64,000 nucleotides of DNA from a phage. Shown here piece by piece: positions 1 through 64,000 of this stretch (its first letter is position 1; each line of letters opens with the position of its first letter). The translations under genes were made by a program, and so were the position numbers. The DNA lies in the sequence record PZ452581.1. One strand, given 5' to 3'. The notes below the pieces were generated by a model. That model searched no databases. It saw only the letters and a list, made by a program, of their open reading frames with translations, and had not been told where the DNA came from.

Positions 1-747
1 ATATGGATTATATGGATGTGTATAATATGGATTATACGGATTAAATCCAGGAGTTCTCCAGGTAGTGTTCCAACGAAAAGAATCGTTTTTAACCATCTTC
101 TCAATTACATCTTTTATAGCTTTTTCACTATCAAAACTTTCTTTATTTTCCTTCGGTGAAAAAAGCTTATTTTCTACATCATTCCATGTATAAACTCGCT
201 GAGCGGTTTTTGGAATATTGTCACGCTCTCCTCGCGCCATCCAATAAACAGGAACATTTAATATTTCACTCGCATGATCGCAATGGTGAGCGAGATCGTC
301 AATGTAACAAATTACGTTATATTTCTCTTTTGCCTTTTTGAACAACTCTTCTTTTGAAGAATCATGACCACACATCATTACTTCTGAGAAGGCACCAGGA
401 AAAAGAGCATTCAAATTAAATTGACGATTCAACAGAGCGTCAATAGAATCACCCAATGCTGTAACAGCTACAAAATTATAATCTTCTTTTAATTTGTTAA
501 TTACACACAGTGCATCTTTATATGGAGACAAATAACGAATAAAATCTGATCGATTATATTTTTCAATTAACTTGACACCAAGTTCTTCATCACAATTAAA
601 GAGTTTACCCGGAGAAATAAATTTCTCATCTTGGATCATTTTTAAAATATGTTCTAACGGAAGATTATATTTCTGAGCAAAATAAGGAAGGCCTGATTGC
701 CAGCTTAAACATACTCCATCAATATCAGTCAAAATAGTAGGCTTCAT
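1..747 (-). CDS. HAD-like hydrolase/phosphatase-family protein; C-terminal part lies outside window
   Basis: ATG at 745-747 (minus) overlaps stop of upstream ORF (ATGA). I translated the frame by hand: open for 249 codons to the window edge. N-terminal ILTDIDGV resembles HAD motif I, later VICYIDD; Asn-Pro-Tyr repeats encoded at 1-60. Absent from ORF track because no stop in window. Confidence 0.6.
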   Translation of the reverse strand, partial: MKPTILTDIDGVCLSWQSGLPYFAQKYNLPLEHILKMIQDEKFISPGKLFNCDEELGVKLIEKYNRSDFIRYLSPYKDALCVINKLKEDYNFVAVTALGDSIDALLNRQFNLNALFPGAFSEVMMCGHDSSKEELFKKAKEKYNVICYIDDLAHHCDHASEILNVPVYWMARGERDNIPKTAQRVYTWNDVENKLFSPKENKESFDSEKAIKDVIEKMVKNDSFRWNTTWRTPGFNPYNPYYTHPYNPY

Positions 748-1208
748 AGAGAGTCTCTTAATAGGTTTAACACATCAATAAATTCAGCTTCGGTTAGTAT
801 TGTATCATCTTTTGTTAGACCACTAGCCATGCTGTGCTTCAAAACTTTTCCTTTCGAGGCTTGTAATGCATCACGAAAGCCCCTGTTTTGGATCGCTGCT
901 TCAAAATATGCATTTGTGTATAATTCTTTCCACGCCGGGGAGTATCTTGAAAACGGAACTCCAAGCCAGAACAACGTGCCACGATCCTGAGCTCTAGCAT
1001 AAGACCTTCCAGCTTGTTGAGCGGCAAGCCCGGATAACCCAAATATACGTCTTTGCTGTTCAACATTTTTCACCTTACACCCTTGGAGGAATCCTTCGAG
1101 ACCTCCAAATTGAATACCATCCATAACGAAAGGCCATTGGGCGAAATTACTTAATGCACATGATGGCCATTTAAAATTGCTTCTTATCTCTAGCTCAGAC
1201 ATTTTCAA
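744..1208 (-). CDS. NADAR (YbiA/DUF1768)-like protein
   Basis: 154-aa ORF; segment LSNFAQWPFVMDGIQFGGLEGFLQGCK resembles the E. coli YbiA core FSNFAAWPIKVDGKTWPTSEHYFQAQK (recalled from memory); co-oriented and overlapping neighbours. Confidence 0.55.
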   Translation of the reverse strand: MKMSELEIRSNFKWPSCALSNFAQWPFVMDGIQFGGLEGFLQGCKVKNVEQQRRIFGLSGLAAQQAGRSYARAQDRGTLFWLGVPFSRYSPAWKELYTNAYFEAAIQNRGFRDALQASKGKVLKHSMASGLTKDDTILTEAEFIDVLNLLRDSL

Positions 1209-1401
1209 TACTTATAATTTCAACATCAGCCCAATGACCATAGCAAGGAAGACGAAATTCAACTGGCCAGTTAGGGTCCTTTTCTAATATAATAGACTGA
1301 ACTTGTGGCTCTTCATATTCATCGGTATACGGACCTTTATACGTTACTTTATATGTGACCTTAATGTACTGAATTCCAAAAATCTTATTAATTATATTCA
1401 T
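1195..1401 (-). CDS. hypothetical early protein
   Basis: 68-aa ORF, overlaps neighbours by a few nt in a co-oriented array. Confidence 0.5.
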   Translation of the reverse strand: MNIINKIFGIQYIKVTYKVTYKGPYTDEYEEPQVQSIILEKDPNWPVEFRLPCYGHWADVEIISIENV

Positions 1402-1595
1402 ACTAATTCCTTTAATCCGTAAATAGGAGATAATTCATCACCCATACGAAGGTCTTCATTTCCATCTACCCAGGAAACAATATAAGCCTCTTTTATTTGA
1501 ATACCACTCCATTTAAATGGAGGTAGAACCTTAGAAATTAATCCAGGTATACCAACTCCCTTTAATTCAACAGTTTGACCTAAAAAGAATTTCAT
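1398..1595 (-). CDS. hypothetical early protein
   Basis: 65-aa ORF, 4-nt overlap with downstream ORF. Confidence 0.5.
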   Translation of the reverse strand: MKFFLGQTVELKGVGIPGLISKVLPPFKWSGIQIKEAYIVSWVDGNEDLRMGDELSPIYGLKELV

Positions 1596-1882
1596 TAGAA
1601 CCTCATCTGAAAACCATGCGATTTAACATTACCGCCGCCAATATCAGAAATGTTAATTTCACGCGCAATTGAAGGGTCAATGTCAATTTCACGATTAAGT
1701 TTAGTGATAGCTAAAGTATCGCGGCCATTTACAGTACGGAACTCTAAAGGGCAGACTACATTAACATAGTTTTTAATCGATTCACTAGTAGGCTGCAAAT
1801 GAGCAGGAAGGTCTTTAGGTGCCTTAGAGAAAACCACTTCACAGAAATTTTTGCGGGTATCAAAATAAGTAGTCATAAACAT
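1595..1882 (-). CDS. hypothetical early protein
   Basis: 95-aa ORF; GAGGAAAA Shine-Dalgarno before ATG; UUCG-loop hairpin just upstream on the transcript. Confidence 0.55.
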   Translation of the reverse strand: MFMTTYFDTRKNFCEVVFSKAPKDLPAHLQPTSESIKNYVNVVCPLEFRTVNGRDTLAITKLNREIDIDPSIAREINISDIGGGNVKSHGFQMRF

Positions 1883-1923
1883 AGTATTTTCCTCAGTAAG
1901 GGGCCGAAGCCCCTCATTTTATT

Positions 1924-2289
1924 TTAAATATCAAATTCGTTAAGAACTACATCAAAGATTGCTTCCAGATGCTCAGGTTTAGCTCTGTTACTCAGAATAT
2001 GACGAATCCAAGTTTTAACCAGAAGCTTGCGATTAACGCCATTCCAGCAAGGATGAGTCCCTAAATCGCGTTGACGAAAATCATCATCCAATGCGATTTT
2101 AAAAGAAGAACCTTCTTTCGTGATTGAAACCGTGATGCCATTTTCAAATCGCATATAAACGTAGTTAGGAGTCATATACTGTTCAATTTCGCATACTGAT
2201 CCATTTTGATGTTTCCAAAGGCAGATAGTATCAATAGAACCTGCAATACCGTTAGAAACATATTTACGTTCAAAGTTGATGTAATTCAT
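1924..2289 (-). CDS. hypothetical early protein
   Basis: 121-aa ORF; early-promoter-like motif (GTTTAC on minus) at 2350-2355 upstream. Confidence 0.55.
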   Translation of the reverse strand: MNYINFERKYVSNGIAGSIDTICLWKHQNGSVCEIEQYMTPNYVYMRFENGITVSITKEGSSFKIALDDDFRQRDLGTHPCWNGVNRKLLVKTWIRHILSNRAKPEHLEAIFDVVLNEFDI

Positions 2290-2359
2290 TTTTATTCTCC
2301 GAGATGTTTAATTGCGGTACAAGTATATAATATCATATCCTGTACCAAAGTAAACTATT

Positions 2360-2728
2360 TTATGCAACTTTAATCCAATTATCTAAATTTAATTCACCTT
2401 TGGCTTTCATTTTTTCAATCAAGAGGTCAGCGGTAATACGACCATTTTGATACCACGTAACATCTTCAGAGTAACCAGTTTCTTTATCTTCATAAGTCTC
2501 GCAGCGAATTTTACCAAGAATCAAAGTTTTTAATTCGTATGTATCTCCAGTAAAAAAGTTAGTTAACATTATTTTCCAAGAGAAATCATCAGAAGGACCT
2601 TCAGGAGTCATACAATCTACGAATTCAAATTGTTCTTTGTATAAGTGCCACTGAAGTTCTTTAGTTTCGATAGCTTTATAGCCGTCGTGATCTTTACCTT
2701 TGATGTATGAGTTAAGATTGATTTTCAT
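2360..2728 (-). CDS. hypothetical early protein
   Basis: 122-aa ORF; early-promoter-like motif at 2780-2785 upstream. Confidence 0.55.
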   Translation of the reverse strand: MKINLNSYIKGKDHDGYKAIETKELQWHLYKEQFEFVDCMTPEGPSDDFSWKIMLTNFFTGDTYELKTLILGKIRCETYEDKETGYSEDVTWYQNGRITADLLIEKMKAKGELNLDNWIKVA

Positions 2729-2805
2729 TTTATTCTCCTTTGTTTGTGTAAGATAATACTATCACAAAGGAACCATACTGTAAACAACTTTGTGCAATCT
2801 TTGGA

Positions 2806-2833
2806 AAATAAAAAAGGACTCCCGAAGGAGTCC
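2806..2833 (-). terminator. intrinsic terminator (GGACTCC-UUCG-GGAGTCC stem-loop plus U-run)
   Basis: Perfect 7-bp stem with tetraloop at 2816-2833, A-run on plus strand 2806-2815 (U-run on minus transcript), 5 nt after stop of basic-protein ORF. Confidence 0.7.
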
Positions 2834-2838
2834 TCAAC

Positions 2839-3015
2839 TTATGCTTTCTGCTTACCAAAACGAGAAGCATCATCTCGAAGAACCGCACGTGCTCGGCGCA
2901 TGATCTTCTCAACAGTTTGATTGATACGAGAGTTCGACCCACGCTTGTAACCAGCGCGTTTAGAATCACCAACTTTCTTTTCAACTGCTTTCTTTGCTTT
3001 AGCTTGTTTTGCCAT
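2839..3015 (-). CDS. small lysine/arginine-rich basic protein (about 58 aa; alternative start at 3057)
   Basis: Track ORF 2839-3057; internal ATG at 3015 gives MAKQAKAKKAVEKK...; followed by intrinsic terminator. Confidence 0.5.
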   Translation of the reverse strand: MAKQAKAKKAVEKKVGDSKRAGYKRGSNSRINQTVEKIMRRARAVLRDDASRFGKQKA

Positions 3016-3134
3016 TATAAATTCTCTTTTAAATGAAAATGCAGGACTTATTGGCATTGCCTGCGAAAGCCCTCAAGGGGTACTTAGGTTTTGAATATTT
3101 ACCGACAGGATAACCATAAACCTCGTCAACATAA

Positions 3135-3383
3135 TTACTTCAGTGTTACCACAAAGTGACGAACTGCTTTTCGTGCAGCAGAAGCCAGAGGCTTAGCATA
3201 TTTAAGTTCATCTTTTTCCTGAAGCTCAGCAGCTAGTGCAGTTTGAGCAGGATTCAGATGTTTGAAATAACGCAGGATTTCAAGAGCTTCGGCTTCAACA
3301 TCAATAGATGCGCCATAGTTTTCGTGACCATTATTCCATGCGTTTCGTTGCAGTTCAAGAGCGTGTTGTAATTGTTTAATCAT
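3135..3383 (-). CDS. rIII: rIII lysis-inhibition accessory protein
   Basis: 82 aa, position between 30.x block and gene 31 as in T4. Confidence 0.75.
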   Translation of the reverse strand: MIKQLQHALELQRNAWNNGHENYGASIDVEAEALEILRYFKHLNPAQTALAAELQEKDELKYAKPLASAARKAVRHFVVTLK

Positions 3384-3522
3384 TTAAAAATTCTCGTTAG
3401 AGATTAAAACTCGGTAGTCACGTTCTTCTGAATTTCATCTTCTTTCGACAGATCTCTCAGTTGTAGACTACCACATAGAATTGTTCGGTTAACTTATTAT
3501 TCCGACACCCAATTCATATTAT

Positions 3523-3530
3523 TATTTATA
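3523..3530 (-). promoter_or_regulatory. late promoter-like TATAAATA
   Basis: Exact TATAAATA on minus strand immediately downstream of gene 31 stop. Confidence 0.4.
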
Positions 3531-3866
3531 TCACTTATAAAGACACGGAATAGCTTTATAGTGACAGGTAACAAATTTTTGTTTAATTTCTTTTGGCTTC
3601 TTAAGACCCAGAGCTACAAAAGGATGTGGAACGTTTCGAATTTGACCAACTGGAAGAGAAGTCAAATCACCAACTTCACAGAAACCTTCAGGAACATCAG
3701 GACCAACAGAGTGAACTACACACAGTTCAGGAACTTCACCTTGGACACGTTTACCAATAATAAGTCCTGATTCTGTAACTTCTTCATCACCGGCTTGTGC
3801 AGGTTCAGAAACTAAAATAACATATTCACCGACAGCACGAATTGGTAGCTGTTGTACTTCAGACAT
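3531..3866 (-). CDS. 31: gp31 co-chaperonin (GroES analogue for capsid folding)
   Basis: 111 aa; sequence [30 protein letters not shown]... recognised as T4 gp31. Confidence 0.9.
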
Positions 3867-3922
3867 CGTTTTTCCTTTTTGTTAACAGATGAATTAATAA
3901 TAACAAATAATTCTTAAAGCAT

Positions 3923-4231
3923 TTATTTACCAATAAATTGAAGCAAATGCTCAACTTTCATGCCATTAACGGAAATCAATTTGTCAATAGAAAAACCTCG
4001 CCATGCACCGAGTTCAACATCAAATATCGGAATCATATCAGTAGATTCTTTCCGAGTAGATTCAGTCAATTTACCGGTTTGCATGGTTGGCATAAAGTCT
4101 GCATCACGAGTACCTTTCATAGTACGAATAGTACCATCAGACTTTTCAAAAACCACGTTTGAAATACCCATGGACAATTTAGTTTTCAAAATTTCACGAA
4201 TTGCTACTTTCTGTTCAGTTGTCAGTTTCAT
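3923..4231 (-). CDS. hypothetical protein (31.1-like position)
   Basis: 102-aa ORF between cd and 31. Confidence 0.55.
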   Translation of the reverse strand: MKLTTEQKVAIREILKTKLSMGISNVVFEKSDGTIRTMKGTRDADFMPTMQTGKLTESTRKESTDMIPIFDVELGAWRGFSIDKLISVNGMKVEHLLQFIGK

Positions 4232-4468
4232 TTATTTACCTATTACAGTTTTAATATGAGTTGTTCCACGTTCTTTAAGAGTGGAAAGCAACTTTTGGCA
4301 TTTTTCTAAATCAGATTTCCAACTATACGGCCTATCAATACAAACCCATTCTGACTTATAATACTGTTTCCATTTAGAGAAAAAATATTTCTTATACTCT
4401 ACAGCAAATGAAATGTTCTCGTTAGAATAAGAACTAATTGCTGTGAGCTGTACCAAACGAAATTTCAT
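4232..4468 (-). CDS. hypothetical protein (31.2-like position)
   Basis: 78-aa ORF abutting cd stop. Confidence 0.5.
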   Translation of the reverse strand: MKFRLVQLTAISSYSNENISFAVEYKKYFFSKWKQYYKSEWVCIDRPYSWKSDLEKCQKLLSTLKERGTTHIKTVIGK

Positions 4469-5049
4469 TATTCACCACAGAATTCGTTGATATTTTCCCA
4501 ATTTAACTTATTTAAGTTTTTCTTAGGAACATTAAACACTTCAATACCCGCATTTCGCAGAATATCATCCCAGCCAGGTTTATTTTTATCGTATGTTTCG
4601 CAATAAACCAGCTTTTTAATTCCAGATTGAGCTATCGCTTTTGCACAATCTGGGCAAGGAGAAAGTGTTACATACATAGTAGCACCTTCAATTGAAGAAC
4701 CATTTCGCGCAGCAAACAAAATCGCATTTAGTTCAGCATGAATTTCATTTTTAGACGACCACTCAGAGTGAGCACTACGATGTTCTTTCGCCAAGACAAA
4801 ACGATCAGTTGAACCAAATGATACACATTCAGGCTTATGACCTTGAATGATAGTATGTTTAGGCTTATTCAGCAACCAACCTTGCTCAGCAGCATAATCG
4901 CAGCAATTCACACCCCCGGCAGGTGAACCATTATATCCGGTAGAAATAATACGTCCATTCTTTTCAATTACCGCTCCTACCTTCCAGGAGCAACATTTTG
5001 ATTCTTGTGATACTAAATATGCAATTTGAAGTACTGTACTCGCTTTCAT
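4468..5049 (-). CDS. cd: dCMP deaminase
   Basis: 193 aa; cytidine/dCMP deaminase zinc motifs (HAE...PCxxC: HAELNAILF, SPCPDCAKAI). Confidence 0.9.
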   Translation of the reverse strand: MKASTVLQIAYLVSQESKCCSWKVGAVIEKNGRIISTGYNGSPAGGVNCCDYAAEQGWLLNKPKHTIIQGHKPECVSFGSTDRFVLAKEHRSAHSEWSSKNEIHAELNAILFAARNGSSIEGATMYVTLSPCPDCAKAIAQSGIKKLVYCETYDKNKPGWDDILRNAGIEVFNVPKKNLNKLNWENINEFCGE

Positions 5050-5384
5050 TTCATAATCACCAGATAAGCAGATTTAGCAGTTTCAACACGATAAATTTCG
5101 TGACGAAGTTTAGTTATACTTTTAATAACAGAACTAATTATATTCTGCCCATCTTTAAAGCGGTTTTTCTTATCAATAAAAATTGCACCAACCATCTTTT
5201 TGTGAAGCTCAACCGGATACTTCGTCACAATAATAGCATCATACACAGAAGGATGAATACTATTCACTAGAGTATCATTCATTAAAGTTATTCTAATGAA
5301 CTGTGCTGTTTCAGAGTCAAGCGCTCTATGATCACCAGTATCATTTTCAAGACAATTATCAATTATATCAGTTAAATTCATCAT
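5046..5384 (-). CDS. hypothetical protein (cd.x block)
   Basis: 112-aa ORF, ATGA-type overlap with cd. Confidence 0.55.
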   Translation of the reverse strand: MMNLTDIIDNCLENDTGDHRALDSETAQFIRITLMNDTLVNSIHPSVYDAIIVTKYPVELHKKMVGAIFIDKKNRFKDGQNIISSVIKSITKLRHEIYRVETAKSAYLVIMK

Positions 5385-5617
5385 AGTACGCCATACACCC
5401 TTTGTGCTTCAACTAATCCATCAAAATCCAGTTTAAGATGTGTTATTTGATCACCATCACCTGGATTCACAATTACTAATACTGAACGAGGAGTTTCGGT
5501 AATAACACGAACCGATGTTTCAGGAAATCGTTCAGAAACCTTATTTACCAATTCCTGAGCAAATAGTTTAACTTTTTCTTGGAATTCTTTAACAGTAATT
5601 GGTTTTTCACTTAGCAT
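5381..5617 (-). CDS. hypothetical protein (cd.x block)
   Basis: 78-aa ORF, overlaps neighbours. Confidence 0.55.
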   Translation of the reverse strand: MLSEKPITVKEFQEKVKLFAQELVNKVSERFPETSVRVITETPRSVLVIVNPGDGDQITHLKLDFDGLVEAQRVYGVL

Positions 5618-6138
5618 GTTGATCCCAGCTCCTTACTTTCAACGTTTTTAACTAATTTGACAGAAACTAATTCGGCATCTTGGGTAATCATTACCGGGCC
5701 TTCTTCATACTCTTCAAGATATTCTAGAGCTTTCTTTTTAGCTTCTTCCTTCGTATCAGTTTGAGCATAGATATAGAACATACAACCAGTAATACCTACT
5801 ACTTTCCACTTAATTTCTTTATCAGTTTTAATTTCAAATTTACTGATAGAGTCATCTTTTTGAACTTCTTCGAAAAAATAATATTCTGACATATAAGTAA
5901 TTGAAAATAACGGGCTATCTTTATAAGATTCGCCCATTACATCAACAGCTTTATACCAGCAGTCATCAATTTCACGTTTAATGCTAATAACATTTTTCGC
6001 AGAATCTATTTTTACTTTAAATGAATTTTCCCCAATAAACTTGGCAATTCGTTTATTAGCCCCGCAAGTTTCATTAAAAATATCTTTATATCCAGCTTTA
6101 AAGCGATAAACCTTATCTTCTTCAAACCATTTGCTCAT
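5611..6138 (-). CDS. hypothetical protein (cd.x block)
   Basis: 175-aa ORF; early-promoter motif at 6163-6198 upstream. Confidence 0.6.
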   Translation of the reverse strand: MSKWFEEDKVYRFKAGYKDIFNETCGANKRIAKFIGENSFKVKIDSAKNVISIKREIDDCWYKAVDVMGESYKDSPLFSITYMSEYYFFEEVQKDDSISKFEIKTDKEIKWKVVGITGCMFYIYAQTDTKEEAKKKALEYLEEYEEGPVMITQDAELVSVKLVKNVESKELGSTC

Positions 6139-6200
6139 TTCAATTTCCTCATTTGTTTTGGTAGAGCTATAATATCACAACTCTACCGTAAAGTAAACTG

Positions 6201-6476
6201 TTAAATTGCCTTGAATTCTGATGTCTGTGATTCAAAACGAATATCGCCTTTGATGACTAGCTCAGCATCAAGACCGAATACGACAATGATATGTGCGGAA
6301 CCTGGATACAGCGTAATGGCAATAGAATCAACCTGGTCTGGAAGCAAAGTATTCAATACATGAGTCACTTGAGCATGAATTCGAAGCTCGGCTGCGTTAT
6401 CAAGCTTTTCAAACATATTATTAGCGATAATTTGGCTAAACACTACTTCTACGATTTTAGAATAAGTCGGAAACAT
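6201..6476 (-). CDS. hypothetical protein (cd.x block)
   Basis: 91-aa ORF. Confidence 0.55.
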   Translation of the reverse strand: MFPTYSKIVEVVFSQIIANNMFEKLDNAAELRIHAQVTHVLNTLLPDQVDSIAITLYPGSAHIIVVFGLDAELVIKGDIRFESQTSEFKAI

Positions 6477-6478
6477 AT

Positions 6479-6679
6479 TTACCTCACATAATTTTCTTCA
6501 AGCCAATCAATAACATCCAACGCATTATCAAAAGTTGAACCATCTACTTTATCTTCTGTTTCATAATCAAGAACATCTAAGCCTACTCTTCCATCAACAA
6601 TAGGCCATAAACAAAATAGATATTTCTTTTCTTTTTCAATTTTATCACAAAGACGATAAATCTTTTCTATATTATTCAT
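6479..6679 (-). CDS. hypothetical protein (cd.x block)
   Basis: 66-aa ORF. Confidence 0.5.
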   Translation of the reverse strand: MNNIEKIYRLCDKIEKEKKYLFCLWPIVDGRVGLDVLDYETEDKVDGSTFDNALDVIDWLEENYVR

Positions 6680-6868
6680 AAGTTTTCCATGGTAAAGGCA
6701 GTTTAGTTTTCTTTACTGTTAGTTCAATATCAGGATTCTTTTCTCTTAATTTAAGGCATTCCTCCCAAGCTCTGATTTCACTAGTGAATACACAAAATTG
6801 CCCATTACTAGTACCAACTAAACCACTATTTACAATAACAATAGACCAAGTTTCATGATGCCACGCCA

Positions 6869-6869
<1 letters not shown>
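6672..6869 (-). CDS. hypothetical protein (cd.x block)
   Basis: 65-aa ORF abutting pseT stop. Confidence 0.5.
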
Positions 6870-8094
<1,225 letters not shown>

Positions 8095-8097
8095 TTA

Positions 8098-8328
8098 TTA
8101 TTTCTCAACCAATGATTGAATATAATCATGCAGGTCTTTAGATGCTTTACCCCACTTATTTTGGTATTCATTTTTAAGATTAGCCCGAGATTGAGCTAAT
8201 AAAACATCATTAGTTGGAGGTAAAGATTCTAATCGTTGAATCTGGCGTCCATAAATCATTGCAGCCATCTCGGATTCATAAATCAATCCTTTGAGATGTT
8301 CAAATTGATGCCATGAAATCATTTGCAT
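8098..8328 (-). CDS. hypothetical protein (pseT.x block)
   Basis: 76-aa ORF. Confidence 0.5.
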   Translation of the reverse strand: MQMISWHQFEHLKGLIYESEMAAMIYGRQIQRLESLPPTNDVLLAQSRANLKNEYQNKWGKASKDLHDYIQSLVEK

Positions 8329-8618
8329 TTATCCTCTTTTAACTCTTGGCGATAATAACATATCATAGTTTTCTGATCATGTACATATCGTTTTACATCA
8401 TTAAGCCAAATACGAAATTCCTGAGAATCTTCAAATGGCATACCGACCCAAGCTTTACCGTCAATAACTTTAACCTGCCAAGATAGTTTAGCTTCATCAT
8501 ATGACTTTATTTGCACAGGCCAATTAGGATGAACTGTTTCTTTCTTTACTTCTAGAGGCTTTGTCGAACAACCAACTAGAAGACCAATAGATAATATTAC
8601 TGCTGATAGTTTAATCAT
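8319..8618 (-). CDS. putative lipoprotein
   Basis: 99 aa; N-terminal signal peptide with lipobox LLVGCS. Confidence 0.55.
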   Translation of the reverse strand: MIKLSAVILSIGLLVGCSTKPLEVKKETVHPNWPVQIKSYDEAKLSWQVKVIDGKAWVGMPFEDSQEFRIWLNDVKRYVHDQKTMICYYRQELKEDKCK

Positions 8619-8968
8619 TTAGAAAGGTCCTGGATGTCTTCTGCGAACTTGTTGAAGGAGTTGTTGATTTGTTTTTCAACCAATCCTGGCTTATGAGCCA
8701 CCACATCCGCCTTCTTTGCGTCTTTGCGCAGTTTTTCATTTTCACGCTCAATAGCAGCAATTGCCTCACGATTTTTATTATTCATCGCATCAATATAATT
8801 ATACTGAATTCGCAAATTATTTAATGCTAAAGCGTTTTCATTGGCCGTTTTTGTAATTTCTACAACAGACGTTTCTAATCTTTCAATTTTATTTTTTAAA
8901 ATTAAAGAAGTTCCGCCTAATGCAATTACAATTAATAGCAAGCCTGCTGTCGTATTACTTAATTGCAT
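8615..8968 (-). CDS. putative membrane-anchored coiled-coil protein
   Basis: 117 aa; N-terminal hydrophobic segment AGLLLIVIALGGTSLIL. Confidence 0.5.
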   Translation of the reverse strand: MQLSNTTAGLLLIVIALGGTSLILKNKIERLETSVVEITKTANENALALNNLRIQYNYIDAMNNKNREAIAAIERENEKLRKDAKKADVVAHKPGLVEKQINNSFNKFAEDIQDLSK

Positions 8969-9465
8969 AAAGTTTTAATAACCTCTATAATATCGTCTTG
9001 AGAAAGACCGTTAATTAAAATATGATGTTCAGCCGGAGATTTAGAAATTTTAAAGCATGCCTCAACATCTTCTGCCATATCCGATGCACTACGATTTGGA
9101 TTACTAATTCCAAGACGATGCTTTCCAGTCAAAGGATTAACGATGATATAGCATTTGCAGCTATTGATATGAACATTAGGCTGAGTCTGATTAATGAATA
9201 CTTCGCACTCATACTTAGCGAGTTGATTTTCTAAAAAGACTTTCATCTCCTCAACCGCATCAGGAAGCATATCACGGGCTTGCTCAAGACGACGATTTCG
9301 ATATTCTTTAATGGTCGTTTTCCGCTTGACTTGCTTAGCTAAATCTTTCTTAAGATCGGTGATATATCCAACTCGACGATTTCCTTTGAATACAGAAATC
9401 CCATCTGTAGTATCACCGTATGCTTCAACGACCATTTCAGTAGTAATAAGCTGCAAATCCATCAT
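8959..9465 (-). CDS. alc: Alc-like transcription terminator of cytosine-containing DNA (assignment by size and synteny)
   Basis: 168 aa between pseT block and rnlA, as T4 alc (167 aa); early promoter motif upstream at 9487-9523. Confidence 0.6.
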   Translation of the reverse strand: MMDLQLITTEMVVEAYGDTTDGISVFKGNRRVGYITDLKKDLAKQVKRKTTIKEYRNRRLEQARDMLPDAVEEMKVFLENQLAKYECEVFINQTQPNVHINSCKCYIIVNPLTGKHRLGISNPNRSASDMAEDVEACFKISKSPAEHHILINGLSQDDIIEVIKTLCN

Positions 9466-9526
9466 AAAGTCCTCATGTTATGTCAGTAAGACTACTGTAA
9501 CACAACACGAGGGACTTGTAAACAGC

Positions 9527-11114
<1,588 letters not shown>

Positions 11115-11141
11115 AATAAAATGGGCCTTGCGGCCCACTCC

Positions 11142-12320
11142 TTAAAAATATTTTTTAAAACTCATCATAACTTTATCATCAACATCATTATCAATCTGTG
11201 CTACAAGGTAAGATGACAGTTCTACTTCTTGCGGCGCGGATTGAACATTATCAGAATTAAGGTATTCACGAATCCAAGGATATGGATGTTTAACCGGAGC
11301 ATCGGTAATTGGACATGGAAGACCACACTGTTTCATACGAGATACAGTTAAGTAATCAATAAAGCTCCACATGCTATTTGTATTTAATCCAGGAACATCG
11401 CCATCTTTAAATAAATGAACTGCCCAATCTTTTTCTTGGCGGTTAACTTCCATGAAAATATCAACTGCTTCTTGTTCACACTCTTGAGCAATTTTAACCC
11501 ATTCATCGCCATCAGTACCAGATTGAAGTTGACGAATAATATATTGGGTGCCTTTAAGGTGAAGCTGTTCATCGCGTGCAATGAACTTCATAATCTTGGC
11601 ATTACCTTCCATGATTTCCATGTTCTTATGGAAGTTAAAGGTACATGCGAAAGATACATAAAAACGAATAGCTTCCAATGCATTGATTACATGCAAACAG
11701 AGGTAAAGAGATTTCATTAGCTCACGCTTCCAATATGTCTCATGCTCAATAGCATCTTCAATAACGTCTTCGTCTGCATTAATTTCTTTTTGGTATTCGA
11801 TATCAGCTTTAGCGTTTTCCCAATAACGAGTTTTAATCAGAACATCATCATAATAACGTCCAATGGATTCAGCACGTTTCATAATAGCTTCATCTAATAC
11901 AATTTCATCAAATACCTTCGATGGATCAGTATAAAGATTTCGCATGATATGAGTATATGAACGACTGTGAATAGTTTCACTAAAAGTCCATGTAGCAACC
12001 CATGTATCAAGGCTTGGGTCTGAAATTAATGACATAAGTACAGCAGATGGCGCGCGACCCTGAATGCTATCTAAAAGTGATTGATACTTCAAGTTGTTAG
12101 TAAAAATATTTTGCTGATACTGAGGAAGCTTATTAAACTGTGCAGCATCCATCATCAAGTTTACTTCTTCAGGACGCCAGAAAAATGATAATTGCTTTTC
12201 GGTTAAATCTTCAAAAACTTTATGACGTTGAATATCATAACGCGCAATACCAAGACCTGAACCAAAAAACATAGGTTCTTTTAAAACATCAACTGGATTT
12301 GTATTAAAAACTGTGCTCAT
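11142..12320 (-). CDS. nrdB: ribonucleotide reductase small subunit (class Ia R2)
   Basis: 392-aa uninterrupted ORF; di-iron ligand region ARDEQLH; no intron. Confidence 0.9.
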   Translation of the reverse strand: MSTVFNTNPVDVLKEPMFFGSGLGIARYDIQRHKVFEDLTEKQLSFFWRPEEVNLMMDAAQFNKLPQYQQNIFTNNLKYQSLLDSIQGRAPSAVLMSLISDPSLDTWVATWTFSETIHSRSYTHIMRNLYTDPSKVFDEIVLDEAIMKRAESIGRYYDDVLIKTRYWENAKADIEYQKEINADEDVIEDAIEHETYWKRELMKSLYLCLHVINALEAIRFYVSFACTFNFHKNMEIMEGNAKIMKFIARDEQLHLKGTQYIIRQLQSGTDGDEWVKIAQECEQEAVDIFMEVNRQEKDWAVHLFKDGDVPGLNTNSMWSFIDYLTVSRMKQCGLPCPITDAPVKHPYPWIREYLNSDNVQSAPQEVELSSYLVAQIDNDVDDKVMMSFKKYF

Positions 12321-12371
12321 AAATTTTCCGCTTAGTTAATAGATAGTGACTCGTCCATGAGTCAAATTATA

Positions 12372-14636
12372 TCATAATTTACAGGATGAACAATCTTCAG
12401 CTTTTGGAGTTTCTATTTCATAATCATCAGTACCAGAACCATCGCGAGTATTATGATAATAGAAATTTTTTCCGCCAAAATACCAAAAATACAAAAGGTC
12501 ATCAATCATTATTGACATTGGAACCTTTCCTTTTGGAAAAATCTGCGGGTCATAATATGTATTCGCTGAAGCTGATTGACATACCCATTTAAGCATAATA
12601 GCTACCTGCGTAAGATAAGGTTTATTACCTTTCTTAGCTAATTTCCACGTATAATCATAGAGGTCTATGTTATGCTCAATATTGGGCACGACTTGATTAA
12701 AGGAACCCTCTTTTGATTCTTTAACAGAGACTGGTCCACGTGGAGGCTCGATACCGTTTGTACTGTTAGAAACTTGGGAAGATGACTCACATGGCATAAG
12801 TGCTGATAATGTGCTATTACGGATGCCAAAGAGCTTAAGGTCTTCCCGCAGCGACGACCAGTCACAAACGTATTTTGGAGCTGCGATTTGGTCAATCTTT
12901 TTATTGTACCAGTCGATAGGTAATTCGCCTCGAGACCAACGAGTGTCTGAATAATATTCGCAAGGTCCTTTTTCTTTGGCGAGTTTAATGGATGCTTTAA
13001 TGAGTCCATACTGTAATCTCTCAAATAGTTCATGTGTTAAATCGTTAGCATCTTCATAAGAAGCAAAATTACTTGCCAGCCAAGCTGCATAGTTAGTAAC
13101 ACCTACACCGAGATTTCGACGCTTTTTAGCTTTTTCTGCTTCAGGAACTGGATATCCTTGGTAATCCAAAAGATTATCAAGAGCACGAACTTGAACTTCT
13201 GCCAATTCATTAATTTTATCTTGGTCTTGCCAATCGAAGTTATCTAACACAAATGCAGATAACGTACACAGTCCAATTTCGGCATCAGGACTATTCACGT
13301 CATTTGTTGGAATAGCAATTTCACAACACAAGTTGCTCTGACGAATAGGTGCCTTTTCACGAATAAATGGAGTATAGTTATTCGTATTATCAATGAACTG
13401 CACATAAATCCTTGCTGTTCCTGAGCGTTCAGTCATGAGTAATTCAAACAGTTCACGGGCTTTAATACGCTTTTTACGAATATTAGGGTCTTTTTCTGCG
13501 GCTTCATATAATTCACGGAAACGGTCTTGGTCTTTAAAATAAGAATAATAAAGCTCACCACCCATTTCATGCGGACTGAACAAAGTAATGTAATCATTCC
13601 TTCCGAATCGTTCCATCATTAGGTCATTCAGTTGAACGCCATAATCCATATGACGGATACGGTTTTCTTCTACACCTTTGTTATTTTTCAAAACGAGAAG
13701 ATTTTCAACTTCCAAATGCCAAATAGGATAATAAGCAGTAGCAGCGCCGCCACGAATTCCACCCTGTGAGCATGATTTAACAGCAGTCTGAAAATGTTTC
13801 CAAAAAGGAATAACACCAGTATGACGTACTTCACCTGTGCCAATCTTAGAACCTTCAGCACGAATCATACCAACGTTAATACCAATTCCAGCGCGTTTGG
13901 AGATATATTCAACAATTGAAGCGGAAGCCTTATTGATAGACTTCAGCGAATCACCTGCCTCAATAACAACACATGAACTAAACTGTCGAGTCGGAGTACG
14001 ACAGCCAGCCATAATAGGAGTTGGCAATGAAATCTGTCGAGTAGATACTGCTTCATAAAAACGAATAACATGTTTTAATCTATCAACAGGTTCATCTTGA
14101 TGTAATGCCATTCCAATAGTCATAAATGCAAACTGTGGAGTTTCATAAATTTGACCAGTGGTTTTATCTTTAACTAAATATTTTTCTTTTAATTGCATCG
14201 CCCCGGAATAAGTAAATTCCATATCCCGCTCATGCTTAATTTTTGATTCTAAAAATGTAATTTCTTCGGCAGAATATTTTGACAACAATTCAGGGTCGTA
14301 TTTACCTTCATTTACACAGTAAGAAATATGGTCAATAAATGAGCATGGTTCATACTGACCATAAACATGCTTACGAAGAGCGAACATTAAACAGCGTGCA
14401 GCTACGTATTGATAATCAGGCTCTTCAACCGAAATAGAATTCGCAGCAGCCTTAATTACAATGGTTTGAATGTCATCAGTGGTCATTCCATCACGGAGAT
14501 ATGATTTAATATTTTCATATAATTCATAAGGATCTACAGATGTTCCTTCAGCTGCCCAAGATAAAACTTTAATAATTTTTTGCGGGTCAAAGCTCTGAGA
14601 AACACCACTACTTTTGATAATATTAATTAATTGCAT
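12372..14636 (-). CDS. nrdA: ribonucleotide reductase large subunit (class Ia R1)
   Basis: 754 aa; N-terminal ATP-cone, active-site SNLCCEI. Confidence 0.9.
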   Translation of the reverse strand: MQLINIIKSSGVSQSFDPQKIIKVLSWAAEGTSVDPYELYENIKSYLRDGMTTDDIQTIVIKAAANSISVEEPDYQYVAARCLMFALRKHVYGQYEPCSFIDHISYCVNEGKYDPELLSKYSAEEITFLESKIKHERDMEFTYSGAMQLKEKYLVKDKTTGQIYETPQFAFMTIGMALHQDEPVDRLKHVIRFYEAVSTRQISLPTPIMAGCRTPTRQFSSCVVIEAGDSLKSINKASASIVEYISKRAGIGINVGMIRAEGSKIGTGEVRHTGVIPFWKHFQTAVKSCSQGGIRGGAATAYYPIWHLEVENLLVLKNNKGVEENRIRHMDYGVQLNDLMMERFGRNDYITLFSPHEMGGELYYSYFKDQDRFRELYEAAEKDPNIRKKRIKARELFELLMTERSGTARIYVQFIDNTNNYTPFIREKAPIRQSNLCCEIAIPTNDVNSPDAEIGLCTLSAFVLDNFDWQDQDKINELAEVQVRALDNLLDYQGYPVPEAEKAKKRRNLGVGVTNYAAWLASNFASYEDANDLTHELFERLQYGLIKASIKLAKEKGPCEYYSDTRWSRGELPIDWYNKKIDQIAAPKYVCDWSSLREDLKLFGIRNSTLSALMPCESSSQVSNSTNGIEPPRGPVSVKESKEGSFNQVVPNIEHNIDLYDYTWKLAKKGNKPYLTQVAIMLKWVCQSASANTYYDPQIFPKGKVPMSIMIDDLLYFWYFGGKNFYYHNTRDGSGTDDYEIETPKAEDCSSCKL

Positions 14637-14953
14637 AAGTCCTCAACTTGAAAATCGTCTTTAAACAATCGGTTAACTATATGAGCTATTATATCACCAT
14701 GACACGGCTTTGGTTTACATGTGCATCCTAGCCTCATTCCACGTAAAGGCTCTAAATGTGCTTTAGTTATTTCTCCGGATTTAATTCGACGTATAAAATC
14801 TTTTTTGAATAATTCAATGGCAGCCTCCCGGCTGCCAGCATCTTTACCGACGTAATTTCCCCAAAATGTACCACGGTGAATATTAACATCAAAGTCGGAT
14901 TTATATTTATTCACTACCCGGCATAGACGGCCCGCGTGGTAATAATTCGTCAT
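14627..14953 (-). CDS. hypothetical Cys/His-motif protein (nrdA.1-like position)
   Basis: 108-aa ORF; [11 protein letters not shown] motif. Confidence 0.55.
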
Positions 14954-15182
14954 ATTGTTTTTCCGTTAAAACAGTAATATCATAATAACAATCAGAAGAA
15001 GTTTTAACTGTAGAAATTTTATTATCAAAATACTCACGAGTCATTTTATGAGTATAATATTTTTTACCATAAATTATAATAGGCTGTTCTGGTCCTGGAA
15101 CTTCTAACTCGCTTGGATTAGGAAGTGTAAAAAGAACAACACCAGAAGTATCCTTAAATCGTAAAATCATATATCCTCTCAA
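14907..15182 (-). CDS. hypothetical protein (nrdA.2-like position)
   Basis: 91-aa ORF overlapping neighbour. Confidence 0.5.
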
Positions 15183-15193
15183 TTAAATTAAAA

Positions 15194-16054
15194 TTACACC
15201 GCCATCTTTCCTTTCAAGACACCATGGGACTGATAATCTTTGAGAACGAAATCTCGTGCTGTCATATATTCAGTTAACCAATACATTTGAGTTTCAGTAT
15301 CGCATTGACTGAATCCATTAGGCCAATTAATACTGAGTTTGCATAGATCCATAGGAGTTCTATTTAATATCTCTTTGCATTGCTCAATATGGTTAGAATA
15401 AATGTGTGTATTACCACCCGAGAATACCAAATCGCCCGGAACTAGTTCACACATGTCAGCAACAATATGCAAAAGAGCAGCATAACTCGCGATGTTAAAT
15501 GGAAGACCGAGGAAAACATCTACCGAACGTTGATACCATTGGAGGTCAAGGTATCCGTTACGCACATTAAACTGATAGAACATATGACAAGGAGGTAATG
15601 CCATCTGCTTGAGTTCAGCTGGATTCCATGCCGACACAATTTGACGCCTATCGTTGGGAAATGTTTTAATACGATTAACAACTTCTACAATTTGATCTAC
15701 ACCACCAAAATCACGCCACTGTTTTCCGTAAATTGGACCAAGTTCACCGCTATGATAACCTAAGTCTTTGGCCTGGTTTTCGTAGTTTTCATCCCAAATT
15801 GTTTTTCCTGCAATTAAAGATCCATGAGTACGTTGACGTAAATCATTTACGTTAGTACTTCCTGATAAGAACCACAATAACTCAGAAATACATGCATTCC
15901 AGGCGAGCTTCTTAGTCGTTACTGCAGGAAAACCTTTAGTTAAATCCCAGCGTAATTTAGTACCGAACAAAGCAATTGTTCCTGTGCCTGTTCGGTCATC
16001 AGTTTCATAGCCATTTTCAAAAATGTCTTTAATTAAATCTTGGTATTGTTTCAT
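15194..16054 (-). CDS. td: thymidylate synthase
   Basis: 286 aa uninterrupted; ThyA active-site LPPCH; no group I intron. Confidence 0.95.
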   Translation of the reverse strand: MKQYQDLIKDIFENGYETDDRTGTGTIALFGTKLRWDLTKGFPAVTTKKLAWNACISELLWFLSGSTNVNDLRQRTHGSLIAGKTIWDENYENQAKDLGYHSGELGPIYGKQWRDFGGVDQIVEVVNRIKTFPNDRRQIVSAWNPAELKQMALPPCHMFYQFNVRNGYLDLQWYQRSVDVFLGLPFNIASYAALLHIVADMCELVPGDLVFSGGNTHIYSNHIEQCKEILNRTPMDLCKLSINWPNGFSQCDTETQMYWLTEYMTARDFVLKDYQSHGVLKGKMAV

Positions 16055-16098
16055 TTAGTACCTTATATAAATTATAATACATTTTATGAAGCTAATAA

Positions 16099-16446
16099 TC
16101 AATACGGTTTAGCATCAAATTTTCTTTCAATTTCAGGCGTAAAATACAATTCTTTACCACGCTTGGAAAAGCGACCAATAATATGATAATTATTCTCATC
16201 AAACGTGATATTGCCGATATCCATAGCTTTCAACCAAATATCGATATTTCTGTCAAGCTTTATATCAAAATTCCAATACGGAGAACTATTACCGAAAATA
16301 CTACAAGCGGATTCAGTGAAACAACTGCTATAAATCTTGTCTTTAGGAACTACTAATTGATAGACGCCTTTAATAAACTGAGGACCCTGCCATTTTGGTT
16401 GTTTCGCGTCTTTTTCTAATAGAATAGGGTAATAATTAAAATTCAT
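16099..16446 (-). CDS. hypothetical protein inserted between frd and td
   Basis: 115-aa ORF occupying the frd-td junction. Confidence 0.5.
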   Translation of the reverse strand: MNFNYYPILLEKDAKQPKWQGPQFIKGVYQLVVPKDKIYSSCFTESACSIFGNSSPYWNFDIKLDRNIDIWLKAMDIGNITFDENNYHIIGRFSKRGKELYFTPEIERKFDAKPY

Positions 16447-16465
16447 ATTTTCCGCCAGCGTTATT

Positions 16466-17292
<827 letters not shown>

Positions 17293-17303
17293 ATTATCTC
17301 CTA

Positions 17304-17636
17304 TTAAAAAGGATCAGGAACATATCCGCTAGCTTTAATCATTTTAATTAACGTTAACATTCCTTTGTTAACTGCTCGTGAGATTTCATCAAAAACTTCA
17401 TCACTAAAAAGTTCTAACACGCCCTTCTGAACTTTTAATTTACAGCCAATAATTTCTTCATCGCCTATAGTAAATTCATTACCACCAATTCCACCGAAAA
17501 ACTTAATTACGCCAGTTAACTGTCTTCCACGAGAATATGGATCATGTGATAAAGTAATATGAGTCACCCCAGGTACAGTTTTAAATTGACAGCGAATGTT
17601 TACTTGAGCAATTCCAGTTACATGAATGTCAGACAT
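17304..17636 (-). CDS. hypothetical protein (frd.2-like)
   Basis: 110-aa ORF. Confidence 0.55.
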   Translation of the reverse strand: MSDIHVTGIAQVNIRCQFKTVPGVTHITLSHDPYSRGRQLTGVIKFFGGIGGNEFTIGDEEIIGCKLKVQKGVLELFSDEVFDEISRAVNKGMLTLIKMIKASGYVPDPF

Positions 17637-17646
17637 AATATTTTCC

Positions 17647-17889
17647 TCAAACAGACTTTTTCACAGTTTTCCAATCAGCTTTAAACTGATCAACATCAGA
17701 ATGGTAAATCCAGAATCCTGCGCTTTCTCCATCTTCATAAAGAGGACATCCATCGCATTCATCTTCCCATCCCATATCACGCAAAAGACGTTCAGCTTTT
17801 TCAACAAGTTCAGAATCTTTACCGATGATATTAAAATACCATTTACCTCTAACTTCTGAATCTTTGATGCTTTGGCGTTGTAATCTCAT
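17647..17889 (-). CDS. hypothetical protein (frd.3-like)
   Basis: 80-aa ORF; early promoter motif at 17905-17947 upstream. Confidence 0.55.
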   Translation of the reverse strand: MRLQRQSIKDSEVRGKWYFNIIGKDSELVEKAERLLRDMGWEDECDGCPLYEDGESAGFWIYHSDVDQFKADWKTVKKSV

Positions 17890-17904
17890 TTTATTCTCCT
17901 CAGT

Positions 17905-17947
17905 AGTTGATAGGGTAATAGTATCACACTACTACCCTGTTGTAAAC
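17905..17947 (-). promoter_or_regulatory. early promoter-like element (GTTTAC, spacer, TG-extended -10)
   Basis: Minus strand reads GTTTACAACAGGGTAGTAGTGTGATACTATTACC. Confidence 0.5.
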
Positions 17948-17949
17948 AA

Positions 17950-18252
17950 TTATTTTTGAATTTTATCGAGCCACTTACCAAGCTTAATCATTTCTTTAGT
18001 AGCCTTTTCCATACTTCTGAACTTAACCAATAGAGGATAGGTATCGACACCCATAACTAAACTGGTTACAAGACTGTGTTCACCCACAAGCCATAATGAA
18101 TACGTTTGAATATCGAGTCCGTAATTTCTGTCTTTATGGACCCGTACACCCATCACTTCAAATTTCTCACTAGCTTTTTCTACCGCATCCAGGAAATCAT
18201 CTTTAGTCATATTAGGCCTTAAAAGTTTTTCGCAAAAGTTCAATGATTTCAT
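17950..18252 (-). CDS. hypothetical protein
   Basis: 100-aa ORF (start may be the internal Met). Confidence 0.5.
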   Translation of the reverse strand: MKSLNFCEKLLRPNMTKDDFLDAVEKASEKFEVMGVRVHKDRNYGLDIQTYSLWLVGEHSLVTSLVMGVDTYPLLVKFRSMEKATKEMIKLGKWLDKIQK

Positions 18253-18613
18253 CTACATTGTTTTCATCAACAATGCAGTGAATTTTTGTTACGTCAGAAA
18301 CCTTGTCTTCGACTTTATCTTCTTCAGAAGTTGGTTCTTTATATTCGCGGAAACAATAAAACTCTTCTTCACTAAGTTCAAAATAATCATCACCCATACC
18401 ATCATCATTATAGATTTCACCGTTAGCACAAATGATTTCGGTTACATAATCAAAGCCATCTAAACTTAATATTGATTTAACTTCAAACCAACCACCATTT
18501 TCTTGAATGATGCCGACCATATTAGCATTTGATGAACTAATATCAATGAAAGATTTAATACGGTGTGGATTTAACTCATATTTTTTGCCGATTTCCATTT
18601 TGATTTTCCTCAT
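18212..18613 (-). CDS. hypothetical acidic protein
   Basis: 133-aa ORF. Confidence 0.55.
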   Translation of the reverse strand: MRKIKMEIGKKYELNPHRIKSFIDISSSNANMVGIIQENGGWFEVKSILSLDGFDYVTEIICANGEIYNDDGMGDDYFELSEEEFYCFREYKEPTSEEDKVEDKVSDVTKIHCIVDENNVDEIIELLRKTFKA

Positions 18614-18643
18614 TTTAATAGGGGCTTGATAGCCCCTTGATAA

Positions 18644-18895
18644 TTATTGTTCAATCAGTCCCATGTAGAATTCTGCGTCTTCAGAATCCATGCCATCACA
18701 ATATTCATTAGCCATAAAGCGGGTGAGGTCTTCAAGAGGACCTTCAATGACAATAGAAAAATTGCAATAATTGGGATCATCATGAATACTTGTGATACTA
18801 AGTTCAGGATAACGATTACGAATAATCTCTTCAATATATTCAAAATCAACGATGTCAATATCAACTTTAGCCATATTATTTTCCTCTTTAATCAT
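18644..18895 (-). CDS. hypothetical acidic protein
   Basis: 83-aa ORF; promoter motif upstream at 18914-18947. Confidence 0.55.
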
Positions 18896-18913
18896 CAGCA
18901 GTATTGCCGATAG

Positions 18914-18947
18914 TTGTATAGTACCATAAAGCTTTATGCTTGTAAAC
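18914..18947 (-). promoter_or_regulatory. early promoter-like element
   Basis: Minus strand GTTTACAAGCATAAAGCTTTATGGTACTATACAACTATC; part of a 75-bp module repeated at 36065-36145. Confidence 0.55.
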
Positions 18948-18970
18948 CGTTTTGTGAAAAAATTTTTGAA

Positions 18971-18997
18971 ATAAAAAAGGGGACCTCTAGGGTCCCC
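18971..18997 (-). terminator. intrinsic terminator downstream of gene 32
   Basis: GGGGACC-loop-GGTCCCC hairpin at 18979-18997 followed on minus transcript by U-run (plus A-run 18973-18978). Confidence 0.7.
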
Positions 18998-19019
18998 AAT
19001 TAATTAGTAATATAATCTA

Positions 19020-19928
19020 TTAAAGGTCATTCAAAAGGTCATCCAGGTCCGTGTCATCAGCACTAGATGAACTGCCAGAGCTTGAGCTCATAAAATCATC
19101 TTCAGTTTTTGTGTTAAAATCATCAACATTGAATGCATCCAAATCATCAGCAACTTTATCAGCTTTCTTAGCAGCAGTTGCAGCGGCACCGCCCATCACA
19201 GCAGTTCCCATAACTTGACCGAATTTAGTATTCAGTTCTTCAAACGATTTGAATTTATCTTTAGAAGTCATTTCAGAAAGGTCAACCATTTGTTCGAACA
19301 GTTCTTTCTGGAAAGATTCATCGTCAATGTTTGGAATCGCAGATTGATTCAGGAATTTAGATTCGTCGTAGTTACTAAATCCAGAAACTTGTTTAACTTT
19401 CAGTACAAAGTTAGCACCTTCCCACGGACAAGTTACATCAACCGGAGTTTCACCCATTTCAACATCAACTGCAATCATTGCGTTGATTTTATCCCAGATT
19501 TTCTTACCGAAACGGTATTTAAATACTTTACCTTCATTTTCTGGAGCAGCTGGGTCTTTTACTACAAGAATGTTAGCCCAGTAAGAAGTTTTACGTTTAA
19601 CAAGACTGTACTCTTTATTGTCAGTGTTGTACAAATCATTTTTACTGATGTACTGACATACTGGACAAGAATCGTAATCACCGTGGGTAGATGAGCAATT
19701 TTCGATATACCATTTACCGTTTTTCTTGAAACCGTGATTTACAAGAATTGCGAATGGTGCTTGTTCATCATTTTTAGACGGAAGAAAACGAATTACTGCT
19801 TGACCGTTACCCGCATTGTCGAGTTTCAGTTTCCACTCGCCTTTATCTTCAGAAGAAAAACCACCTTTATTTCCAGCCAATTTAGCCATTTGTGCAGCGA
19901 GTTCAGCAGTAGATTTACGTTTAAACAT
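19020..19928 (-). CDS. 32: single-stranded DNA-binding protein
   Basis: 302 aa; [17 protein letters not shown]..., acidic Ser/Asp-rich C-terminus; recognised as T4 gp32. Confidence 0.95.
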
Positions 19929-20000
19929 TTTTATTTCCTTTTTAATTTAATTAACAGTTGGTGCTATGACGATGTATGACCTCATAGCTGGTCAGTGAGA
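19929..20000 (-). promoter_or_regulatory. gene 32 translational operator leader (pseudoknot region plus unstructured UUAAAUUAAA tract)
   Basis: Minus strand reads ...GCTATGAGGTCATACATCGTCATAGCACCAACTGTTAATTAAATTAAAAAGGAAATAAAAATG, matching the T4 gene 32 autoregulatory leader as I recall it. Confidence 0.6.
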
Positions 20001-20012
20001 TAATTATAATCT

Positions 20013-20020
20013 ATTTATAA
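20013..20020 (-). promoter_or_regulatory. late promoter TATAAATA upstream of gene 32
   Basis: Exact TATAAATA on minus strand. Confidence 0.5.
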
Positions 20021-20027
20021 TAAGCAA

Positions 20028-20681
20028 TTAATACTTACAAGATTTCACAGTTTCAATAAAAACTTTTTTAGCTTCCTGTGAATCAATATTTAAAATTTTT
20101 CTATAAGCCTTTAATTTTATAGAATAATTATTCCAGACTAAATTATCAGTCTGTTCATCATGTTTATCAATTATATTTAAAAACGAATCAAGCAAGATAA
20201 ACGTCTCAAACGAAATTATATTTGATTGAAGTAGTTTAAAAATATAACTTGATTGAACTTTTGGATTATACTCAAAAATTTCTTTAAAAGCAGAAACTTC
20301 AACTTTTTTACTAAAATAATAAATGTTGCGAATATCTTCTTCAAACTTAAATTTAATTTGCTTTAAGCGTCCGATATATTCACGATAAAACACAAGTGCA
20401 TCAGCGTCAGAGATGTCACCAATCCAAGCATCTTGGTTAGCAACCAAATTACTTATAAAGATTAAAGCAAGTTCCTTTAATTTATATTTTTCTGATAACT
20501 TCTGGAAAAAATACTTATCCCTTCGCTTTTGATAAGCGGCATCAGACACCCGCATGCACCAATTATACTTAATAACATCATACTTTCCATTCATATGTTG
20601 TTTTATCATTAAGTATAATTTATAAACTGATTTACCATCAATATATCTTTCACCACCAGCAGGCATGCGGAGTTTAATCAT
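20028..20681 (-). CDS. 59: gp59 helicase loader
   Basis: 217 aa; sequence recognised as T4 gp59. Confidence 0.9.
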   Translation of the reverse strand: MIKLRMPAGGERYIDGKSVYKLYLMIKQHMNGKYDVIKYNWCMRVSDAAYQKRRDKYFFQKLSEKYKLKELALIFISNLVANQDAWIGDISDADALVFYREYIGRLKQIKFKFEEDIRNIYYFSKKVEVSAFKEIFEYNPKVQSSYIFKLLQSNIISFETFILLDSFLNIIDKHDEQTDNLVWNNYSIKLKAYRKILNIDSQEAKKVFIETVKSCKY

Positions 20682-21025
20682 AGTAGAAAATCTAATGTAT
20701 TAGTTTTTTCACAACGAACAACAGAAGGACGTAAAAGATTTTCGTCAATGGCTTCTGACTGAATTTTTTCAATTATACCCGAAGGAATAAATTTAGCAAA
20801 TTGAGTTTCAGGAATAGAATTTTCTTCCAAGAATGCTGTCGTAGCTTCAAGATAACTCATTCCAAACTCTTCTACCATTTTTTCAATAATAAATCCATTT
20901 TCTTGACGATCAAGAAGCTTTGCGATTTCATCTTTTTCCTTTTTAAGGGAAAGTTCTTTTTCTGAAAGCCCGGCCTCATCGACCGGGCGAATATCATTTA
21001 GAGAAAACTGTGTCATAAAGTTCAA
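20678..21025 (-). CDS. 33: gp33 late transcription co-activator
   Basis: 115 aa, ATGA overlap with 59; position as in T4. Confidence 0.8.
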   Translation of the reverse strand: MNFMTQFSLNDIRPVDEAGLSEKELSLKKEKDEIAKLLDRQENGFIIEKMVEEFGMSYLEATTAFLEENSIPETQFAKFIPSGIIEKIQSEAIDENLLRPSVVRCEKTNTLDFLL

Positions 21026-21263
21026 CTACCTCTTCAGTTTCAGCTTCAAACACATCACGGTTATCTTTATGATACAAAGCTAATAGACGATTAAACATCT
21101 TACCATCAACGCCAAGTTCATCTTTAGCACGAATTCGAATATCTTTAATCAGTTCATTATAACCGGAAATTTTCAGTTTATGATCAGATGCTTCTTTAAT
21201 AAATTTAGCCAAGTCTTCGCCGTGGATAGCTTCATCAAATTCAACCATTTCTTTTTTAGCCAT
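20994..21263 (-). CDS. dsbA: double-stranded DNA-binding protein
   Basis: 89 aa, overlaps gene 33 start by 32 nt as expected from T4 synteny. Confidence 0.75.
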   Translation of the reverse strand: MAKKEMVEFDEAIHGEDLAKFIKEASDHKLKISGYNELIKDIRIRAKDELGVDGKMFNRLLALYHKDNRDVFEAETEEVVELYDTVFSK

Positions 21264-21271
21264 TATTCACC

Positions 21272-22189
21272 TCAAAATTCATTAATGCTATTAGTTAATT
21301 TAGAAAGACCCGCTTTTACAAAATATGAATAAATTTTGCCACGCGGTGGTAATTTATATGAATTATAGTAATTCACAATGTTTGAAGCAATATTATCAGG
21401 AATATAATCAAAATCAATTAGAACTAAATTTTCTTTATAACGATTATATTCAGATTCTGTGAGAAGCACCTTAGCTTGCTCACGGTCATTAGCAATAGCT
21501 TCAACGATTGAAGTTTTCATTGAAGGAGTTCGTTCACCTTCAACTTTGGTAAACCAAAAGTCAGATCGTACTTTAACTGAAGCAACGTTATCCTTTTTAT
21601 CGCCTTTAAGGATTTTAGTCATACAGTCAATTTCAGCAGAACCGCTTTTAATTTTAACCCATTTCTTATGCATCGGTGACCATTGCTTAACATTTGGATA
21701 TTTGTGAAGTTGAGTAAAGTCACCATCCGATGAAATGATTAAAATCTTGTGTCCTTCTAAAGAGAACTTTTTAACAAGAACAGCAATGTGGTCATCTGCT
21801 TCATACTTATCAATATCCATAACAATGTATGGCATATAAGCTTTCAATTCATCTATAACTTTGTGGCTGGATTCAAAATAACCTTCCCAGTCCCAAGTCG
21901 ATTCTTCTCGTGCTTTTCCACGGTTTTTCTTATAATAATACGCGAAATCACGACGCCAGTATCCAGATTTCGCGTTATCAATACACAGTACAATTTTAGT
22001 GTATCCAAGCGTTTTTGCTTTTTTGACATTAAACTTAATTGAGTTCAATATCAAATGACGAACCATTGATAAATTAATTTTTTCTTTATCTGGGAAGTTT
22101 ACTAAAGCAGTTGAAAGCGCAATTTGACTAAAGTCAATTAAGCAGATTCCTTCTTTGTAATCTTCATCCAGCATCATTTCTAAATCCAT
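21272..22189 (-). CDS. rnh: RNase H (5'-3' exonuclease, FEN family)
   Basis: Internal ATG at 22189 gives 305 aa starting MDLEMMLDEDYKEG; track start at 22204 is a TTG. Confidence 0.9.
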   Translation of the reverse strand: MDLEMMLDEDYKEGICLIDFSQIALSTALVNFPDKEKINLSMVRHLILNSIKFNVKKAKTLGYTKIVLCIDNAKSGYWRRDFAYYYKKNRGKAREESTWDWEGYFESSHKVIDELKAYMPYIVMDIDKYEADDHIAVLVKKFSLEGHKILIISSDGDFTQLHKYPNVKQWSPMHKKWVKIKSGSAEIDCMTKILKGDKKDNVASVKVRSDFWFTKVEGERTPSMKTSIVEAIANDREQAKVLLTESEYNRYKENLVLIDFDYIPDNIASNIVNYYNSYKLPPRGKIYSYFVKAGLSKLTNSINEF

Positions 22190-22213
22190 ATGAACCTCGT
22201 TCAATTAGTGAGA

Positions 22214-22248
22214 TTTCTATTATATACCATCCGAATCTTAAAGTAAAC
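22214..22248 (-). promoter_or_regulatory. early promoter for rnh (GTTTAC ... TGGTATATAAT)
   Basis: Minus strand GTTTACTTTAAGATTCGGATGGTATATAATAG. Confidence 0.6.
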
Positions 22249-22251
22249 AAG

Positions 22252-22259
22252 TATAAATA
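22252..22259 (+). promoter_or_regulatory. late promoter TATAAATA for gene 34
   Basis: Exact TATAAATA 34 nt before the ATG at 22294; divergent from rnh promoter. Confidence 0.7.
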
Positions 22260-22293
22260 CTTATTATTGAAAACACAATAGGAGCCCGGGAGA

Positions 22294-25200
22294 ATGGCCG
22301 AGATTAAAAGAAAGTTCAGAGCAGAAGATGGTCTGGACGCAGGTGGTGATAAAATAATCAACGTAGCTTTAGCTGATCGTACCGTAGGAACTGACGGTGT
22401 TAACGTTGATTACCTAATTCAAGAAAACACAGTTCAACAATACGATCCAACTCGTGGATATTTAAAAGATTTTGTAATCATTTATGATAACCGCTTTTGG
22501 GCTGCTATAAATGATATTCCAAAACCGGCAGGAGCTTTTAATAGCGGGCGCTGGAGAGCATTACGTACTGATGCTAACTGGATTACAGTTTCATCTGGTT
22601 CATATCAATTAAAATCCGGTGAAGCTATTTCGGTTAACACTGCAGCTGGTAATGATATTACATTTACTTTACCATCTACTCCAATTGACGGTGATACTAT
22701 CGTTCTCCAAGACATTGGAGGAAAACCTGGAGTTAACCAAGTTTTAATTGTAGCTCCAGTACAAAGTATTGTAAACTTTAGAGGCGAACAAGTACGTTCA
22801 GTACTAATGACTCATCCAAAGTCACAGTTAGTTTTAATTTTTAGTAATCGTCTGTGGCAAATGTATGTAGCTGATTATAGTAGAGAAGCTGTAGTTGTAA
22901 CACCAGCGAATACTTATCAAGCGCAATCCAACGATTTTATCGTACGTAGATTTACTTCTGCTGCACCGATAAATATTAAACTTCCGAGATTTGCTAATCA
23001 TGGCGATATTATTAATTTCGTCGATTTGGATAAATTAAATCCGCTTTATCATACAATTGTTACAACATATGATGAAACCACTTCAGTACAAGAAGTTGGA
23101 ACTCATTCTATTGAAGGCCGTACATCTATTGACGGTTTCTTGATGTATGACGATAATGAGAAATTATGGAGATTATTTGACGGGGACAGTAAAGCACGTT
23201 TACGTATCATAACAACTAATTCAAACATTCGTCCAAATGAAGAAGTTATGGTATTTGGTGCGAATAATGGAACAACTCAAACAATTGAGCTTCAGCTTCC
23301 AACTAATATTTCTGTTGGTGATACTGTTAAAATTTCCATGAATTACATGAGAAAAGGACAAACAGTTAAAATCAAAGCTGCCGGTGAAGATAAAATTGCT
23401 TCTTCAGTTCAATTGCTGCAATTCCCAAAACGTTCAGAATATCCGCCTGAAACTAAATGGGTAACTGTTCAAGAATTAGTTTTTAACGGTGAAACTAATT
23501 ATGTTCCAGTTTTACAGCTTGCTTATATAGAAGATTCTGATGGAAAATACTGGGTTGTACAACAAAACGTTCCAACCGTAGAAAGAGTTGATTCTTTAAA
23601 TGATTCTACTAGAGCAAGATTAGGCGTAATTGCTTTAGCTACACAGGCTCAAGCTAACGTCGATTTAGAAAATTCTCCACAAAAAGAATTAGCAATTACT
23701 CCAGAAACATTAGCTAACCGTACTGCTACAGAAACTCGTAGAGGTATCGCAAGAATAGCAACTACTGCTCAAGTGAATCAGAACACCACATTCTCTTTTG
23801 CTGATGATATTATCATCACTCCTAAAAAGCTGAATGAAAGAACTGCTACAGAAACTCGCAGAGGTGTTGCAGAAATTGCTACTCAGCAAGAAACAAACGC
23901 AGGAACAGATGATACAACCATCATTACTCCTAAAAAGCTTCAAGCTCGTCAAGGTTCTGAATCATTATCTGGTATTGTAACTTTTGTATCTACTGCAGGT
24001 GCTACTCCAGCTTCTAGCCGTGAATTAAATGGTACGAATGTTTATAATAAAAACACTAATAATTTAGTTGTTTCGCCAAAAGCTTTGGATCAATATAAAG
24101 CTACTCCAACGCAACAAGGTGCAGTAATTTTAGCAGTTGAAAGTGAAGTAATTGCTGGACAAAGCCAAGAAGGATGGGCAAATGCGGTTGTAACGCCAGA
24201 AACGTTACATAAAAAGACATCAACTGATGCAAGAATTGGTTTAATTGAAATTGCTACGCAAAGTGAAGTTAATACAGGAACTGATTATACTCGTGCAGTC
24301 ACTCCTAAAACTTTAAATGACCGTAGAGCAACTGAAAGTTTAAGTGGTATAGCTGAAATTGCTACACAAGTTGAATTCGACGCAGGCGTCGACGATACTC
24401 GTATCTCTACACCATTAAAAATTAAAACCAGATTTAATAGTACTGATCGTACTTCTGTTGTTGCTCTATCTGGATTAGTTGAATCAGGAACTCTCTGGGA
24501 CCATTATACCCTTAATATTCTTGAAGCAAATGAGACGCAACGTGGTACACTTCGTGTAGCTACACAAGTTGAAGCTGCTGCAGGAACATTAGATAATGTT
24601 TTAATAACTCCTAAAAAGCTTTTAGGTACTAAATCTACCGAATCGCAAGAAGGTGTTATTAAAGTTGCAACTCAAGCTGAAACCGTAGCTGGAACATCAG
24701 CAAATACTGCTGTATCTCCAAAAAATTTAAAATGGATTGTGCAGAGTGAACCTACTTGGGCAGCTACTACTGCAATAAGAGGTTTTGTTAAAACTTCATC
24801 TGGTTCAATTACATTCGTTGGTAATGATACAGTCGGTTCTACCCAAGATTTAGAACTGTATGAGAAAAATAGCTATGCGGTATCACCATATGAATTAAAC
24901 CGTGTATTAGCAAATTATTTGCCATTAAAAGCAAAAGCTGCTGATACAAATTTATTGGATGGTCTAGATTCATCTCAGTTCATTCGTAGGGATATCGCAC
25001 AGACGGTTAATGGTTCACTAACCTTAACCCAACAAACGAATCTGAGTGCCCCTCTTGTATCATCTAGTACTGCTACGTTTGGTGGATCAGTTTCGGCAAA
25101 TAGTACATTAACTATTTCTAATACTGGAACGGCAACTCGTCTGATTTTTGAGAAAGGACCTCAAACTGGAACTAACCCAGCACAGACGATGACTATCAGA

Positions 25201-26163
25201 GTTTGGGGAAATCAGTTTGGTGGCGGATCAGATACAACGCGTTCTACTGTATTTGAAGTTGGTGATGAAACATCTAATCACTTTTATTCTCAACGTAATA
25301 AAGATGGGAATATAACGTTTAGCATTAATGGTACTGTGATGCCAATAAATGTTAACGCTTCAGGCACGTTAAATGCGAATGGCGTTGCAACATTCGGTCG
25401 TTCAGTTACAGCCAACGGTGAATTCATTAGCAAGTCTGCAAATGCTTTCAGAGCAATTAGTGGTGATTACGGATTCTTTATTCGCAATGATGCTGCTAAT
25501 ACCTATTTTATGCTCACTGCATCCGGTGATCAGACTGGCGGATTTAATGGATTACGTCCTTTGTCTATTAATAATGCATCTGGCCAAGTAACGATTGGTG
25601 AAAGCTTAATAATTGCCAAAGGTGCTACTATAAATTCAGGTGGTTTGACTGTTAACTCGAGAATTCGTTCTCAGGGTACTAAAACATCTGATTTATACAC
25701 CCGTGCACCAACATCTGATACTGTAGGATTCTGGTCAATTGATATTAACGATTCAGCCACTTATAACCAGTTCCCGGGTTATTTTAAAATGGTTGAAAAA
25801 ACTAATGAAGTGACTGGGCTTCCATACTTAGAACGTGGCGAAGAAGTTAAATCTCCTGGTACACTGACTCAGTTTGGTAACACACTTGATTCGCTTTACC
25901 AAGATTGGATTACTTATCCAACGACGCCGGAAGCGCGTACCACTCGCTGGACACGTACATGGCAGAAAACCAAAAACTCTTGGTCAAGTTTTGTTCAGGT
26001 ATTTGACGGAGGTAACCCTCCTCAGCCGTCTGATATCGGTGCTTTACCGTCTGATAATGCTACAATGGGAAATCTTACTATTCGTGATTTCTTACGAATT
26101 GGTAATGTTCGCATTATTCCTGACCCAGCGAATAAAACGGTTAAATTTGAATGGGTTGAATAA
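22294..26163 (+). CDS. 34: long tail fibre proximal subunit
   Basis: 1289 aa; internal repeats of TETxRGxxxIATQxE...TPKKL type; GGAG Shine-Dalgarno. Confidence 0.95.
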   Translation: MAEIKRKFRAEDGLDAGGDKIINVALADRTVGTDGVNVDYLIQENTVQQYDPTRGYLKDFVIIYDNRFWAAINDIPKPAGAFNSGRWRALRTDANWITVSSGSYQLKSGEAISVNTAAGNDITFTLPSTPIDGDTIVLQDIGGKPGVNQVLIVAPVQSIVNFRGEQVRSVLMTHPKSQLVLIFSNRLWQMYVADYSREAVVVTPANTYQAQSNDFIVRRFTSAAPINIKLPRFANHGDIINFVDLDKLNPLYHTIVTTYDETTSVQEVGTHSIEGRTSIDGFLMYDDNEKLWRLFDGDSKARLRIITTNSNIRPNEEVMVFGANNGTTQTIELQLPTNISVGDTVKISMNYMRKGQTVKIKAAGEDKIASSVQLLQFPKRSEYPPETKWVTVQELVFNGETNYVPVLQLAYIEDSDGKYWVVQQNVPTVERVDSLNDSTRARLGVIALATQAQANVDLENSPQKELAITPETLANRTATETRRGIARIATTAQVNQNTTFSFADDIIITPKKLNERTATETRRGVAEIATQQETNAGTDDTTIITPKKLQARQGSESLSGIVTFVSTAGATPASSRELNGTNVYNKNTNNLVVSPKALDQYKATPTQQGAVILAVESEVIAGQSQEGWANAVVTPETLHKKTSTDARIGLIEIATQSEVNTGTDYTRAVTPKTLNDRRATESLSGIAEIATQVEFDAGVDDTRISTPLKIKTRFNSTDRTSVVALSGLVESGTLWDHYTLNILEANETQRGTLRVATQVEAAAGTLDNVLITPKKLLGTKSTESQEGVIKVATQAETVAGTSANTAVSPKNLKWIVQSEPTWAATTAIRGFVKTSSGSITFVGNDTVGSTQDLELYEKNSYAVSPYELNRVLANYLPLKAKAADTNLLDGLDSSQFIRRDIAQTVNGSLTLTQQTNLSAPLVSSSTATFGGSVSANSTLTISNTGTATRLIFEKGPQTGTNPAQTMTIRVWGNQFGGGSDTTRSTVFEVGDETSNHFYSQRNKDGNITFSINGTVMPINVNASGTLNANGVATFGRSVTANGEFISKSANAFRAISGDYGFFIRNDAANTYFMLTASGDQTGGFNGLRPLSINNASGQVTIGESLIIAKGATINSGGLTVNSRIRSQGTKTSDLYTRAPTSDTVGFWSIDINDSATYNQFPGYFKMVEKTNEVTGLPYLERGEEVKSPGTLTQFGNTLDSLYQDWITYPTTPEARTTRWTRTWQKTKNSWSSFVQVFDGGNPPQPSDIGALPSDNATMGNLTIRDFLRIGNVRIIPDPANKTVKFEWVE

Positions 26164-26171
26164 GAGGTATT

Positions 26172-27287
26172 ATGGAAAAATTTATGGCAGAGTTTGGACA
26201 AGGATATGTCCAAACGCCATTTTTATCGGAAAGTAATTCAGTAAGATACAAAATAAGTATAGCGGGTTCTTGCCCGCTTTCTACTGCAGGACCATATGTT
26301 AAATTTCAAGATAATCCCGTAGGAAGTCAAACATTTAGCGCAGGCCTTCATTTAAGAGTTTTTGACCCTTCCACCGGAGCATTAGTTGATAGTAAGTCAT
26401 ATGCTTTTTCGACTTCAAATGATACTACATCAGCTGCTTTTGTTAGTTTCATGAATTCTTTGGCAAATAATAGAATTGTTGCTATATTAACTAGTGGAAA
26501 GGTTAATTTTCCTCCTGAAGTAGTATCTTGGTTAAGAACCGCAGGAACGTCTGCTTTTCCATCTGATTCTATATTGTCAAGATTCGACGTATCATATGCT
26601 GCTTTTTATACTTCTTCTAAAAGAGCTATCGCATTAGAGCATGTTAAACTGAGTAATAGAAAAAGCACAGATGATTATCAAACTATTTTAGATGTTGTAT
26701 TTGACAGTTTAGAAGATGTAGGAGCTACCGGGTTTCCAAGAAGAACGTATGAAAGCGTTGAGCAATTCATGTCAGCGGTTGGTGGAACTAATAACGAAAT
26801 TGCGCGTCTACCAACTTCAGCTGCTATAAGTAAATTATCTGATTATAATTTAATTCCCGGAGATGTTCTTTATCTTAAAGCTCAGTTATATGCTGATGCT
26901 GATTTACTTGCGCTTGGAACTACAAATATATCTATCCGTTTTTATAATGCATCTAATGGATATATTTCCTCGACACAAGCTGAGTTTACTGGACAGGCTG
27001 GGTCTTGGGAATTAAAGGAAGACTATGTAGTTGTTCCAGAAAATGCAGTTGGATTTACGATATATGCACAAAGAACTGCTCAAGCGGGACAAGGCGGTAT
27101 GCGAAATTTAAGCTTTTCTGAAGTATCAAGAAATGGCGGAATTTCAAAACCCGCTGAATTTGGCGTCAACGGCATTCGTGTTAATTATATCTGTGAATCT
27201 GCTTCACCTCCGGATATAATGGTACTTCCTACACAAGCATCGTCTAAAACTGGTAAAGTGTTTGGGCAAGAATTTAGAGAAGTATAA
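26172..27287 (+). CDS. 35: long tail fibre hinge connector
   Basis: 371 aa, directly downstream of 34 with AAGAGG Shine-Dalgarno. Confidence 0.9.
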   Translation: MEKFMAEFGQGYVQTPFLSESNSVRYKISIAGSCPLSTAGPYVKFQDNPVGSQTFSAGLHLRVFDPSTGALVDSKSYAFSTSNDTTSAAFVSFMNSLANNRIVAILTSGKVNFPPEVVSWLRTAGTSAFPSDSILSRFDVSYAAFYTSSKRAIALEHVKLSNRKSTDDYQTILDVVFDSLEDVGATGFPRRTYESVEQFMSAVGGTNNEIARLPTSAAISKLSDYNLIPGDVLYLKAQLYADADLLALGTTNISIRFYNASNGYISSTQAEFTGQAGSWELKEDYVVVPENAVGFTIYAQRTAQAGQGGMRNLSFSEVSRNGGISKPAEFGVNGIRVNYICESASPPDIMVLPTQASSKTGKVFGQEFREV

Positions 27288-27292
27288 ATTGA

Positions 27293-27315
27293 GGGAGCCT
27301 TCGGGTTCCCTTTTT
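27293..27315 (+). terminator. intrinsic terminator after gene 35
   Basis: GGGAGCC-UUCG-GGUUCCC hairpin followed by TTTTT. Confidence 0.65.
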
Positions 27316-27318
27316 CTT

Positions 27319-27326
27319 TATAAATA
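27319..27326 (+). promoter_or_regulatory. late promoter TATAAATA for gene 36
   Basis: Exact TATAAATA about 24 nt before the ATG at 27350. Confidence 0.7.
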
Positions 27327-27349
27327 CTATTAAAATAAAGGGGCATACA

Positions 27350-28015
27350 ATGGCTGATTTAAAAGTAGGTTCAACAACTGGAGGCTCTGTCATTTGGCAT
27401 CAAGGAAATTTTCCATTGAATCCGGCCGGTGACGATGTACTCTATAAATCATTTAAAATATATTCAGAATATAACAAACCACAAGCTGCAGATAACGATT
27501 TCGTTTCTAAAGCTAACGGTGGTACTTATGCATCAAAGGTAACATTTAATGCTGGTGTTCAAGTACCATATGCTATAAACAATACAAACCAAAGTGGTAT
27601 TTATCCTGGTAATGGAGATGCAGCTACTTTTGTTACAGCAAATATTGATATTGTTTCATGGTATGGCGTAGGATTTAAATCATCACAAGGATCTGCCGGT
27701 AGAACTGTAGTAATTAATACACGCAATGGTGATATTAGCACAAAAGGTGTTGTGTCGGCAGCTGGTCAAGTAAGAAGTGATGCGGCTGCTCCTATAGCAG
27801 CGAATGACCTTACTAGAAAGGACTATGTTGATGGAGCAATAAATACTGTTACAGCAAATGCAAACTCTAGAGTGTTACGATCTGGTGACACTATGACGGG
27901 AAACTTAACCGCACCAAACTTTTTCTCGCAGAATCCTGCATCTCAACCTTCACATGTTCCACGATTTGACCAAATCGTAATTAAGGATTCTGTTCAAGAT
28001 TTCGGCTATTATTAA
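27350..28015 (+). CDS. 36: long tail fibre distal connector
   Basis: 221 aa. Confidence 0.9.
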   Translation: MADLKVGSTTGGSVIWHQGNFPLNPAGDDVLYKSFKIYSEYNKPQAADNDFVSKANGGTYASKVTFNAGVQVPYAINNTNQSGIYPGNGDAATFVTANIDIVSWYGVGFKSSQGSAGRTVVINTRNGDISTKGVVSAAGQVRSDAAAPIAANDLTRKDYVDGAINTVTANANSRVLRSGDTMTGNLTAPNFFSQNPASQPSHVPRFDQIVIKDSVQDFGYY

Positions 28016-28023
28016 GAGGACTT

Positions 28024-31000
28024 ATGGCTACTTTAAAACAAATACAATTTAAAAGAAGCAAAACCGCAGGTGCACGTCCTGCTGCTTCAGTATTAGCCGA
28101 AGGTGAATTGGCTATAAATTTAAAAGATAGAACAATTTTTACTAAAGACGATTCAGGAAATATCATTGACTTAAGCATTTCCGCTGGCGGTAATATCAGT
28201 GGTAATATCACTCAAACTGGTGATTATACACAGACTGGAAAATTTAATTTAATTGGCCCGCAGATTATAGCAAGTGGTGGATATATTGAGTTTAATTATC
28301 GTACTACTGGAAGTGGGGCTTGGTCCGGTCAACACACTGCAAAGGCTCCAATTTTTGTAGATTTAAGCTCAGCTACTTCCACATCTGAATATAATCCTAT
28401 AATTAAACAGCGCTTTAAAGATGGAACTTTTTCATTAGGTACTTTAGTTTCTGAAGGTTCGTTGAAGATTCATTATATTGATGAAACTGGTCAATCTAAA
28501 TATTGGACATTTGCGCGCTCAGGTAATTTTCAAGTTGATTCTGGTAATTTATTAGTATCTGGTGGGTATTTAGTCGCTCAGAGTAATATTGAAACAAGAA
28601 CAGGTTCTTTGATTGGTCCATCTGTTGTAACTAAAAATATTTCATTTGATACGAAAGCGTTTGGACAATACGATTCGCAGTCATTAGTTCAATATGTTTA
28701 TCCTGGAACTGGTGAAACAAACGGAATTAATTACCTTCGTAAATTCCGTGCAAAATCTGGTGGTACGATTTATCATGAATTAGCTTCTGCACAAACCGGA
28801 AAAAGTGATGAACTGTCTTGGTGGACCGGTAATACAGCCGTTAATAAACAAATGGGCCTTCGCAATGATGGGTCTTTAGTGTTGCGACGCTCACTCGCAA
28901 TTGGTACAATTACAACAGATGAAAACATTAATAATTACGGCTCCACTGGAGCAATGGGTGAATGCTATATAGTCATTGGAGATGCCGCAACTGGTGTATC
29001 ATATAAAAGATCTGGTGTATATGATTTAGTTGCTAATGGTCTTTCTATCGCGTCTATTACTCCTGACAGTTTCCGTAGTACTCGTAAAGCATTATTTGGA
29101 CGTTCAGAAGACCAAGGCGGAACATGGAATATGCCTGGAACGAACGCCGCGTTTTTATCGGTTCAAACACAGGCTGATGAAAACACTGCTGGAGACGGTC
29201 AAACCCATATTGGATATAATTCTGGCGGAAAAATGAACCACTATTTCCGTGGTAAAGGAAAAACTAATATTAATACTCAAGAAGGCATGGAAGTTAACCC
29301 GGGTATTTTGAAATTGGTAACTGGCTCTAATAATGTAATGTTTTATGCTGATGGCGGTATTACATCTGTTAAGCAGCTTTCAATATATAACGGCATATAT
29401 TTAGCAGCTAATAATTCTACTGCTGGGCTAACATTCGCTCCAACTACTACAATTGATGGCACTAAGCAAATTTTGTGGGAAGGCGGTACTCGTGCTGGTC
29501 AGAATAAAAGCTATGTAACTGTTAAAGCATGGGGTAATTCATTTAACGCATCTGGCGATCGTAATCGTGAAACGGTTTTTGAAGTAGCTGATGGACAAGG
29601 ATATTATTTTTATTCACAGCGTGTGGCTCCAAGTGGCTCTGAAACTACTGGGCCTGTTGTAACCCAGTTCAATGGACAAGTTAATGCTAGAGGAAGTATT
29701 ATTACTGACGGAAGTTTTAAAGTTAATGGATTAAGCACTTTAGTCGGTAATGTTACCATGTCTAATGGTTTGTTTGTCCAAGGTGGTTCTTCTATTACTG
29801 GACAGGTAAAAATTGGTGGAACGGCTGATGCATTAAGAATTTGGAATGCTGAATACGGTGCTATTTTCCGTCGCTCAGAAAGTAATCTTTATATTATACC
29901 GACTCCTAAAGATGCTGGAGAATCGGGCGGTATAAGTAATCTTAGACCATTGATAATAGAACTGAACACTGGCACAGTTAAAATGTCGCATGATGTTCAT
30001 TTAGGAGATTCTGGATCTGGTACAGGACTTTTACAAGTAAGTAATAGTCTTAAAACTATTAAAATGATATGTCCAGTAACTATTAATGAACGCAATGCAG
30101 CGCTTACCCTGGATTCTCCTTCATCTTCTTCTGCTAATTATTTACAGGGTTCTAAAGCTGGAACTAGATCATGGTACGTTGGTCTTGGCGGCGCTGGAAA
30201 TGATTTATCTCTTTATAGCCAATCTTATGGACATGGTCTTGTTATAAGCGATAATTTCGTGTCAATCAGTAAACCTCTTAAAGTTGGAAATGCCCAACTA
30301 GGAACTGATGGTAATATTACTAGCGGTTCAGGAAACTTTGCCAACTTGAACACCACACTAAACCGTAAAGTTAATTCTGGATTTATTACTTATGGAGCAA
30401 CCGCTGGATGGTATAAGTTTGCAACAGTAACAATGCCACAATCCACTTCGACGGTCTTCTTTAAAATAGTTGGAGGTTCTGGATTTAATAGCGGATTATT
30501 CACACAATGTAATATTGCTGAAATTGTTTTACGTACTAGTAATGAAAGACCTGCTGACTTAAATGCTGCATTATACACAAGAACAATTGGAGCTGCATTT
30601 AAAGATATTGCAGTTAATAACGTCTCTGGAGATACATATGACATTTATGTTTCTGCTGGAACATATTGTAATCAATTAGCTTGTGAGTGGTCATGTACCG
30701 AAAATGCTACTGTTAGTGTTATTGGTATTAACTCATCTACACAATCACCTGTAGATGCTCTTCCAGATACAGCAGTTAATGGTCAAGTTGCTAATGTTCT
30801 TAATAACTTGGTTGATCGCGGTAAAGTTAAGCGTTATGAAGCCGATTCTGAACTAGCTATTAATAGCCCAACCGGTATTCGTATCAGAAGCAATGCCGAT
30901 AAAACTGGTTCTGTGGCTACAATGTTACGAAATGATGGCGGTAGTTTTTATATTCTGTTTACAGATAAAAATGCCACCGATGGCGCAGCAACTGTTAATG

Positions 31001-31806
31001 GTGATTGGAATAGTAAACGTCCTTTCGCAATTAACTTAACAACCGGCGAAGTGATGATGAATAACGGCATAGCTGTTCGCAGCGCTGCTTTATTCTATAA
31101 TAGCATAAACGTCAAAGATAATGGTTCTATTAACTTTGATAAATCAGGCGCTAACCCGAGAAATATGAGAATATTTCATGCTGGCGATGCTTCTCGCGGT
31201 AACCGTATTGAAATTGCCGATGAAACTAACTATATTGCTTACTTTGAAAAAACACCAGGTGGAGCTAATCGCTTTGTAGTAAATAATGCTACTGTAGCTG
31301 GTGTTAATCAAATGAATTCATTTGGTATTAACATCAATAACGCACTTGGTGGAAATAGTATAGCGTTTGGCGATAATGACACTGGTATTAAGCAAAATGG
31401 CGATGGATTATTAGACATATATGCGAATGGTGTACAGACTTTCCGTTTCCAAAACGGTGATTTGTACTCATACAAAAATATAAATGCTCCAAACGTTTAT
31501 ATTCGTTCTGATATTCGTTTAAAATCTAACTTCAAACCTATCGAAAATGCACTTGATAAAGTTGAAAAACTTAACGGTGTCATTTACGATAAAGCTGAAT
31601 ATATCGGTGGAGAGGCAATTGAAACTGAAGCGGGTATTGTGGCTCAAACGTTACAAGACGTTTTACCAGAAGCTGTCCGTGAAACAGAAGACAGTAAGGG
31701 TAATAAAATACTCACTGTTTCTTCTCAAGCCCAGATTGCTCTTCTGGTTGAAGCTGTGAAAACACTTTCTGCTCGTGTAAAAGAACTTGAATCTAAACTT
31801 ATGTAA
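28024..31806 (+). CDS. 37: long tail fibre distal subunit with C-terminal intramolecular-chaperone-like domain
   Basis: 1260 aa; C-terminus ...IRSDIRLKSNFKPIENALDKVEKLNGVIYD... resembles self-cleaving chaperone domains of fibre/endosialidase proteins. Confidence 0.9.
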   Translation: MATLKQIQFKRSKTAGARPAASVLAEGELAINLKDRTIFTKDDSGNIIDLSISAGGNISGNITQTGDYTQTGKFNLIGPQIIASGGYIEFNYRTTGSGAWSGQHTAKAPIFVDLSSATSTSEYNPIIKQRFKDGTFSLGTLVSEGSLKIHYIDETGQSKYWTFARSGNFQVDSGNLLVSGGYLVAQSNIETRTGSLIGPSVVTKNISFDTKAFGQYDSQSLVQYVYPGTGETNGINYLRKFRAKSGGTIYHELASAQTGKSDELSWWTGNTAVNKQMGLRNDGSLVLRRSLAIGTITTDENINNYGSTGAMGECYIVIGDAATGVSYKRSGVYDLVANGLSIASITPDSFRSTRKALFGRSEDQGGTWNMPGTNAAFLSVQTQADENTAGDGQTHIGYNSGGKMNHYFRGKGKTNINTQEGMEVNPGILKLVTGSNNVMFYADGGITSVKQLSIYNGIYLAANNSTAGLTFAPTTTIDGTKQILWEGGTRAGQNKSYVTVKAWGNSFNASGDRNRETVFEVADGQGYYFYSQRVAPSGSETTGPVVTQFNGQVNARGSIITDGSFKVNGLSTLVGNVTMSNGLFVQGGSSITGQVKIGGTADALRIWNAEYGAIFRRSESNLYIIPTPKDAGESGGISNLRPLIIELNTGTVKMSHDVHLGDSGSGTGLLQVSNSLKTIKMICPVTINERNAALTLDSPSSSSANYLQGSKAGTRSWYVGLGGAGNDLSLYSQSYGHGLVISDNFVSISKPLKVGNAQLGTDGNITSGSGNFANLNTTLNRKVNSGFITYGATAGWYKFATVTMPQSTSTVFFKIVGGSGFNSGLFTQCNIAEIVLRTSNERPADLNAALYTRTIGAAFKDIAVNNVSGDTYDIYVSAGTYCNQLACEWSCTENATVSVIGINSSTQSPVDALPDTAVNGQVANVLNNLVDRGKVKRYEADSELAINSPTGIRIRSNADKTGSVATMLRNDGGSFYILFTDKNATDGAATVNGDWNSKRPFAINLTTGEVMMNNGIAVRSAALFYNSINVKDNGSINFDKSGANPRNMRIFHAGDASRGNRIEIADETNYIAYFEKTPGGANRFVVNNATVAGVNQMNSFGININNALGGNSIAFGDNDTGIKQNGDGLLDIYANGVQTFRFQNGDLYSYKNINAPNVYIRSDIRLKSNFKPIENALDKVEKLNGVIYDKAEYIGGEAIETEAGIVAQTLQDVLPEAVRETEDSKGNKILTVSSQAQIALLVEAVKTLSARVKELESKLM

Positions 31807-31807
31807 A

Positions 31808-31835
31808 AGAGGGCTTCGGCCCTCTAAGGATTTTT
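31808..31835 (+). terminator. UUCG-loop hairpin with short U-run between genes 37 and 38 (weak terminator or attenuator)
   Basis: AGAGGGC-UUCG-GCCCUCU then AAGGAUUUUU immediately before the gene 38 ATG. Confidence 0.5.
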
Positions 31836-31836
31836 A

Positions 31837-32622
31837 ATGGCAATTGTAGGTGTTCCTGGCTGGATTGGTGAATCTGCCGTGAATGAAACTGGACAACGCT
31901 GGATGGATGCTGCAATGAAAGCAGTTCGTGTTTCAGTTCCCGGTTGGATGAGCTCAATGGCCGGACAATCTAAAGAAGTATATTATAGCATTGGTGCTAG
32001 TAATTCTTATAATAAAGATACATTAATAAACTGGATAAAAGCACAAGGGTCCACGCCTGTTGTTATTACTATTACAGGAAATATTGTTTCTCAATCTACT
32101 GGTGTTCCATGCTTAGATTTTCCTAGCTCATTAACTAATGCATACGTGACACTTAATATCAATTCAGGCGTGCATGTTTGGGGCCGTGGCGGGAATGGCG
32201 GAAATAACTCTGCCGGTGGAGCAGGAGGAACTGCAATAAATAATGGAATTGGAACTAGATTGCGTATTAACAACAATGGTGTTATCGCAGGAGGCGGTGG
32301 CGGCGGTGGAGGTGGATATTATTCTCCTTTTTCACAAATGAAATTGACTTTTGGCGGTGGCGGCGGTCGTCCATTTGGTGCTGCTGGCGGGTCTGCTAAT
32401 ATGGAACAGGGCGCTACTGCTGGTACTATTTCTGCACCTGGTAAAGGGTCTGTCAATGGTATCTATAATGGCGGGAATGGCGGTGATGCTGGTGCCGCAG
32501 GTGGTAAATGTAATATTCGTGGGCAAGGATCAGAATATAACGGCGGTGCGGCTGGTAAAGCTGTTACTGGTAATGCTCCAACTTGGACTAAAGTTGGTAC
32601 AATATACGGTTCAAGAGTATAA
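31837..32622 (+). CDS. 38: tail fibre adhesin, glycine-rich T2/T6-type gp38
   Basis: 261 aa; conserved N-terminus MAIVGVPGWIG and poly-Gly blocks (GGGGGGGGG) separating variable segments. Confidence 0.85.
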   Translation: MAIVGVPGWIGESAVNETGQRWMDAAMKAVRVSVPGWMSSMAGQSKEVYYSIGASNSYNKDTLINWIKAQGSTPVVITITGNIVSQSTGVPCLDFPSSLTNAYVTLNINSGVHVWGRGGNGGNNSAGGAGGTAINNGIGTRLRINNNGVIAGGGGGGGGGYYSPFSQMKLTFGGGGGRPFGAAGGSANMEQGATAGTISAPGKGSVNGIYNGGNGGDAGAAGGKCNIRGQGSEYNGGAAGKAVTGNAPTWTKVGTIYGSRV

Positions 32623-32653
32623 TTTTGAATAAATATCCTTAAAAGGAGGGTCT

Positions 32654-33310
32654 ATGGCAGCACCTAGAATATCATTTTCGCCCTCTGATATTCTATTTGG
32701 TGTTCTAGATCGCTTGTTCAAAGATAATGCTACCGGGAAGGTTCTTGCTTCCCGAGTAGCTGTCGTAATTCTTTTGTTTATGATGGCGATTGTTTGGTAT
32801 AGGGGAGATAGTTTCTTTGAGTACTATAAGCAATCAAAGTATGAAACATACAGTGAAATTATTGAAAAGGAAAGAAATGCACGCTTTGAATCTGTCGCCC
32901 TGGAACAACTCCAGATAGTTCATATATCATCTGAGGCAGACTTTAGTGCGGTGTATTCTTTCCGCCCTAAAAACTTAAACTATTTTGTTGATATTATAGC
33001 ATACGAAGGAAGATTACCTTCAACAATAACTGAAAAATCACTTGGAGGATATCCTGTTGATAAAACTATGGATGAATATACAGTTCATTTAAATGGACGT
33101 CATTATTATTCCAACTCAAAATTTGCTTTTTTACCAACTAAAAAGCCTACTCCCGAAATAAACTACATGTACAGTTGTCCATATTTTAATTTGGATAATA
33201 TCTATGCTGGAACGATAACCATGTACTGGTATAGAAATGATCATATAAGTAATGACCGCCTTGAATCAATATGTGCTCAGGCGGCCAGAATATTAGGAAG
33301 GGCTAAATAA
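32654..33310 (+). CDS. t: holin / lysis-inhibition sensor
   Basis: 218 aa; N-terminal TM segment; recognised as T4 T holin. Confidence 0.9.
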   Translation: MAAPRISFSPSDILFGVLDRLFKDNATGKVLASRVAVVILLFMMAIVWYRGDSFFEYYKQSKYETYSEIIEKERNARFESVALEQLQIVHISSEADFSAVYSFRPKNLNYFVDIIAYEGRLPSTITEKSLGGYPVDKTMDEYTVHLNGRHYYSNSKFAFLPTKKPTPEINYMYSCPYFNLDNIYAGTITMYWYRNDHISNDRLESICAQAARILGRAK

Positions 33311-33583
33311 TTATTTGTTTGTATACATCTCTAGATATCGATATACACTCTCAAAACCCTCATTGAATTCGTCGATGAGGGTTTTCTTATCTTCTTGAGT
33401 TAATTCAGAAACAATTTTACGGAATGAATTCTGATTTAATTTTCTACCTTCATGCGTTACTCCAATCTCATTCAGAAATGCAATAAAATTAGCACGATTC
33501 TCAACAATATCTTCTCTGGAAAATTTAATCAAAATAGACGCAACAGTAATAATTTCACGAACTGTATCAATATTTTTATTCAT
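33311..33583 (-). CDS. asiA: anti-sigma70 factor
   Basis: 90 aa MNKNIDTVREIITVASILIKF...; recognised as T4 AsiA; stop codon directly abuts t stop (convergent). Confidence 0.9.
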   Translation of the reverse strand: MNKNIDTVREIITVASILIKFSREDIVENRANFIAFLNEIGVTHEGRKLNQNSFRKIVSELTQEDKKTLIDEFNEGFESVYRYLEMYTNK

Positions 33584-33595
33584 TAACTATACCAC

Positions 33596-33748
33596 TCAAT
33601 TAGTTGACTTTGTTATAATATCATCAGACGCTTGATTTGTAAACCGGTCTGTGTTATTTTCTTCAAAAATTTTTTCTACGAATTCCTTGAACGACTCACG
33701 TTCCTGAGCTACATTATGCTCGATTACCTTTTCAAGATTATGACTCAT
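33596..33748 (-). CDS. small hypothetical protein (50 aa)
   Basis: ATG overlaps arn stop (ATGA); below ORF-track cutoff; contains the asiA promoter-like motif (33610-33644). Confidence 0.35.
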   Translation of the reverse strand: MSHNLEKVIEHNVAQERESFKEFVEKIFEENNTDRFTNQASDDIITKSTN

Positions 33749-34023
33749 TCGAAATAATCTTCAATTTCATAATCATGGACATAAATCATTATAGTTTTTA
33801 ATACATCATCAATACTTTTTCCTGGAGCTGGAATTACGTAAAAATATCCTGCTTTTGAGAGGTCTTTATAAGTTCCAATCAAGAAATCATTATTCTCAAG
33901 ATGTAGTTCTTCAACTAATTCATTAACAATTGAGTGGTATAAATTTGGTAGAAACTTATATAGCTTTTCTAGAATATCAATTTTGATTGTATATTGAACC
34001 ACGGACTGAGAATCAATAATCAT
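33745..34023 (-). CDS. arn: Arn-like anti-restriction (McrBC inhibitor); assignment by size and synteny
   Basis: 92 aa, immediately upstream of asiA as in T4. Confidence 0.65.
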   Translation of the reverse strand: MIIDSQSVVQYTIKIDILEKLYKFLPNLYHSIVNELVEELHLENNDFLIGTYKDLSKAGYFYVIPAPGKSIDDVLKTIMIYVHDYEIEDYFE

Positions 34024-34106
34024 AGACCTTCCCCTTATGTTTCTGTTTGCGATTAGATTCTTTAAACGCTTTCTTCTTATCCTTATGAACAGAAGCTTTA
34101 TTAAAA

Positions 34107-34325
34107 TTATGTTTTGCGACTAAATTGTTCATAGTGCTGAATTACCTCTCTTAAACATTTGCATGTGAATGAAAACTTTTTAGCTACACCACATTCAAAT
34201 ATATGTTCTCTTAAATCGCGTGTATCGGTATATCCCATCTCAACAATAAAGTGCCTTATCAGATTTTTATCTTTATCATTGAGAGAATTAAAATAGTCAG
34301 ATTTTGAATTAATTTCCCTGGCCAA
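34107..34325 (-). CDS. hypothetical Cys-containing protein (arn.x block)
   Basis: 72-aa ORF. Confidence 0.5.
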   Translation of the reverse strand: MAREINSKSDYFNSLNDKDKNLIRHFIVEMGYTDTRDLREHIFECGVAKKFSFTCKCLREVIQHYEQFSRKT

Positions 34326-34605
34326 ATTGAATCACCTTCAGTTGACGTTTTAACTCTGTTATCATTTCTTCGTTCATCGCAATATAAAGATCGCGTAAAG
34401 CAGGTTTTAGCATGTCATTTATTATAGAACTAAATGGGCATACATATTCTTTTCCTACAAGCTTTTTGGTGAATTCCATATCACAGAACTTAAATCCCGG
34501 CTCATTGGTATAAATTCCCCAATTAGTTGACATCATTTTATTGGCATATTCTAGTGCCTGGATTTGATTCATAATTCCATCAATTTGAAACTTTTTAATA
34601 TTCAT
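34309..34605 (-). CDS. hypothetical protein (arn.x block)
   Basis: 98-aa ORF. Confidence 0.55.
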   Translation of the reverse strand: MNIKKFQIDGIMNQIQALEYANKMMSTNWGIYTNEPGFKFCDMEFTKKLVGKEYVCPFSSIINDMLKPALRDLYIAMNEEMITELKRQLKVIQFGQGN

Positions 34606-35066
34606 TAGTAAAGGTCCTCAGAGTAAAGTTCTTTTTCACTACCACCACGTTCAATACGTACTTGTCCAGCGTAAGTTGCAATAATCATTGCTTCTTCGCG
34701 AGTCCAATAATTACTATATTGGTCAATAAATCCTTGGTCATCATCACAAACTTGTTGAGTAACTAATTGAGGTTTAACTACATCTAAAACTTCTGCCATA
34801 TCTTTAGAATAATGACGAGCACCTGGAATAATAAGAGTTCGTCCATCTTTTAATTTAAAACGATTAGCTGCGCAAACAATTCGTCGTTGATACTTTTGGT
34901 TTTCATCCCAATACGCAGTCTGCCAACAGATTTCAGGAACTTCATCTAAAACATTTTGTTCTGTATATTCACCACCGTAAGAAGCTAATTTAGCAGCCAG
35001 ACTTTCCGGAGTCTCACGAGATAAAGCTTTATCTAACAGAGCTAAACGTTCTTTAAAAGTTTTCAT
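34605..35066 (-). CDS. hypothetical protein (arn.x block)
   Basis: 153-aa ORF, ATGA overlaps. Confidence 0.55.
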
Positions 35067-35392
35067 TTAAACCATCCTTTAATACGTTGCCACAAAGTTT
35101 TCTGCTGAGCTCTGTTAACACCAATTGAACGAATAACCGGTTGAGATTCCTGGAATTCTTTATAATCAGCAAGGTAAATTTCGTAAGCTGCATCCGTAAA
35201 TGAACTTATCGCTGCCATAAAATTATTACGAATACCTACTGGAGCATCTTTACTTTCACGAATAATCATGTATTTACCAGTCTTAATCTTTACGATAGTT
35301 CCAAGATAAGCTCCATGATACCAGATGTCCCACCCCTCTTGAGTGGGTTCTGCGCAACGACGAAGTTCATTGACAATTTCTAACTTGTTCAT
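35063..35392 (-). CDS. hypothetical protein (motA.1-like)
   Basis: 109-aa ORF. Confidence 0.55.
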
Positions 35393-35402
35393 TATTTATT
35401 CC

Positions 35403-36038
35403 TCACAGTTCAGATGCTACAGTGATTACAGCTTCAATGTTTTCTGCCGAGCGTTTAATGTCAAGATACACATTACCGTTTTTAGCGATTTTACAAGACA
35501 TTCCGATATCAGTAAATTTCTGAATATGATGTTCCATCATTTTGTATCCAAAAATTCGCATGTTTCCATTGTTGTTAATTTCAAAATTGCGAATTCCGTG
35601 AGTGCGTTTTTCTAAAATAGCAAGATAATTACTACGATAAGTTTCAACCTTTTTAAGAACAAATCCATTTTCATCTAAAAGTTTTAACATGAAGTCTTTA
35701 TCTTCTTCCATATCAGAAGTAATCTCACGAGCTTTACGAGTAGCACGTTTTTTCAGCAGTTCCGGAGCGTTTTCCTGTGCGTATAAAGTTGCTGCGTTTG
35801 AAATAATATCTTGCGCTTCGCCTGTGATGATTAATCCATCACCTGATTTCTCTACCAGGCCTTTTTTAATCAATACCCCAATATTACTATTAACTACTGC
35901 GTTACCTAAATCTGGATGCACCTCACGAACTTCTGCAGCTGTAATGAAATCTTTCTTAGCAATGGTAATTAAAATCGCAGCAGTTTTTTCATTCAGAACA
36001 TCGTTAGAAGCTTTGATGATGTAAGTTACTTTAGACAT
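35403..36038 (-). CDS. motA: middle-transcription activator
   Basis: 211 aa; recognised as T4 MotA. Confidence 0.9.
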   Translation of the reverse strand: MSKVTYIIKASNDVLNEKTAAILITIAKKDFITAAEVREVHPDLGNAVVNSNIGVLIKKGLVEKSGDGLIITGEAQDIISNAATLYAQENAPELLKKRATRKAREITSDMEEDKDFMLKLLDENGFVLKKVETYRSNYLAILEKRTHGIRNFEINNNGNMRIFGYKMMEHHIQKFTDIGMSCKIAKNGNVYLDIKRSAENIEAVITVASEL

Positions 36039-36075
36039 TTTCTAATCTCCGTAATTCTGTATCAGTAGTTGATAG

Positions 36076-36109
36076 TTGTATAGTACCACAGTATGCTTTG
36101 GTTGTAAAC
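36076..36109 (-). promoter_or_regulatory. early promoter-like element upstream of motA
   Basis: Minus strand GTTTACAACCAAAGCATACTGTGGTACTATACAACTATC. Confidence 0.55.
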
Positions 36110-36130
36110 CGTTTTGTGAAAAAAATTTTT

Positions 36131-36162
36131 GAAATAAAAAAGGGAGAGCCGAGGCTCTCCCT
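36131..36162 (-). terminator. intrinsic terminator
   Basis: GGGAGAGCC-GAG-GGCTCTCCC hairpin followed by U-run on minus transcript. Confidence 0.7.
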
Positions 36163-36167
36163 AAAAA

Positions 36168-36317
36168 TTACTGCATGACTGTGATAACTGTCATGATAAC
36201 ACGTTGAATTCCGAACGCAAGAAGACCTCCTGCTACGGCTGGAACAACACCTAAACCCGCCAGTAAAATGCTACCGGATACTAATGCAGCGCTTGTAATA
36301 CCTATGAATGGACTCAT
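36168..36317 (-). CDS. small hydrophobic membrane peptide (49 aa)
   Basis: ATG overlaps gene 52 stop; sequence MSPFIGITSALVSGSILLAGLGVVPAVAGGLL...; below track cutoff. Confidence 0.4.
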   Translation of the reverse strand: MSPFIGITSAALVSGSILLAGLGVVPAVAGGLLAFGIQRVIMTVITVMQ

Positions 36318-37642
36318 TTGATTTCCTCTAAATCTTTAGTGTATTCGGTAACTACATCAGTAGTTTTCCAATATTCGTTTTCTTCTTTCTTAGCTTTAGC
36401 TTCTTCAGCAAGTTTCTTTGCTTCGTCGGAAGTCATATGAAAAATATTCATTCCGACTAGTTTATCAACATAAGAAGAATACATCTCAATTTTAGAAAGT
36501 TCTTCGGTCAGTTCTTTACGAGTTTTACCTTGAACAACAATTTCACCTGAAATTACTTTCTTAATGAAATGTGCCTTGGCAAAGGCTAAACGAAAAGCTG
36601 ACTCAGTTTCTTTGATTTTGTTATCAATTCGTTTTTGGACATAAGTTTTACGAACTTCAACAAAGTCTTTAATTAAATCAACTACGTTATCGTAAACTTG
36701 CAGTTTTCCTTTCTCATTAATGACGGTAATATTCTGAGAACGACGCTCAATCAACCCGAAGTCTTTCATAATTTTTGCATGGCGTTCTTCTTCATTATCG
36801 CTCAAAGAATATTCTTTACGGAATTTAACTTTGAATCCAAAACCATGCTCACCACAAGCATCATCCCATGTAATGAAGCCTTTATCTTCAAGTGGGTCTA
36901 AGATTTTACTCACATAAGTTTCACGATCATACTTATACGGAATCTCAGTGATATGCATTTGAGTTCGTGAAGTAAACTTATATGTTCCACGAATTTCATA
37001 TTGCCCATCAATTTCAACGACTTCACCACGAAATTCTGGGAATTCTACCTTCGGTTTAGTTACTTTCTTTCCTTGAAGAGCTTGCAGTACAGCTTTCTTA
37101 ACAGAAGAAACACTATGAGGAAGAATGTAAGTTGCATAACCAGTTGCAATACCGGAAACGCCATTAAGAAGAACAGTAGGAATAATAGGCAAATAGAAAG
37201 CAGGCGGAATGTGTTCTTTATCTTGATGTACCGGAGCATATTCAGTATCTTTATATACGTTATAGAAATTTTTACTTACACGAGCAAAAATATAACGACT
37301 TGCTGCTGCTTTTTGGACGGTACGAGAACCAAAGTTTCCTTGACCATCTAACAGAGGAAAGTTATTATTCCAAGTGTTAGCCATCAAAGCACCTGCGTCT
37401 TGCGCAGAGTTTTCACCATGATGATATCCAAGGTCCGCTACACCACCTGCAATAGAAGCAAGTTTGTGAAACTTATCTTTATTTCCTCGTGCCAAATCAA
37501 GAGCTCGAGCAATAACAAATCGTTGGACTGGCTTAAATCCGTCAATCATATTTGGGATAGCACGATTTTCAACCGTGTACATAGCATAAGCCAATGCTTC
37601 ATTATCAATGATACTTTTTAAATCGCGATTATTCAGTTGCAT
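36314..37642 (-). CDS. 52: DNA topoisomerase II medium subunit (GyrA-like)
   Basis: 442 aa; recognised as T4 gp52. Confidence 0.9.
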   Translation of the reverse strand: MQLNNRDLKSIIDNEALAYAMYTVENRAIPNMIDGFKPVQRFVIARALDLARGNKDKFHKLASIAGGVADLGYHHGENSAQDAGALMANTWNNNFPLLDGQGNFGSRTVQKAAASRYIFARVSKNFYNVYKDTEYAPVHQDKEHIPPAFYLPIIPTVLLNGVSGIATGYATYILPHSVSSVKKAVLQALQGKKVTKPKVEFPEFRGEVVEIDGQYEIRGTYKFTSRTQMHITEIPYKYDRETYVSKILDPLEDKGFITWDDACGEHGFGFKVKFRKEYSLSDNEEERHAKIMKDFGLIERRSQNITVINEKGKLQVYDNVVDLIKDFVEVRKTYVQKRIDNKIKETESAFRLAFAKAHFIKKVISGEIVVQGKTRKELTEELSKIEMYSSYVDKLVGMNIFHMTSDEAKKLAEEAKAKKEENEYWKTTDVVTEYTKDLEEIK

Positions 37643-37646
37643 AAAT

Positions 37647-37787
37647 TTACCATACTAGTGAATGTAGTGCCATAATAACATCAGAAATGAAAAGCACGAC
37701 TTGAATTAATCCGAACATTACTCCATAATATAGTGCTACCAATAAAGTAGCAAGGGCTAGTGAATAGCCCAAGATTTTCTTAATCAT
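37647..37787 (-). CDS. small membrane peptide (46 aa)
   Basis: Hydrophobic ORF, ATG overlaps stop of next ORF; below track cutoff. Confidence 0.4.
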   Translation of the reverse strand: MIKKILGYSLALATLLVALYYGVMFGLIQVVLFISDVIMALHSLVW

Positions 37788-37938
37788 TAGTAGATAACAA
37801 CACAAATGTTAAATATGCACACATACCCTGGGCTAAAGCTTGTGAAAACACACTGCTAGCATCGATACAGATAGTTAAAACACATGCTACTATCCAACAA
37901 ATAAATGAAATAACTCCTAATAATTTTGCGATATTCAT
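37781..37938 (-). CDS. small membrane protein, ac-like (52 aa)
   Basis: Hydrophobic ORF MNIAKLLGVISFICWIVACVL...; position of T4 ac. Confidence 0.4.
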
Positions 37939-37945
37939 ATTTTCC

Positions 37946-38026
37946 TCACTGGCGTCCGAAGACGCCTTTAGTTTTAAGATTGTTACGATAAAACTGCATC
38001 ACATGTTCGTTGTGGAAATTACTCAT
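37946..38026 (-). CDS. stp: Stp peptide (activator of host PrrC anticodon nuclease)
   Basis: 26-aa [29 protein letters not shown] matches T4 Stp as recalled; start overlaps ndd stop. Confidence 0.75.
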
Positions 38027-38484
38027 TAATATGCCTGCAAAACGAATTTAAAGTTATCAGCCAACATACGGTTCATTTCTTCAAGTGTTTGATACTCAGA
38101 ATGATGATTACGAGTAAACGCCAAAGCTAACTGACCTTTACCAAATCCTGTCGTCAGAGGTTTCATCTTAGAAGCAGGCAGATAAAATACTGTGTATGGA
38201 ACATTGTTATTTGCAATAGTACGCGCAAGTTGAGACCGGCGTTGACGAATATGACTTAGAACTGCGCTGAATCCTTGCTTAGAACGCTGATTACCTACAT
38301 AAAATCGTGCAGACACACATGGATTACTAAATGGACGACCATCTAATTTACTCACTAAAAAGTAAAATCCAGGTTTAGATAAAATATCTTTATGCGGAGT
38401 TCCTAAAAACCATTCACCACCCTTAATTGTACCAATAACAGTAGCGCCTGCGTTGTTCAGATCGGTAACAGTCATATATTTCAT
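38026..38484 (-). CDS. ndd: nucleoid disruption protein
   Basis: Internal ATG at 38484 (GAGGAAA Shine-Dalgarno) gives about 152 aa starting [18 protein letters not shown]; recognised as T4 Ndd. Confidence 0.85.
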
Positions 38485-38544
38485 ATTAATTTCCTCTAAA
38501 TTATTTTCTACTCCAAGGCCGTATGAATACACACGGCCATTAAA

Positions 38545-38760
38545 TTAATCGTCGCAGTCGACGCTCAATTCCCAAAACTCTTCTACAGTATAAGTTTCAG
38601 TATCATTTTCAATACAGAAACGTTCATTACTATTATTTGCTAAAGTAGCATTAACTGTCGGTTTCTCGCTAGTGCTCTTAAGAGGTGAAATACGAATTAA
38701 CTGATCACCATTATCTAAACAGAAAATTTCACCAACTTTTACATCTTTAAAACTTTTCAT
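38545..38760 (-). CDS. hypothetical acidic protein
   Basis: 71-aa ORF. Confidence 0.5.
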   Translation of the reverse strand: MKSFKDVKVGEIFCLDNGDQLIRISPLKSTSEKPTVNATLANNSNERFCIENDTETYTVEEFWELSVDCDD

Positions 38761-38875
38761 AATTCACCTCAAGGAGTATAAAATCCAAATGCAGTTGTTG
38801 ACCATCCCATCCAATATGGGAAATTTGCGCCAATGTAAAACATAAGAATATAAAACCAAATGTTTAGTAAATTCA

Positions 38876-39073
38876 TCATTTTACACCATTCCAAATTGTT
38901 TCAACTACGGATTTTAAACCATTTTGATGAATATCCATTCCGACTACCGCCATCAAATAGATTCCAACTACAACTGAACCTAAGGCAAAAATCAGCATGA
39001 AAATGAATAAAGCCGGAAAAATATTATCGAAAAACCATTCAATAAATGTAAAAGCACTACGTTTACGCTTCAT
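38876..39073 (-). CDS. small membrane protein
   Basis: Internal ATG at 39073 with GAGGAAAA Shine-Dalgarno; two hydrophobic segments. Confidence 0.5.
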   Translation of the reverse strand: MKRKRSAFTFIEWFFDNIFPALFIFMLIFALGSVVVGIYLMAVVGMDIHQNGLKSVVETIWNGVK

Positions 39074-39080
39074 ATTTTCC

Positions 39081-39194
39081 TCACATAAATTCAAAGTAAG
39101 CGTTTAATACATCAATCATTAAAACGATTGGGAATATACTCAAAACTATTAGTATTATAACTACATTCCATATAGCTTTAATAATCTTTTTCAT
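39081..39194 (-). CDS. small membrane peptide (37 aa)
   Basis: ATG at 39194 with GGAGGA Shine-Dalgarno; hydrophobic; early promoter upstream. Confidence 0.45.
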   Translation of the reverse strand: MKKIIKAIWNVVIILIVLSIFPIVLMIDVLNAYFEFM

Positions 39195-39216
39195 TTTTGT
39201 TCCTCCGTAGTTGATA

Positions 39217-39251
39217 GTTGTATAGTACCACGGAAGAACAGTCTTGTAAAC
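39217..39251 (-). promoter_or_regulatory. early promoter-like element
   Basis: Minus strand GTTTACAAGACTGTTCTTCCGTGGTACTATACAACTATC. Confidence 0.55.
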
Positions 39252-39436
39252 AACTTTTTTAAAAATATTCGTAATAAATGTGAATACCAACTACTACCGC
39301 TGAAACCTGTGCAACCCACCACGCACAAGCAATAAGTACAGAATTCAAAATTTTCATAATAACCTCATTACAAAAGTAAATGTTAAACAAATTACTGGAA
39401 TACTAATTAACCAAACAAAACACCACCACAGTGAAC

Positions 39437-39700
39437 TCATAACTCAATCTCAGCGATTTTCATTTCATTACTATTAATAGCCGCTTTAAGACTATCTGAA
39501 AGAATTACATCCCAGTGGTCATTCATATGACCATTAATTAAGCGTGTAATTTCTTCGGGAGTTGAAAAATAAGGCGTATCAGACTCCCAATGCGATAATC
39601 CTAAGCGAGTATAAATCATACCTTCATCATCGCTAGAATATTCAACTGACACAAACTCATCAGTTATTTTATGTTTAGCGTAATAAAATTTAAATTTCAT
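39437..39700 (-). CDS. hypothetical protein
   Basis: Internal ATG at 39700 (87 aa) downstream of promoter motif 39730-39764; track ORF extends to 39802. Confidence 0.5.
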   Translation of the reverse strand: MKFKFYYAKHKITDEFVSVEYSSDDEGMIYTRLGLSHWESDTPYFSTPEEITRLINGHMNDHWDVILSDSLKAAINSNEMKIAEIEL

Positions 39701-39729
39701 TTTCCGCTCCAAATCCGTATCAGTTGATA

Positions 39730-39764
39730 GTTGTATAGTACCACGGTCCTTGTGGTATGTAAAC
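39730..39764 (-). promoter_or_regulatory. early promoter-like element
   Basis: GTTTAC then TGGTACTATACAACTATC on minus strand. Confidence 0.55.
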
Positions 39765-39783
39765 TGTTTTGTGAAATTTTTTT

Positions 39784-40341
39784 TTAAATGGAAAGATACC
39801 ATCCGTTGTAGTTGCTTTTTCTTACAACCTTACGAAGGTCTTCTCTGTCACCGATGAACTTCGGAGTGTACTGGATGACACCTGGATGAATTTCTTTAGT
39901 GTTGAATATAATTATACAGTCAGCGACTTGATGATTTAGAATGGGCCCTAAATTTATTCCAGAACCATATGGATACTCTCCGCTGCATCCCGTTGTTACC
40001 GAAATCCAACGCGAGTCAGTTTGATGTGTCTTAACTTCTACACGAAGCCCACAGTATTTTGGATGTGCTAAAACATCCCATGCATATGTGTACGGATCAT
40101 CGACATCTTCTTGGCCTTTATTGACATATCCGCTTAGCCAATCTGCCACAAAAAACTCTGCGTACACAGCGATACGGCATCTTTCGATAACTTCTGCCTT
40201 ATCCTGATTTGGATTTTGTTTTAAAGAGTATCTTGCTGTATCAGCAATTTTGACCTTCATTTCACTAGTCAAGTCACTGTTCGATAGGGTAAATGTCGGA
40301 ATCTGAAATAGTCTCTGTAAACCCGGATTCGTTTTCTGCAT
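39784..40341 (-). CDS. denB: endonuclease IV-like (assignment by size and synteny)
   Basis: 185 aa between rIIB and ndd block, as T4 denB. Confidence 0.65.
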   Translation of the reverse strand: MQKTNPGLQRLFQIPTFTLSNSDLTSEMKVKIADTARYSLKQNPNQDKAEVIERCRIAVYAEFFVADWLSGYVNKGQEDVDDPYTYAWDVLAHPKYCGLRVEVKTHQTDSRWISVTTGCSGEYPYGSGINLGPILNHQVADCIIIFNTKEIHPGVIQYTPKFIGDREDLRKVVRKSNYNGWYLSI

Positions 40342-40397
40342 TAAACTTTCCTTTTACGTCGGAATCACTGATATTCATACAATAAATCATAGTTTCC

Positions 40398-40424
40398 CTT
40401 AAAACAAAAGGGCCGAAGCCCCTT
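40398..40424 (-). terminator. UUCG-loop hairpin plus U-rich tail
   Basis: GGGC-UUCG-GCCC core followed by UUUUGUUUU on minus transcript. Confidence 0.5.
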
Positions 40425-40427
40425 ATT

Positions 40428-40622
40428 TTATTTGAATTGTGCAATTCTTTTCTCTAGACACTCAGCATAAGATTTCATTGAGATGAACTGTGAAAGCAGC
40501 AGTTCTTGCTCAACTGCACTAACCGTTAGAAACTTTGTGCTTTCTAAAAATTTGCTCAGTGCATTAATTTTGAGCATTAATTGATCGTATTCTTCTTTTA
40601 CTCGTGCTTGATAACCTAACAT
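40428..40622 (-). CDS. hypothetical coiled-coil protein
   Basis: 64-aa ORF bracketed by two UUCG-loop hairpins. Confidence 0.5.
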   Translation of the reverse strand: MLGYQARVKEEYDQLMLKINALSKFLESTKFLTVSAVEQELLLSQFISMKSYAECLEKRIAQFK

Positions 40623-40654
40623 AATTTTCCTTAATATGATAAGGGCCGAAGCCC

Positions 40655-41593
40655 TTATTTAAATTGTTCAGTAACGTCTTCAACTACTTCGTATTGGCAG
40701 GTACGCATTTTAGCATCGTTGTAATCAATCGGAATTGATACTACATCACGTGGATGTACTTTAACTTTTACAACTCGGCTGGTTGAACTGCCAAAGTGAC
40801 GAATATAAGATTTAGAACACACATGCAGACCACGAGAACAAGTTTGTGTATCATCGTCATTCACACGAGTACGCGGCATTTTAACTACTTTACCAGGACT
40901 GTTATCAAAGGTGTTTGAGTGACAGTCAAAGTAGTTGTCACGAACTACTTTCCAAGCATAGAAGTAACCATCTTCTGTAATTTCAATATCGTTTGCTACC
41001 AAGAAATCAAAGAGTCGAGATACCGCTTTCTGGCTTGGGTTTTCCAGCAGATTTTCCAAGAACGGAAAATAAAATTCAAAGTTTTCACCTTTTTCCATCG
41101 AATCGAGAATACGATCAACTAAACCAGACCGTAATTCGATATTTTGATAGAACAAGCTTCCGCCTTCAATTCGAACATCGCCGGAAATATATTTTTCAAC
41201 AGCGCGACGAACATTAATTTTTTGTGCCGCTTCTTCCAACTTATCTGCTACAAGCAGATTAAGAATTTCCTGGAAGTTTGAATGAGTATTAGGAGTTGCG
41301 TTATAAGTTACACCGTCAACAGTAATTGAAATGAATTTTTTAGATGCATTCCAAATAATGTCAGATTTAGCAACTGGAGCAATAACTGCATCGCTATTAA
41401 CTTTAACTGTAATATCACCGCTAATAGTAACTTTAGAGCGTTTAGCTTCTTCAGCATTTTTCAAAACACGACGGATTGTGTCAACCGATACACCTTGCCA
41501 ATCAGCTAATTCCTGTTGGGTGTAATTACCACTTGAATACAATTTAACAATTTCAGCTTGTTCGTTTTTGGTCAGGCATTTAATATTGTACAT
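40655..41593 (-). CDS. rIIB: rIIB membrane-associated protein
   Basis: 312 aa, directly downstream of rIIA; length and synteny match T4. Confidence 0.85.
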   Translation of the reverse strand: MYNIKCLTKNEQAEIVKLYSSGNYTQQELADWQGVSVDTIRRVLKNAEEAKRSKVTISGDITVKVNSDAVIAPVAKSDIIWNASKKFISITVDGVTYNATPNTHSNFQEILNLLVADKLEEAAQKINVRRAVEKYISGDVRIEGGSLFYQNIELRSGLVDRILDSMEKGENFEFYFPFLENLLENPSQKAVSRLFDFLVANDIEITEDGYFYAWKVVRDNYFDCHSNTFDNSPGKVVKMPRTRVNDDDTQTCSRGLHVCSKSYIRHFGSSTSRVVKVKVHPRDVVSIPIDYNDAKMRTCQYEVVEDVTEQFK

Positions 41594-41604
41594 AATTTTC
41601 CTTA

Positions 41605-43782
41605 TTAGGCCGCAAGGGCCTTCATAGTTTTAGCGATTTGGGAAACTTCATCATCGCTTAAAGAATTGCGATAACCGATGAAGTCGGAAACAATACGGAA
41701 TTTCTTGGTAAACTCAGCAACCATTTTATCACTATTTTTTGAAGCATTACGTGATAATTCATCAAAGAGATTAGTTACTGTCCAGATATCATGACCGATG
41801 GTATCTTTTCCACCATTGAAATACACACCGCGTAATGAACTAACCATATTACCAAGTCGTGTATATTCTTCAGAAACTTCATCTGTACTGAAGTACTTCA
41901 TCATAAAATCTAGTTCAGGATACTTGATAATTTTATCAATATATCGTTGAGCTGAACTTGAATAACCTACATACTTATCATAATCTACATCATCAAAAGC
42001 ATCTACATATAAATCACGCAAAGCTTCAAAAATACATTGGCACTGACCGAGTTCTTTTACCTTTTTCTGTAAAAGCGGACGAATAACATAAAATTCATTA
42101 ATGCCAATAAGATTAGCCATACGAATCAAAATATTCATAGATGGATGACAAAGTGATGTAGTACCATCCATAGAGAAAATATCAGAACGATGCATATACG
42201 CTACATAACCAGTAATTTCATCTGCTTCTGACGTAAGTGTAAATAATTCCTCTTTTTCCCAACGCCCATCTTTAATTTCAAACTTAAATGCTGTAGCAGC
42301 TTTAGGACGAGGAGCTTTACTTTTAACTACCTTTGGAATATAGCTTTTAACTAAAGCTTCAATTTCTGACAAATAATGAATGTTAACTTCATCACTTTCA
42401 AACATTGCCATAATATCAGGTAGTAAATCAATCTGCGATTCTACTTCCGGATTAATAAACAGAAGACGCTCATTGTGATGAATATTTAAAGTGTTATTAA
42501 ATTCACTATCATCTAGCGCATGTGCTAATCCACGGACAATATTAACACGATTTTTAATATTATCAATAACGATATTAATTTTTGTTGTATTAATACCAAA
42601 CAGACGATAACTTGACGCAACGGCTGATGTTTCATGACTTTGCTTAATGCGCTTCAGTCGAGGGTCAAGATTTACTTCATATACAACTCCTGCATTACAT
42701 AACTTACTGTCAGGTTCAAACATGCTCTGCATTTTCTTATATGACAGATTTTTAGTCGTGAATTTGACTGAATTACTAATCATATAATCTCGAGCAGAAT
42801 ACCCCATCTTCATCAATTCACGATATGTGTGACGAGGAGATGTAGATTCTTTAAATCGTTTTACATCTTCATTAAATGCTTTCTCACTAAGCTCTTTAAC
42901 TCGTTCAATAATATTTTTACGAGTGCGATCATCTAATGAAAGAGCTTCACGTGATGGAGCAATATCAAGTGAACCCATTGGAAATTTAATGTAATTCACT
43001 TCATTACGAATGCTTAGCCAGTTACGGTCTCTAATAACACCATCGATAGGATAAACAATACCACCATAGATAGCATATAATCCACCACGATCAGGCCAGT
43101 ATCTTTCTGGATTTACACCGTAATAGTCATCAAAATCCGGAAAATAATCAATTTCGCGGTCAAGACCATTAATGATAGCCAAATCTTTGAACGGTCGCAT
43201 GATATAAGAAACTTCATAAGCAAAGTTTCTAAAGTCTTTTTCTTCAACTGGAACTACGATTTCAATACCAGTTTTATCATCTGGACCCATTTCTTTCACG
43301 AATGTAGGTTTAATTTGTGGACCATCGCCATCCATGTAAGCTACATAACCACGAATTTCACCTTTATGATACGAAGTAATACTAAATGTATCAGTATAAC
43401 TAAACGGAGATTTAGAACCTAAACCAAATCCGCCAATGAAATCGTTAGATTCAGCCTTAGATGAACTGAAGTATGAATTATACAAACCAGGAGAATTATC
43501 ATCACCCTGAATATCAAAATCACTCATACCCGGACCAAAATCTCGGCAAACAAATCGTGGATCTAAACGTCCAGGAACTTGAATGATAAATTTTTCAGGA
43601 TTTCCATTGAGAGCATGGGCATCAATCATGTTGGTAATCAATTCACGGACTACTGCGCGAATTTTGTTTGTATACAAATCAGATGACAGAATTTTAAATA
43701 CTTTAGGAGATGCTGTGATGCTAAATGCTTTTGATTTAGAACCATTACCAAGAATTGTTTCTTTTTCAGTGGTGATAATCAT
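41605..43782 (-). CDS. rIIA: rIIA protein (GHKL ATPase-like N-terminus)
   Basis: 725 aa; length and synteny match T4. Confidence 0.9.
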
Positions 43783-43792
43783 AATTTCCTCA

Positions 43793-43996
43793 TTAATTCA
43801 TATTACGCTTAATAACTTCAGCAACTTCTAGTAGTTCATCTTTAGTTGCAGTGTCGGATTGAATTTTATCTCTAATATCTTTAAAGCGGTTTTTAAATTC
43901 TTCGGCTTCTCCCATATCGAAAAAGCGTTGAATGATTCTATATTCTCGATGAACTGCTTTATCAAAAAGTTCTAAATTTACTCTATATGATTTCAT
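43793..43996 (-). CDS. hypothetical protein (rIIA.1-like)
   Basis: 67-aa ORF; promoter GTTTAC ... TGGTATAAT upstream at 44019-44050. Confidence 0.6.
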
Positions 43997-44018
43997 TTCA
44001 ATATCCTCATTTGCCCAA

Positions 44019-44050
44019 TTAATTATACCACATCCTTGTGGTAAAGTAAA
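44019..44050 (-). promoter_or_regulatory. early promoter (GTTTAC and TGGTATAAT)
   Basis: Minus strand GTTTACTTTACCACAAGGATGTGGTATAATTAAT. Confidence 0.6.
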
Positions 44051-45871
44051 CTACTGGCTCATCCATTCTTTACGAAGGTCAGCATTATCTCCCATGAGCA
44101 TTTCAAAAAGCTCTTTCCAGTTCTCAGGAAGTTTAACAACATCATATACTGGATTTTGAATCATCTCACGATATTCAGATTTTTCCAAAGAGCCAAGTCC
44201 TTTAATATAACGGATGCTATGTTTAGGTAGAGCATCTTTGGCACTCTCATATTCAGCGACTGTATAAAACCATTCTTGTTTTTTACCGACCTGAGCGATG
44301 ATTACAGGAGTTTTGACAAAGCGAATTCGTCCTTGCTCAAACAGTTCTGGCCAATTACTAAAAAATCCAAGAAGAGAAGGATAAATGCTTCCTAGACCAT
44401 CATGGTCAGCATCAGTCATAATAGCAATATTATGATAATTCAAGTTTTCAGCCTTTTCACCAAGAACTAATCCAGTGATTGCGCAAATGTCAAACAGTTC
44501 TTTGTTTTTAAGCATATCGGCATATGACATACCCCAGCTATTAAGAACTTTACCACGTAATGGATAACCGCCATGAAGTTCTTTATCACGAACATCAATA
44601 AGATATCCGATAGCAGAATCACCCTCAGTCAAGAAAAGAGTAGTGTCAGCGTCTTTACCGCAAAGATTCGCTTTAATGTGTTTATGAACCTTAGCTTTAG
44701 AAGCCTTTTTAGCTGCTTTAGTTTCTGCTGCTTTTTCTGCCGCCAATTTACGAGCCAAGGCAGCTTCAATAATTGGCATTAAAATTGCTTCATTGTTTAA
44801 AATAGCGCGTGAAATCTTTTTAGCATCAAGCTGAATATGACTACGAATTTCACCAAATGGAGAAGTCAAACGCTCTTTAGTCTGAGAATCAAATCGCATG
44901 TTTTTCATATCACGAACGAACATAACGATAGTCAAACATTCTTTAACGCGTGCTTTAGTTACATCAATTTTGAACTTACGTTTGATTTGTGGAATAAGGT
45001 CTTCACAAATATCATCCATAACACAGTCAATGTGATGGCCACCATTCTTAGTGTGAATGTTATTCACATAAGTTAATTGGCGAAATCCATCCGGTGAACG
45101 ACCAACCGCAATAGAACAATTTTCTTGTTCTTGAACAATAGCATGTTCATCATACTGTCGTGCATATTTCTTAAAATTGCCCTGAACCTTTTTACCATTA
45201 AAGGTAAATTGAATATCAGGATAAACAACAGCAAGTGTCTGGAGACGATCTAGTGTAATGTCAAGATAAACTTGGGACAGCTCATTAGTTTCAAATGACA
45301 TAAAATCTGGAATGAAAGTAACACGAGTTCCTTTCCATTTTCCAGGAATAGTTTCCCAGGATTTATTTTCCATGCCATTTGAACAACGAACTACAATATT
45401 ATTTTGACCATCGCCAGTTTCACCGACAAACATCACAGAAAAAATGTTAGTTAAACTAGAACCAACACCGTTCATACCGCCAGTGACGCGTTCTTTATCA
45501 TCACCGAAGTTACCACCTGCTTTTGGAATAGTCCAAGCAGCAACAGGACCAGGAATTTCTTCACCAGTAGGTGTTTTAACCATCGCTTGTGGAATACCGC
45601 GACCGTTATCTTCAACTGTTACTTGATTGTTTTTAATAGTAACATTAATTTTATTTGCGAATTTAAACTTAGTACGAATACCTTCATCTACTGAGTTATC
45701 GATAATTTCATCAATAAGCTTAACAAGACCAGGTACATACTGAACACTTTCCCATTTACCAAACAGAAAGCGCTCATGCATTTCATTAGCAGAAGAACCA
45801 ATGTACATGCCGCTACGCTTTTTGATATGTTCAATATCGCTCAGAATTTTAATTTCATTCTTAATCATCAC
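44051..45871 (-). CDS. 39: DNA topoisomerase II large subunit, unsplit (GyrB-like ATPase)
   Basis: 606-aa continuous ORF; GHKL motifs (VEDNGRGIP, GGxxGxG); no separate gene 60. Confidence 0.9.
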   Translation of the reverse strand: MMIKNEIKILSDIEHIKKRSGMYIGSSANEMHERFLFGKWESVQYVPGLVKLIDEIIDNSVDEGIRTKFKFANKINVTIKNNQVTVEDNGRGIPQAMVKTPTGEEIPGPVAAWTIPKAGGNFGDDKERVTGGMNGVGSSLTNIFSVMFVGETGDGQNNIVVRCSNGMENKSWETIPGKWKGTRVTFIPDFMSFETNELSQVYLDITLDRLQTLAVVYPDIQFTFNGKKVQGNFKKYARQYDEHAIVQEQENCSIAVGRSPDGFRQLTYVNNIHTKNGGHHIDCVMDDICEDLIPQIKRKFKIDVTKARVKECLTIVMFVRDMKNMRFDSQTKERLTSPFGEIRSHIQLDAKKISRAILNNEAILMPIIEAALARKLAAEKAAETKAAKKASKAKVHKHIKANLCGKDADTTLFLTEGDSAIGYLIDVRDKELHGGYPLRGKVLNSWGMSYADMLKNKELFDICAITGLVLGEKAENLNYHNIAIMTDADHDGLGSIYPSLLGFFSNWPELFEQGRIRFVKTPVIIAQVGKKQEWFYTVAEYESAKDALPKHSIRYIKGLGSLEKSEYREMIQNPVYDVVKLPENWKELFEMLMGDNADLRKEWMSQ

Positions 45872-45937
45872 TTATCCTCGTTTGGTTTCGGGAATATTAT
45901 ACTCCGGTAATCATAAAGCTAAAGGCCCGAAGGCCTT

Positions 45938-46210
45938 TTATTTAAAACGGATAGTCGAATCCTTGAAGAATAGACCAGAACATACTGTTCCTTCTACTTT
46001 CTGCCCGGTAGGTCCAATAGCACGAAATCCAGTATGTTGGAAATCATTTTCAGAGCAACCGAACCAATTATATCCAGTGATTTCAATATTAGTAAAACCG
46101 CTTGAAGACAAAATTTTGGTTGCATTATCAGCATCAGTACATCCTACTAAAGATACTGCTAATACTAATGCTGCGATAGAACGATTAACATATTTCATAA
46201 TTTCACTCAA
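45938..46210 (-). CDS. putative lipoprotein
   Basis: 90 aa; signal peptide with lipobox SLVGCT. Confidence 0.55.
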   Translation of the reverse strand: MSEIMKYVNRSIAALVLAVSLVGCTDADNATKILSSSGFTNIEITGYNWFGCSENDFQHTGFRAIGPTGQKVEGTVCSGLFFKDSTIRFK

Positions 46211-46574
46211 ATTTAATGGCTTGAAGAAGACTAATAATTCTCAAGCGACTTCTTTCATCTTTAACTGTAAAAGAAAGAGGGTCACCAGATTTCATAGTGA
46301 TGGTGCATCCAAAATCAAAATCTTCTGTAACTTCTTCGAAGAAGTCAAATTCTTCATCATAAATTAGAACATTACTCTGAAAGCTGTGAAGAATTTTTCC
46401 ATCATTTCCAGATGCTGTACTAATCATTGTAACATTATGACCTTTCATATCTTCAACGATAAATTCGCTTGTAGATATTACTGCATTAATAGAACCGTTC
46501 CTATGAATAGCAGAAAATAGATATTTCTTTTCTTCACCTTCGCGAACACGATATTTCTTACCGATTTTAAACAT
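46203..46574 (-). CDS. hypothetical protein
   Basis: 123-aa ORF. Confidence 0.55.
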   Translation of the reverse strand: MFKIGKKYRVREGEEKKYLFSAIHRNGSINAVISTSEFIVEDMKGHNVTMISTASGNDGKILHSFQSNVLIYDEEFDFFEEVTEDFDFGCTITMKSGDPLSFTVKDERSRLRIISLLQAIKFE

Positions 46575-46576
46575 AA

Positions 46577-46753
46577 TTACCCTTTAAGTAAGTCGTAAAA
46601 TCCACCATTCACATGCTTAGGAGCAGAAGGCCGACGAGTAGACAAACGATGACATTTAGGGCAAACATCATTTTCTCGTTCAGAAATCTTTTTAATTTTT
46701 TCATATTCATGCCCGCAATCTTCGGATTGGCATTTATAATCATACATTGGCAT
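46577..46753 (-). CDS. zinc-ribbon protein (FmdB-like, CxxC...CxxC)
   Basis: 58-aa ORF MPMYDYKCQSEDCGHEYE...CPKCH; below track cutoff. Confidence 0.45.
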   Translation of the reverse strand: MPMYDYKCQSEDCGHEYEKIKKISERENDVCPKCHRLSTRRPSAPKHVNGGFYDLLKG

Positions 46754-46755
46754 AA

Positions 46756-47175
46756 TTATTCCTTAAAGTGTGCTTTCAACATCTGATACAAGGACCATGC
46801 CTGTTCATTATTTTCAATAGTAACTTTCATGACAGGAAATTCTGTGAAATCTTCTATTTGTTCTTGCTCTTCCTGCTCTTGCTCTTCAGATGCCTGATAT
46901 GGATTTTCAACTTCATCGAAGAACTCAGCTTCGTTAGTAGAAAGCCAGATAAAGTTTTCATCAAGGATATCACCATGTTTTGCATATCCAATTGTGCCAG
47001 TAGATGACATAATTTTAGTAGGACGCCCAAGATAATCAGCATCTAAAATTTTAAAAGGTTCCATACCTAAACGGCGCGCATAGATTCCGTTATCAGTATG
47101 GTCTTTAATAAAATTTTCTTGAGCTTGTTTATTTTTAAATTGATACCATTTATTAACTTCAAATCTAATAGCCAT
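46756..47175 (-). CDS. hypothetical protein with acidic [10 protein letters not shown] tract
   Basis: 139-aa ORF. Confidence 0.55.
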
Positions 47176-47390
47176 TAATAAATTTCCTTCCAGTAAGTTG
47201 TACCGTCTTCAGTGATTTCACGGAATACACCATAAATCGGTTGTTTATCACCAACCTTTTCATACACATAAACCGAAGTCAAGTGAGTAAACTTAACGGT
47301 ATGTTCCTTTTGAACTACTACCAAATCTGGATCGAATAATACATCTTCAAATTCATCATTAGTGCAATTCTGAACAATTTTACGTTTCAT
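47175..47390 (-). CDS. hypothetical protein (cef-like size and position)
   Basis: 71-aa ORF. Confidence 0.5.
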
Positions 47391-47403
47391 TACAATTTCC
47401 TCA

Positions 47404-47685
47404 TTAATTGAACAGTGGAGCGATGCGTTTCAGAAGAGTAGCAGCACCTTTAGCGAATTTTACATCATGAAAAACAGTTTCTTCTTCTGTAACAACTCGA
47501 ACTTTAATATTTTCGCAATCCCAATTTTTGCGAACAATCTTCAAAAGCTGCAGTAAATCTTTACATTCAGCAATATCGATAACACATCCACGAGAATCTT
47601 CCATTATCGCACGATAACCGTAAGCCATACCATAATCATTAAAAGATTGCTCGATGATAATTAAGTTTTCCATTTTATTCTCCAA
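47404..47685 (-). CDS. hypothetical protein
   Basis: 93-aa ORF. Confidence 0.5.
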   Translation of the reverse strand: MENKMENLIIIEQSFNDYGMAYGYRAIMEDSRGCVIDIAECKDLLQLLKIVRKNWDCENIKVRVVTEEETVFHDVKFAKGAATLLKRIAPLFN

Positions 47686-47770
47686 GTTGTTTTCTGTATC
47701 AGTAGTTGATATTGATATAGTACCATAATCAACTACTGATGTATATAGTTTTATGAAAAAATTTTAAACT

Positions 47771-48262
47771 TTATGCATAGCGAGCTTTGCTGTAGTGTTT
47801 AATCCAACTTTCAGGAATGACTTTGTATGTTCCTAAAAATACCGCGTTGTATAACTTAACGCCATCTTCTACCCATTGATCAGTAATGTATGCACACATA
47901 GCGCGAGTACGGTTAACAACACCTTCCTCACCTTCAGTAAATTCAAACTCATAAGGAGCAACGAACTTGATAGCTTGACCGAGTTTCCACTTAAAGTCTA
48001 CACCTACATGCGAAGTATCAATCGTTTCAATTCCTTTAGCGGGAACAGCTTTCAAAAACGCAGGCTCAAGAAATTTCCATCGAACATAACCAAACTGAGG
48101 TTTAGACATTCCATCTTTAGGAATGATACGCACTTTTACTTCAGAATCTTCATCTTTAACACCATGTTTAAGCTGAATGCTTACGACTTCAACCAATTTT
48201 CCTGCTGCCTTAGAACGGGATTTATCAGATACACGAGCAATTTCACCGATATTAATATTCAT
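47771..48262 (-). CDS. MotB-like protein (assignment by size and synteny)
   Basis: 163 aa; C-terminal segment paralogous to the next ORF. Confidence 0.55.
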   Translation of the reverse strand: MNINIGEIARVSDKSRSKAAGKLVEVVSIQLKHGVKDEDSEVKVRIIPKDGMSKPQFGYVRWKFLEPAFLKAVPAKGIETIDTSHVGVDFKWKLGQAIKFVAPYEFEFTEGEEGVVNRTRAMCAYITDQWVEDGVKLYNAVFLGTYKVIPESWIKHYSKARYA

Positions 48263-48299
48263 AATTATCTCTCACTTGTTAAAAAGATTTTATACTCCA

Positions 48300-48336
48300 C
48301 AGGACCATTATACTCTGGTCCCAAGAGTTTGTAAAC
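48300..48336 (-). promoter_or_regulatory. early promoter (GTTTAC ... TATAAT)
   Basis: Minus strand GTTTACAAACTCTTGGGACCAGAGTATAATGG. Confidence 0.55.
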
Positions 48337-48773
48337 TAGCTTACACGAACATTAATCACTGCGCTACGAGGAACTACAGAGTATTCTCCAGCATGAACTA
48401 CGTTCAGAAGTTCAACACCATCTTCAATCCACTGATCAGTCACCCATCCACCCACAGGATTCGCGAATGGACGACGAATATAAACTGCCTTACACAGCAG
48501 ATCAGTTGGATCTTCAGGTTTTTCAATTTCTGTCAATAGACTAAAATCTTTTTCATAAATAATAAGCGGTGATACCATTCCATAATAGTTTCTAATTTCA
48601 ATATACATCATACCGATAAGAATTCCGCTATTAACACTAATAACAGTAAAAGGATATCCGCCAGTTAAACCAAGAAGTTCACAAAACTTATTATGAGCTG
48701 TATTAGACAGTACCGAAAAATTCTTAATTTCATCAAATTTTTTCAATTGATAAACAGCATTATTTTTAATCAT
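48336..48773 (-). CDS. paralogue of MotB-like protein
   Basis: 145 aa; C-terminus VTDQWIEDGVELLNVVHAGEYSVVP aligns with ITDQWVEDGVKLYNAVFLGTYKVIP of the upstream neighbour. Confidence 0.55.
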   Translation of the reverse strand: MIKNNAVYQLKKFDEIKNFSVLSNTAHNKFCELLGLTGGYPFTVISVNSGILIGMMYIEIRNYYGMVSPLIIYEKDFSLLTEIEKPEDPTDLLCKAVYIRRPFANPVGGWVTDQWIEDGVELLNVVHAGEYSVVPRSAVINVRVS

Positions 48774-48783
48774 GATTTTCTCT

Positions 48784-49287
48784 TTAATTTAAAGTAATAA
48801 AGCCTTTTAATTCGGCATGTGATTTGCGGAACATTACTTGGTGCCCGCCAATGATAACTTGATCATCTGGAACTTCGTATACAGCGAGATAAAATCCTTT
48901 AGAAGATAATTCTTCACGCTCTTCTCGTGTGAACCATCTCATCATATCATATTCGCTAGCGAAAGCAAAATGATAAAGAGCTATAAACCATCCTGGAATA
49001 TAGTGATCTACGCCTACATATTCTTCTTTCTCAAAATTAGTATTAATTGCTATATTAGCATTTTTAACTAATAATTTGTCTTCGTGTGGAAGAGGAATTC
49101 TTTTATTATCATTACTATGATGCATAAAATTAGGTCTGTCATAACCTACGTGTAATAACCACTCTTCGCTCCATGAATCTATTATACTCCTGTATGGCGT
49201 TATTTGAACACAAAGATCTCGACGTATTGTTATAGCATCTTCATAATTAAGAATACTAAACGATGATTCAACACGATAAATTTTCAT
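48784..49287 (-). CDS. hypothetical protein
   Basis: Internal ATG at 49287 with GAGGATAAT Shine-Dalgarno, promoter motif 49308-49344; track ORF extends to 49326. Confidence 0.55.
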   Translation of the reverse strand: MKIYRVESSFSILNYEDAITIRRDLCVQITPYRSIIDSWSEEWLLHVGYDRPNFMHHSNDNKRIPLPHEDKLLVKNANIAINTNFEKEEYVGVDHYIPGWFIALYHFAFASEYDMMRWFTREEREELSSKGFYLAVYEVPDDQVIIGGHQVMFRKSHAELKGFITLN

Positions 49288-49307
49288 TTTATTATCCTCA
49301 GTAGCTA

Positions 49308-49344
49308 TGGTGTTATAGTACCACAACTAACCGAGGAAGTAAAC
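49308..49344 (-). promoter_or_regulatory. early promoter-like element
   Basis: Minus strand GTTTACTTCCTCGGTTAGTTGTGGTACTATAACACC. Confidence 0.55.
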
Positions 49345-49350
49345 AACTTT

Positions 49351-50034
49351 TTATCGTTTTGTTGGAAGAGATAGAGGATCGCAATCTTCCTCTGATGGAG
49401 CATCTTCAAGACCCATAGCATATCGCAAAGCGTACTTCATCATCAGGATGTCTTTCGCACAGTCATGAATAGAATCATGTGCAACGAATCCATCTAAAGT
49501 TCCCTTTGGAAGAGGACATGTGGTCATATCACGAACAAGCAGAAGTGCTTCAATTCTGGTACGAATATCACGCTGATTCCAGAATTTACATGGTTCTAAC
49601 TTAAATGTGTCAAGCTCATTCTCAGATACACCATTAAGGCGTTGAATATCACGAATGAGATCGACTAAAATTGGAAAATCAAACGACATTCCACGGCACC
49701 AGCCTTGAGATTTCCAAGGATCGATATTATGTGCATTGATGTAATCATTAAATTTCGCAATACCGTCGATAGTGCTTACATCTTCATCGGACGGTGCAAT
49801 ATTTTTTCGAGCTTCAGGAGATTGATTCTTCCACCATTCGATAGTACTTTTAGTAAAAAGACGATGTCCTTTTTGGCTTTTTAAATCAAATTTGATTTTA
49901 ATGCCACGTGAAACTAATTCATCGAATGTTTCAACCACTTCTGGATTAGGGTCAAAAGCAATTACAGCTAAATCAATAACCGCTGCTTTTTCACCACTTC
50001 CCATTGTTTCAAAATCTATAATAAAATCAAACAT
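49351..50034 (-). CDS. dexA: exonuclease A (DEDD 3'-5' exonuclease)
   Basis: 227 aa; Exo I motif IDFET. Confidence 0.8.
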   Translation of the reverse strand: MFDFIIDFETMGSGEKAAVIDLAVIAFDPNPEVVETFDELVSRGIKIKFDLKSQKGHRLFTKSTIEWWKNQSPEARKNIAPSDEDVSTIDGIAKFNDYINAHNIDPWKSQGWCRGMSFDFPILVDLIRDIQRLNGVSENELDTFKLEPCKFWNQRDIRTRIEALLLVRDMTTCPLPKGTLDGFVAHDSIHDCAKDILMMKYALRYAMGLEDAPSEEDCDPLSLPTKR

Positions 50035-50291
50035 TAAATTTTCCTTGCTAAATCGCGAATTTGACCTACAGTATAGTCTTGAATATAAACTTTATTAATA
50101 GGCTCATCAATAAATTTTGCCATAGATTCAATATCTTTTTGTATCTCTTTAAGACTGTATACTATCTTTGAAGCTTTTTCGCGAATAGTAATATTTTCAG
50201 GACCTGGATTTTCTTCAATGACAGCTTTAACATTTGTCATAAGAGATTTAAACTGGTACCAACTCAACTCAATCATTAATAATCGCCTCAT
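50034..50291 (-). CDS. hypothetical protein (dexA.x paralogue family)
   Basis: 85 aa; paralogous to the next ORF. Confidence 0.55.
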   Translation of the reverse strand: MRRLLMIELSWYQFKSLMTNVKAVIEENPGPENITIREKASKIVYSLKEIQKDIESMAKFIDEPINKVYIQDYTVGQIRDLARKI

Positions 50292-50529
50292 AAAGATAGC
50301 TAATTTCGCCTAAAACGTAATCATTGATTGTAACAGTTTTCACTTCACCACAAAAGAATTCTAACGCAATTAAATCTCGTTCAATTTCTTCTAATTGAAG
50401 CATCAACTTACTAGATTCAATTTTTACAGTTTCACGATTTTTACCATGAGCAATTTCATAAATTTCGCTAACTTTATCCTGAAGAAGATAAAACTGATCT
50501 TTAGTTATTTCCACGAATAGCTTCCTCAA
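50269..50529 (-). CDS. hypothetical protein (dexA.x paralogue family)
   Basis: 86 aa. Confidence 0.55.
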   Translation of the reverse strand: MRKLFVEITKDQFYLLQDKVSEIYEIAHGKNRETVKIESSKLMLQLEEIERDLIALEFFCGEVKTVTINDYVLGEISYLYEAIIND

Positions 50530-50761
50530 ATTTAATTAGTAATTTACAGACACTTTCATCTAGTGTAATTACCGTATCTGTATTACTGTGATATGATTGT
50601 TTTTCAATTCGTTTAATTGCTAATATAGTATCACTTATAAGATAAAGCTTATGAAGGAGCTCAGCTCCTGTTATCATAACATTAAGATTATCTTGCTTAT
50701 TAGTATGCTTCCTTATACCATCTATTAGACGATTTAAATATTTTGAATTGATGTTAATCAT
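50501..50761 (-). CDS. hypothetical protein
   Basis: 86 aa. Confidence 0.5.
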   Translation of the reverse strand: MININSKYLNRLIDGIRKHTNKQDNLNVMITGAELLHKLYLISDTILAIKRIEKQSYHSNTDTVITLDESVCKLLIKFEEAIRGNN

Positions 50762-50767
50762 ATATCC

Positions 50768-52087
50768 TCACACATAAAATACGTCATAACGACCACGGGT
50801 AACACCAACATAAAGAAGTTGTTGAGCCAATTCAGCATCTGCATAATGAATACAAGGCGTATAAATGAAAGCACGGTCTACAGACATACCCTGAGCTTTA
50901 TGGAATGTTGATGCAGGAAGTGCTTTCACTTTACTAAACTGTGATTTAGCATCCCAAAAATCACTCCACGGAGCTTTTCCGCCTTTGTTCCAATTTTTAT
51001 AAGTTTCTGCCGTTTTACCTAAAAATAGGTTAAACTTATATAGCTCTTCATCAGATGAAATTATTTTAATCTTTTCACGATAATATTCATCATCGCCGTA
51101 AGTTTCTACTGTTAAATCCCAATGACGAATTAAGTATTCTCCAGGAACACCACGAGCTTTAACAAACGTCGATGTATACTCTGCTTCTATAATACGAACT
51201 AATTGTCCATTATTAAAAATAATTTCTGACACAGGCTTTCCATCAATTTTATATGTTTTAATTAATGGTTCCTGCATTACAATAATTTCACCGACAATAA
51301 AATCTTTATCAGTTTCAAAAATCTTTTTACGAATAATGCTATTTAACTTGTCAACAGATTTATTCGTAAATGCCATTACGCGATTTTCAAACAAATCATC
51401 TAATGATTTTACGATTGAAAAATAATTTACCATAAAATCGCGTAAAGCGGTATCACCAGTAAATCCACGTACTCCATGCCCGTCAACAACTTTATCATAA
51501 ATCCACTTACCGTTACGAACATCAGTAGCTACATCAATAATAGGAGCATTACTGCGTTTAACTTCAGTAAGTTCACACTGATAAAAATCTTTGTGTGTAA
51601 AGAATGGACTGATATAAGCAGTATTTTCTCCTGGGTCAACAGGTCTAATTTGCTTATTATCACCTATTCCAATTATAGTACACCAAGGTGGAATAGTTGA
51701 AAGCAAAATTTTAAATAGCTTTCTATCATACATTGACACTTCGTCGCAGATTAATACCTTGCATTTAGCTAAATCTGGTACTTCCTTCTGTTCAAAAAGA
51801 ACGTTTTCTTCATACGTAACTGGGTTAATTTTAAGAATACTGTGAATAGTACTCGCTTCTTTCCCCGACAGTTTTGAAAGAATCTTTTTAGCTGCATGAG
51901 TAGGAGCTGCTAAAATAATACCAGTTTCACCCGTAGATATTAAAGCTTCAATGATGAACTTAGTAAGAGTAGTCTTACCAGTACCAGCAGGTCCATTAAT
52001 AGTTACATGATGTTTCTTTTCTTTAATAGCCCTCATAACGATGTTAAAGGCATTTTTCTGGCCTTCTGTCAAATCATCAAATGTCAT
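50768..52087 (-). CDS. dda: Dda DNA helicase (SF1)
   Basis: 439 aa; Walker A GPAGTGKTT. Confidence 0.9.
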   Translation of the reverse strand: MTFDDLTEGQKNAFNIVMRAIKEKKHHVTINGPAGTGKTTLTKFIIEALISTGETGIILAAPTHAAKKILSKLSGKEASTIHSILKINPVTYEENVLFEQKEVPDLAKCKVLICDEVSMYDRKLFKILLSTIPPWCTIIGIGDNKQIRPVDPGENTAYISPFFTHKDFYQCELTEVKRSNAPIIDVATDVRNGKWIYDKVVDGHGVRGFTGDTALRDFMVNYFSIVKSLDDLFENRVMAFTNKSVDKLNSIIRKKIFETDKDFIVGEIIVMQEPLIKTYKIDGKPVSEIIFNNGQLVRIIEAEYTSTFVKARGVPGEYLIRHWDLTVETYGDDEYYREKIKIISSDEELYKFNLFLGKTAETYKNWNKGGKAPWSDFWDAKSQFSKVKALPASTFHKAQGMSVDRAFIYTPCIHYADAELAQQLLYVGVTRGRYDVFYV

Positions 52088-52395
52088 CGGAAAGTCCCTG
52101 CAATTGGAATACTAACAATACGCCCAGTATCTAGAATTCGTTGATATAATCTTTGTGTATCTACATCAGGCTTAACATGTTTAACTTCTATTTTATTAAA
52201 CCAAAACTTGCGTGGAGTCTCAACTAGTCTTGGAATTCCCATACCTAAAGCTAGTTTATATTGGTCTTTGAGAGTAGTAAAAACTCTATCAGCAATCTCT
52301 CTTTCAAAAAACACAGCAGGACGATGTTCATCAAGTGGAACTGGCGCCGTAAATCCGTCTTTGTCTCGGTAAACTATCGCATATACATAAACCAT
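52084..52395 (-). CDS. hypothetical protein (dda.1-like)
   Basis: 103 aa; ATGA overlap. Confidence 0.55.
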   Translation of the reverse strand: MVYVYAIVYRDKDGFTAPVPLDEHRPAVFFEREIADRVFTTLKDQYKLALGMGIPRLVETPRKFWFNKIEVKHVKPDVDTQRLYQRILDTGRIVSIPIAGTFR

Positions 52396-52396
52396 A

Positions 52397-53143
52397 TTAT
52401 CCTCGGATAAGTTTAAAAATTGAACAATTTAGCGGGTATCCTCTTTTCAGTTTAAGTTTATCAATAAAAGACAAGTTTTGATACCGCTCTACACCTTGAA
52501 TAATTTTATCACACATGTCATATTGCATTTCTGCTTCTGACAACTTTTTCACAATTTTCCAATCCGAGCCTTTAAGAAGAACGTTCAGTTTAACAACTTC
52601 AGCGCCTTCTGCTATGCGAGAACCATCAATACGAGCTTTAAGTGCTATAATCCTTAGCTTAATGTCAGAGGTCTGTTTTGATTTAGAAAGCTGAGAAATG
52701 TGTTCAATTCGATTTTCACGCTTTTTCTGTATAGCTTTAATTTGATTATAAGTCTTTTTGATTTTAGCCCATTTCTTTTCATCTAAATTTAGTTTATGAA
52801 CTTTTTTCGCAGATGAACGACCAATTCGCAAAGCAAATAAATCACGCTTTTCAATCAACTCTTCTAAAGTATAATCAGAACGAAATGTATTATACTTTTT
52901 CTTTACTGCAATAACGTTCCCTTTAATGTATCCAATGTTATTATCAAAACGTTCTAATGATAATTTCTCTCCTTCAATACGATTATCAAAAGGTTCTCCC
53001 GAGTAAGCGCAAACTTTCTGATCTAAAATGTTCTTAATGTAATTGAAGTCTAAGTTAAAATCTTTAGAACGTCTTTTAGCAGATGCCTGAGTGTGCTCTA
53101 AACGACGTTTAATTTTACGAATTTGATTATTAGACAGTTTCAT
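52397..53143 (-). CDS. srd: Srd-like lysine-rich protein (assignment by size and synteny)
   Basis: 248 aa, highly basic; promoter motif 53172-53208 upstream. Confidence 0.55.
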   Translation of the reverse strand: MKLSNNQIRKIKRRLEHTQASAKRRSKDFNLDFNYIKNILDQKVCAYSGEPFDNRIEGEKLSLERFDNNIGYIKGNVIAVKKKYNTFRSDYTLEELIEKRDLFALRIGRSSAKKVHKLNLDEKKWAKIKKTYNQIKAIQKKRENRIEHISQLSKSKQTSDIKLRIIALKARIDGSRIAEGAEVVKLNVLLKGSDWKIVKKLSEAEMQYDMCDKIIQGVERYQNLSFIDKLKLKRGYPLNCSIFKLIRG

Positions 53144-53171
53144 ATTTTTCTCACATCTTACGGACGATTGA

Positions 53172-53208
53172 CTACTATACTATAACATTTTTACCTTGGC
53201 TTGTAAAC
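53172..53208 (-). promoter_or_regulatory. early promoter-like element
   Basis: Minus strand GTTTACAAGCCAAGGTAAAAATGTTATAGTATAGTAG. Confidence 0.5.
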
Positions 53209-53264
53209 AATTTTATGAAAAATGCTTCAAAAATTTCATGGTATAATGAATCTAAGTCCTTCCA

Positions 53265-53867
53265 TTATAGATTAAATCCTTCAAAATCAAGAGTATAGAT
53301 AGTGTATGTTGAATACTTTTTATACTCATATCTATCTGCAATTCTAAATACACTTCCAGCTGGTATCATTACTTCTTGTTCATCTGAAACTAATTCCATA
53401 TTACGATAACGATGGCTATCCGGAAACTTAAAGTTTGGATTGTATTCTTTACAGCGTAGAGCTTTTATAGCATACTCCTGGAAATTGAATACCATAGGAG
53501 CTTTGAATTCAAAAATAACCTGTGTGTTATACTCTAAACCGGAAGCAAAATGTAGAGCTATATTTTTATCATATGAAGCTGATACGACTTTATCAAATGT
53601 AATAATATCAATTCCTTGATTTAACACCTGCTTAGTCTCGACTGGAACACCTCTCCAAAGAGGTTTATCGTTTGGAACCAAACGAGATTTGATTATTTCA
53701 TTTAACCAAGTATGGTCATCTGGCTTATTGGTAATACAATGAATTAAAAGTTCAATTTCAGATAAATTAAACCCTTCAGAAAGTAATTCTTCACGAATAG
53801 AAGCACGCACCGATGCATCCATTGATTTTATTTTAAAATCTTTTAGTTGCATTACTGAGTATTTCAT
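53265..53867 (-). CDS. modA: ADP-ribosyltransferase ModA-like
   Basis: 200 aa; paralogous to adjacent ORF; size and synteny match T4 modA. Confidence 0.65.
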   Translation of the reverse strand: MKYSVMQLKDFKIKSMDASVRASIREELLSEGFNLSEIELLIHCITNKPDDHTWLNEIIKSRLVPNDKPLWRGVPVETKQVLNQGIDIITFDKVVSASYDKNIALHFASGLEYNTQVIFEFKAPMVFNFQEYAIKALRCKEYNPNFKFPDSHRYRNMELVSDEQEVMIPAGSVFRIADRYEYKKYSTYTIYTLDFEGFNL

Positions 53868-54487
53868 TCAACTACCTCAATATCATAAACTTTAAATGTT
53901 CCAAATGAATCGTGTAATTTTTCTTTTGAAATAGAAGTTATTCTATACTTTCCAATTGGAATCATCCATTCTTGTTCATGCACAATCATCATTAAGTTAT
54001 CAGTACGCTCTGAATCTAACCCATCAGTATCTTCATATGTATACTTAAACTCAGTATTAGGAGAAGAAAGTATAATATCGCTGATATGGTCAGAGTAATT
54101 AAAAGCTTTATCAGTTTTTAAACGAAGTATTGTTTCAGTGAAATATTCAGCATAAGAAAAAGAACACGCTGTATGCAAACTAGTAGTAAATGAATCTACC
54201 CTGTTCGTTGAAAACACTTCTCCAACTTGTAAATCTTTAATAAGTTCTTTTGTCGATTTTGATATACCACGATATAATTGATAAGGTGATTTAGTTAAAT
54301 GCTTTTTAACGATTTTATTCAACTGCCGATGAAGAGCTTCATTCTTTTTTGCTTCCATACATTGCCAAAGAACAGACTGCTCAAAATCAGTAAATTTTTC
54401 ACAGACCTTTTTATACATATCATATTGAAAATCAACGCTTTCAGCTTTTATAGATAACTGTTCAACATCTGCAGGATTAATAATCAT
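53864..54487 (-). CDS. modB: ADP-ribosyltransferase ModB-like
   Basis: 207 aa; ATGA overlap with modA; size and synteny match T4 modB. Confidence 0.65.
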   Translation of the reverse strand: MIINPADVEQLSIKAESVDFQYDMYKKVCEKFTDFEQSVLWQCMEAKKNEALHRQLNKIVKKHLTKSPYQLYRGISKSTKELIKDLQVGEVFSTNRVDSFTTSLHTACSFSYAEYFTETILRLKTDKAFNYSDHISDIILSSPNTEFKYTYEDTDGLDSERTDNLMMIVHEQEWMIPIGKYRITSISKEKLHDSFGTFKVYDIEVVE

Positions 54488-54504
54488 GATAGCCTCCGTA
54501 TACT

Positions 54505-54543
54505 TCAGAAGCTATCATATCATCGTTAGAAAGGAAAGTAAAC
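54505..54543 (-). promoter_or_regulatory. early promoter-like element
   Basis: GTTTAC and downstream TATGATAGC on minus strand. Confidence 0.45.
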
Positions 54544-54554
54544 AACTTTTTGAA

Positions 54555-54737
54555 TTATTTTGCCCAGGGAGCCCAAGGCGGAGGGTCAAGATGGTATGAA
54601 GCTAGTTCTTCTAGAAGAGCATCTGGGGCTTCAATTCCATAATTCTGTAATACTATACGGTATTCTTTCTTATAATCACTAGAATCATTCTGGATATTCG
54701 TAGAATGATTATCTTCTAACATCTCAAATAAATCCAT
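54555..54737 (-). CDS. hypothetical protein
   Basis: 60 aa. Confidence 0.5.
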   Translation of the reverse strand: MDLFEMLEDNHSTNIQNDSSDYKKEYRIVLQNYGIEAPDALLEELASYHLDPPPWAPWAK

Positions 54738-54745
54738 ACTAATTC

Positions 54746-55216
54746 CTAGCGATAAAAACCAAATTGACGATTAGCTTCAATAATCTTTCTTTCTTCTTCG
54801 GACATTCTCCAGCGTAGTCCAACATCAAAATGAGCCCAGACCATCCTAACAAATGCATTTATATCTTTAATATCTTCAATAATGAATGTTTTACTTTTAG
54901 AAGGTTGACTCGCTAATTTAACTTTATCGTCTTCAAACATGTCAAAAAGACCATATTCATGAGCTCTTTTATAGCCTTTAATAGTTAAAGCTTCAGAAGA
55001 AGAAAATGGTGAATCTGTATTCTGCAAAATATCTTCAGTATGCTTTATAATTAGAATAACATTTTCTGGATATTTTCTTTCTTTTATATCTTTAATTAAA
55101 ATATCTGGATTTTCTGCTAAAGGAATAATTAATGAGCACTTTTTATCAAGTGTATTTACTGATTTACCTTCTTTAGACATAAATTCTATTGAATATAATT
55201 TTGCTACTTCAATCAT
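54746..55216 (-). CDS. hypothetical protein
   Basis: 156 aa. Confidence 0.55.
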
Positions 55217-55369
55217 GTGATTTCCTTTTGCCTACTAATGGACCGTCAGGAATTTTATTTTCCTGGATATACTTCTCATTTTCTTCCATCATTTTACTGC
55301 CAATTTTAAGAAGCAAATCCAATGCTTCATTTGCTTTAGCCTTTGCCTCTTCTAACGTCATATCTTTGG

Positions 55370-55573
55370 TCATGATTTATCACCATAGATGTCTCTCATC
55401 AATTTAAGCGCTGAGCGTTCTAATTTCTTTTCTTTCTCAGCACTAATCATTGATTTCATCCATTCTTCTGACTCGTTCTGTATTTCTTTATTTGCCTGTT
55501 CAACCCAACCATCATCAATATACATTGAGTTTGGTCTATTGAACCATTCAAGCATTTTCTTCAGAACTTTCAT
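55370..55573 (-). CDS. hypothetical protein
   Basis: 67 aa. Confidence 0.5.
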
Positions 55574-56045
55574 TTGTTTTACCTAAAACGATAGTATGGA
55601 CACCGTCAAATTCATGAATTTTTAGCAAATTTGGATTTAAATTATTCCATAAAGAGGTAATAAAATATGATAGCGCACTTTCGTCCGTAATTATAAATTT
55701 ATTTCCCTTATCAATTTTCCAGTCATATATTGAATCATATGAATAGAAGGATAACGGTTTATTATTATAGTATGCTTCAGCAACATCAATATAGTTAGAT
55801 TTAGTAAATGCTTGAATTGCCATAAATGGAGAATTTTGTACAGTTTCAATAATTCCGATCTTTTTAAGTTTTATTTCAACATCTTCTGGAACTGGCATTG
55901 AAATAAAATCTTCTACTAGATACATGTCATTGTCATATCTTTTATCAATCATTACTGCTACTGTAATTGGAACATCCTTGACAAACGCCATACTAATACT
56001 ATTGATAGACATTTCAAATAAAATCGCTTCCATAATTTTCCTCAA
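55548..56045 (-). CDS. hypothetical protein
   Basis: 165 aa. Confidence 0.55.
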
Positions 56046-56383
56046 TCACAAGATGTAGATGAACAACTAGAATCACAAGAACTTTCACATGAATCACCCG
56101 TCCACACATGAACAGGAACATTAGTATCATATGAATCAGAACTAGACTGTGTATTCTGCGTATTAGATGATGTAGTAGGTGTTGACCAGCGCCAAGGATT
56201 TTTATAATATTCCTGGGCTTCTTCATAAGTCATAGTAACTGCTTCTACTGTTCCATCTCCCATATAAACATATTCAACTACAGTTAAAGGGAGGTAGTCG
56301 TTTGAAATAGGAACTACACCTTCTCCGGGAGTTGTAGAGAAAAAATCCGTAAAGAAACTTTTAAACCAATTAAAGATAAACAT
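56042..56383 (-). CDS. hypothetical protein with hydrophobic N-terminus and Cys/Ser-rich C-terminal tail
   Basis: 113 aa; C-terminal [16 protein letters not shown]. Confidence 0.55.
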
Positions 56384-56589
56384 TACAAAAAGCCTCTCTT
56401 GAATTCGACTTGCTTTTCGCCATAATCATATCGAATCTCTGCATTAAATTCGACAGAACCATCTGCGTACATCATAAATGAATGCACAACAACTTCTGTA
56501 GACCATGGCTGCAGTTCATATTTCTTCATTACATGCCGTGAAATGATAATATCTAAATCTTCATTTGGTTTAATCCAGCGATTTAACAT
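56383..56589 (-). CDS. hypothetical protein
   Basis: 68 aa. Confidence 0.5.
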   Translation of the reverse strand: MLNRWIKPNEDLDIIISRHVMKKYELQPWSTEVVVHSFMMYADGSVEFNAEIRYDYGEKQVEFKRGFL

Positions 56590-56649
56590 AGTGCTCTCCT
56601 CTATAAGATAATTCTATTATACCATACTCATTTTGATATGTAAACTGCA

Positions 56650-56680
56650 AAAACGAAAAAAGGAACCCCGAAGGATTCCT
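56650..56680 (-). terminator. intrinsic terminator downstream of soc
   Basis: Hairpin AGGAACC-CCGAA-GGAUUCCU followed by U-run on minus transcript. Confidence 0.6.
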
Positions 56681-56686
56681 TAAATT

Positions 56687-56944
56687 TTAACCACCAATAC
56701 CTGGAGTTGGCGTAACAGTCCAAAGACCTTCATTAGCAGTGATCCATTCAGTACGCTGATTTTCTTCATATACTGTAGAATATGCTGCTTTTTCAGAAGG
56801 GAATGTCTGATAATGAGCACCAGAAATTTTGTGAACATCAGAATAAAGAGGGAAAGCTACAGAAATTTCTTTACCCTGAATTGTACCACCATCAACTGCT
56901 TGGTCAAATGTTTTGATATTAACATAACCGCGAGTACTAGCCAT
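56687..56944 (-). CDS. soc: small outer capsid protein
   Basis: 85 aa; MASTRGYVNIKTF...ISVAFPLYSDVHKISGAHYQTFPSEKAAYSTVYEENQRTEW recognised as Soc (diverged from T4 at both ends). Confidence 0.9.
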   Translation of the reverse strand: MASTRGYVNIKTFDQAVDGGTIQGKEISVAFPLYSDVHKISGAHYQTFPSEKAAYSTVYEENQRTEWITANEGLWTVTPTPGIGG

Positions 56945-56960
56945 GTAATTCTCCTTTTAT

Positions 56961-57170
56961 TTAAATTACATGATTATTTATAATAAATTCTCGCGGAACG
57001 TTAAAATATCCGATTTTAGTTAATATAACAACATCACCATTAATAATTACCGGAGAATAATCTTCTGAAGCATTAAATTTCCAATGGGCTCTAATATTAT
57101 ATCCATCAGAACCAAATGCTCGACTAGCCGGTCTCCCGGCTTTTTGCCATGCATAAAAATCAAATTTCAT
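56961..57170 (-). CDS. hypothetical protein (soc.1-like)
   Basis: 69 aa. Confidence 0.5.
   Translation of the reverse strand: MKFDFYAWQKAGRPASRAFGSDGYNIRAHWKFNASEDYSPVIINGDVVILTKIGYFNVPREFIINNHVI
56975..56982 (-). promoter_or_regulatory. late promoter TATAAATA for soc
   Basis: Exact TATAAATA on minus strand about 30 nt upstream of soc ATG. Confidence 0.6.
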
Positions 57171-57370
57171 TTTGAATGCTCTATAATTAATTTTAAGGCT
57201 TCTTCACGCACCAACTTGTCTAATGGTATATGCCCAGTTTTAATTGTGTAAGCTTTGTGGAGCTGATTAGATAAGAGCTCGTATGTGAGCTCTTTGTCAT
57301 AATCTTTAAATAGCTGGTCAATACGTTTCTTGCGGGCTTTCTTAAGCTGGCGTTTATTTAAACGAGCCAT
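57167..57370 (-). CDS. hypothetical basic protein (soc.2-like)
   Basis: 67 aa. Confidence 0.5.
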   Translation of the reverse strand: MARLNKRQLKKARKKRIDQLFKDYDKELTYELLSNQLHKAYTIKTGHIPLDKLVREEALKLIIEHSK

Positions 57371-57888
57371 TAATAGCCTCTGTCTTGACGAGCGAAGTTT
57401 TCAGCATTTTTCAGATAATAAAGTTTAAATATTTCTTCAGCTGACATTCCAAGAGCAATAAATTTATTCATGAAAAAGTGAAATTGGTCAATCAGTTCAA
57501 ATTTAATTTCAAGCTGATCTTCAGGAGATAAGTCTTGAATTTTCTTGGATTGCATTTCAGAATAACGTTTCTTCCAAGGTTTCCATACAGCAGAAGCTTC
57601 TTTTTCACCATTACTCATACCACCAAGAGAAGTATATAGCTCGCGAGTTTCGTCTGCGATATAATCGTCTTGGTTTCGCAGCCAAGCAAGAACTTCTCCT
57701 GCAGTTTCAAGTGAATCAGGATGACGATTTGTTTCTGGTTTATCATTAGCCAAACGAATCTGTAAATGCCGCTGCATGTCAAGCATAACCTGCAATGGGT
57801 CAATACTGTGCATAATATACTCAGCATATGCACGATTTGCTTTATCAACACCTTCGATCAAATGAGCACATTCATTAAAGTGAGCCAT
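57370..57888 (-). CDS. 56: dCTPase/dUTPase (MazG-like dCTP pyrophosphatase)
   Basis: Internal ATG at 57888 with AAAGGAAA Shine-Dalgarno gives 172 aa starting MAHFNECAHLIEG; track ORF extends to 57981. Confidence 0.9.
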   Translation of the reverse strand: MAHFNECAHLIEGVDKANRAYAEYIMHSIDPLQVMLDMQRHLQIRLANDKPETNRHPDSLETAGEVLAWLRNQDDYIADETRELYTSLGGMSNGEKEASAVWKPWKKRYSEMQSKKIQDLSPEDQLEIKFELIDQFHFFMNKFIALGMSAEEIFKLYYLKNAENFARQDRGY

Positions 57889-57959
57889 TATTTTTCCTTT
57901 CAATTCATGGGTTAGTAGATTAATTATACAATAAATATATAAAGCAATAAGGAGGACAT

Positions 57960-58160
57960 ATGGTACAAAAATTAATGGCACTTGTTAATGCCATAAAAGG
58001 TAATAAAAAACGTATAGCTTTTACTATTTCTGCTATGGTAGGAATTTTACTCTGGAACTTTATTTTATCACCAATTGCAATTGCGCATGGTGTTAATATT
58101 CCAGTAGTTACTCTTGATACATTCGTAGATCTAGCATTTGCTTTAGTTGGGTTAATTTAA
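57960..58160 (+). CDS. antisense small membrane protein (66 aa)
   Basis: Strong AAGGAGG Shine-Dalgarno 5 nt before ATG; two hydrophobic segments; fills the 56-61 gap; stop overlaps gene 61 stop. Confidence 0.5.
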   Translation: MVQKLMALVNAIKGNKKRIAFTISAMVGILLWNFILSPIAIAHGVNIPVVTLDTFVDLAFALVGLI

Positions 58161-59185
58161 ATCTTAGCATATTTAGATAGCCGCATTTTAGCCATCAACC
58201 CCTGGGCAATATTATTTTTCATATATTCCATAATTTGTTCAGGGGTTGCACCTTCCTTTCTAATCATATCATTGACATCTTTTGATTTCCAGGGAGATTT
58301 ATCCCAAAACATAACCCTTTCTCCTGCATCAACTAATTTAGTCATTCGCTTAATAGTGTCAGGATGACGAGGTTCATTATCTAAAACCCACACACGTCTA
58401 TCTTTAAATGGAACAACTTCTAGGTCTAATTGACCACCCGTAATAGCTATACCATTTTCAATAAAAAGTGAATCTATAGGTCCTTCTAGAACATATACAT
58501 CACCATCTTTAACTCGTTCGACTCCATAGATTTTTGTTGCTTCAGGATAAGCTTTGATGGTGATATATTTTTGGGGAGCATCTTTCTTTAATGCACGTCC
58601 TTGAAAAGACTCAGCTTTTCCATTAGCATTATAAATTGGAATAACAAGACGAGGCTCAGGTATTTCCTTTTTATATGTTCCCGGTGCTATGCTATTAACT
58701 AATTTAGGCCATTCAGTTGTAAACCAAAGATATTTCCATTTATCCTTTGGAATACAACGAGCTTTTACATATTTTATAATTGCATGGTCTTCCGCCAGTT
58801 TATCTAATCGAACACATGACGGAAGAGATTTAATTATTTTCTTCTCAGGTTGTTTAGGAAGTTCTTTAGGTTTTTCTACTGGACGACTTTTACCTTTTTC
58901 TTTTCTTATTTCAAAGATATACTCACGATATAAATCAGGTTCAAACTCCTTTAAATATATTCCGATTGGTGCATGATAGTTACAGTTATAACAATGAATA
59001 TTTCCTTCATTATTATCACCATAATACCATCCACGAGCTTTATTCTGGTCGGTTTTTGAATCTCCACAAACAGGACATCTAAACCGTAATTTAAAAGTTG
59101 AACTATTATTTACTTGTGTGAATTTAGGTAAATGAGCTAATGCACGGTATGCAAACTCATTATCAATCCAAGGTATTGATGACAT
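58157..59185 (-). CDS. 61: DNA primase
   Basis: 342 aa; zinc ribbon CPVCGDS...HCYNC and TOPRIM motif EGPIDSLF. Confidence 0.9.
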   Translation of the reverse strand: MSSIPWIDNEFAYRALAHLPKFTQVNNSSTFKLRFRCPVCGDSKTDQNKARGWYYGDNNEGNIHCYNCNYHAPIGIYLKEFEPDLYREYIFEIRKEKGKSRPVEKPKELPKQPEKKIIKSLPSCVRLDKLAEDHAIIKYVKARCIPKDKWKYLWFTTEWPKLVNSIAPGTYKKEIPEPRLVIPIYNANGKAESFQGRALKKDAPQKYITIKAYPEATKIYGVERVKDGDVYVLEGPIDSLFIENGIAITGGQLDLEVVPFKDRRVWVLDNEPRHPDTIKRMTKLVDAGERVMFWDKSPWKSKDVNDMIRKEGATPEQIMEYMKNNIAQGLMAKMRLSKYAKI

Positions 59186-59187
59186 TT

Positions 59188-59352
59188 TTACTCTTCTTTT
59201 TCTTTAGATTCCTCTTTTTTCTTTTTAGGAATCTGTTCAGGGCCTTTATTTACTACAGCGCCTGACGTTGTTCCAGTAGAGATATTTTCAGGATTACCAC
59301 CTGAATCTCCAGCGACCATATCTTCTTTGATAAATTCTTTATATGTTTTCAT
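59188..59352 (-). CDS. small hydrophilic Lys/Glu-rich protein (54 aa)
   Basis: ATG overlaps stop of upstream ORF (TAATATG); below track cutoff. Confidence 0.35.
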   Translation of the reverse strand: MKTYKEFIKEDMVAGDSGGNPENISTGTTSGAVVNKGPEQIPKKKKEESKEKEE

Positions 59353-59398
59353 ATTAACCTCTATTCATAAAAGCATTAAAAATTTGGTCATCAATAGA
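59350..59398 (-). repeat. 49-bp junction-cassette direct repeat, copy 1
   Basis: CATATTAACCTCTATTCATAAAAGCATTAAAAATTTGGTCATCAATAGA; second copy at 59708-59756 with 1 mismatch. Confidence 0.8.
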
Positions 59399-59710
59399 TG
59401 GAATAGCAACCTTTTCGGCATCATTTAGCAAATCATTAATTTCATCAGATAGCATAACACATGTGCCTTTATTTCCTGTAATTGTTACTGCACAATTACG
59501 AACGTTTTCTTTATCAAAATTTAGGTTAATATTTTCGTAGTGAAAATCCTTTAATGCCGAATATATCTTTAAAATGAAATTGTCTTTTACTACAATAAAC
59601 CCAACTTCACTATTAAAACGTGGTTCATGGAAACTATAATAAACCTTTTCATCTATAAAATCGTATGAAATTTTTTCCATTTTTAAATATGAAAATTCAG
59701 AACTATACAT
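59354..59710 (-). CDS. hypothetical protein (61.x family, shared C-terminal tail)
   Basis: 118 aa ending SIDDQIFNAFMNRG. Confidence 0.55.
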   Translation of the reverse strand: MYSSEFSYLKMEKISYDFIDEKVYYSFHEPRFNSEVGFIVVKDNFILKIYSALKDFHYENINLNFDKENVRNCAVTITGNKGTCVMLSDEINDLLNDAEKVAIPSIDDQIFNAFMNRG

Positions 59711-59756
59711 ATTAACCTTTATTCATAAAAGCATTAAAAATTTGGTCATCAATAGA
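59708..59756 (-). repeat. 49-bp junction-cassette direct repeat, copy 2
   Basis: See copy 1. Confidence 0.8.
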
Positions 59757-60338
59757 AACATTTACTTTAGACTGTTTTTCTGATGGTAATTCATATCCAC
59801 ATATTACAATTTTGTAATCAATATCAAAATACACAGAAGCAATATGATTAATGATGTTTTCAGTAAAGTCTAAATCAACGTCAATATCTTTTTGACCACA
59901 GCCCAAAGGATAAATAATGCGAGTAATTCGATTATCTTTAACAAATATTCCACCGACATACTCTGTGCTGCGTTTAAAGTCTACACGCCGACGAAATGAA
60001 AAATATTCAGGCTCTCTATGAGCTCGGCTCATAGGACACAACGAGTAACTAGAATAAGAGATGTCAAATCCTACGCCTTCGATATGAGCCATAGTGTCAT
60101 GATTAAACCAATTATAATCGTACGCCAAATCCATTAGATTATAATATGTAAAAGACACCGGATTAACATCATTAGTCACAAGCATGTAATTAGCAACTGC
60201 TATAATTTCATTGTTTTTAACGAATACAAACCGTGATTGATGCGAATGACCTGGACCCGCGTTTTCACGATTAATGATATAACACTGGGCACTTTTATAT
60301 TTGTATGTATCTTTGCACTTGTGCATTTGATAGAGCAT
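59712..60338 (-). CDS. hypothetical protein (61.x family, two-module paralogue)
   Basis: 208 aa ending SIDDQIFNAFMNKG; internal FVKDN/IVVKDN modules. Confidence 0.55.
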   Translation of the reverse strand: MLYQMHKCKDTYKYKSAQCYIINRENAGPGHSHQSRFVFVKNNEIIAVANYMLVTNDVNPVSFTYYNLMDLAYDYNWFNHDTMAHIEGVGFDISYSSYSLCPMSRAHREPEYFSFRRRVDFKRSTEYVGGIFVKDNRITRIIYPLGCGQKDIDVDLDFTENIINHIASVYFDIDYKIVICGYELPSEKQSKVNVSIDDQIFNAFMNKG

Positions 60339-60631
60339 TATTCACCTACCACTTCAGCGATGATATTTTTGTTATTAAAGTTTTTATCGCAATACAGAAC
60401 ATAATTATACTGCATTACACCACCAGACTTAAGCTGTTTTTGCACTTCAGCTTTCATTTCAGGACGATCGCGCTCAACAATATTCATAATATCCGCTTCA
60501 ATTTGAGTTTCAACCTCAGTCTGATTAGCAGTCATAGACCATTCGCACAAATCTTTATCATATCCTGCCATAGCAGGCTGAGCAGCACAAGAAGCCAAAG
60601 TAAAAATTGTAGCAAAAATAAATTTTTTCAT
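60338..60631 (-). CDS. sp: periplasmic Spackle-like protein (assignment by size and signal peptide)
   Basis: 97 aa with N-terminal signal peptide ...ASCAAQPAMA. Confidence 0.55.
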   Translation of the reverse strand: MKKFIFATIFTLASCAAQPAMAGYDKDLCEWSMTANQTEVETQIEADIMNIVERDRPEMKAEVQKQLKSGGVMQYNYVLYCDKNFNNKNIIAEVVGE

Positions 60632-60649
60632 GATAATCTCCTCAGTAGT

Positions 60650-60689
60650 TTATGTTTATATAGTATCTCAATTTCCAACAAAAGTAAAC
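60650..60689 (-). promoter_or_regulatory. early promoter-like element
   Basis: GTTTAC at 60684-60689 (minus) with TACTATATAAAC downstream. Confidence 0.45.
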
Positions 60690-60691
60690 AG

Positions 60692-60991
60692 CTATTTTAA
60701 AACTTCTGCGTAATCACATGTTACAAACTGTTTCTCTAGCTTAACGATTTTACGAAAATACCTTTTATACTGACGAATCTGCCTCTTCGTAGGACGTACA
60801 GCAAACTTAATAAATTCCACTCGACCAAATGGAGGACTTTCTTCTGCTGGAATATCTAACACCAATTCCCACGTATCTGCAATAAGTGCTTTGAATTGAG
60901 TATTTTTCCTGACGTTATACGGAGTAGGTTTAAATAAAACAATATGCATATTATCCTCGGCAATCCACTTCGCACACTTTCTTGTCATCAA
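60692..60991 (-). CDS. hypothetical protein (61.4-like)
   Basis: 99 aa. Confidence 0.55.
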   Translation of the reverse strand: MMTRKCAKWIAEDNMHIVLFKPTPYNVRKNTQFKALIADTWELVLDIPAEESPPFGRVEFIKFAVRPTKRQIRQYKRYFRKIVKLEKQFVTCDYAEVLK

Positions 60992-61133
60992 TGAAAGCTT
61001 TAACTAATGCTTTATTAACTTCAGCATATTGAGTAGTAGCCCATTGAACGTCATCTTTCATCATTGTGATTTCTTTAGTAAACATGCTTTCATTCTTAAA
61101 CCACCCCATAAAAACTACCTTTACCAATTCCAT
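60951..61133 (-). CDS. dmd: Dmd antitoxin-like (inhibitor of host RnlA/LsoA)
   Basis: 60 aa MELVKVVFMGWFKNESMF..., recognised as T4 Dmd (61.5). Confidence 0.7.
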   Translation of the reverse strand: MELVKVVFMGWFKNESMFTKEITMMKDDVQWATTQYAEVNKALVKAFIDDKKVCEVDCRG

Positions 61134-61157
61134 AACAATCTCCTCATTTAACCAACA

Positions 61158-61193
61158 AGACTACTATACCATAGTCTTGTCAGTTTGTAAACT
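61158..61193 (-). promoter_or_regulatory. early promoter-like element
   Basis: Minus strand GTTTACAAACTGACAAGACTATGGTATAGTAGTC. Confidence 0.55.
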
Positions 61194-62619
61194 AAAATTT
61201 TAATTCATTTGCCAAAGCATCTAACTGAGCTCGAGTGGATTCATTTCTTTGATAGCGATTCTGTTCAGCCTGAATCTGTTGTGAACCTGCTACTTCACTC
61301 ACTTCGGTTGGAGTAGAATCTTGTTCAATTTCTACCCATTTTTGATTTCCTTTTTGAACACCCATCAAAAACTTATTCCACTTATTCTTATCACCATATC
61401 GTGATTTGATTTGCTTAATAAGTTGTTGTTCAGCAGCTGCCAACTCCTCGGTTTCAATGACCGCAAGCATAAAATCAGCTGTTGCTGGAAGACCAGCAGA
61501 TTCTGCGATATCACTCATGTTAACATCGGAAGAGTCCCAAGCTTGTTTACCAACCTGTGCTGCAGTCCAAAGAACAGTTTCGGTTTCAACAGCCAGAGCA
61601 CGCAATTCCTCTGCGATAGCTTTAACAGTTGTGTAACTATTTTCTGAATAAACTCTAATGCGGCAAGATTTACAAATACCTAGATAGTCGACAATAATGA
61701 TTGTTGGAACAAAATTCTTTTTGAGCTTCAATTCATTCAAGAGAGACCTGAATGTATTAGCGTCTGCTCCACCAGTAGGATACTGTTTAACGATTAAACG
61801 ACCGAGAGTAGATTTCTCACGCCATTTTTCCATTTTTCCTTTATACTCGGCGTAAGAAATATGTCCATCATCAATATCGTCAAGAGAAACATCGAGCATA
61901 TTAGCATCAATACGTTTAGCGCAGACTTCTTCTGCCATTTCCATGGAGATATAAAGAACGTTATGACCAAGCTGCAAATAATCTGCTGCCAATGAACACA
62001 ATCCTAATGACTTACCAACGTTAACACCAGCCATTAAAACGTTCAGTGTTCCAGTTTCAGCTCCGCCTTTAGTAATTTTATTTAGAATTTTGAGTCTAAA
62101 TGGAACCTTACGAGCTTTATTCATATAAGATAGCCAACGTGCTTCGTAGTCATCCATCCAATCATGACCAACGTAACTATCAAATGAAATTGATAATGCT
62201 TGGCGCATGATGTCAGGAATAGCACCAACATCCGGCATTTTCTTATTTCGTTTTTCCGGAGGAAGCTCAGCATTAGTTTGAATTTCGATTATTTTAGATG
62301 TGGCGTTAAACATCGCCCTTTGCTGAACATATTTTTCTGTTTCTTTTATTAACCAACTATGGTCTTCTGGAGAATCAGCCAGTTTTGAAATAAGTGTTTT
62401 TACACCAGAATATTCTGTTTCAGTAAATGAACTATTTTCTAATGCAACATTTAACGCATTAATAGATGGAACGCTATGGTACTCGTTGACATGAGATTTA
62501 ATTAATTTGAATGTATTTTTAGCTGGACCACTTTCAAAATATTCTGAATCCATATATGGCCAAACTTTTGAAAAATAAGCTTGATCAAATATAAGATGAG
62601 AAAGAATAATTTCTACCAC
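61192..62619 (-). CDS. 41: replicative DNA helicase (DnaB-like)
   Basis: 475 aa; Walker A GVNVGKS. Confidence 0.9.
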   Translation of the reverse strand: MVEIILSHLIFDQAYFSKVWPYMDSEYFESGPAKNTFKLIKSHVNEYHSVPSINALNVALENSSFTETEYSGVKTLISKLADSPEDHSWLIKETEKYVQQRAMFNATSKIIEIQTNAELPPEKRNKKMPDVGAIPDIMRQALSISFDSYVGHDWMDDYEARWLSYMNKARKVPFRLKILNKITKGGAETGTLNVLMAGVNVGKSLGLCSLAADYLQLGHNVLYISMEMAEEVCAKRIDANMLDVSLDDIDDGHISYAEYKGKMEKWREKSTLGRLIVKQYPTGGADANTFRSLLNELKLKKNFVPTIIIVDYLGICKSCRIRVYSENSYTTVKAIAEELRALAVETETVLWTAAQVGKQAWDSSDVNMSDIAESAGLPATADFMLAVIETEELAAAEQQLIKQIKSRYGDKNKWNKFLMGVQKGNQKWVEIEQDSTPTEVSEVAGSQQIQAEQNRYQRNESTRAQLDALANELKF

Positions 62620-62628
62620 ACTTACTCC

Positions 62629-62991
62629 TTAAAAGAATTTAAACTTTTTCTTTGACCTTTTATTAAATGCATCTTGTAGTTGCATTGTAATACATTTTTC
62701 TACATGAGGAGCTAACTCAGCTTTTCTTTCTTGGTCAAGAACAGCAAAGTCCATTACAACCTTTCCATCAACCCAATCCAGTTTAGTTACATACACAATG
62801 TGTGTAGAACCATCTTCTAGTTTAATGACAATCTCCTGGATAACATTTTCCATGGCAGATTTAATTATCTTAAGAGATTCATTAAAAAGACGTTCTTTTC
62901 TTTCTTCTTCCCCCTCCGAAGAGGGGGATTCATCGATAATTTCTAGATCTAAGTCTAAATCATCTTTATTCATTAAATTCTTCCATATCAC
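62629..62991 (-). CDS. 40: gp40 head-vertex assembly chaperone-like
   Basis: 120 aa between uvsX and 41. Confidence 0.7.
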   Translation of the reverse strand: MIWKNLMNKDDLDLDLEIIDESPSSEGEEERKERLFNESLKIIKSAMENVIQEIVIKLEDGSTHIVYVTKLDWVDGKVVMDFAVLDQERKAELAPHVEKCITMQLQDAFNKRSKKKFKFF

Positions 62992-64000
62992 TTAACTGTT
63001 CGAGGTCAGTTTCTAAATCAGCTGCTGATTTACTTTTACTTTCTGGGGATTTAAATTTTTCAACTTTTGAGTTAATTAATTCATCAACTTCAGCTTCAAC
63101 AATTTCATTACTATCAATAGCACCTAACTGATAAGCACGTTTAATAGCATCTCGGAATGGTTGATGCTTAAATAAAGGACCCCAGAATGTAGTGCAGTTA
63201 GTATCTTTTGCACGCCAAGATTTTTCTTCGCGAATCATCTCGCCGGTTTCTTCATCAAGAAATTCACGAGCATACCAACCATTTTTAGGTTTTACTACAA
63301 ATCCTAATTCAAGAGCCATATCTAACAATCCAGAATAAGGATCGATGCCACCGTCAAATTTAACATCAATAAAGAATTTACTTTTTTCTTTAACGGTACG
63401 AGATTTTTCTACATTTAGAACAAATTGATACCCCTGAAGATCAGAACCATCTTTAATCTGGCGCTTACCGATAATGAATACAGTATCAGCCGAATACATT
63501 ACGCCTGTACCACCTGTCATCACGGTTTTACTAAACATTTCAATTGTTTCAATTGTGTGGTTAACCGCAACACATGGAATGTTTTTAATACTAAAATAAG
63601 GAGTAACAATACGGAATAATGACTTCAGTGATTTAGCACGAGTCATATCTGCCACAGATTTTTCATTCAAGGCATCTTCCGTTTCTTTCTTAGAAGCCAT
63701 ATTACCAATTGAGTCGATGAATACAATAACCTTTTCACCACGCTCAATAGCTTCAAGCTGATTCACCATATCAATTTTCAGCTGTTCAACTGACTGGATT
63801 GGTGTATGAATTACACGTTCCGGATCAACTCCCATGGATCGCAAATAAGCTGGAGTAATACCAAATTCGCTATCATAGAATAAACAAACCGCATCAGGAT
63901 ATTTGTTCAAATACGCCGCAACCATAGTCAAAGACATATTTGATTTAAAGTGTTTAGAAGGACCTGCAAAAATGGTTAAACCAGACTGCATTCCACCATC
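62966..64000 (-). CDS. uvsX: UvsX recombinase (RecA-like); N-terminus outside window
   Basis: Frame open to window end; RecA-like core; acidic C-terminus. Confidence 0.9.
   Translation of the reverse strand, partial: DGGMQSGLTIFAGPSKHFKSNMSLTMVAAYLNKYPDAVCLFYDSEFGITPAYLRSMGVDPERVIHTPIQSVEQLKIDMVNQLEAIERGEKVIVFIDSIGNMASKKETEDALNEKSVADMTRAKSLKSLFRIVTPYFSIKNIPCVAVNHTIETIEMFSKTVMTGGTGVMYSADTVFIIGKRQIKDGSDLQGYQFVLNVEKSRTVKEKSKFFIDVKFDGGIDPYSGLLDMALELGFVVKPKNGWYAREFLDEETGEMIREEKSWRAKDTNCTTFWGPLFKHQPFRDAIKRAYQLGAIDSNEIVEAEVDELINSKVEKFKSPESKSKSAADLETDLEQLSDMEEFNE

Follow-up and report, generated by a model that had tools for sequence, protein, structure and literature searches.

What is encoded in the short gap between gene 56 (dCTPase/dUTPase) and gene 61 (DNA primase), where T4-type phages carry early and middle genes on one strand, is the question raised by a phage DNA of 64,000 nucleotides (sequence record PZ452581.1; the whole stretch is called the window here, and positions are counted from its first letter). 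A previous sequence-only reading of the window had described the interval 57889-58160 as a gap of about 270 bp filled by one plus-strand open reading frame (ORF) of 66 amino acids, which runs against the surrounding genes, is preceded by a strong AAGGAGG Shine-Dalgarno sequence and ends in a convergent overlap with the primase stop codon. This description was borne out: the gap measures 268 bp and is occupied by that single ORF behind an upstream spacer of 71 bp, the surrounding early and middle genes lie on the minus strand, and the stop codons of the ORF and of the primase gene share four bases. The features of the locus are as follows.

57370-57888, minus strand: gene 56 (dCTPase/dUTPase), flanking gene
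57923-57949, minus strand: candidate MotA-dependent middle promoter for gene 56, sequence read directly
57930-57937, plus strand: candidate gp55-type late promoter box AATAAATA, which differs from TATAAATA as the A(-13) variant and precedes the ATG of the 66-residue ORF by 22 nt
57949-57955, plus strand: Shine-Dalgarno sequence AAGGAGG, 4 nt upstream of this ATG
57960-58160, plus strand: ORF of 66 codons plus stop (ATG at 57960, TAA at 58158-58160), a member of PHROG 2024
57965-57994, minus strand: terminator-like hairpin, ATGGCATT-AACA-AAGTGCCAT followed by TAATTTTTGT, within codons 2-12 of the ORF
58157-58160: TTAA in which the two stop codons overlap, each of them TAA (plus strand for the ORF, minus strand for the primase gene)
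58157-59185, minus strand: gene 61 (DNA primase), flanking gene, convergent on the ORF

Comparison with related phages indicates that the ORF, the translation of which is MVQKLMALVNAIKGNKKRIAFTISAMVGILLWNFILSPIAIAHGVNIPVVTLDTFVDLAFALVGLI, is almost certainly a real protein-coding gene. Within Tequatrovirus and Mosigvirus, dN/dS values of 0.1-0.2 were obtained by the Nei-Gojobori method, and between genera pN was about 0.32 as compared to a pS of 0.6-0.75. The sites of the ORF that vary within a genus are distributed over the first, second and third codon positions as 25, 6 and 35 (chi-square p=5e-5). The start codon and the length of the ORF are conserved throughout the genera compared, and a GGAG(G) ribosome-binding motif is kept at the same position in every genus examined. 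By these substitution patterns, the frame is under purifying selection. The 4-base TTAA overlap with the primase gene likewise occurs in T4, Mosigvirus, Dhakavirus and Gelderlandvirus and with the second of two paralogues in Gaprivervirus.

The gene is not new, since PHROG 2024 and "hypothetical protein" entries in hundreds of phage records already catalogue it. The window belongs to a Tequatrovirus; the 1.1 kb around the ORF share 99.5% identity with Escherichia phage KIT03 and 98% with RB18 as well as with numerous further Tequatrovirus genomes. The KIT03 copy, hypothetical protein KMC15_gp033 (YP_010071509.1), has the same position and orientation and is 100% identical at the protein level, and the same gene is present in RB55 (RB55_p033) and fPS-65 (g034). 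The gene order in KIT03 is soc, soc.1, soc.2, 56, the ORF, 61, 61.1, 61.2, 61.2, sp, 61.4, dmd, 41. The two adjoining minus-strand genes of the window that are both named 61.2 in KIT03 (59354-59710 and 59712-60338; 118 and 208 aa) share the terminal motif SIDDQIFNAFMN(R/K)G and represent a tandem partial duplication; 61.2 is presumably the anti-ToxIN gene tifA.

PHROG 2024, a family annotated as of unknown function, was matched by the ORF protein with E=1.5e-31 over residues 2-66 (profile positions 1-65 of 65), and the homologues from Mosigvirus, Gapriver-B, Dhakavirus and Gelderlandvirus fall into the same PHROG with E values of 1e-24 to 1e-28. A tblastn search matched the ORF in 693 phage records, 687 of which cover at least 80% of the query. 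Identities of at least 90% were found in about 503 records; since this equals the number of records (about 502) that hold a primase of at least 95% identity, the ORF is kept intact in essentially every Tequatrovirus record. Homologues of 45-56% identity occupy the same genomic place in Mosigvirus and Gaprivervirus; those of Dhakavirus and Gelderlandvirus, again at the same place, have diverged to 18-27% identity and still belong to PHROG 2024. Profile searches added family members from Klebsiella, Salmonella and Citrobacter phages. Apart from members of the family, a phmmer search against 1.84 billion representatives returned only three long repeat proteins (P0032, P0036, P0037), which were dismissed as compositional artefacts, P0032 and P0036 being long tandem-repeat proteins. 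Sequence searches of Pfam, NCBIfam and the PDB with the ORF protein gave nothing above noise.

A location between genes 56 and 61 on the opposite strand was found in KIT03, T4, fPS-65, ST0, DK-13, IME281 and STML-198, and positional homologues with this arrangement are present in at least five genera of the Tevenvirinae. The position is kept whichever neighbour has been inserted, be it dam (T4, fPS-65) or a homing endonuclease gene (DK-13). In fPS-65, dam and a further ORF stand between gene 56 and the small ORF. The endonuclease gene of DK-13 (L007, 2372-3121) separates the small ORF from the primase gene, so that the overlap is broken and the ORF undisturbed. Some Gapriverviruses carry two tandem paralogues (2495-2692 and 2701-2901 in L014; also in L015 and L018). 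The second of these (MGTLFYQIWKL...) is the orthologue of the single copy of Dhakavirus and of the Klebsiella phages, and it is this paralogue that holds the TTAA overlap with the primase gene. At the paralogue site of TH40 (L006) there is a 118-bp gap, which may be a remnant of the second paralogue.

T4 itself holds the same ORF between dam and 61, with 97% amino acid identity (98.5% in one T4 clone). It sits in a 309-bp stretch that is devoid of annotation in NC_000866 and AF158101; a re-annotated T4 clone labels it as a hypothetical protein. The sequence-only reading had named identity with an already annotated T4 segment as an outcome that would speak against its proposal. Near-identity with T4 is indeed observed, whereas the annotation is absent from the T4 reference, although hundreds of relatives list the segment as "hypothetical protein". 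Few viruses have been studied as thoroughly as T4, and still its reference records are blank over the 309-bp interval of a conserved gene; adding the ORF to the T4 annotation would allow existing RNA-seq, proteomic and CRISPRi data to be re-read. A literature search for a T4 transcript, a ribosome footprint or a name of this ORF found none. In a T4 dRNA-seq preprint, 150 phage start sites are counted, 22 of which are antisense (bioRxiv 10.1101/2024.04.04.588121).

The same earlier reading had placed dam and gene 69 in this interval of T4. The former does lie between 56 and 61 in T4; gene 69, which we take to be the former name of segF, was misplaced, as segF is located on the other side of gene 56 from the ORF. 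Of the two genes on either side of gene 56 in T4, dam and segF, the window phage has neither; soc.1 and soc.2 are present in their stead (window positions 56961-57370 and 57889-57959 were compared with 1107-1781 and 2347-3126 of the T4 sequence L004). The idea that the ORF is a stand-in for dam and gene 69 was discarded, as dam and this ORF occur together in T4. The sequence AATTATACAAT precedes dam in T4 and gene 56 in the window phage, so that gain or loss of the cassette by recombination between similar promoter sequences is possible. The mutant T4 clone T4_583L (L023, 151,790 bp) shows, at about positions 1500-1700, a 2-nt deletion at codon 22-23 of the ORF and the loss of 4 nt from the stretch that links ribosome-binding site and ATG, besides a truncated dam; either the ORF is dispensable in the laboratory, or the deletions are sequencing errors in dinucleotide repeats.

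As to the expression of the ORF, the sequence-only reading had pointed to a near-late-promoter sequence just upstream, and the box AATAAATA is present at 57930-57937, 22 nt before the ATG. Thirty-two of 50 T4 late promoters listed are exactly TATAAATA, and the commonest variant, A(-13), which corresponds to AATAAATA, accounts for nine of the 50 sites (PMC2988020). Early and middle transcripts of T4 are all on the other strand and late transcripts may be on either (PMC2988020); a plus-strand gene at the position of the ORF should therefore be late. In the 64-kb window, a T/A-ATAAATA box with a ribosome-binding site and an ATG in the next 35 nt stands only ahead of gp34, gp36, t, soc and the ORF; genes 34 and 36 code for tail fibres, and t, the holin gene, shares the AATAAATA form of the box with the ORF, at a distance of 18 nt from its own ATG. 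The ATAAATA core is kept in Tequatrovirus, Mosigvirus, Gaprivervirus and Dhakavirus while the flanks diverge: the box upstream of the ORF or its homologue reads GATAAATA in T4, AATAAATA in Mosigvirus and Dhakavirus and CATAAATA in Gaprivervirus, base -13 differing between genera (A, G, C). The Gelderlandvirus box, ATTAAATA, is weaker and has two mismatches. On the plus strand of the window, AATAAATA was observed four times as compared to about seven occurrences expected from composition. We are fairly confident on these grounds that a late promoter precedes the ORF. Over the whole window and both strands, TATAAATA and AATAAATA occur five and six times, respectively, while about 15 occurrences would be expected for each, and this scarcity of late-box octamers is consistent with selection against stray late promoters.

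The predicted protein starts with a basic region, residues 1-18 comprising five Lys/Arg and no acidic residue, and contains two hydrophobic stretches, residues 19-42 and 49-66. The summed insertion energy of the 19-mer from residue 19 is +0.4 kcal/mol (-2.4 to +3.6 in homologues), and no segment other than residues 19-42 has a favourable insertion energy in all subfamilies. For the last 15-18 residues of the protein, in contrast, the values are +4 to +12 kcal/mol; this segment contains Asp, Glu or His and is thus not a conserved second transmembrane helix. The two hydrophobic segments of the sequence-only reading are thus real in this sequence, whereas the second of them does not hold as a conserved membrane-spanning element. 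An AlphaFold model based on a 24-sequence alignment (mean pLDDT 80) predicts helices at residues 2-12, 16-42 and 52-62, so that the protein may be divided into a basic N-terminal helix (2-12), a transmembrane helix (about 16/19-42), a loop HGVNIP and a short acidic amphipathic C-terminal helix (52-62). Across 24 diverse sequences, four residues never change, namely W32, N33 and P38, which belong to the transmembrane helix, and G44, which closely follows it; near-invariance was seen for P48 and G64. The positive-inside rule would place the N-terminus in the cytoplasm and the 24-residue tail in the periplasm, and a single-pass protein with its N-terminus in and its C-terminus out is moderately favoured by hydropathy, this rule and a monomer model with a pTM of 0.53. 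Foldseek searches of the model against BFVD and the PDB returned only family members or noise.

Taken together, the best explanation of the locus, and in our view a probable one, is a genuine phage gene for a late 66-residue single-pass micro-protein of the inner membrane. The gene would be transcribed late by the gp55/gp33/gp45-RNA polymerase from the AATAAATA box, with a start that we infer at about 57943, equivalent to about 17722 of T4 NC_000866, and translated efficiently from AAGGAGG. The basic N-terminus of the product would stay cytoplasmic, residues 19-42 would cross the membrane once, and the acidic tail of 24 residues, consisting of HGVNIP and the amphipathic helix, would face the periplasm. 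Since the only invariant residues are the Trp-Asn pair and the Pro in the transmembrane helix and the Gly just outside, the protein most likely works by helix-helix association within the membrane, be it self-association or contact with a membrane protein of phage or host, rather than as an enzyme or a soluble binder.

As neither homology nor fold connects the protein to a characterised one, its function has to be guessed from these properties. We tentatively suggest that it might modulate the late envelope and lysis-timing programme. That it represents an undiscovered part of T-even envelope control, which either adjusts the lysis-inhibition clock of holin T, RI and RIII via an Asn-mediated transmembrane contact or acts as a processed periplasmic peptide, is rather doubtful. 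Should the ORF prove to influence the timing of lysis, exclusion or the host range, a classic system would gain a further component, which could matter when therapeutic T4-like phages are chosen. For the time being, the ORF product joins the many hypothetical small membrane proteins, and its residual interest lies in its absence from the T4 reference annotation.

Several other functions were considered. A late factor for superinfection exclusion, protection of receptor or envelope, or anti-defence, which would keep out the DNA of incoming phages, protect against lysis from without or counteract an abortive-infection effector of the host that acts on the membrane, would agree with a membrane micro-protein that has a conserved polar Asn in its transmembrane helix, with the restriction of the family to Tevenvirinae of enterobacteria, and with a location in the hyperplastic early region, in which sp is found at a distance of about 2 kb. 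The paralogues and the divergence of the family are moreover compatible with an arms-race gene; dN/dS, however, is low and not elevated. The exclusion genes imm and sp act early, and imm and ac are early genes. Known T4 exclusion genes such as the sp of the window lie on the early strand, and PHROG and Pfam searches linked the ORF to no such family. We therefore regard this role as unlikely.

Alternatively, the protein could be a secreted peptide, residues 1-42 serving as a long Sec signal peptide that is cut by signal peptidase I after P38-I-A40-I-A42 to release the 24-residue acidic amphipathic peptide HGVNIPVVTLDTFVDLAFALVGLI into the periplasm. The n-region is basic, the Pro at -5 and the G at +2 of the presumed site are invariant, and the residues at -3 (A; L in Mosigvirus) and -1 (A, T or S across the family) are all allowed by the -3/-1 rule. 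However, an n-region of 18 residues is unusually long, the hydrophobic region of 19-24 residues resembles an anchor and is long for a cleaved signal, and the invariant W32-N33 pair would be unexpected in a disposable signal peptide, so that such processing seems improbable.

The sequence-only reading had proposed a holin-like role, and a holin, pinholin or viroporin that oligomerises into a membrane lesion and thereby sets or assists lysis might be suspected from the small size and hydrophobicity of the protein, the Asn in its transmembrane helix and the AATAAATA late box that it shares with t. One orthologue is even named "Holin" in UniProt, but this is an unreviewed label and not evidence. 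Of four holin characteristics tested, the ORF protein shows one, being a small membrane protein with at least one predicted transmembrane domain; a charged C-terminus, a relation by family or fold, and the holin role or lysis cassette of the genome are not found. Its C-terminus (...DLAFALVGLI) is not a highly charged hydrophilic tail and no basic residue follows R18, the charge residing at the N-terminus, and since the second hydrophobic segment is not suited to span the membrane in the family as a whole, one credible membrane-spanning segment is left. Holin families of Pfam and PHROG gave no match, and the fold search returned only members of the family itself. The ORF is flanked by the primase and dCTPase genes, no lysis gene adjoining. 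A T-type holin is already encoded in the window at 32654-33310 (phrog_860, E=5e-107). On the features tested, the proposal does not hold, and we consider a holin function very improbable.

An antisense regulator of 56 and 61 expression had been the other role put forward from the sequence, and here the elements on the opposite strand have to be considered. The candidate promoter of gene 56 was called with the MotA box consensus: a MotA-box-like TTATTGCTTTA (TGCTTTA) is the reverse complement of 57940-57950, and a perfect -10 element TATAAT, the reverse complement of 57923-57928, follows on the minus strand after an 11-nt spacer. The MotA box of T4 middle promoters is centred at -30 (PMC6024815). 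The annotation of fPS-65 also predicts a middle promoter upstream of 56, and the promoter in the window is the equivalent of the T4 promoter upstream of 56 beside oriA. The plus-strand late box falls inside the 11-nt spacer, so that the divergent promoters share about 28 bp; at 57923-57950, late and minus-strand promoters of different temporal classes thus form a compact divergent arrangement in this dam-less phage. In Gaprivervirus and Dhakavirus, the late box is located beyond the MotA-like box instead, and in Mosigvirus no -10 element was identified.

The minus-strand hairpin is situated about 165 nt beyond the primase stop codon, with a T-run after the stem 57994-57975, and fPS-65 annotates it, inside the ORF, as a terminator. 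For T4-type phages, cassette boundaries made up of a stem-loop plus an early promoter have been described, and the succession of hairpin and promoter at this locus resembles them. One terminator-like hairpin was found where 0.6 would be expected, and it is present only in Tequatrovirus; a minus-strand terminator was therefore rejected as the reason for the conservation of the interval.

If RNA were the main level of action, the late transcript would be antisense to 61 and shut down primase synthesis late, its divergent promoter would interfere with transcription of gene 56 and of oriA, and the ORF would be secondary. The position of the late box inside the spacer of the gene 56 promoter could be read in this sense. 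Besides, a scan of about 4.5 kb beyond the ORF revealed no terminator-like site on the plus strand, so that late transcription could continue in antisense through gene 61, and T4 has several sites at which transcription uses one strand at one time and the other at another (PMC2988020). Selection, however, acts in a pattern that points to the protein, the coding overlap with gene 61 amounts to only 4 nt, and the gene is kept where a homing endonuclease parts the ORF from the primase gene or dam parts it from 56. An Rfam search of the ORF region gave no match and its RNA fold, with a z-score of -0.82, is no better than that of shuffled sequence, on which basis a structured or catalogued RNA was rejected. 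Nothing specific speaks for the antisense proposal, and a main function at the RNA level appears highly improbable to us, although late read-through into gene 61 is possible as a side effect. That there is no gene at all, the interval being a 3' UTR with a terminator hairpin and a minus-strand promoter and the open frame accidental, could appeal to the hairpin at 57994-57975, the promoter-like elements of the minus strand and the blank T4 reference records, but is extremely improbable and already effectively refuted by the comparative data, as the hairpin is absent outside Tequatrovirus and no more frequent than by chance, while frame, start, ribosome-binding site and length are kept in other genera at 23-55% amino acid identity with a coding substitution pattern.

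A late single-pass membrane micro-protein, as preferred here, invites comparison with several known phage proteins. Protein E of phiX174, a single-gene lysis protein, has a transmembrane helix with an essential proline and binds a membrane enzyme of the host. The ORF protein is like it in its predicted single transmembrane helix, and the conserved Trp-Asn pair and Pro point to a specific helix-helix contact and not to a generic anchor; the two are not homologous, T4-type phages have a complete holin-endolysin-spanin system, and the likeness is one of concept only. S68 of phage 21, a representative of the class II holins or pinholins, has about 70 residues and two transmembrane domains. The size and the two hydrophobic stretches of the present sequence are similar, but in the family the second stretch is not fit to cross the membrane, the charged end of the ORF protein is the N-terminus and not the C-terminus, and the proteins are not homologous. 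With Sp (61.3), Imm and Ac, the ORF protein has in common that small envelope proteins are encoded among replication genes, the sp gene being situated about 2 kb away, albeit on the minus, early strand, whereas the ORF is on the plus strand.

A further comparison is with the lysis proteins of T4 itself, namely holin T and the antiholins RI and RIII. Unlike these, the ORF protein has no match to a holin PHROG, Pfam family or fold and no globular periplasmic domain, and we know of no genetic r phenotype that has been mapped at its locus. It resembles them in being a small protein with a predicted location in the inner membrane, in its probable late expression as suggested by a AATAAATA box like that before t, and in its genomic setting, as the lysis genes of T4 are likewise scattered over the genome and not assembled in a cassette.

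Follow-up and report, generated by a model that had tools for sequence, protein, structure and literature searches.

A 49-bp direct repeat as the probable 3' module shared by two neighbouring genes of the anti-toxin-antitoxin island in a T4-like phage

Why do two neighbouring genes of a T4-like phage, one of them encoding AdfA, end in almost the same 49 nucleotides? AdfA is among the few characterised phage inhibitors of toxin-antitoxin defence, and the sequence that raises the question comes from a Tequatrovirus (PZ452581.1), whose whole analysed stretch of 64,000 nucleotides is called the window below. The genes of the locus are ordered dmd, tifA, sp, adfA, the 118-aa gene, 61.1 and primase, and the locus corresponds to the proposed T4 anti-toxin-antitoxin (anti-TA) island, which includes dmd, tifA/61.4 and adfA/61.2 (Srikant et al. 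2022, PMC9391042). The features referred to in the text are as follows.

59188..59352, minus strand: gene 61.1, encoding 54 aa; cassette copy 2 supplies its initiation region.
59350..59398, minus strand: cassette copy 2, comprising the final 14 codons of the 118-aa gene (SIDDQIFNAFMNRG), TAA, T and the 61.1 ATG; Shine-Dalgarno (SD) sequence GAGG at 59358-59361.
59354..59710, minus strand: 118-aa gene, RB32ORF033c family (phrog_4122); its similarity to AdfA lies mainly in the tail, while the body matches the AdfA C-terminal half weakly.
59708..59756, minus strand: cassette copy 1, comprising the final 14 adfA/61.2 codons (SIDDQIFNAFMNKG), TAA, T and the start codon (ATG) of the 118-aa gene; SD-like AAGG at 59716-59719.
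59712..60338, minus strand: adfA (T4 gene 61.2), 208 aa, anti-DarT factor A; full-length Pfam PF23813 match (E = 7e-133); phrog_3781; 96% identical to T4 61.2.
60338..60631, minus strand: sp (spackle); Pfam PF25676 (E = 8e-44).
60692..60949, minus strand: tifA (61.4, DUF7279, by Pfam), an 85-aa reading from an internal ATG, given for context; ToxN inhibitor (PMC9391042).
60951..61133, minus strand: dmd (61.5), anti-RnlA/LsoA antitoxin of the same island, given for context; Pfam PF17587 (E = 1.6e-46).

The larger of the two genes is adfA. Its 208-aa product scored 440.9 bits against PF23813 (cutoff 27), with residues 1-208 aligned to model positions 1-211, and its ATG overlaps the sp stop codon. 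AdfA is anti-DarT factor A, T4 gp61.2 (LeRoux et al. 2022, as cited in PMC11825919). According to the latter paper, an R-to-H change at residue 164 enables RB69 AdfA to bind DarT1, so that this residue is decisive, and both T4 AdfA and RB69(R164H) AdfA bound and neutralised DarT1 in two-hybrid and plaque assays. In the AdfA of the window, as in that of T4, the residue corresponding to RB69 164 is His (TENIINHIASVYF), while the RB69-like phage PhAPEC2 reads NNINRIASAYF. A phmmer search of AdfA against PDB sequences found nothing, and a Foldseek search of its model against PDB gave zero matches at E<=0.001. Both the AdfA identity of the 208-aa gene and its setting in the anti-TA island (PMC9391042) had been missed in an earlier, sequence-only reading of this DNA.

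That reading had reported two 49-bp stretches one base apart, and a repeat search of the window agreed: positions 59350-59398 and 59708-59756 form a direct repeat that is identical at 48 of 49 nucleotides (98%) with a spacing of 358. Among direct repeats of at least 28 nt in the whole window, this pair was the only one to reach 98% identity; six other families ranged from 63 to 83%. A pattern search allowing up to three mismatches located these two sites and no others in the 64 kb, and 0 of 100 dinucleotide shuffles contained any match. Both copies lie on the minus strand and form the 3' ends of the 208-aa and 118-aa ORFs. In the coding sense the cassette reads TCT ATT GAT GAC CAA ATT TTT AAT GCT TTT ATG AAT A[G/A]A GGT TAA T ATG, so each copy holds 14 sense codons (SIDDQIFNAFMN followed by R or K and then G), a TAA stop, a single base and the start codon (ATG) of the following ORF. 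The single base by which the copies differ is non-synonymous (R versus K). The SD-like GAGG (59358-59361) and AAGG (59716-59719) fall within the final two sense codons of each cassette. The repeat is therefore a gene-junction module as had been claimed, with tail codons, stop, SD and next ATG in each copy, although the coding part comprises 14 codons and not the 13 residues first counted. Its ends are sharp on both sides, and the nucleotide similarity of the two genes is zero beyond the 49 nt. The repeat is not an assembly artefact, as the same tandem junction occurs in ~158 independent phage records.

We propose, with a probability of about 0.7, that the 49-bp repeat is a common 3' module of two adjacent anti-TA island genes, acting at the protein, translation and DNA levels; there is a direct repeat because the two neighbouring genes bear the same module. 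At the protein level, the tail would be a docking motif or 'warhead' for one constant partner, with the variable bodies providing toxin specificity. The 14-residue peptide, predicted to be helical, would be tethered to the body by a variable and poorly ordered linker, and in AdfA the body helix with residue 164 would decide DarT1 binding. As candidate partners, the tail might contact the conserved catalytic region shared by DarT-type toxins or else a host or phage protein that is itself conserved. Wild-type RB69 AdfA bears the tail and, in the two-hybrid data of PMC11825919, did not bind DarT1, so the tail alone is not enough for stable toxin binding. At the level of translation, the sequence itself shows the SD in the last two codons and a start codon 1 nt past the stop (TAA-N-ATG), so that any next gene would be translationally coupled; four different genes stand behind the cassette in different phages, and in tandem pairs the SD of the upstream copy always appears weakened. 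At the DNA level, crossing-over between the copies would remove exactly the 118-aa gene and yield the arrangement of T4 and T6, and exchange or gene conversion would keep the copies alike within Tequatrovirus.

The case for a protein-level role begins with the pattern of substitution. The tail follows the 14-residue consensus S[IV]DDQIFNAFM[NK][RK][GD], with a nine-residue core, DDQIFNAFM. Across 15 distinct nucleotide versions, the core had 0 amino-acid changes and synonymous variation in 6/9 of its codons. In the most distant pairs, pN was 0-0.07 for the tail, where pS rose up to 0.95, and 0.38-0.47 for the body. Since synonymous substitutions accumulate while the amino acids of the tail are fixed, selection acts on the protein; judged from these comparisons, the tail peptide is the selected element, under purifying selection much stronger than that on the bodies.

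The tail also recurs on different proteins. It ends three families, AdfA, the 118-family and the Dhakavirus ORF33-type (phrog_8539), whose bodies share little or nothing, and all three are located directly downstream of sp. It is kept in relatives at 41-49% identity. As in short linear motifs, a strongly conserved island ends proteins that are otherwise divergent or unrelated. The linker in front of it varies between about 9 and 18 residues (SEKQSKVNV, PEEKAEAIEVELEI and NEANQASKTDFASRGQKV). Two AlphaFold models (pLDDT 55 for the 118-aa protein and 70 for the other) both place a helix at the terminus, with pLDDT <60 over linker and tail; because these models are of low to moderate confidence and weak overall, a 'tethered helix' is only softly suggested. 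The ClpX-binding tail of the adaptor SspB and the C-terminal tips of SSB and gp32 are tethered C-terminal docking peptides. By analogy, the proteins described here would resemble them in combining a variable body that binds a cargo or target, a flexible linker that differs in length and a terminal peptide that is both short and highly conserved, but the tail has no sequence match to those motifs. The earlier suggestion that the conserved tail points to a putative shared partner is reasonable, and appears better grounded given the invariant core, the variable low-confidence linker and the three bodies.

Searches for the tail elsewhere were negative. A codon-degenerate scan of 185,579 bacterial and archaeal species, each represented by one genome, found 0 matches to the tail core, and mimicry of a host protein by the tail was rejected on this result; sliding-clamp or gp32-tail mimicry is no more than a candidate, suggested by a loose pattern likeness. 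Within the window, no further tail-bearing ORFs rose above the reversed-translation control. A phmmer search of linker plus tail against PDB returned zero matches, and no PDB chain bears the tail. The ORF33-type body gave hhalign P = 0.05-0.5 against AdfA and the 118-family and no Pfam match; an apparent N-terminal likeness noted by eye (NAQAY/NAQCY) did not hold up.

Alternatively, the tail may be an intramolecular structural element or an oligomerisation helix and not an external docking site, which we consider unlikely. The terminal helix predicted in both models would suit such a role, as would the placement, by inspection, of I, F, F and M on one helical face. Two tail-bearing proteins often co-occur, and in L021 and L028 both tails carry an N-to-K change, which fits contact between tails or between each tail and a shared surface. 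Intramolecular helices, however, normally co-vary with the body, whereas this tail is invariant on bodies with identities down to 41% or no detectable similarity. The linker of about 9 to 18 residues and the low pLDDT of linker and tail also argue against a structural element, and many phages have one tail-bearing protein only.

The 118-aa ORF scored 34.7 bits against PF23813 (cutoff 27), at model positions 113-211 only, and its database clusters bear a precomputed PF23813 match; with the tail removed, the protein had zero Pfam AdfA matches at E<=10. BLASTP aligned it to AdfA with 34% identity across 106 aa, tail included. In this alignment Cys73 stands opposite the critical AdfA His, and the DarT1-specificity His is not present. 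The FVKDN-type motif reported earlier as common to both proteins is indeed found in each (GFIVVKDNFILKIY in the 118-aa protein; RFVFVKNNEIIAVA and GGIFVKDNRITRII in the 208-aa protein), and the VKDN motif is collinear between them. Tail-less hhalign of the 118-family against AdfA gave P = 0.0017-0.007, compared with 0.04-0.44 for reversed controls. Foldseek cross-matches between the 118-aa and AdfA models had E-values of 7e-4 and 0.05 on models of low confidence, and with a pLDDT of 55 for the 118-aa model, fold-based conclusions from it are weak. Paralogy of the two bodies is only weakly supported. The gene itself is real and under selection, as the dN/dS of its body is ~0.4. In ~137 records (T2 and others) the 118-family occurs alone next to sp, and relatives in other lineages are 41-49% identical, so the family is old.

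These data bear on a further alternative, in which the repeat is left over from a recent tandem duplication of part of adfA, so that the 118-aa gene would be a young copy of the adfA 3' half whose last 49 bp have not yet diverged. The adjacency and common orientation of the two genes, the BLASTP alignment with the tail, the collinear VKDN motif, the tail-less profile match and the Foldseek link between the models would all accord with this. A recent copy is nevertheless distinctly improbable in view of the sharp repeat ends with zero nucleotide similarity beyond 49 nt, the tail-less Pfam result, the age of the 118-family and the presence of the same tail on an ORF33-type protein without detectable similarity to either family. 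An ancient duplication may be the origin of the family, but would leave the present identity of the repeat unexplained. The sequence-only reading went further than the data in one respect: the evidence for its small family enlarging by module duplication lies for the most part in the tail, and once this is removed there is no Pfam AdfA match and the profile P is only 0.002-0.007. The near-identity of the repeat is no evidence of recent duplication, because the gene bodies are without nucleotide similarity.

The 118-aa gene is a further candidate for a toxin-neutralising factor and might be related, as a one-domain protein, to the C-terminal half of AdfA. It has the last 14 residues of AdfA, the VKDN hairpin motif and the same genomic slot. 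Conversely, it is half as long, shows no AdfA match after tail removal and has Cys in place of the critical His. Published work on AdfA describes T2 as lacking an adfA homologue, and mentions neither the tail nor the short gene (PMC11825919). T2 carries the 118-aa gene. According to the same paper, adfN is necessary for DarTG1 counter-defence (PMC11825919); if this is true of the T2 deletion made there, the 118-aa gene would give T2 no protection against that DarT1.

At the DNA level, sp forms the upstream border of a variable slot, in which related phages have two tail-bearing genes, one or none. A comparison of copy number, as the earlier reading had called for, revealed four states among phage records: ~158 with both genes, ~200 with adfA only, ~137 with the 118-aa gene only and ~45 with neither. 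Alignment of the window to T4 contained a single 358-nt gap, which lies inside the repeat, so that T4 equals the window minus exactly one repeat period; when one 358-nt period was removed in silico, the alignment to T4 was gapless. T4, T6 and ~200 other records have the product expected from recombination between the copies, a pattern from which the direction, deletion or insertion, is not readable. On trees of adfA and of the flanks the four architectures are interleaved, and the breakpoints of all four fall at the shared stop/SD/ATG modules.

The tails themselves carry a further trace of exchange. Within Tequatrovirus, AdfA and 118-family tails differ at 1.8/42 nt, compared with 6-7/42 for the same gene across genera. 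Tail DNA in Tequatrovirus thus clusters by lineage and not by gene, which indicates that the copies recombine, although this clustering could come partly from one recent spread of the tandem arrangement. Homogenisation is not universal, since the copies in Dhakavirus-like tandem pairs differ at 7-9/42 nt. The earlier proposal that the repeat is a substrate for recombination was supported by the T4/T6 product, the gapless in silico deletion, the interleaving and the lineage-clustered tails; on this comparative evidence, recombination between the copies explains the precise absence of the 118-aa gene in relatives such as T4. A route from a window-type genome to the T2 type by microhomology deletion at TGAATAA was dropped, because the junction that it predicts differs from the one actually present in T2 (GAATAATTAGAGGTTAGTATG).

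Gene content at this locus is known to change through short direct repeats. In the T4 anti-TA island, amplifications and deletions arose de novo at 6-10-bp microhomologies under laboratory selection (PMC9391042). The present case shares with that work the locus and the alteration of accessory anti-defence gene content by recombination between short direct repeats. It differs in that a standing 49-bp repeat replaces the 6-10-bp events of the laboratory and the polymorphism is natural, with four states; unlike those microhomologies, the 49-bp repeat is coding sequence under protein-level selection. PeSLs of T4-type phages are likewise short conserved sequences at gene boundaries in hyperplastic regions, serving as crossover points at which accessory genes are inserted, deleted and replaced (Arbiol et al. 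2010, PMC2839356), and the cassette too flanks accessory genes that are variably present between close relatives. PeSLs, however, consist of an intergenic early promoter and a stem-loop terminator, whereas the cassette is a coding 3' end with SD and ATG, without promoter, terminator or hairpin. In the region, 16 promoter-like sites were found where 16.3 were expected, the coding strand of the cassette had none of these, and there were 0 terminator-like sites; a PeSL-like promoter/terminator cassette was rejected on these counts.

The repeat might still be a mobile junction cassette that acts purely as DNA, kept for gene shuffling as in PeSLs, with the peptide incidental. All four architectures break at stop/SD/ATG modules, the tail DNA of Tequatrovirus groups by lineage, and PeSL-mediated shuffling is established in T4-type phages (PMC2839356). 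We hold this to be very improbable, given that synonymous positions drift while the amino acids are fixed, that the repeat lies within coding sequence and not between genes, and that the sigma-70-type promoter signal is at chance level with no terminator or stable hairpin.

Regulation at the RNA level, for instance through a translational operator or a structured element coupling the downstream gene, is the least credible account: the cassette does cover the SD and start codon of the next gene, and the weakened SD of tandem pairs is always the upstream one, but folding z-scores against shuffles were 0.01 and 0.65, with no stable RNA or DNA hairpin, an Rfam search of the cassette at E<=1 found nothing relevant, synonymous variants occur throughout, and SD and stop-start coupling are ordinary and do not require 42 conserved coding nucleotides. 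The RNA element was rejected on the z-scores and the Rfam result.

On the preferred reading of a shared 3' module, the last 14 residues of AdfA are a separately conserved module common to two uncharacterised families in the same anti-defence island, and ~300 database phages, including T2, are nominated as carriers of a related, unstudied candidate anti-toxin gene. The locus also offers a natural, countable case in which accessory anti-defence genes of T-even phages are gained and lost through a functional repeat, which is relevant to predicting the host range and defence evasion of therapy phages.

A broader and much more tentative proposal is that DDQIFNAFM is the universal module of an unrecognised modular class of anti-toxins, with at least three bodies, a flexible linker and a hard-to-change target, which might be the conserved cleft that forms the catalytic site of DarT-type ADP-ribosyltransferases, or a hub protein of host or phage that is likewise conserved. 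If so, new bodies could be plugged into the slot behind spackle, since the cassette bears both the start signals of the next gene and a recombination site. New anti-defence genes might then be found by using the tail as a sequence tag, and the T2-type phages, which have been reported to lack adfA, would possess a short counterpart with an analogous function.

As for sliding-clamp or gp32-tail mimicry, the C-termini of gp33 (TNTLDFLL) and gp32 (DLDDLLNDL) encoded in the window bear only a loose likeness to the tail in their hydrophobic/acidic pattern.

The window, a segment of a T4-like (Tequatrovirus) genome, carries a 49-nt direct repeat at two gene junctions on the minus strand. Its copies, at 59350-59398 and 59708-59756, are identical at 48 of 49 positions and lie 358 nt apart, exactly as a sequence-only reading had described. 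This is the sole direct repeat of at least 28 nt at ≥98% identity found in a search of the whole 64 kb, and no shuffled version of the window gave a repeat match. The remaining repeats are promoter- and terminator-like families of 63-83% identity.

Genes of the locus
58157-59185, minus strand: primase 61
59188-59352, minus strand: 61.1
59354-59710, minus strand: 118-aa ORF, phrog_4122
59712-60338, minus strand: 208-aa ORF (adfA), Pfam AdfA
60338-60631, minus strand: sp/spackle
Also on the minus strand of the window: gene 56, 61.4/tifA, dmd and helicase 41

Read on the coding strand, each copy consists of 14 codons, TAA, a single T and the start codon (ATG) of the following gene, with a Shine-Dalgarno (SD) motif, GAGG or AAGG, inside the final two sense codons. 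The proposed gene-junction cassette of tail codons, stop, SD and start is therefore confirmed, except that the encoded tail has 14 residues (S-I-D-D-Q-I-F-N-A-F-M-N-R/K-G) rather than 13. The one mismatch changes the encoded residue, AGA (Arg) in one copy and AAA (Lys) in the other.

The 208-aa ORF matches Pfam AdfA over its full length (E = 7e-133) and is 96% identical to T4 gp61.2, which by homology makes it AdfA, a phage counter-defence protein. PMC11825919 reports that AdfA binds DarT1, an ADP-ribosyltransferase toxin, and that R164H turns this binding on in RB69 AdfA; when aligned with that allele, the window AdfA has His at this position, like T4-type alleles. The locus has been proposed as a T4 'anti-TA island' containing dmd (anti-RnlA), tifA/61.4 (anti-ToxN) and adfA (PMC9391042). 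The 118-aa ORF is labelled 'some similarity to gp61.2; RB32ORF033c' in the RB18 GenBank record. With a dN/dS of about 0.4, it is a genuine gene under selection and a candidate extra toxin inhibitor. Two nearby ORFs are over-long calls: a 203-aa GTG ORF (57370-57981) holds the dCTPase gp56, starting at MAHFNE, and a 99-aa TTG ORF (60692-60991) that overlaps dmd holds the 85-aa TifA from an internal ATG (60949). A plus-strand 66-aa ORF (57960-58160), a dam.1 / RB69ORF029w homologue with two predicted hydrophobic stretches, lies between minus-strand genes 56 and 61 and is kept in T4, RB18, T2 and RB3.

A scan of viral, metagenomic and annotated phage sequences found the tail at the C-terminus of three families, all directly downstream of sp. 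These are AdfA (208-216 aa; Tequatrovirus and Mosigvirus), the relatives of the 118-aa protein (118-family; 118-125 aa), including members at 49% and 41% identity from an exhaustive HMMER search, and the Dhakavirus C6 ORF33 family (phrog_8539; 122-147 aa), which has no detectable similarity to the other two outside the tail. The tail core DDQIFNAFM showed no amino-acid change among 15 distinct nucleotide versions, in which six of its nine codons vary synonymously. Comparison of the window with the most distant 118-family genes gave a non-synonymous divergence of 0.38-0.47 for the body (the protein without its tail) and of 0-0.06 for the tail, where 65-95% of synonymous sites had changed; the linker before the tail varies in both length and sequence. 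Since the core is fixed while its codons drift, and tail non-synonymous divergence is far below that of the body, the peptide itself is the target of strong purifying selection. The core was absent from 185,579 bacterial and archaeal species (one representative genome each), from PDB sequences and from every other ORF of the window. That one peptide stays unchanged while the bodies that bear it diverge or are unrelated points to a constant external partner, and the shared binding partner suggested earlier is plausible given the invariant tail on three bodies.

The resemblance between AdfA and the 118-aa protein had been attributed to growth by module duplication. The full 118-aa protein scored 34.7 bits on the AdfA model (positions 113-211). 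After removal of its last 14 residues it had no AdfA match even at E ≤ 10, which speaks against a recent duplication; tail-less distant 118-family relatives likewise had no match. The resemblance lies mainly in the tail. In tail-less profile-profile comparisons, the 118-aa body reached P = 0.0017-0.007 with the C- or N-terminal half of AdfA, and the two AdfA halves reached P = 0.0004-0.0017 with each other (reversed-sequence controls, P = 0.04-0.44), with the signal centred on a hairpin motif, G-x-I-x-V-K-D-N-x-I. Weak AlphaFold models of the 118-aa protein and AdfA (pLDDT 55 and 70) both predict four to five strands and a helix, ending in a further helix after a linker of low confidence, and the Foldseek connection between these models is modest (E = 7e-4 and 0.05). 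PDB sequence and Foldseek searches found no solved structure resembling AdfA. Shared ancestry of the bodies is plausible but unproven; module duplication would be at best ancient and would leave the persisting 49-nt identity unexplained.

An RNA-level explanation was rejected, with folding z-scores of 0.01 and 0.65 and no Rfam match. The cassette has neither promoter nor terminator signal and in this differs from the nearest described 'junction cassettes', the PeSL cassettes of T4-type phages, which are intergenic promoter-terminator units (PMC2839356). Elsewhere in the window, 43-75-nt repeat families of 63-80% identity (18909-18983, 36071-36145, 39726-39800 and 47708-47782; also 17886, 36048, 39190 and 60628) resemble, as reverse complements, T4 early-promoter regions (GTTTAC ... 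TATAC/TATAAT-like) in front of minus-strand genes; one promoter-like copy lies just upstream of sp. Intrinsic-terminator-like GC-rich hairpins (GGGGCCGAAGCCCC) with a T-run occur at 1884-1941, 40393-40450, 40626-40665 and 45907-45946.

All four possible gene contents occur among related phages, so that zero, one or two of the genes are present.

Gene content in named phages and approximate number of database records (540 in total, RefSeq/GenBank duplicates included)
Both genes: window, RB18, RB32, RB68; 158
adfA only: T4, T6; 200
118-aa gene only: T2; 137
Neither gene: RB3; 45

Phage database records with the 118-aa body, the adfA body and the tandem junction numbered 295, 358 and 158, respectively. 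T4 differs from the window by one 358-nt gap within the repeat, and in-silico removal of one repeat period from the window gave a gap-free alignment with T4. Relative to the window, 615 nt are missing from T2 and 973 nt (615 + 358) from RB3, and the breakpoints fall at the stop/SD/ATG modules. In these alignments a common indel polymorphism thus has its breakpoint at the repeat, and the proposed role of the repeat as a recombination substrate is borne out by the four gene contents and by T4 equalling the window minus one period. Experiments have shown T4 recombining at microhomologies of 6-10 bp in the same locus (PMC9391042), so a 49-bp repeat should be highly active. In the adfA tree, genomes with adfA only are intermixed with tandem ones, and two deeply divergent adfA alleles both occur in tandem arrangement, which indicates repeated gain or loss. 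In every complete adfA-only locus seen, the tail ends R-G like that of the downstream copy, as expected if crossover fell in the first 37 nt; the direction of the event is not proved. Tequatrovirus AdfA and 118-family tails are 1.8 of 42 nt apart, not above the within-family difference, and tails of the same gene differ by 6-7 of 42 nt across genera. This is the pattern of concerted evolution or of crossover inside the repeat. The Tequatrovirus pattern does not hold in two Dhakavirus-like tandem pairs (7-9 of 42 nt). In one Dhakavirus-like locus (L021), an I-TevI-like homing endonuclease ORF with NUMOD3 and I-TevI DNA-binding domains (1-720) lies immediately upstream of sp; such elements could favour local gene conversion. 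Both tails in L021 (1470-1512 and 1831-1873) and in L028 (1135-1176 and 1505-1546; positions approximate) share an N-to-K change (FMKRD, FMKRG), in L021 from different codons (AAG and AAA). This co-variation would fit shared-partner co-evolution or old gene conversion.

The cassette ATG invariably starts a gene 1 nt past the stop, be it 61.1, a 118-family gene, a 65-aa Mosigvirus gene or a 73-aa TifA-like Dhakavirus gene, so the module provides SD and stop-start coupling for any follower. The cassette thus holds the initiation signals of the following gene. In 12 of 12 tandem loci (the window, L002, L005, L020, L021, L024, L025, L028, L032 and L035-L037), the upstream copy ends K-G (AAAGGT) or R-D (AGAGAT or CGAGAT), leaving a weakened SD (AAGG or GAGA; at least three independent variants) before the 118-family gene. 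GAGG is kept in every cassette preceding 61.1 or the Mosigvirus 65-aa or Dhakavirus 73-aa gene; the window has AAGG at 59716-59719 and GAGG at 59358-59361. Possible reasons for the weakening are a tuning of expression, selection against perfect repeats and common history. The unannotated 73-aa ORF (MFVLTQFSK...RPTKRQLRKLKK...; L007, about 2280-2504, minus strand; also L008, L009, L013, L015, L016 and L030) matches the TifA/61.4-type families phrog_3272, 12748 and 2375; it represents a second TifA-like gene and directly follows the gene that bears the tail.

We propose that the tail is a tethered docking helix touching one constant partner, with the bodies supplying specificity; in AdfA, the specificity residue lies in the body helix around residue 164. 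A candidate partner is the conserved catalytic region of DarT-type toxins ('warhead' model), and an alternative is a conserved host or phage protein. Wild-type RB69 AdfA has the tail yet shows no binding (PMC11825919), so the tail by itself does not suffice for stable attachment to DarT1. The same paper describes adfN as necessary for DarTG1 counter-defence, with adfN deletions tried in T2 and T4. T2 is regarded in published work as having no adfA homologue; if it behaves like T4, that DarT1 is probably not the target of the 118-aa gene. The tail loosely resembles the gp33 clamp-binding end and the gp32 acidic end, as read from the window, a likeness on which we base no claim.

Previous work had already described AdfA itself, the anti-TA island and T4 recombination mediated by repeats. 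A limited literature search found no description of the separately conserved C-terminal module shared by three families, of the way it acts as both peptide and initiation region, or of its part in the four-state polymorphism. The module opens clear, cheap experiments on how AdfA, an anti-defence protein, works. The published T4 adfA deletion, listed as 61.2 delta65-196 in the strain table of PMC11825919, retains the last 12 codons, with the tail core and the SD for 61.1, so a short stretch of the N-terminus joined to the tail may still be made in the mutant.
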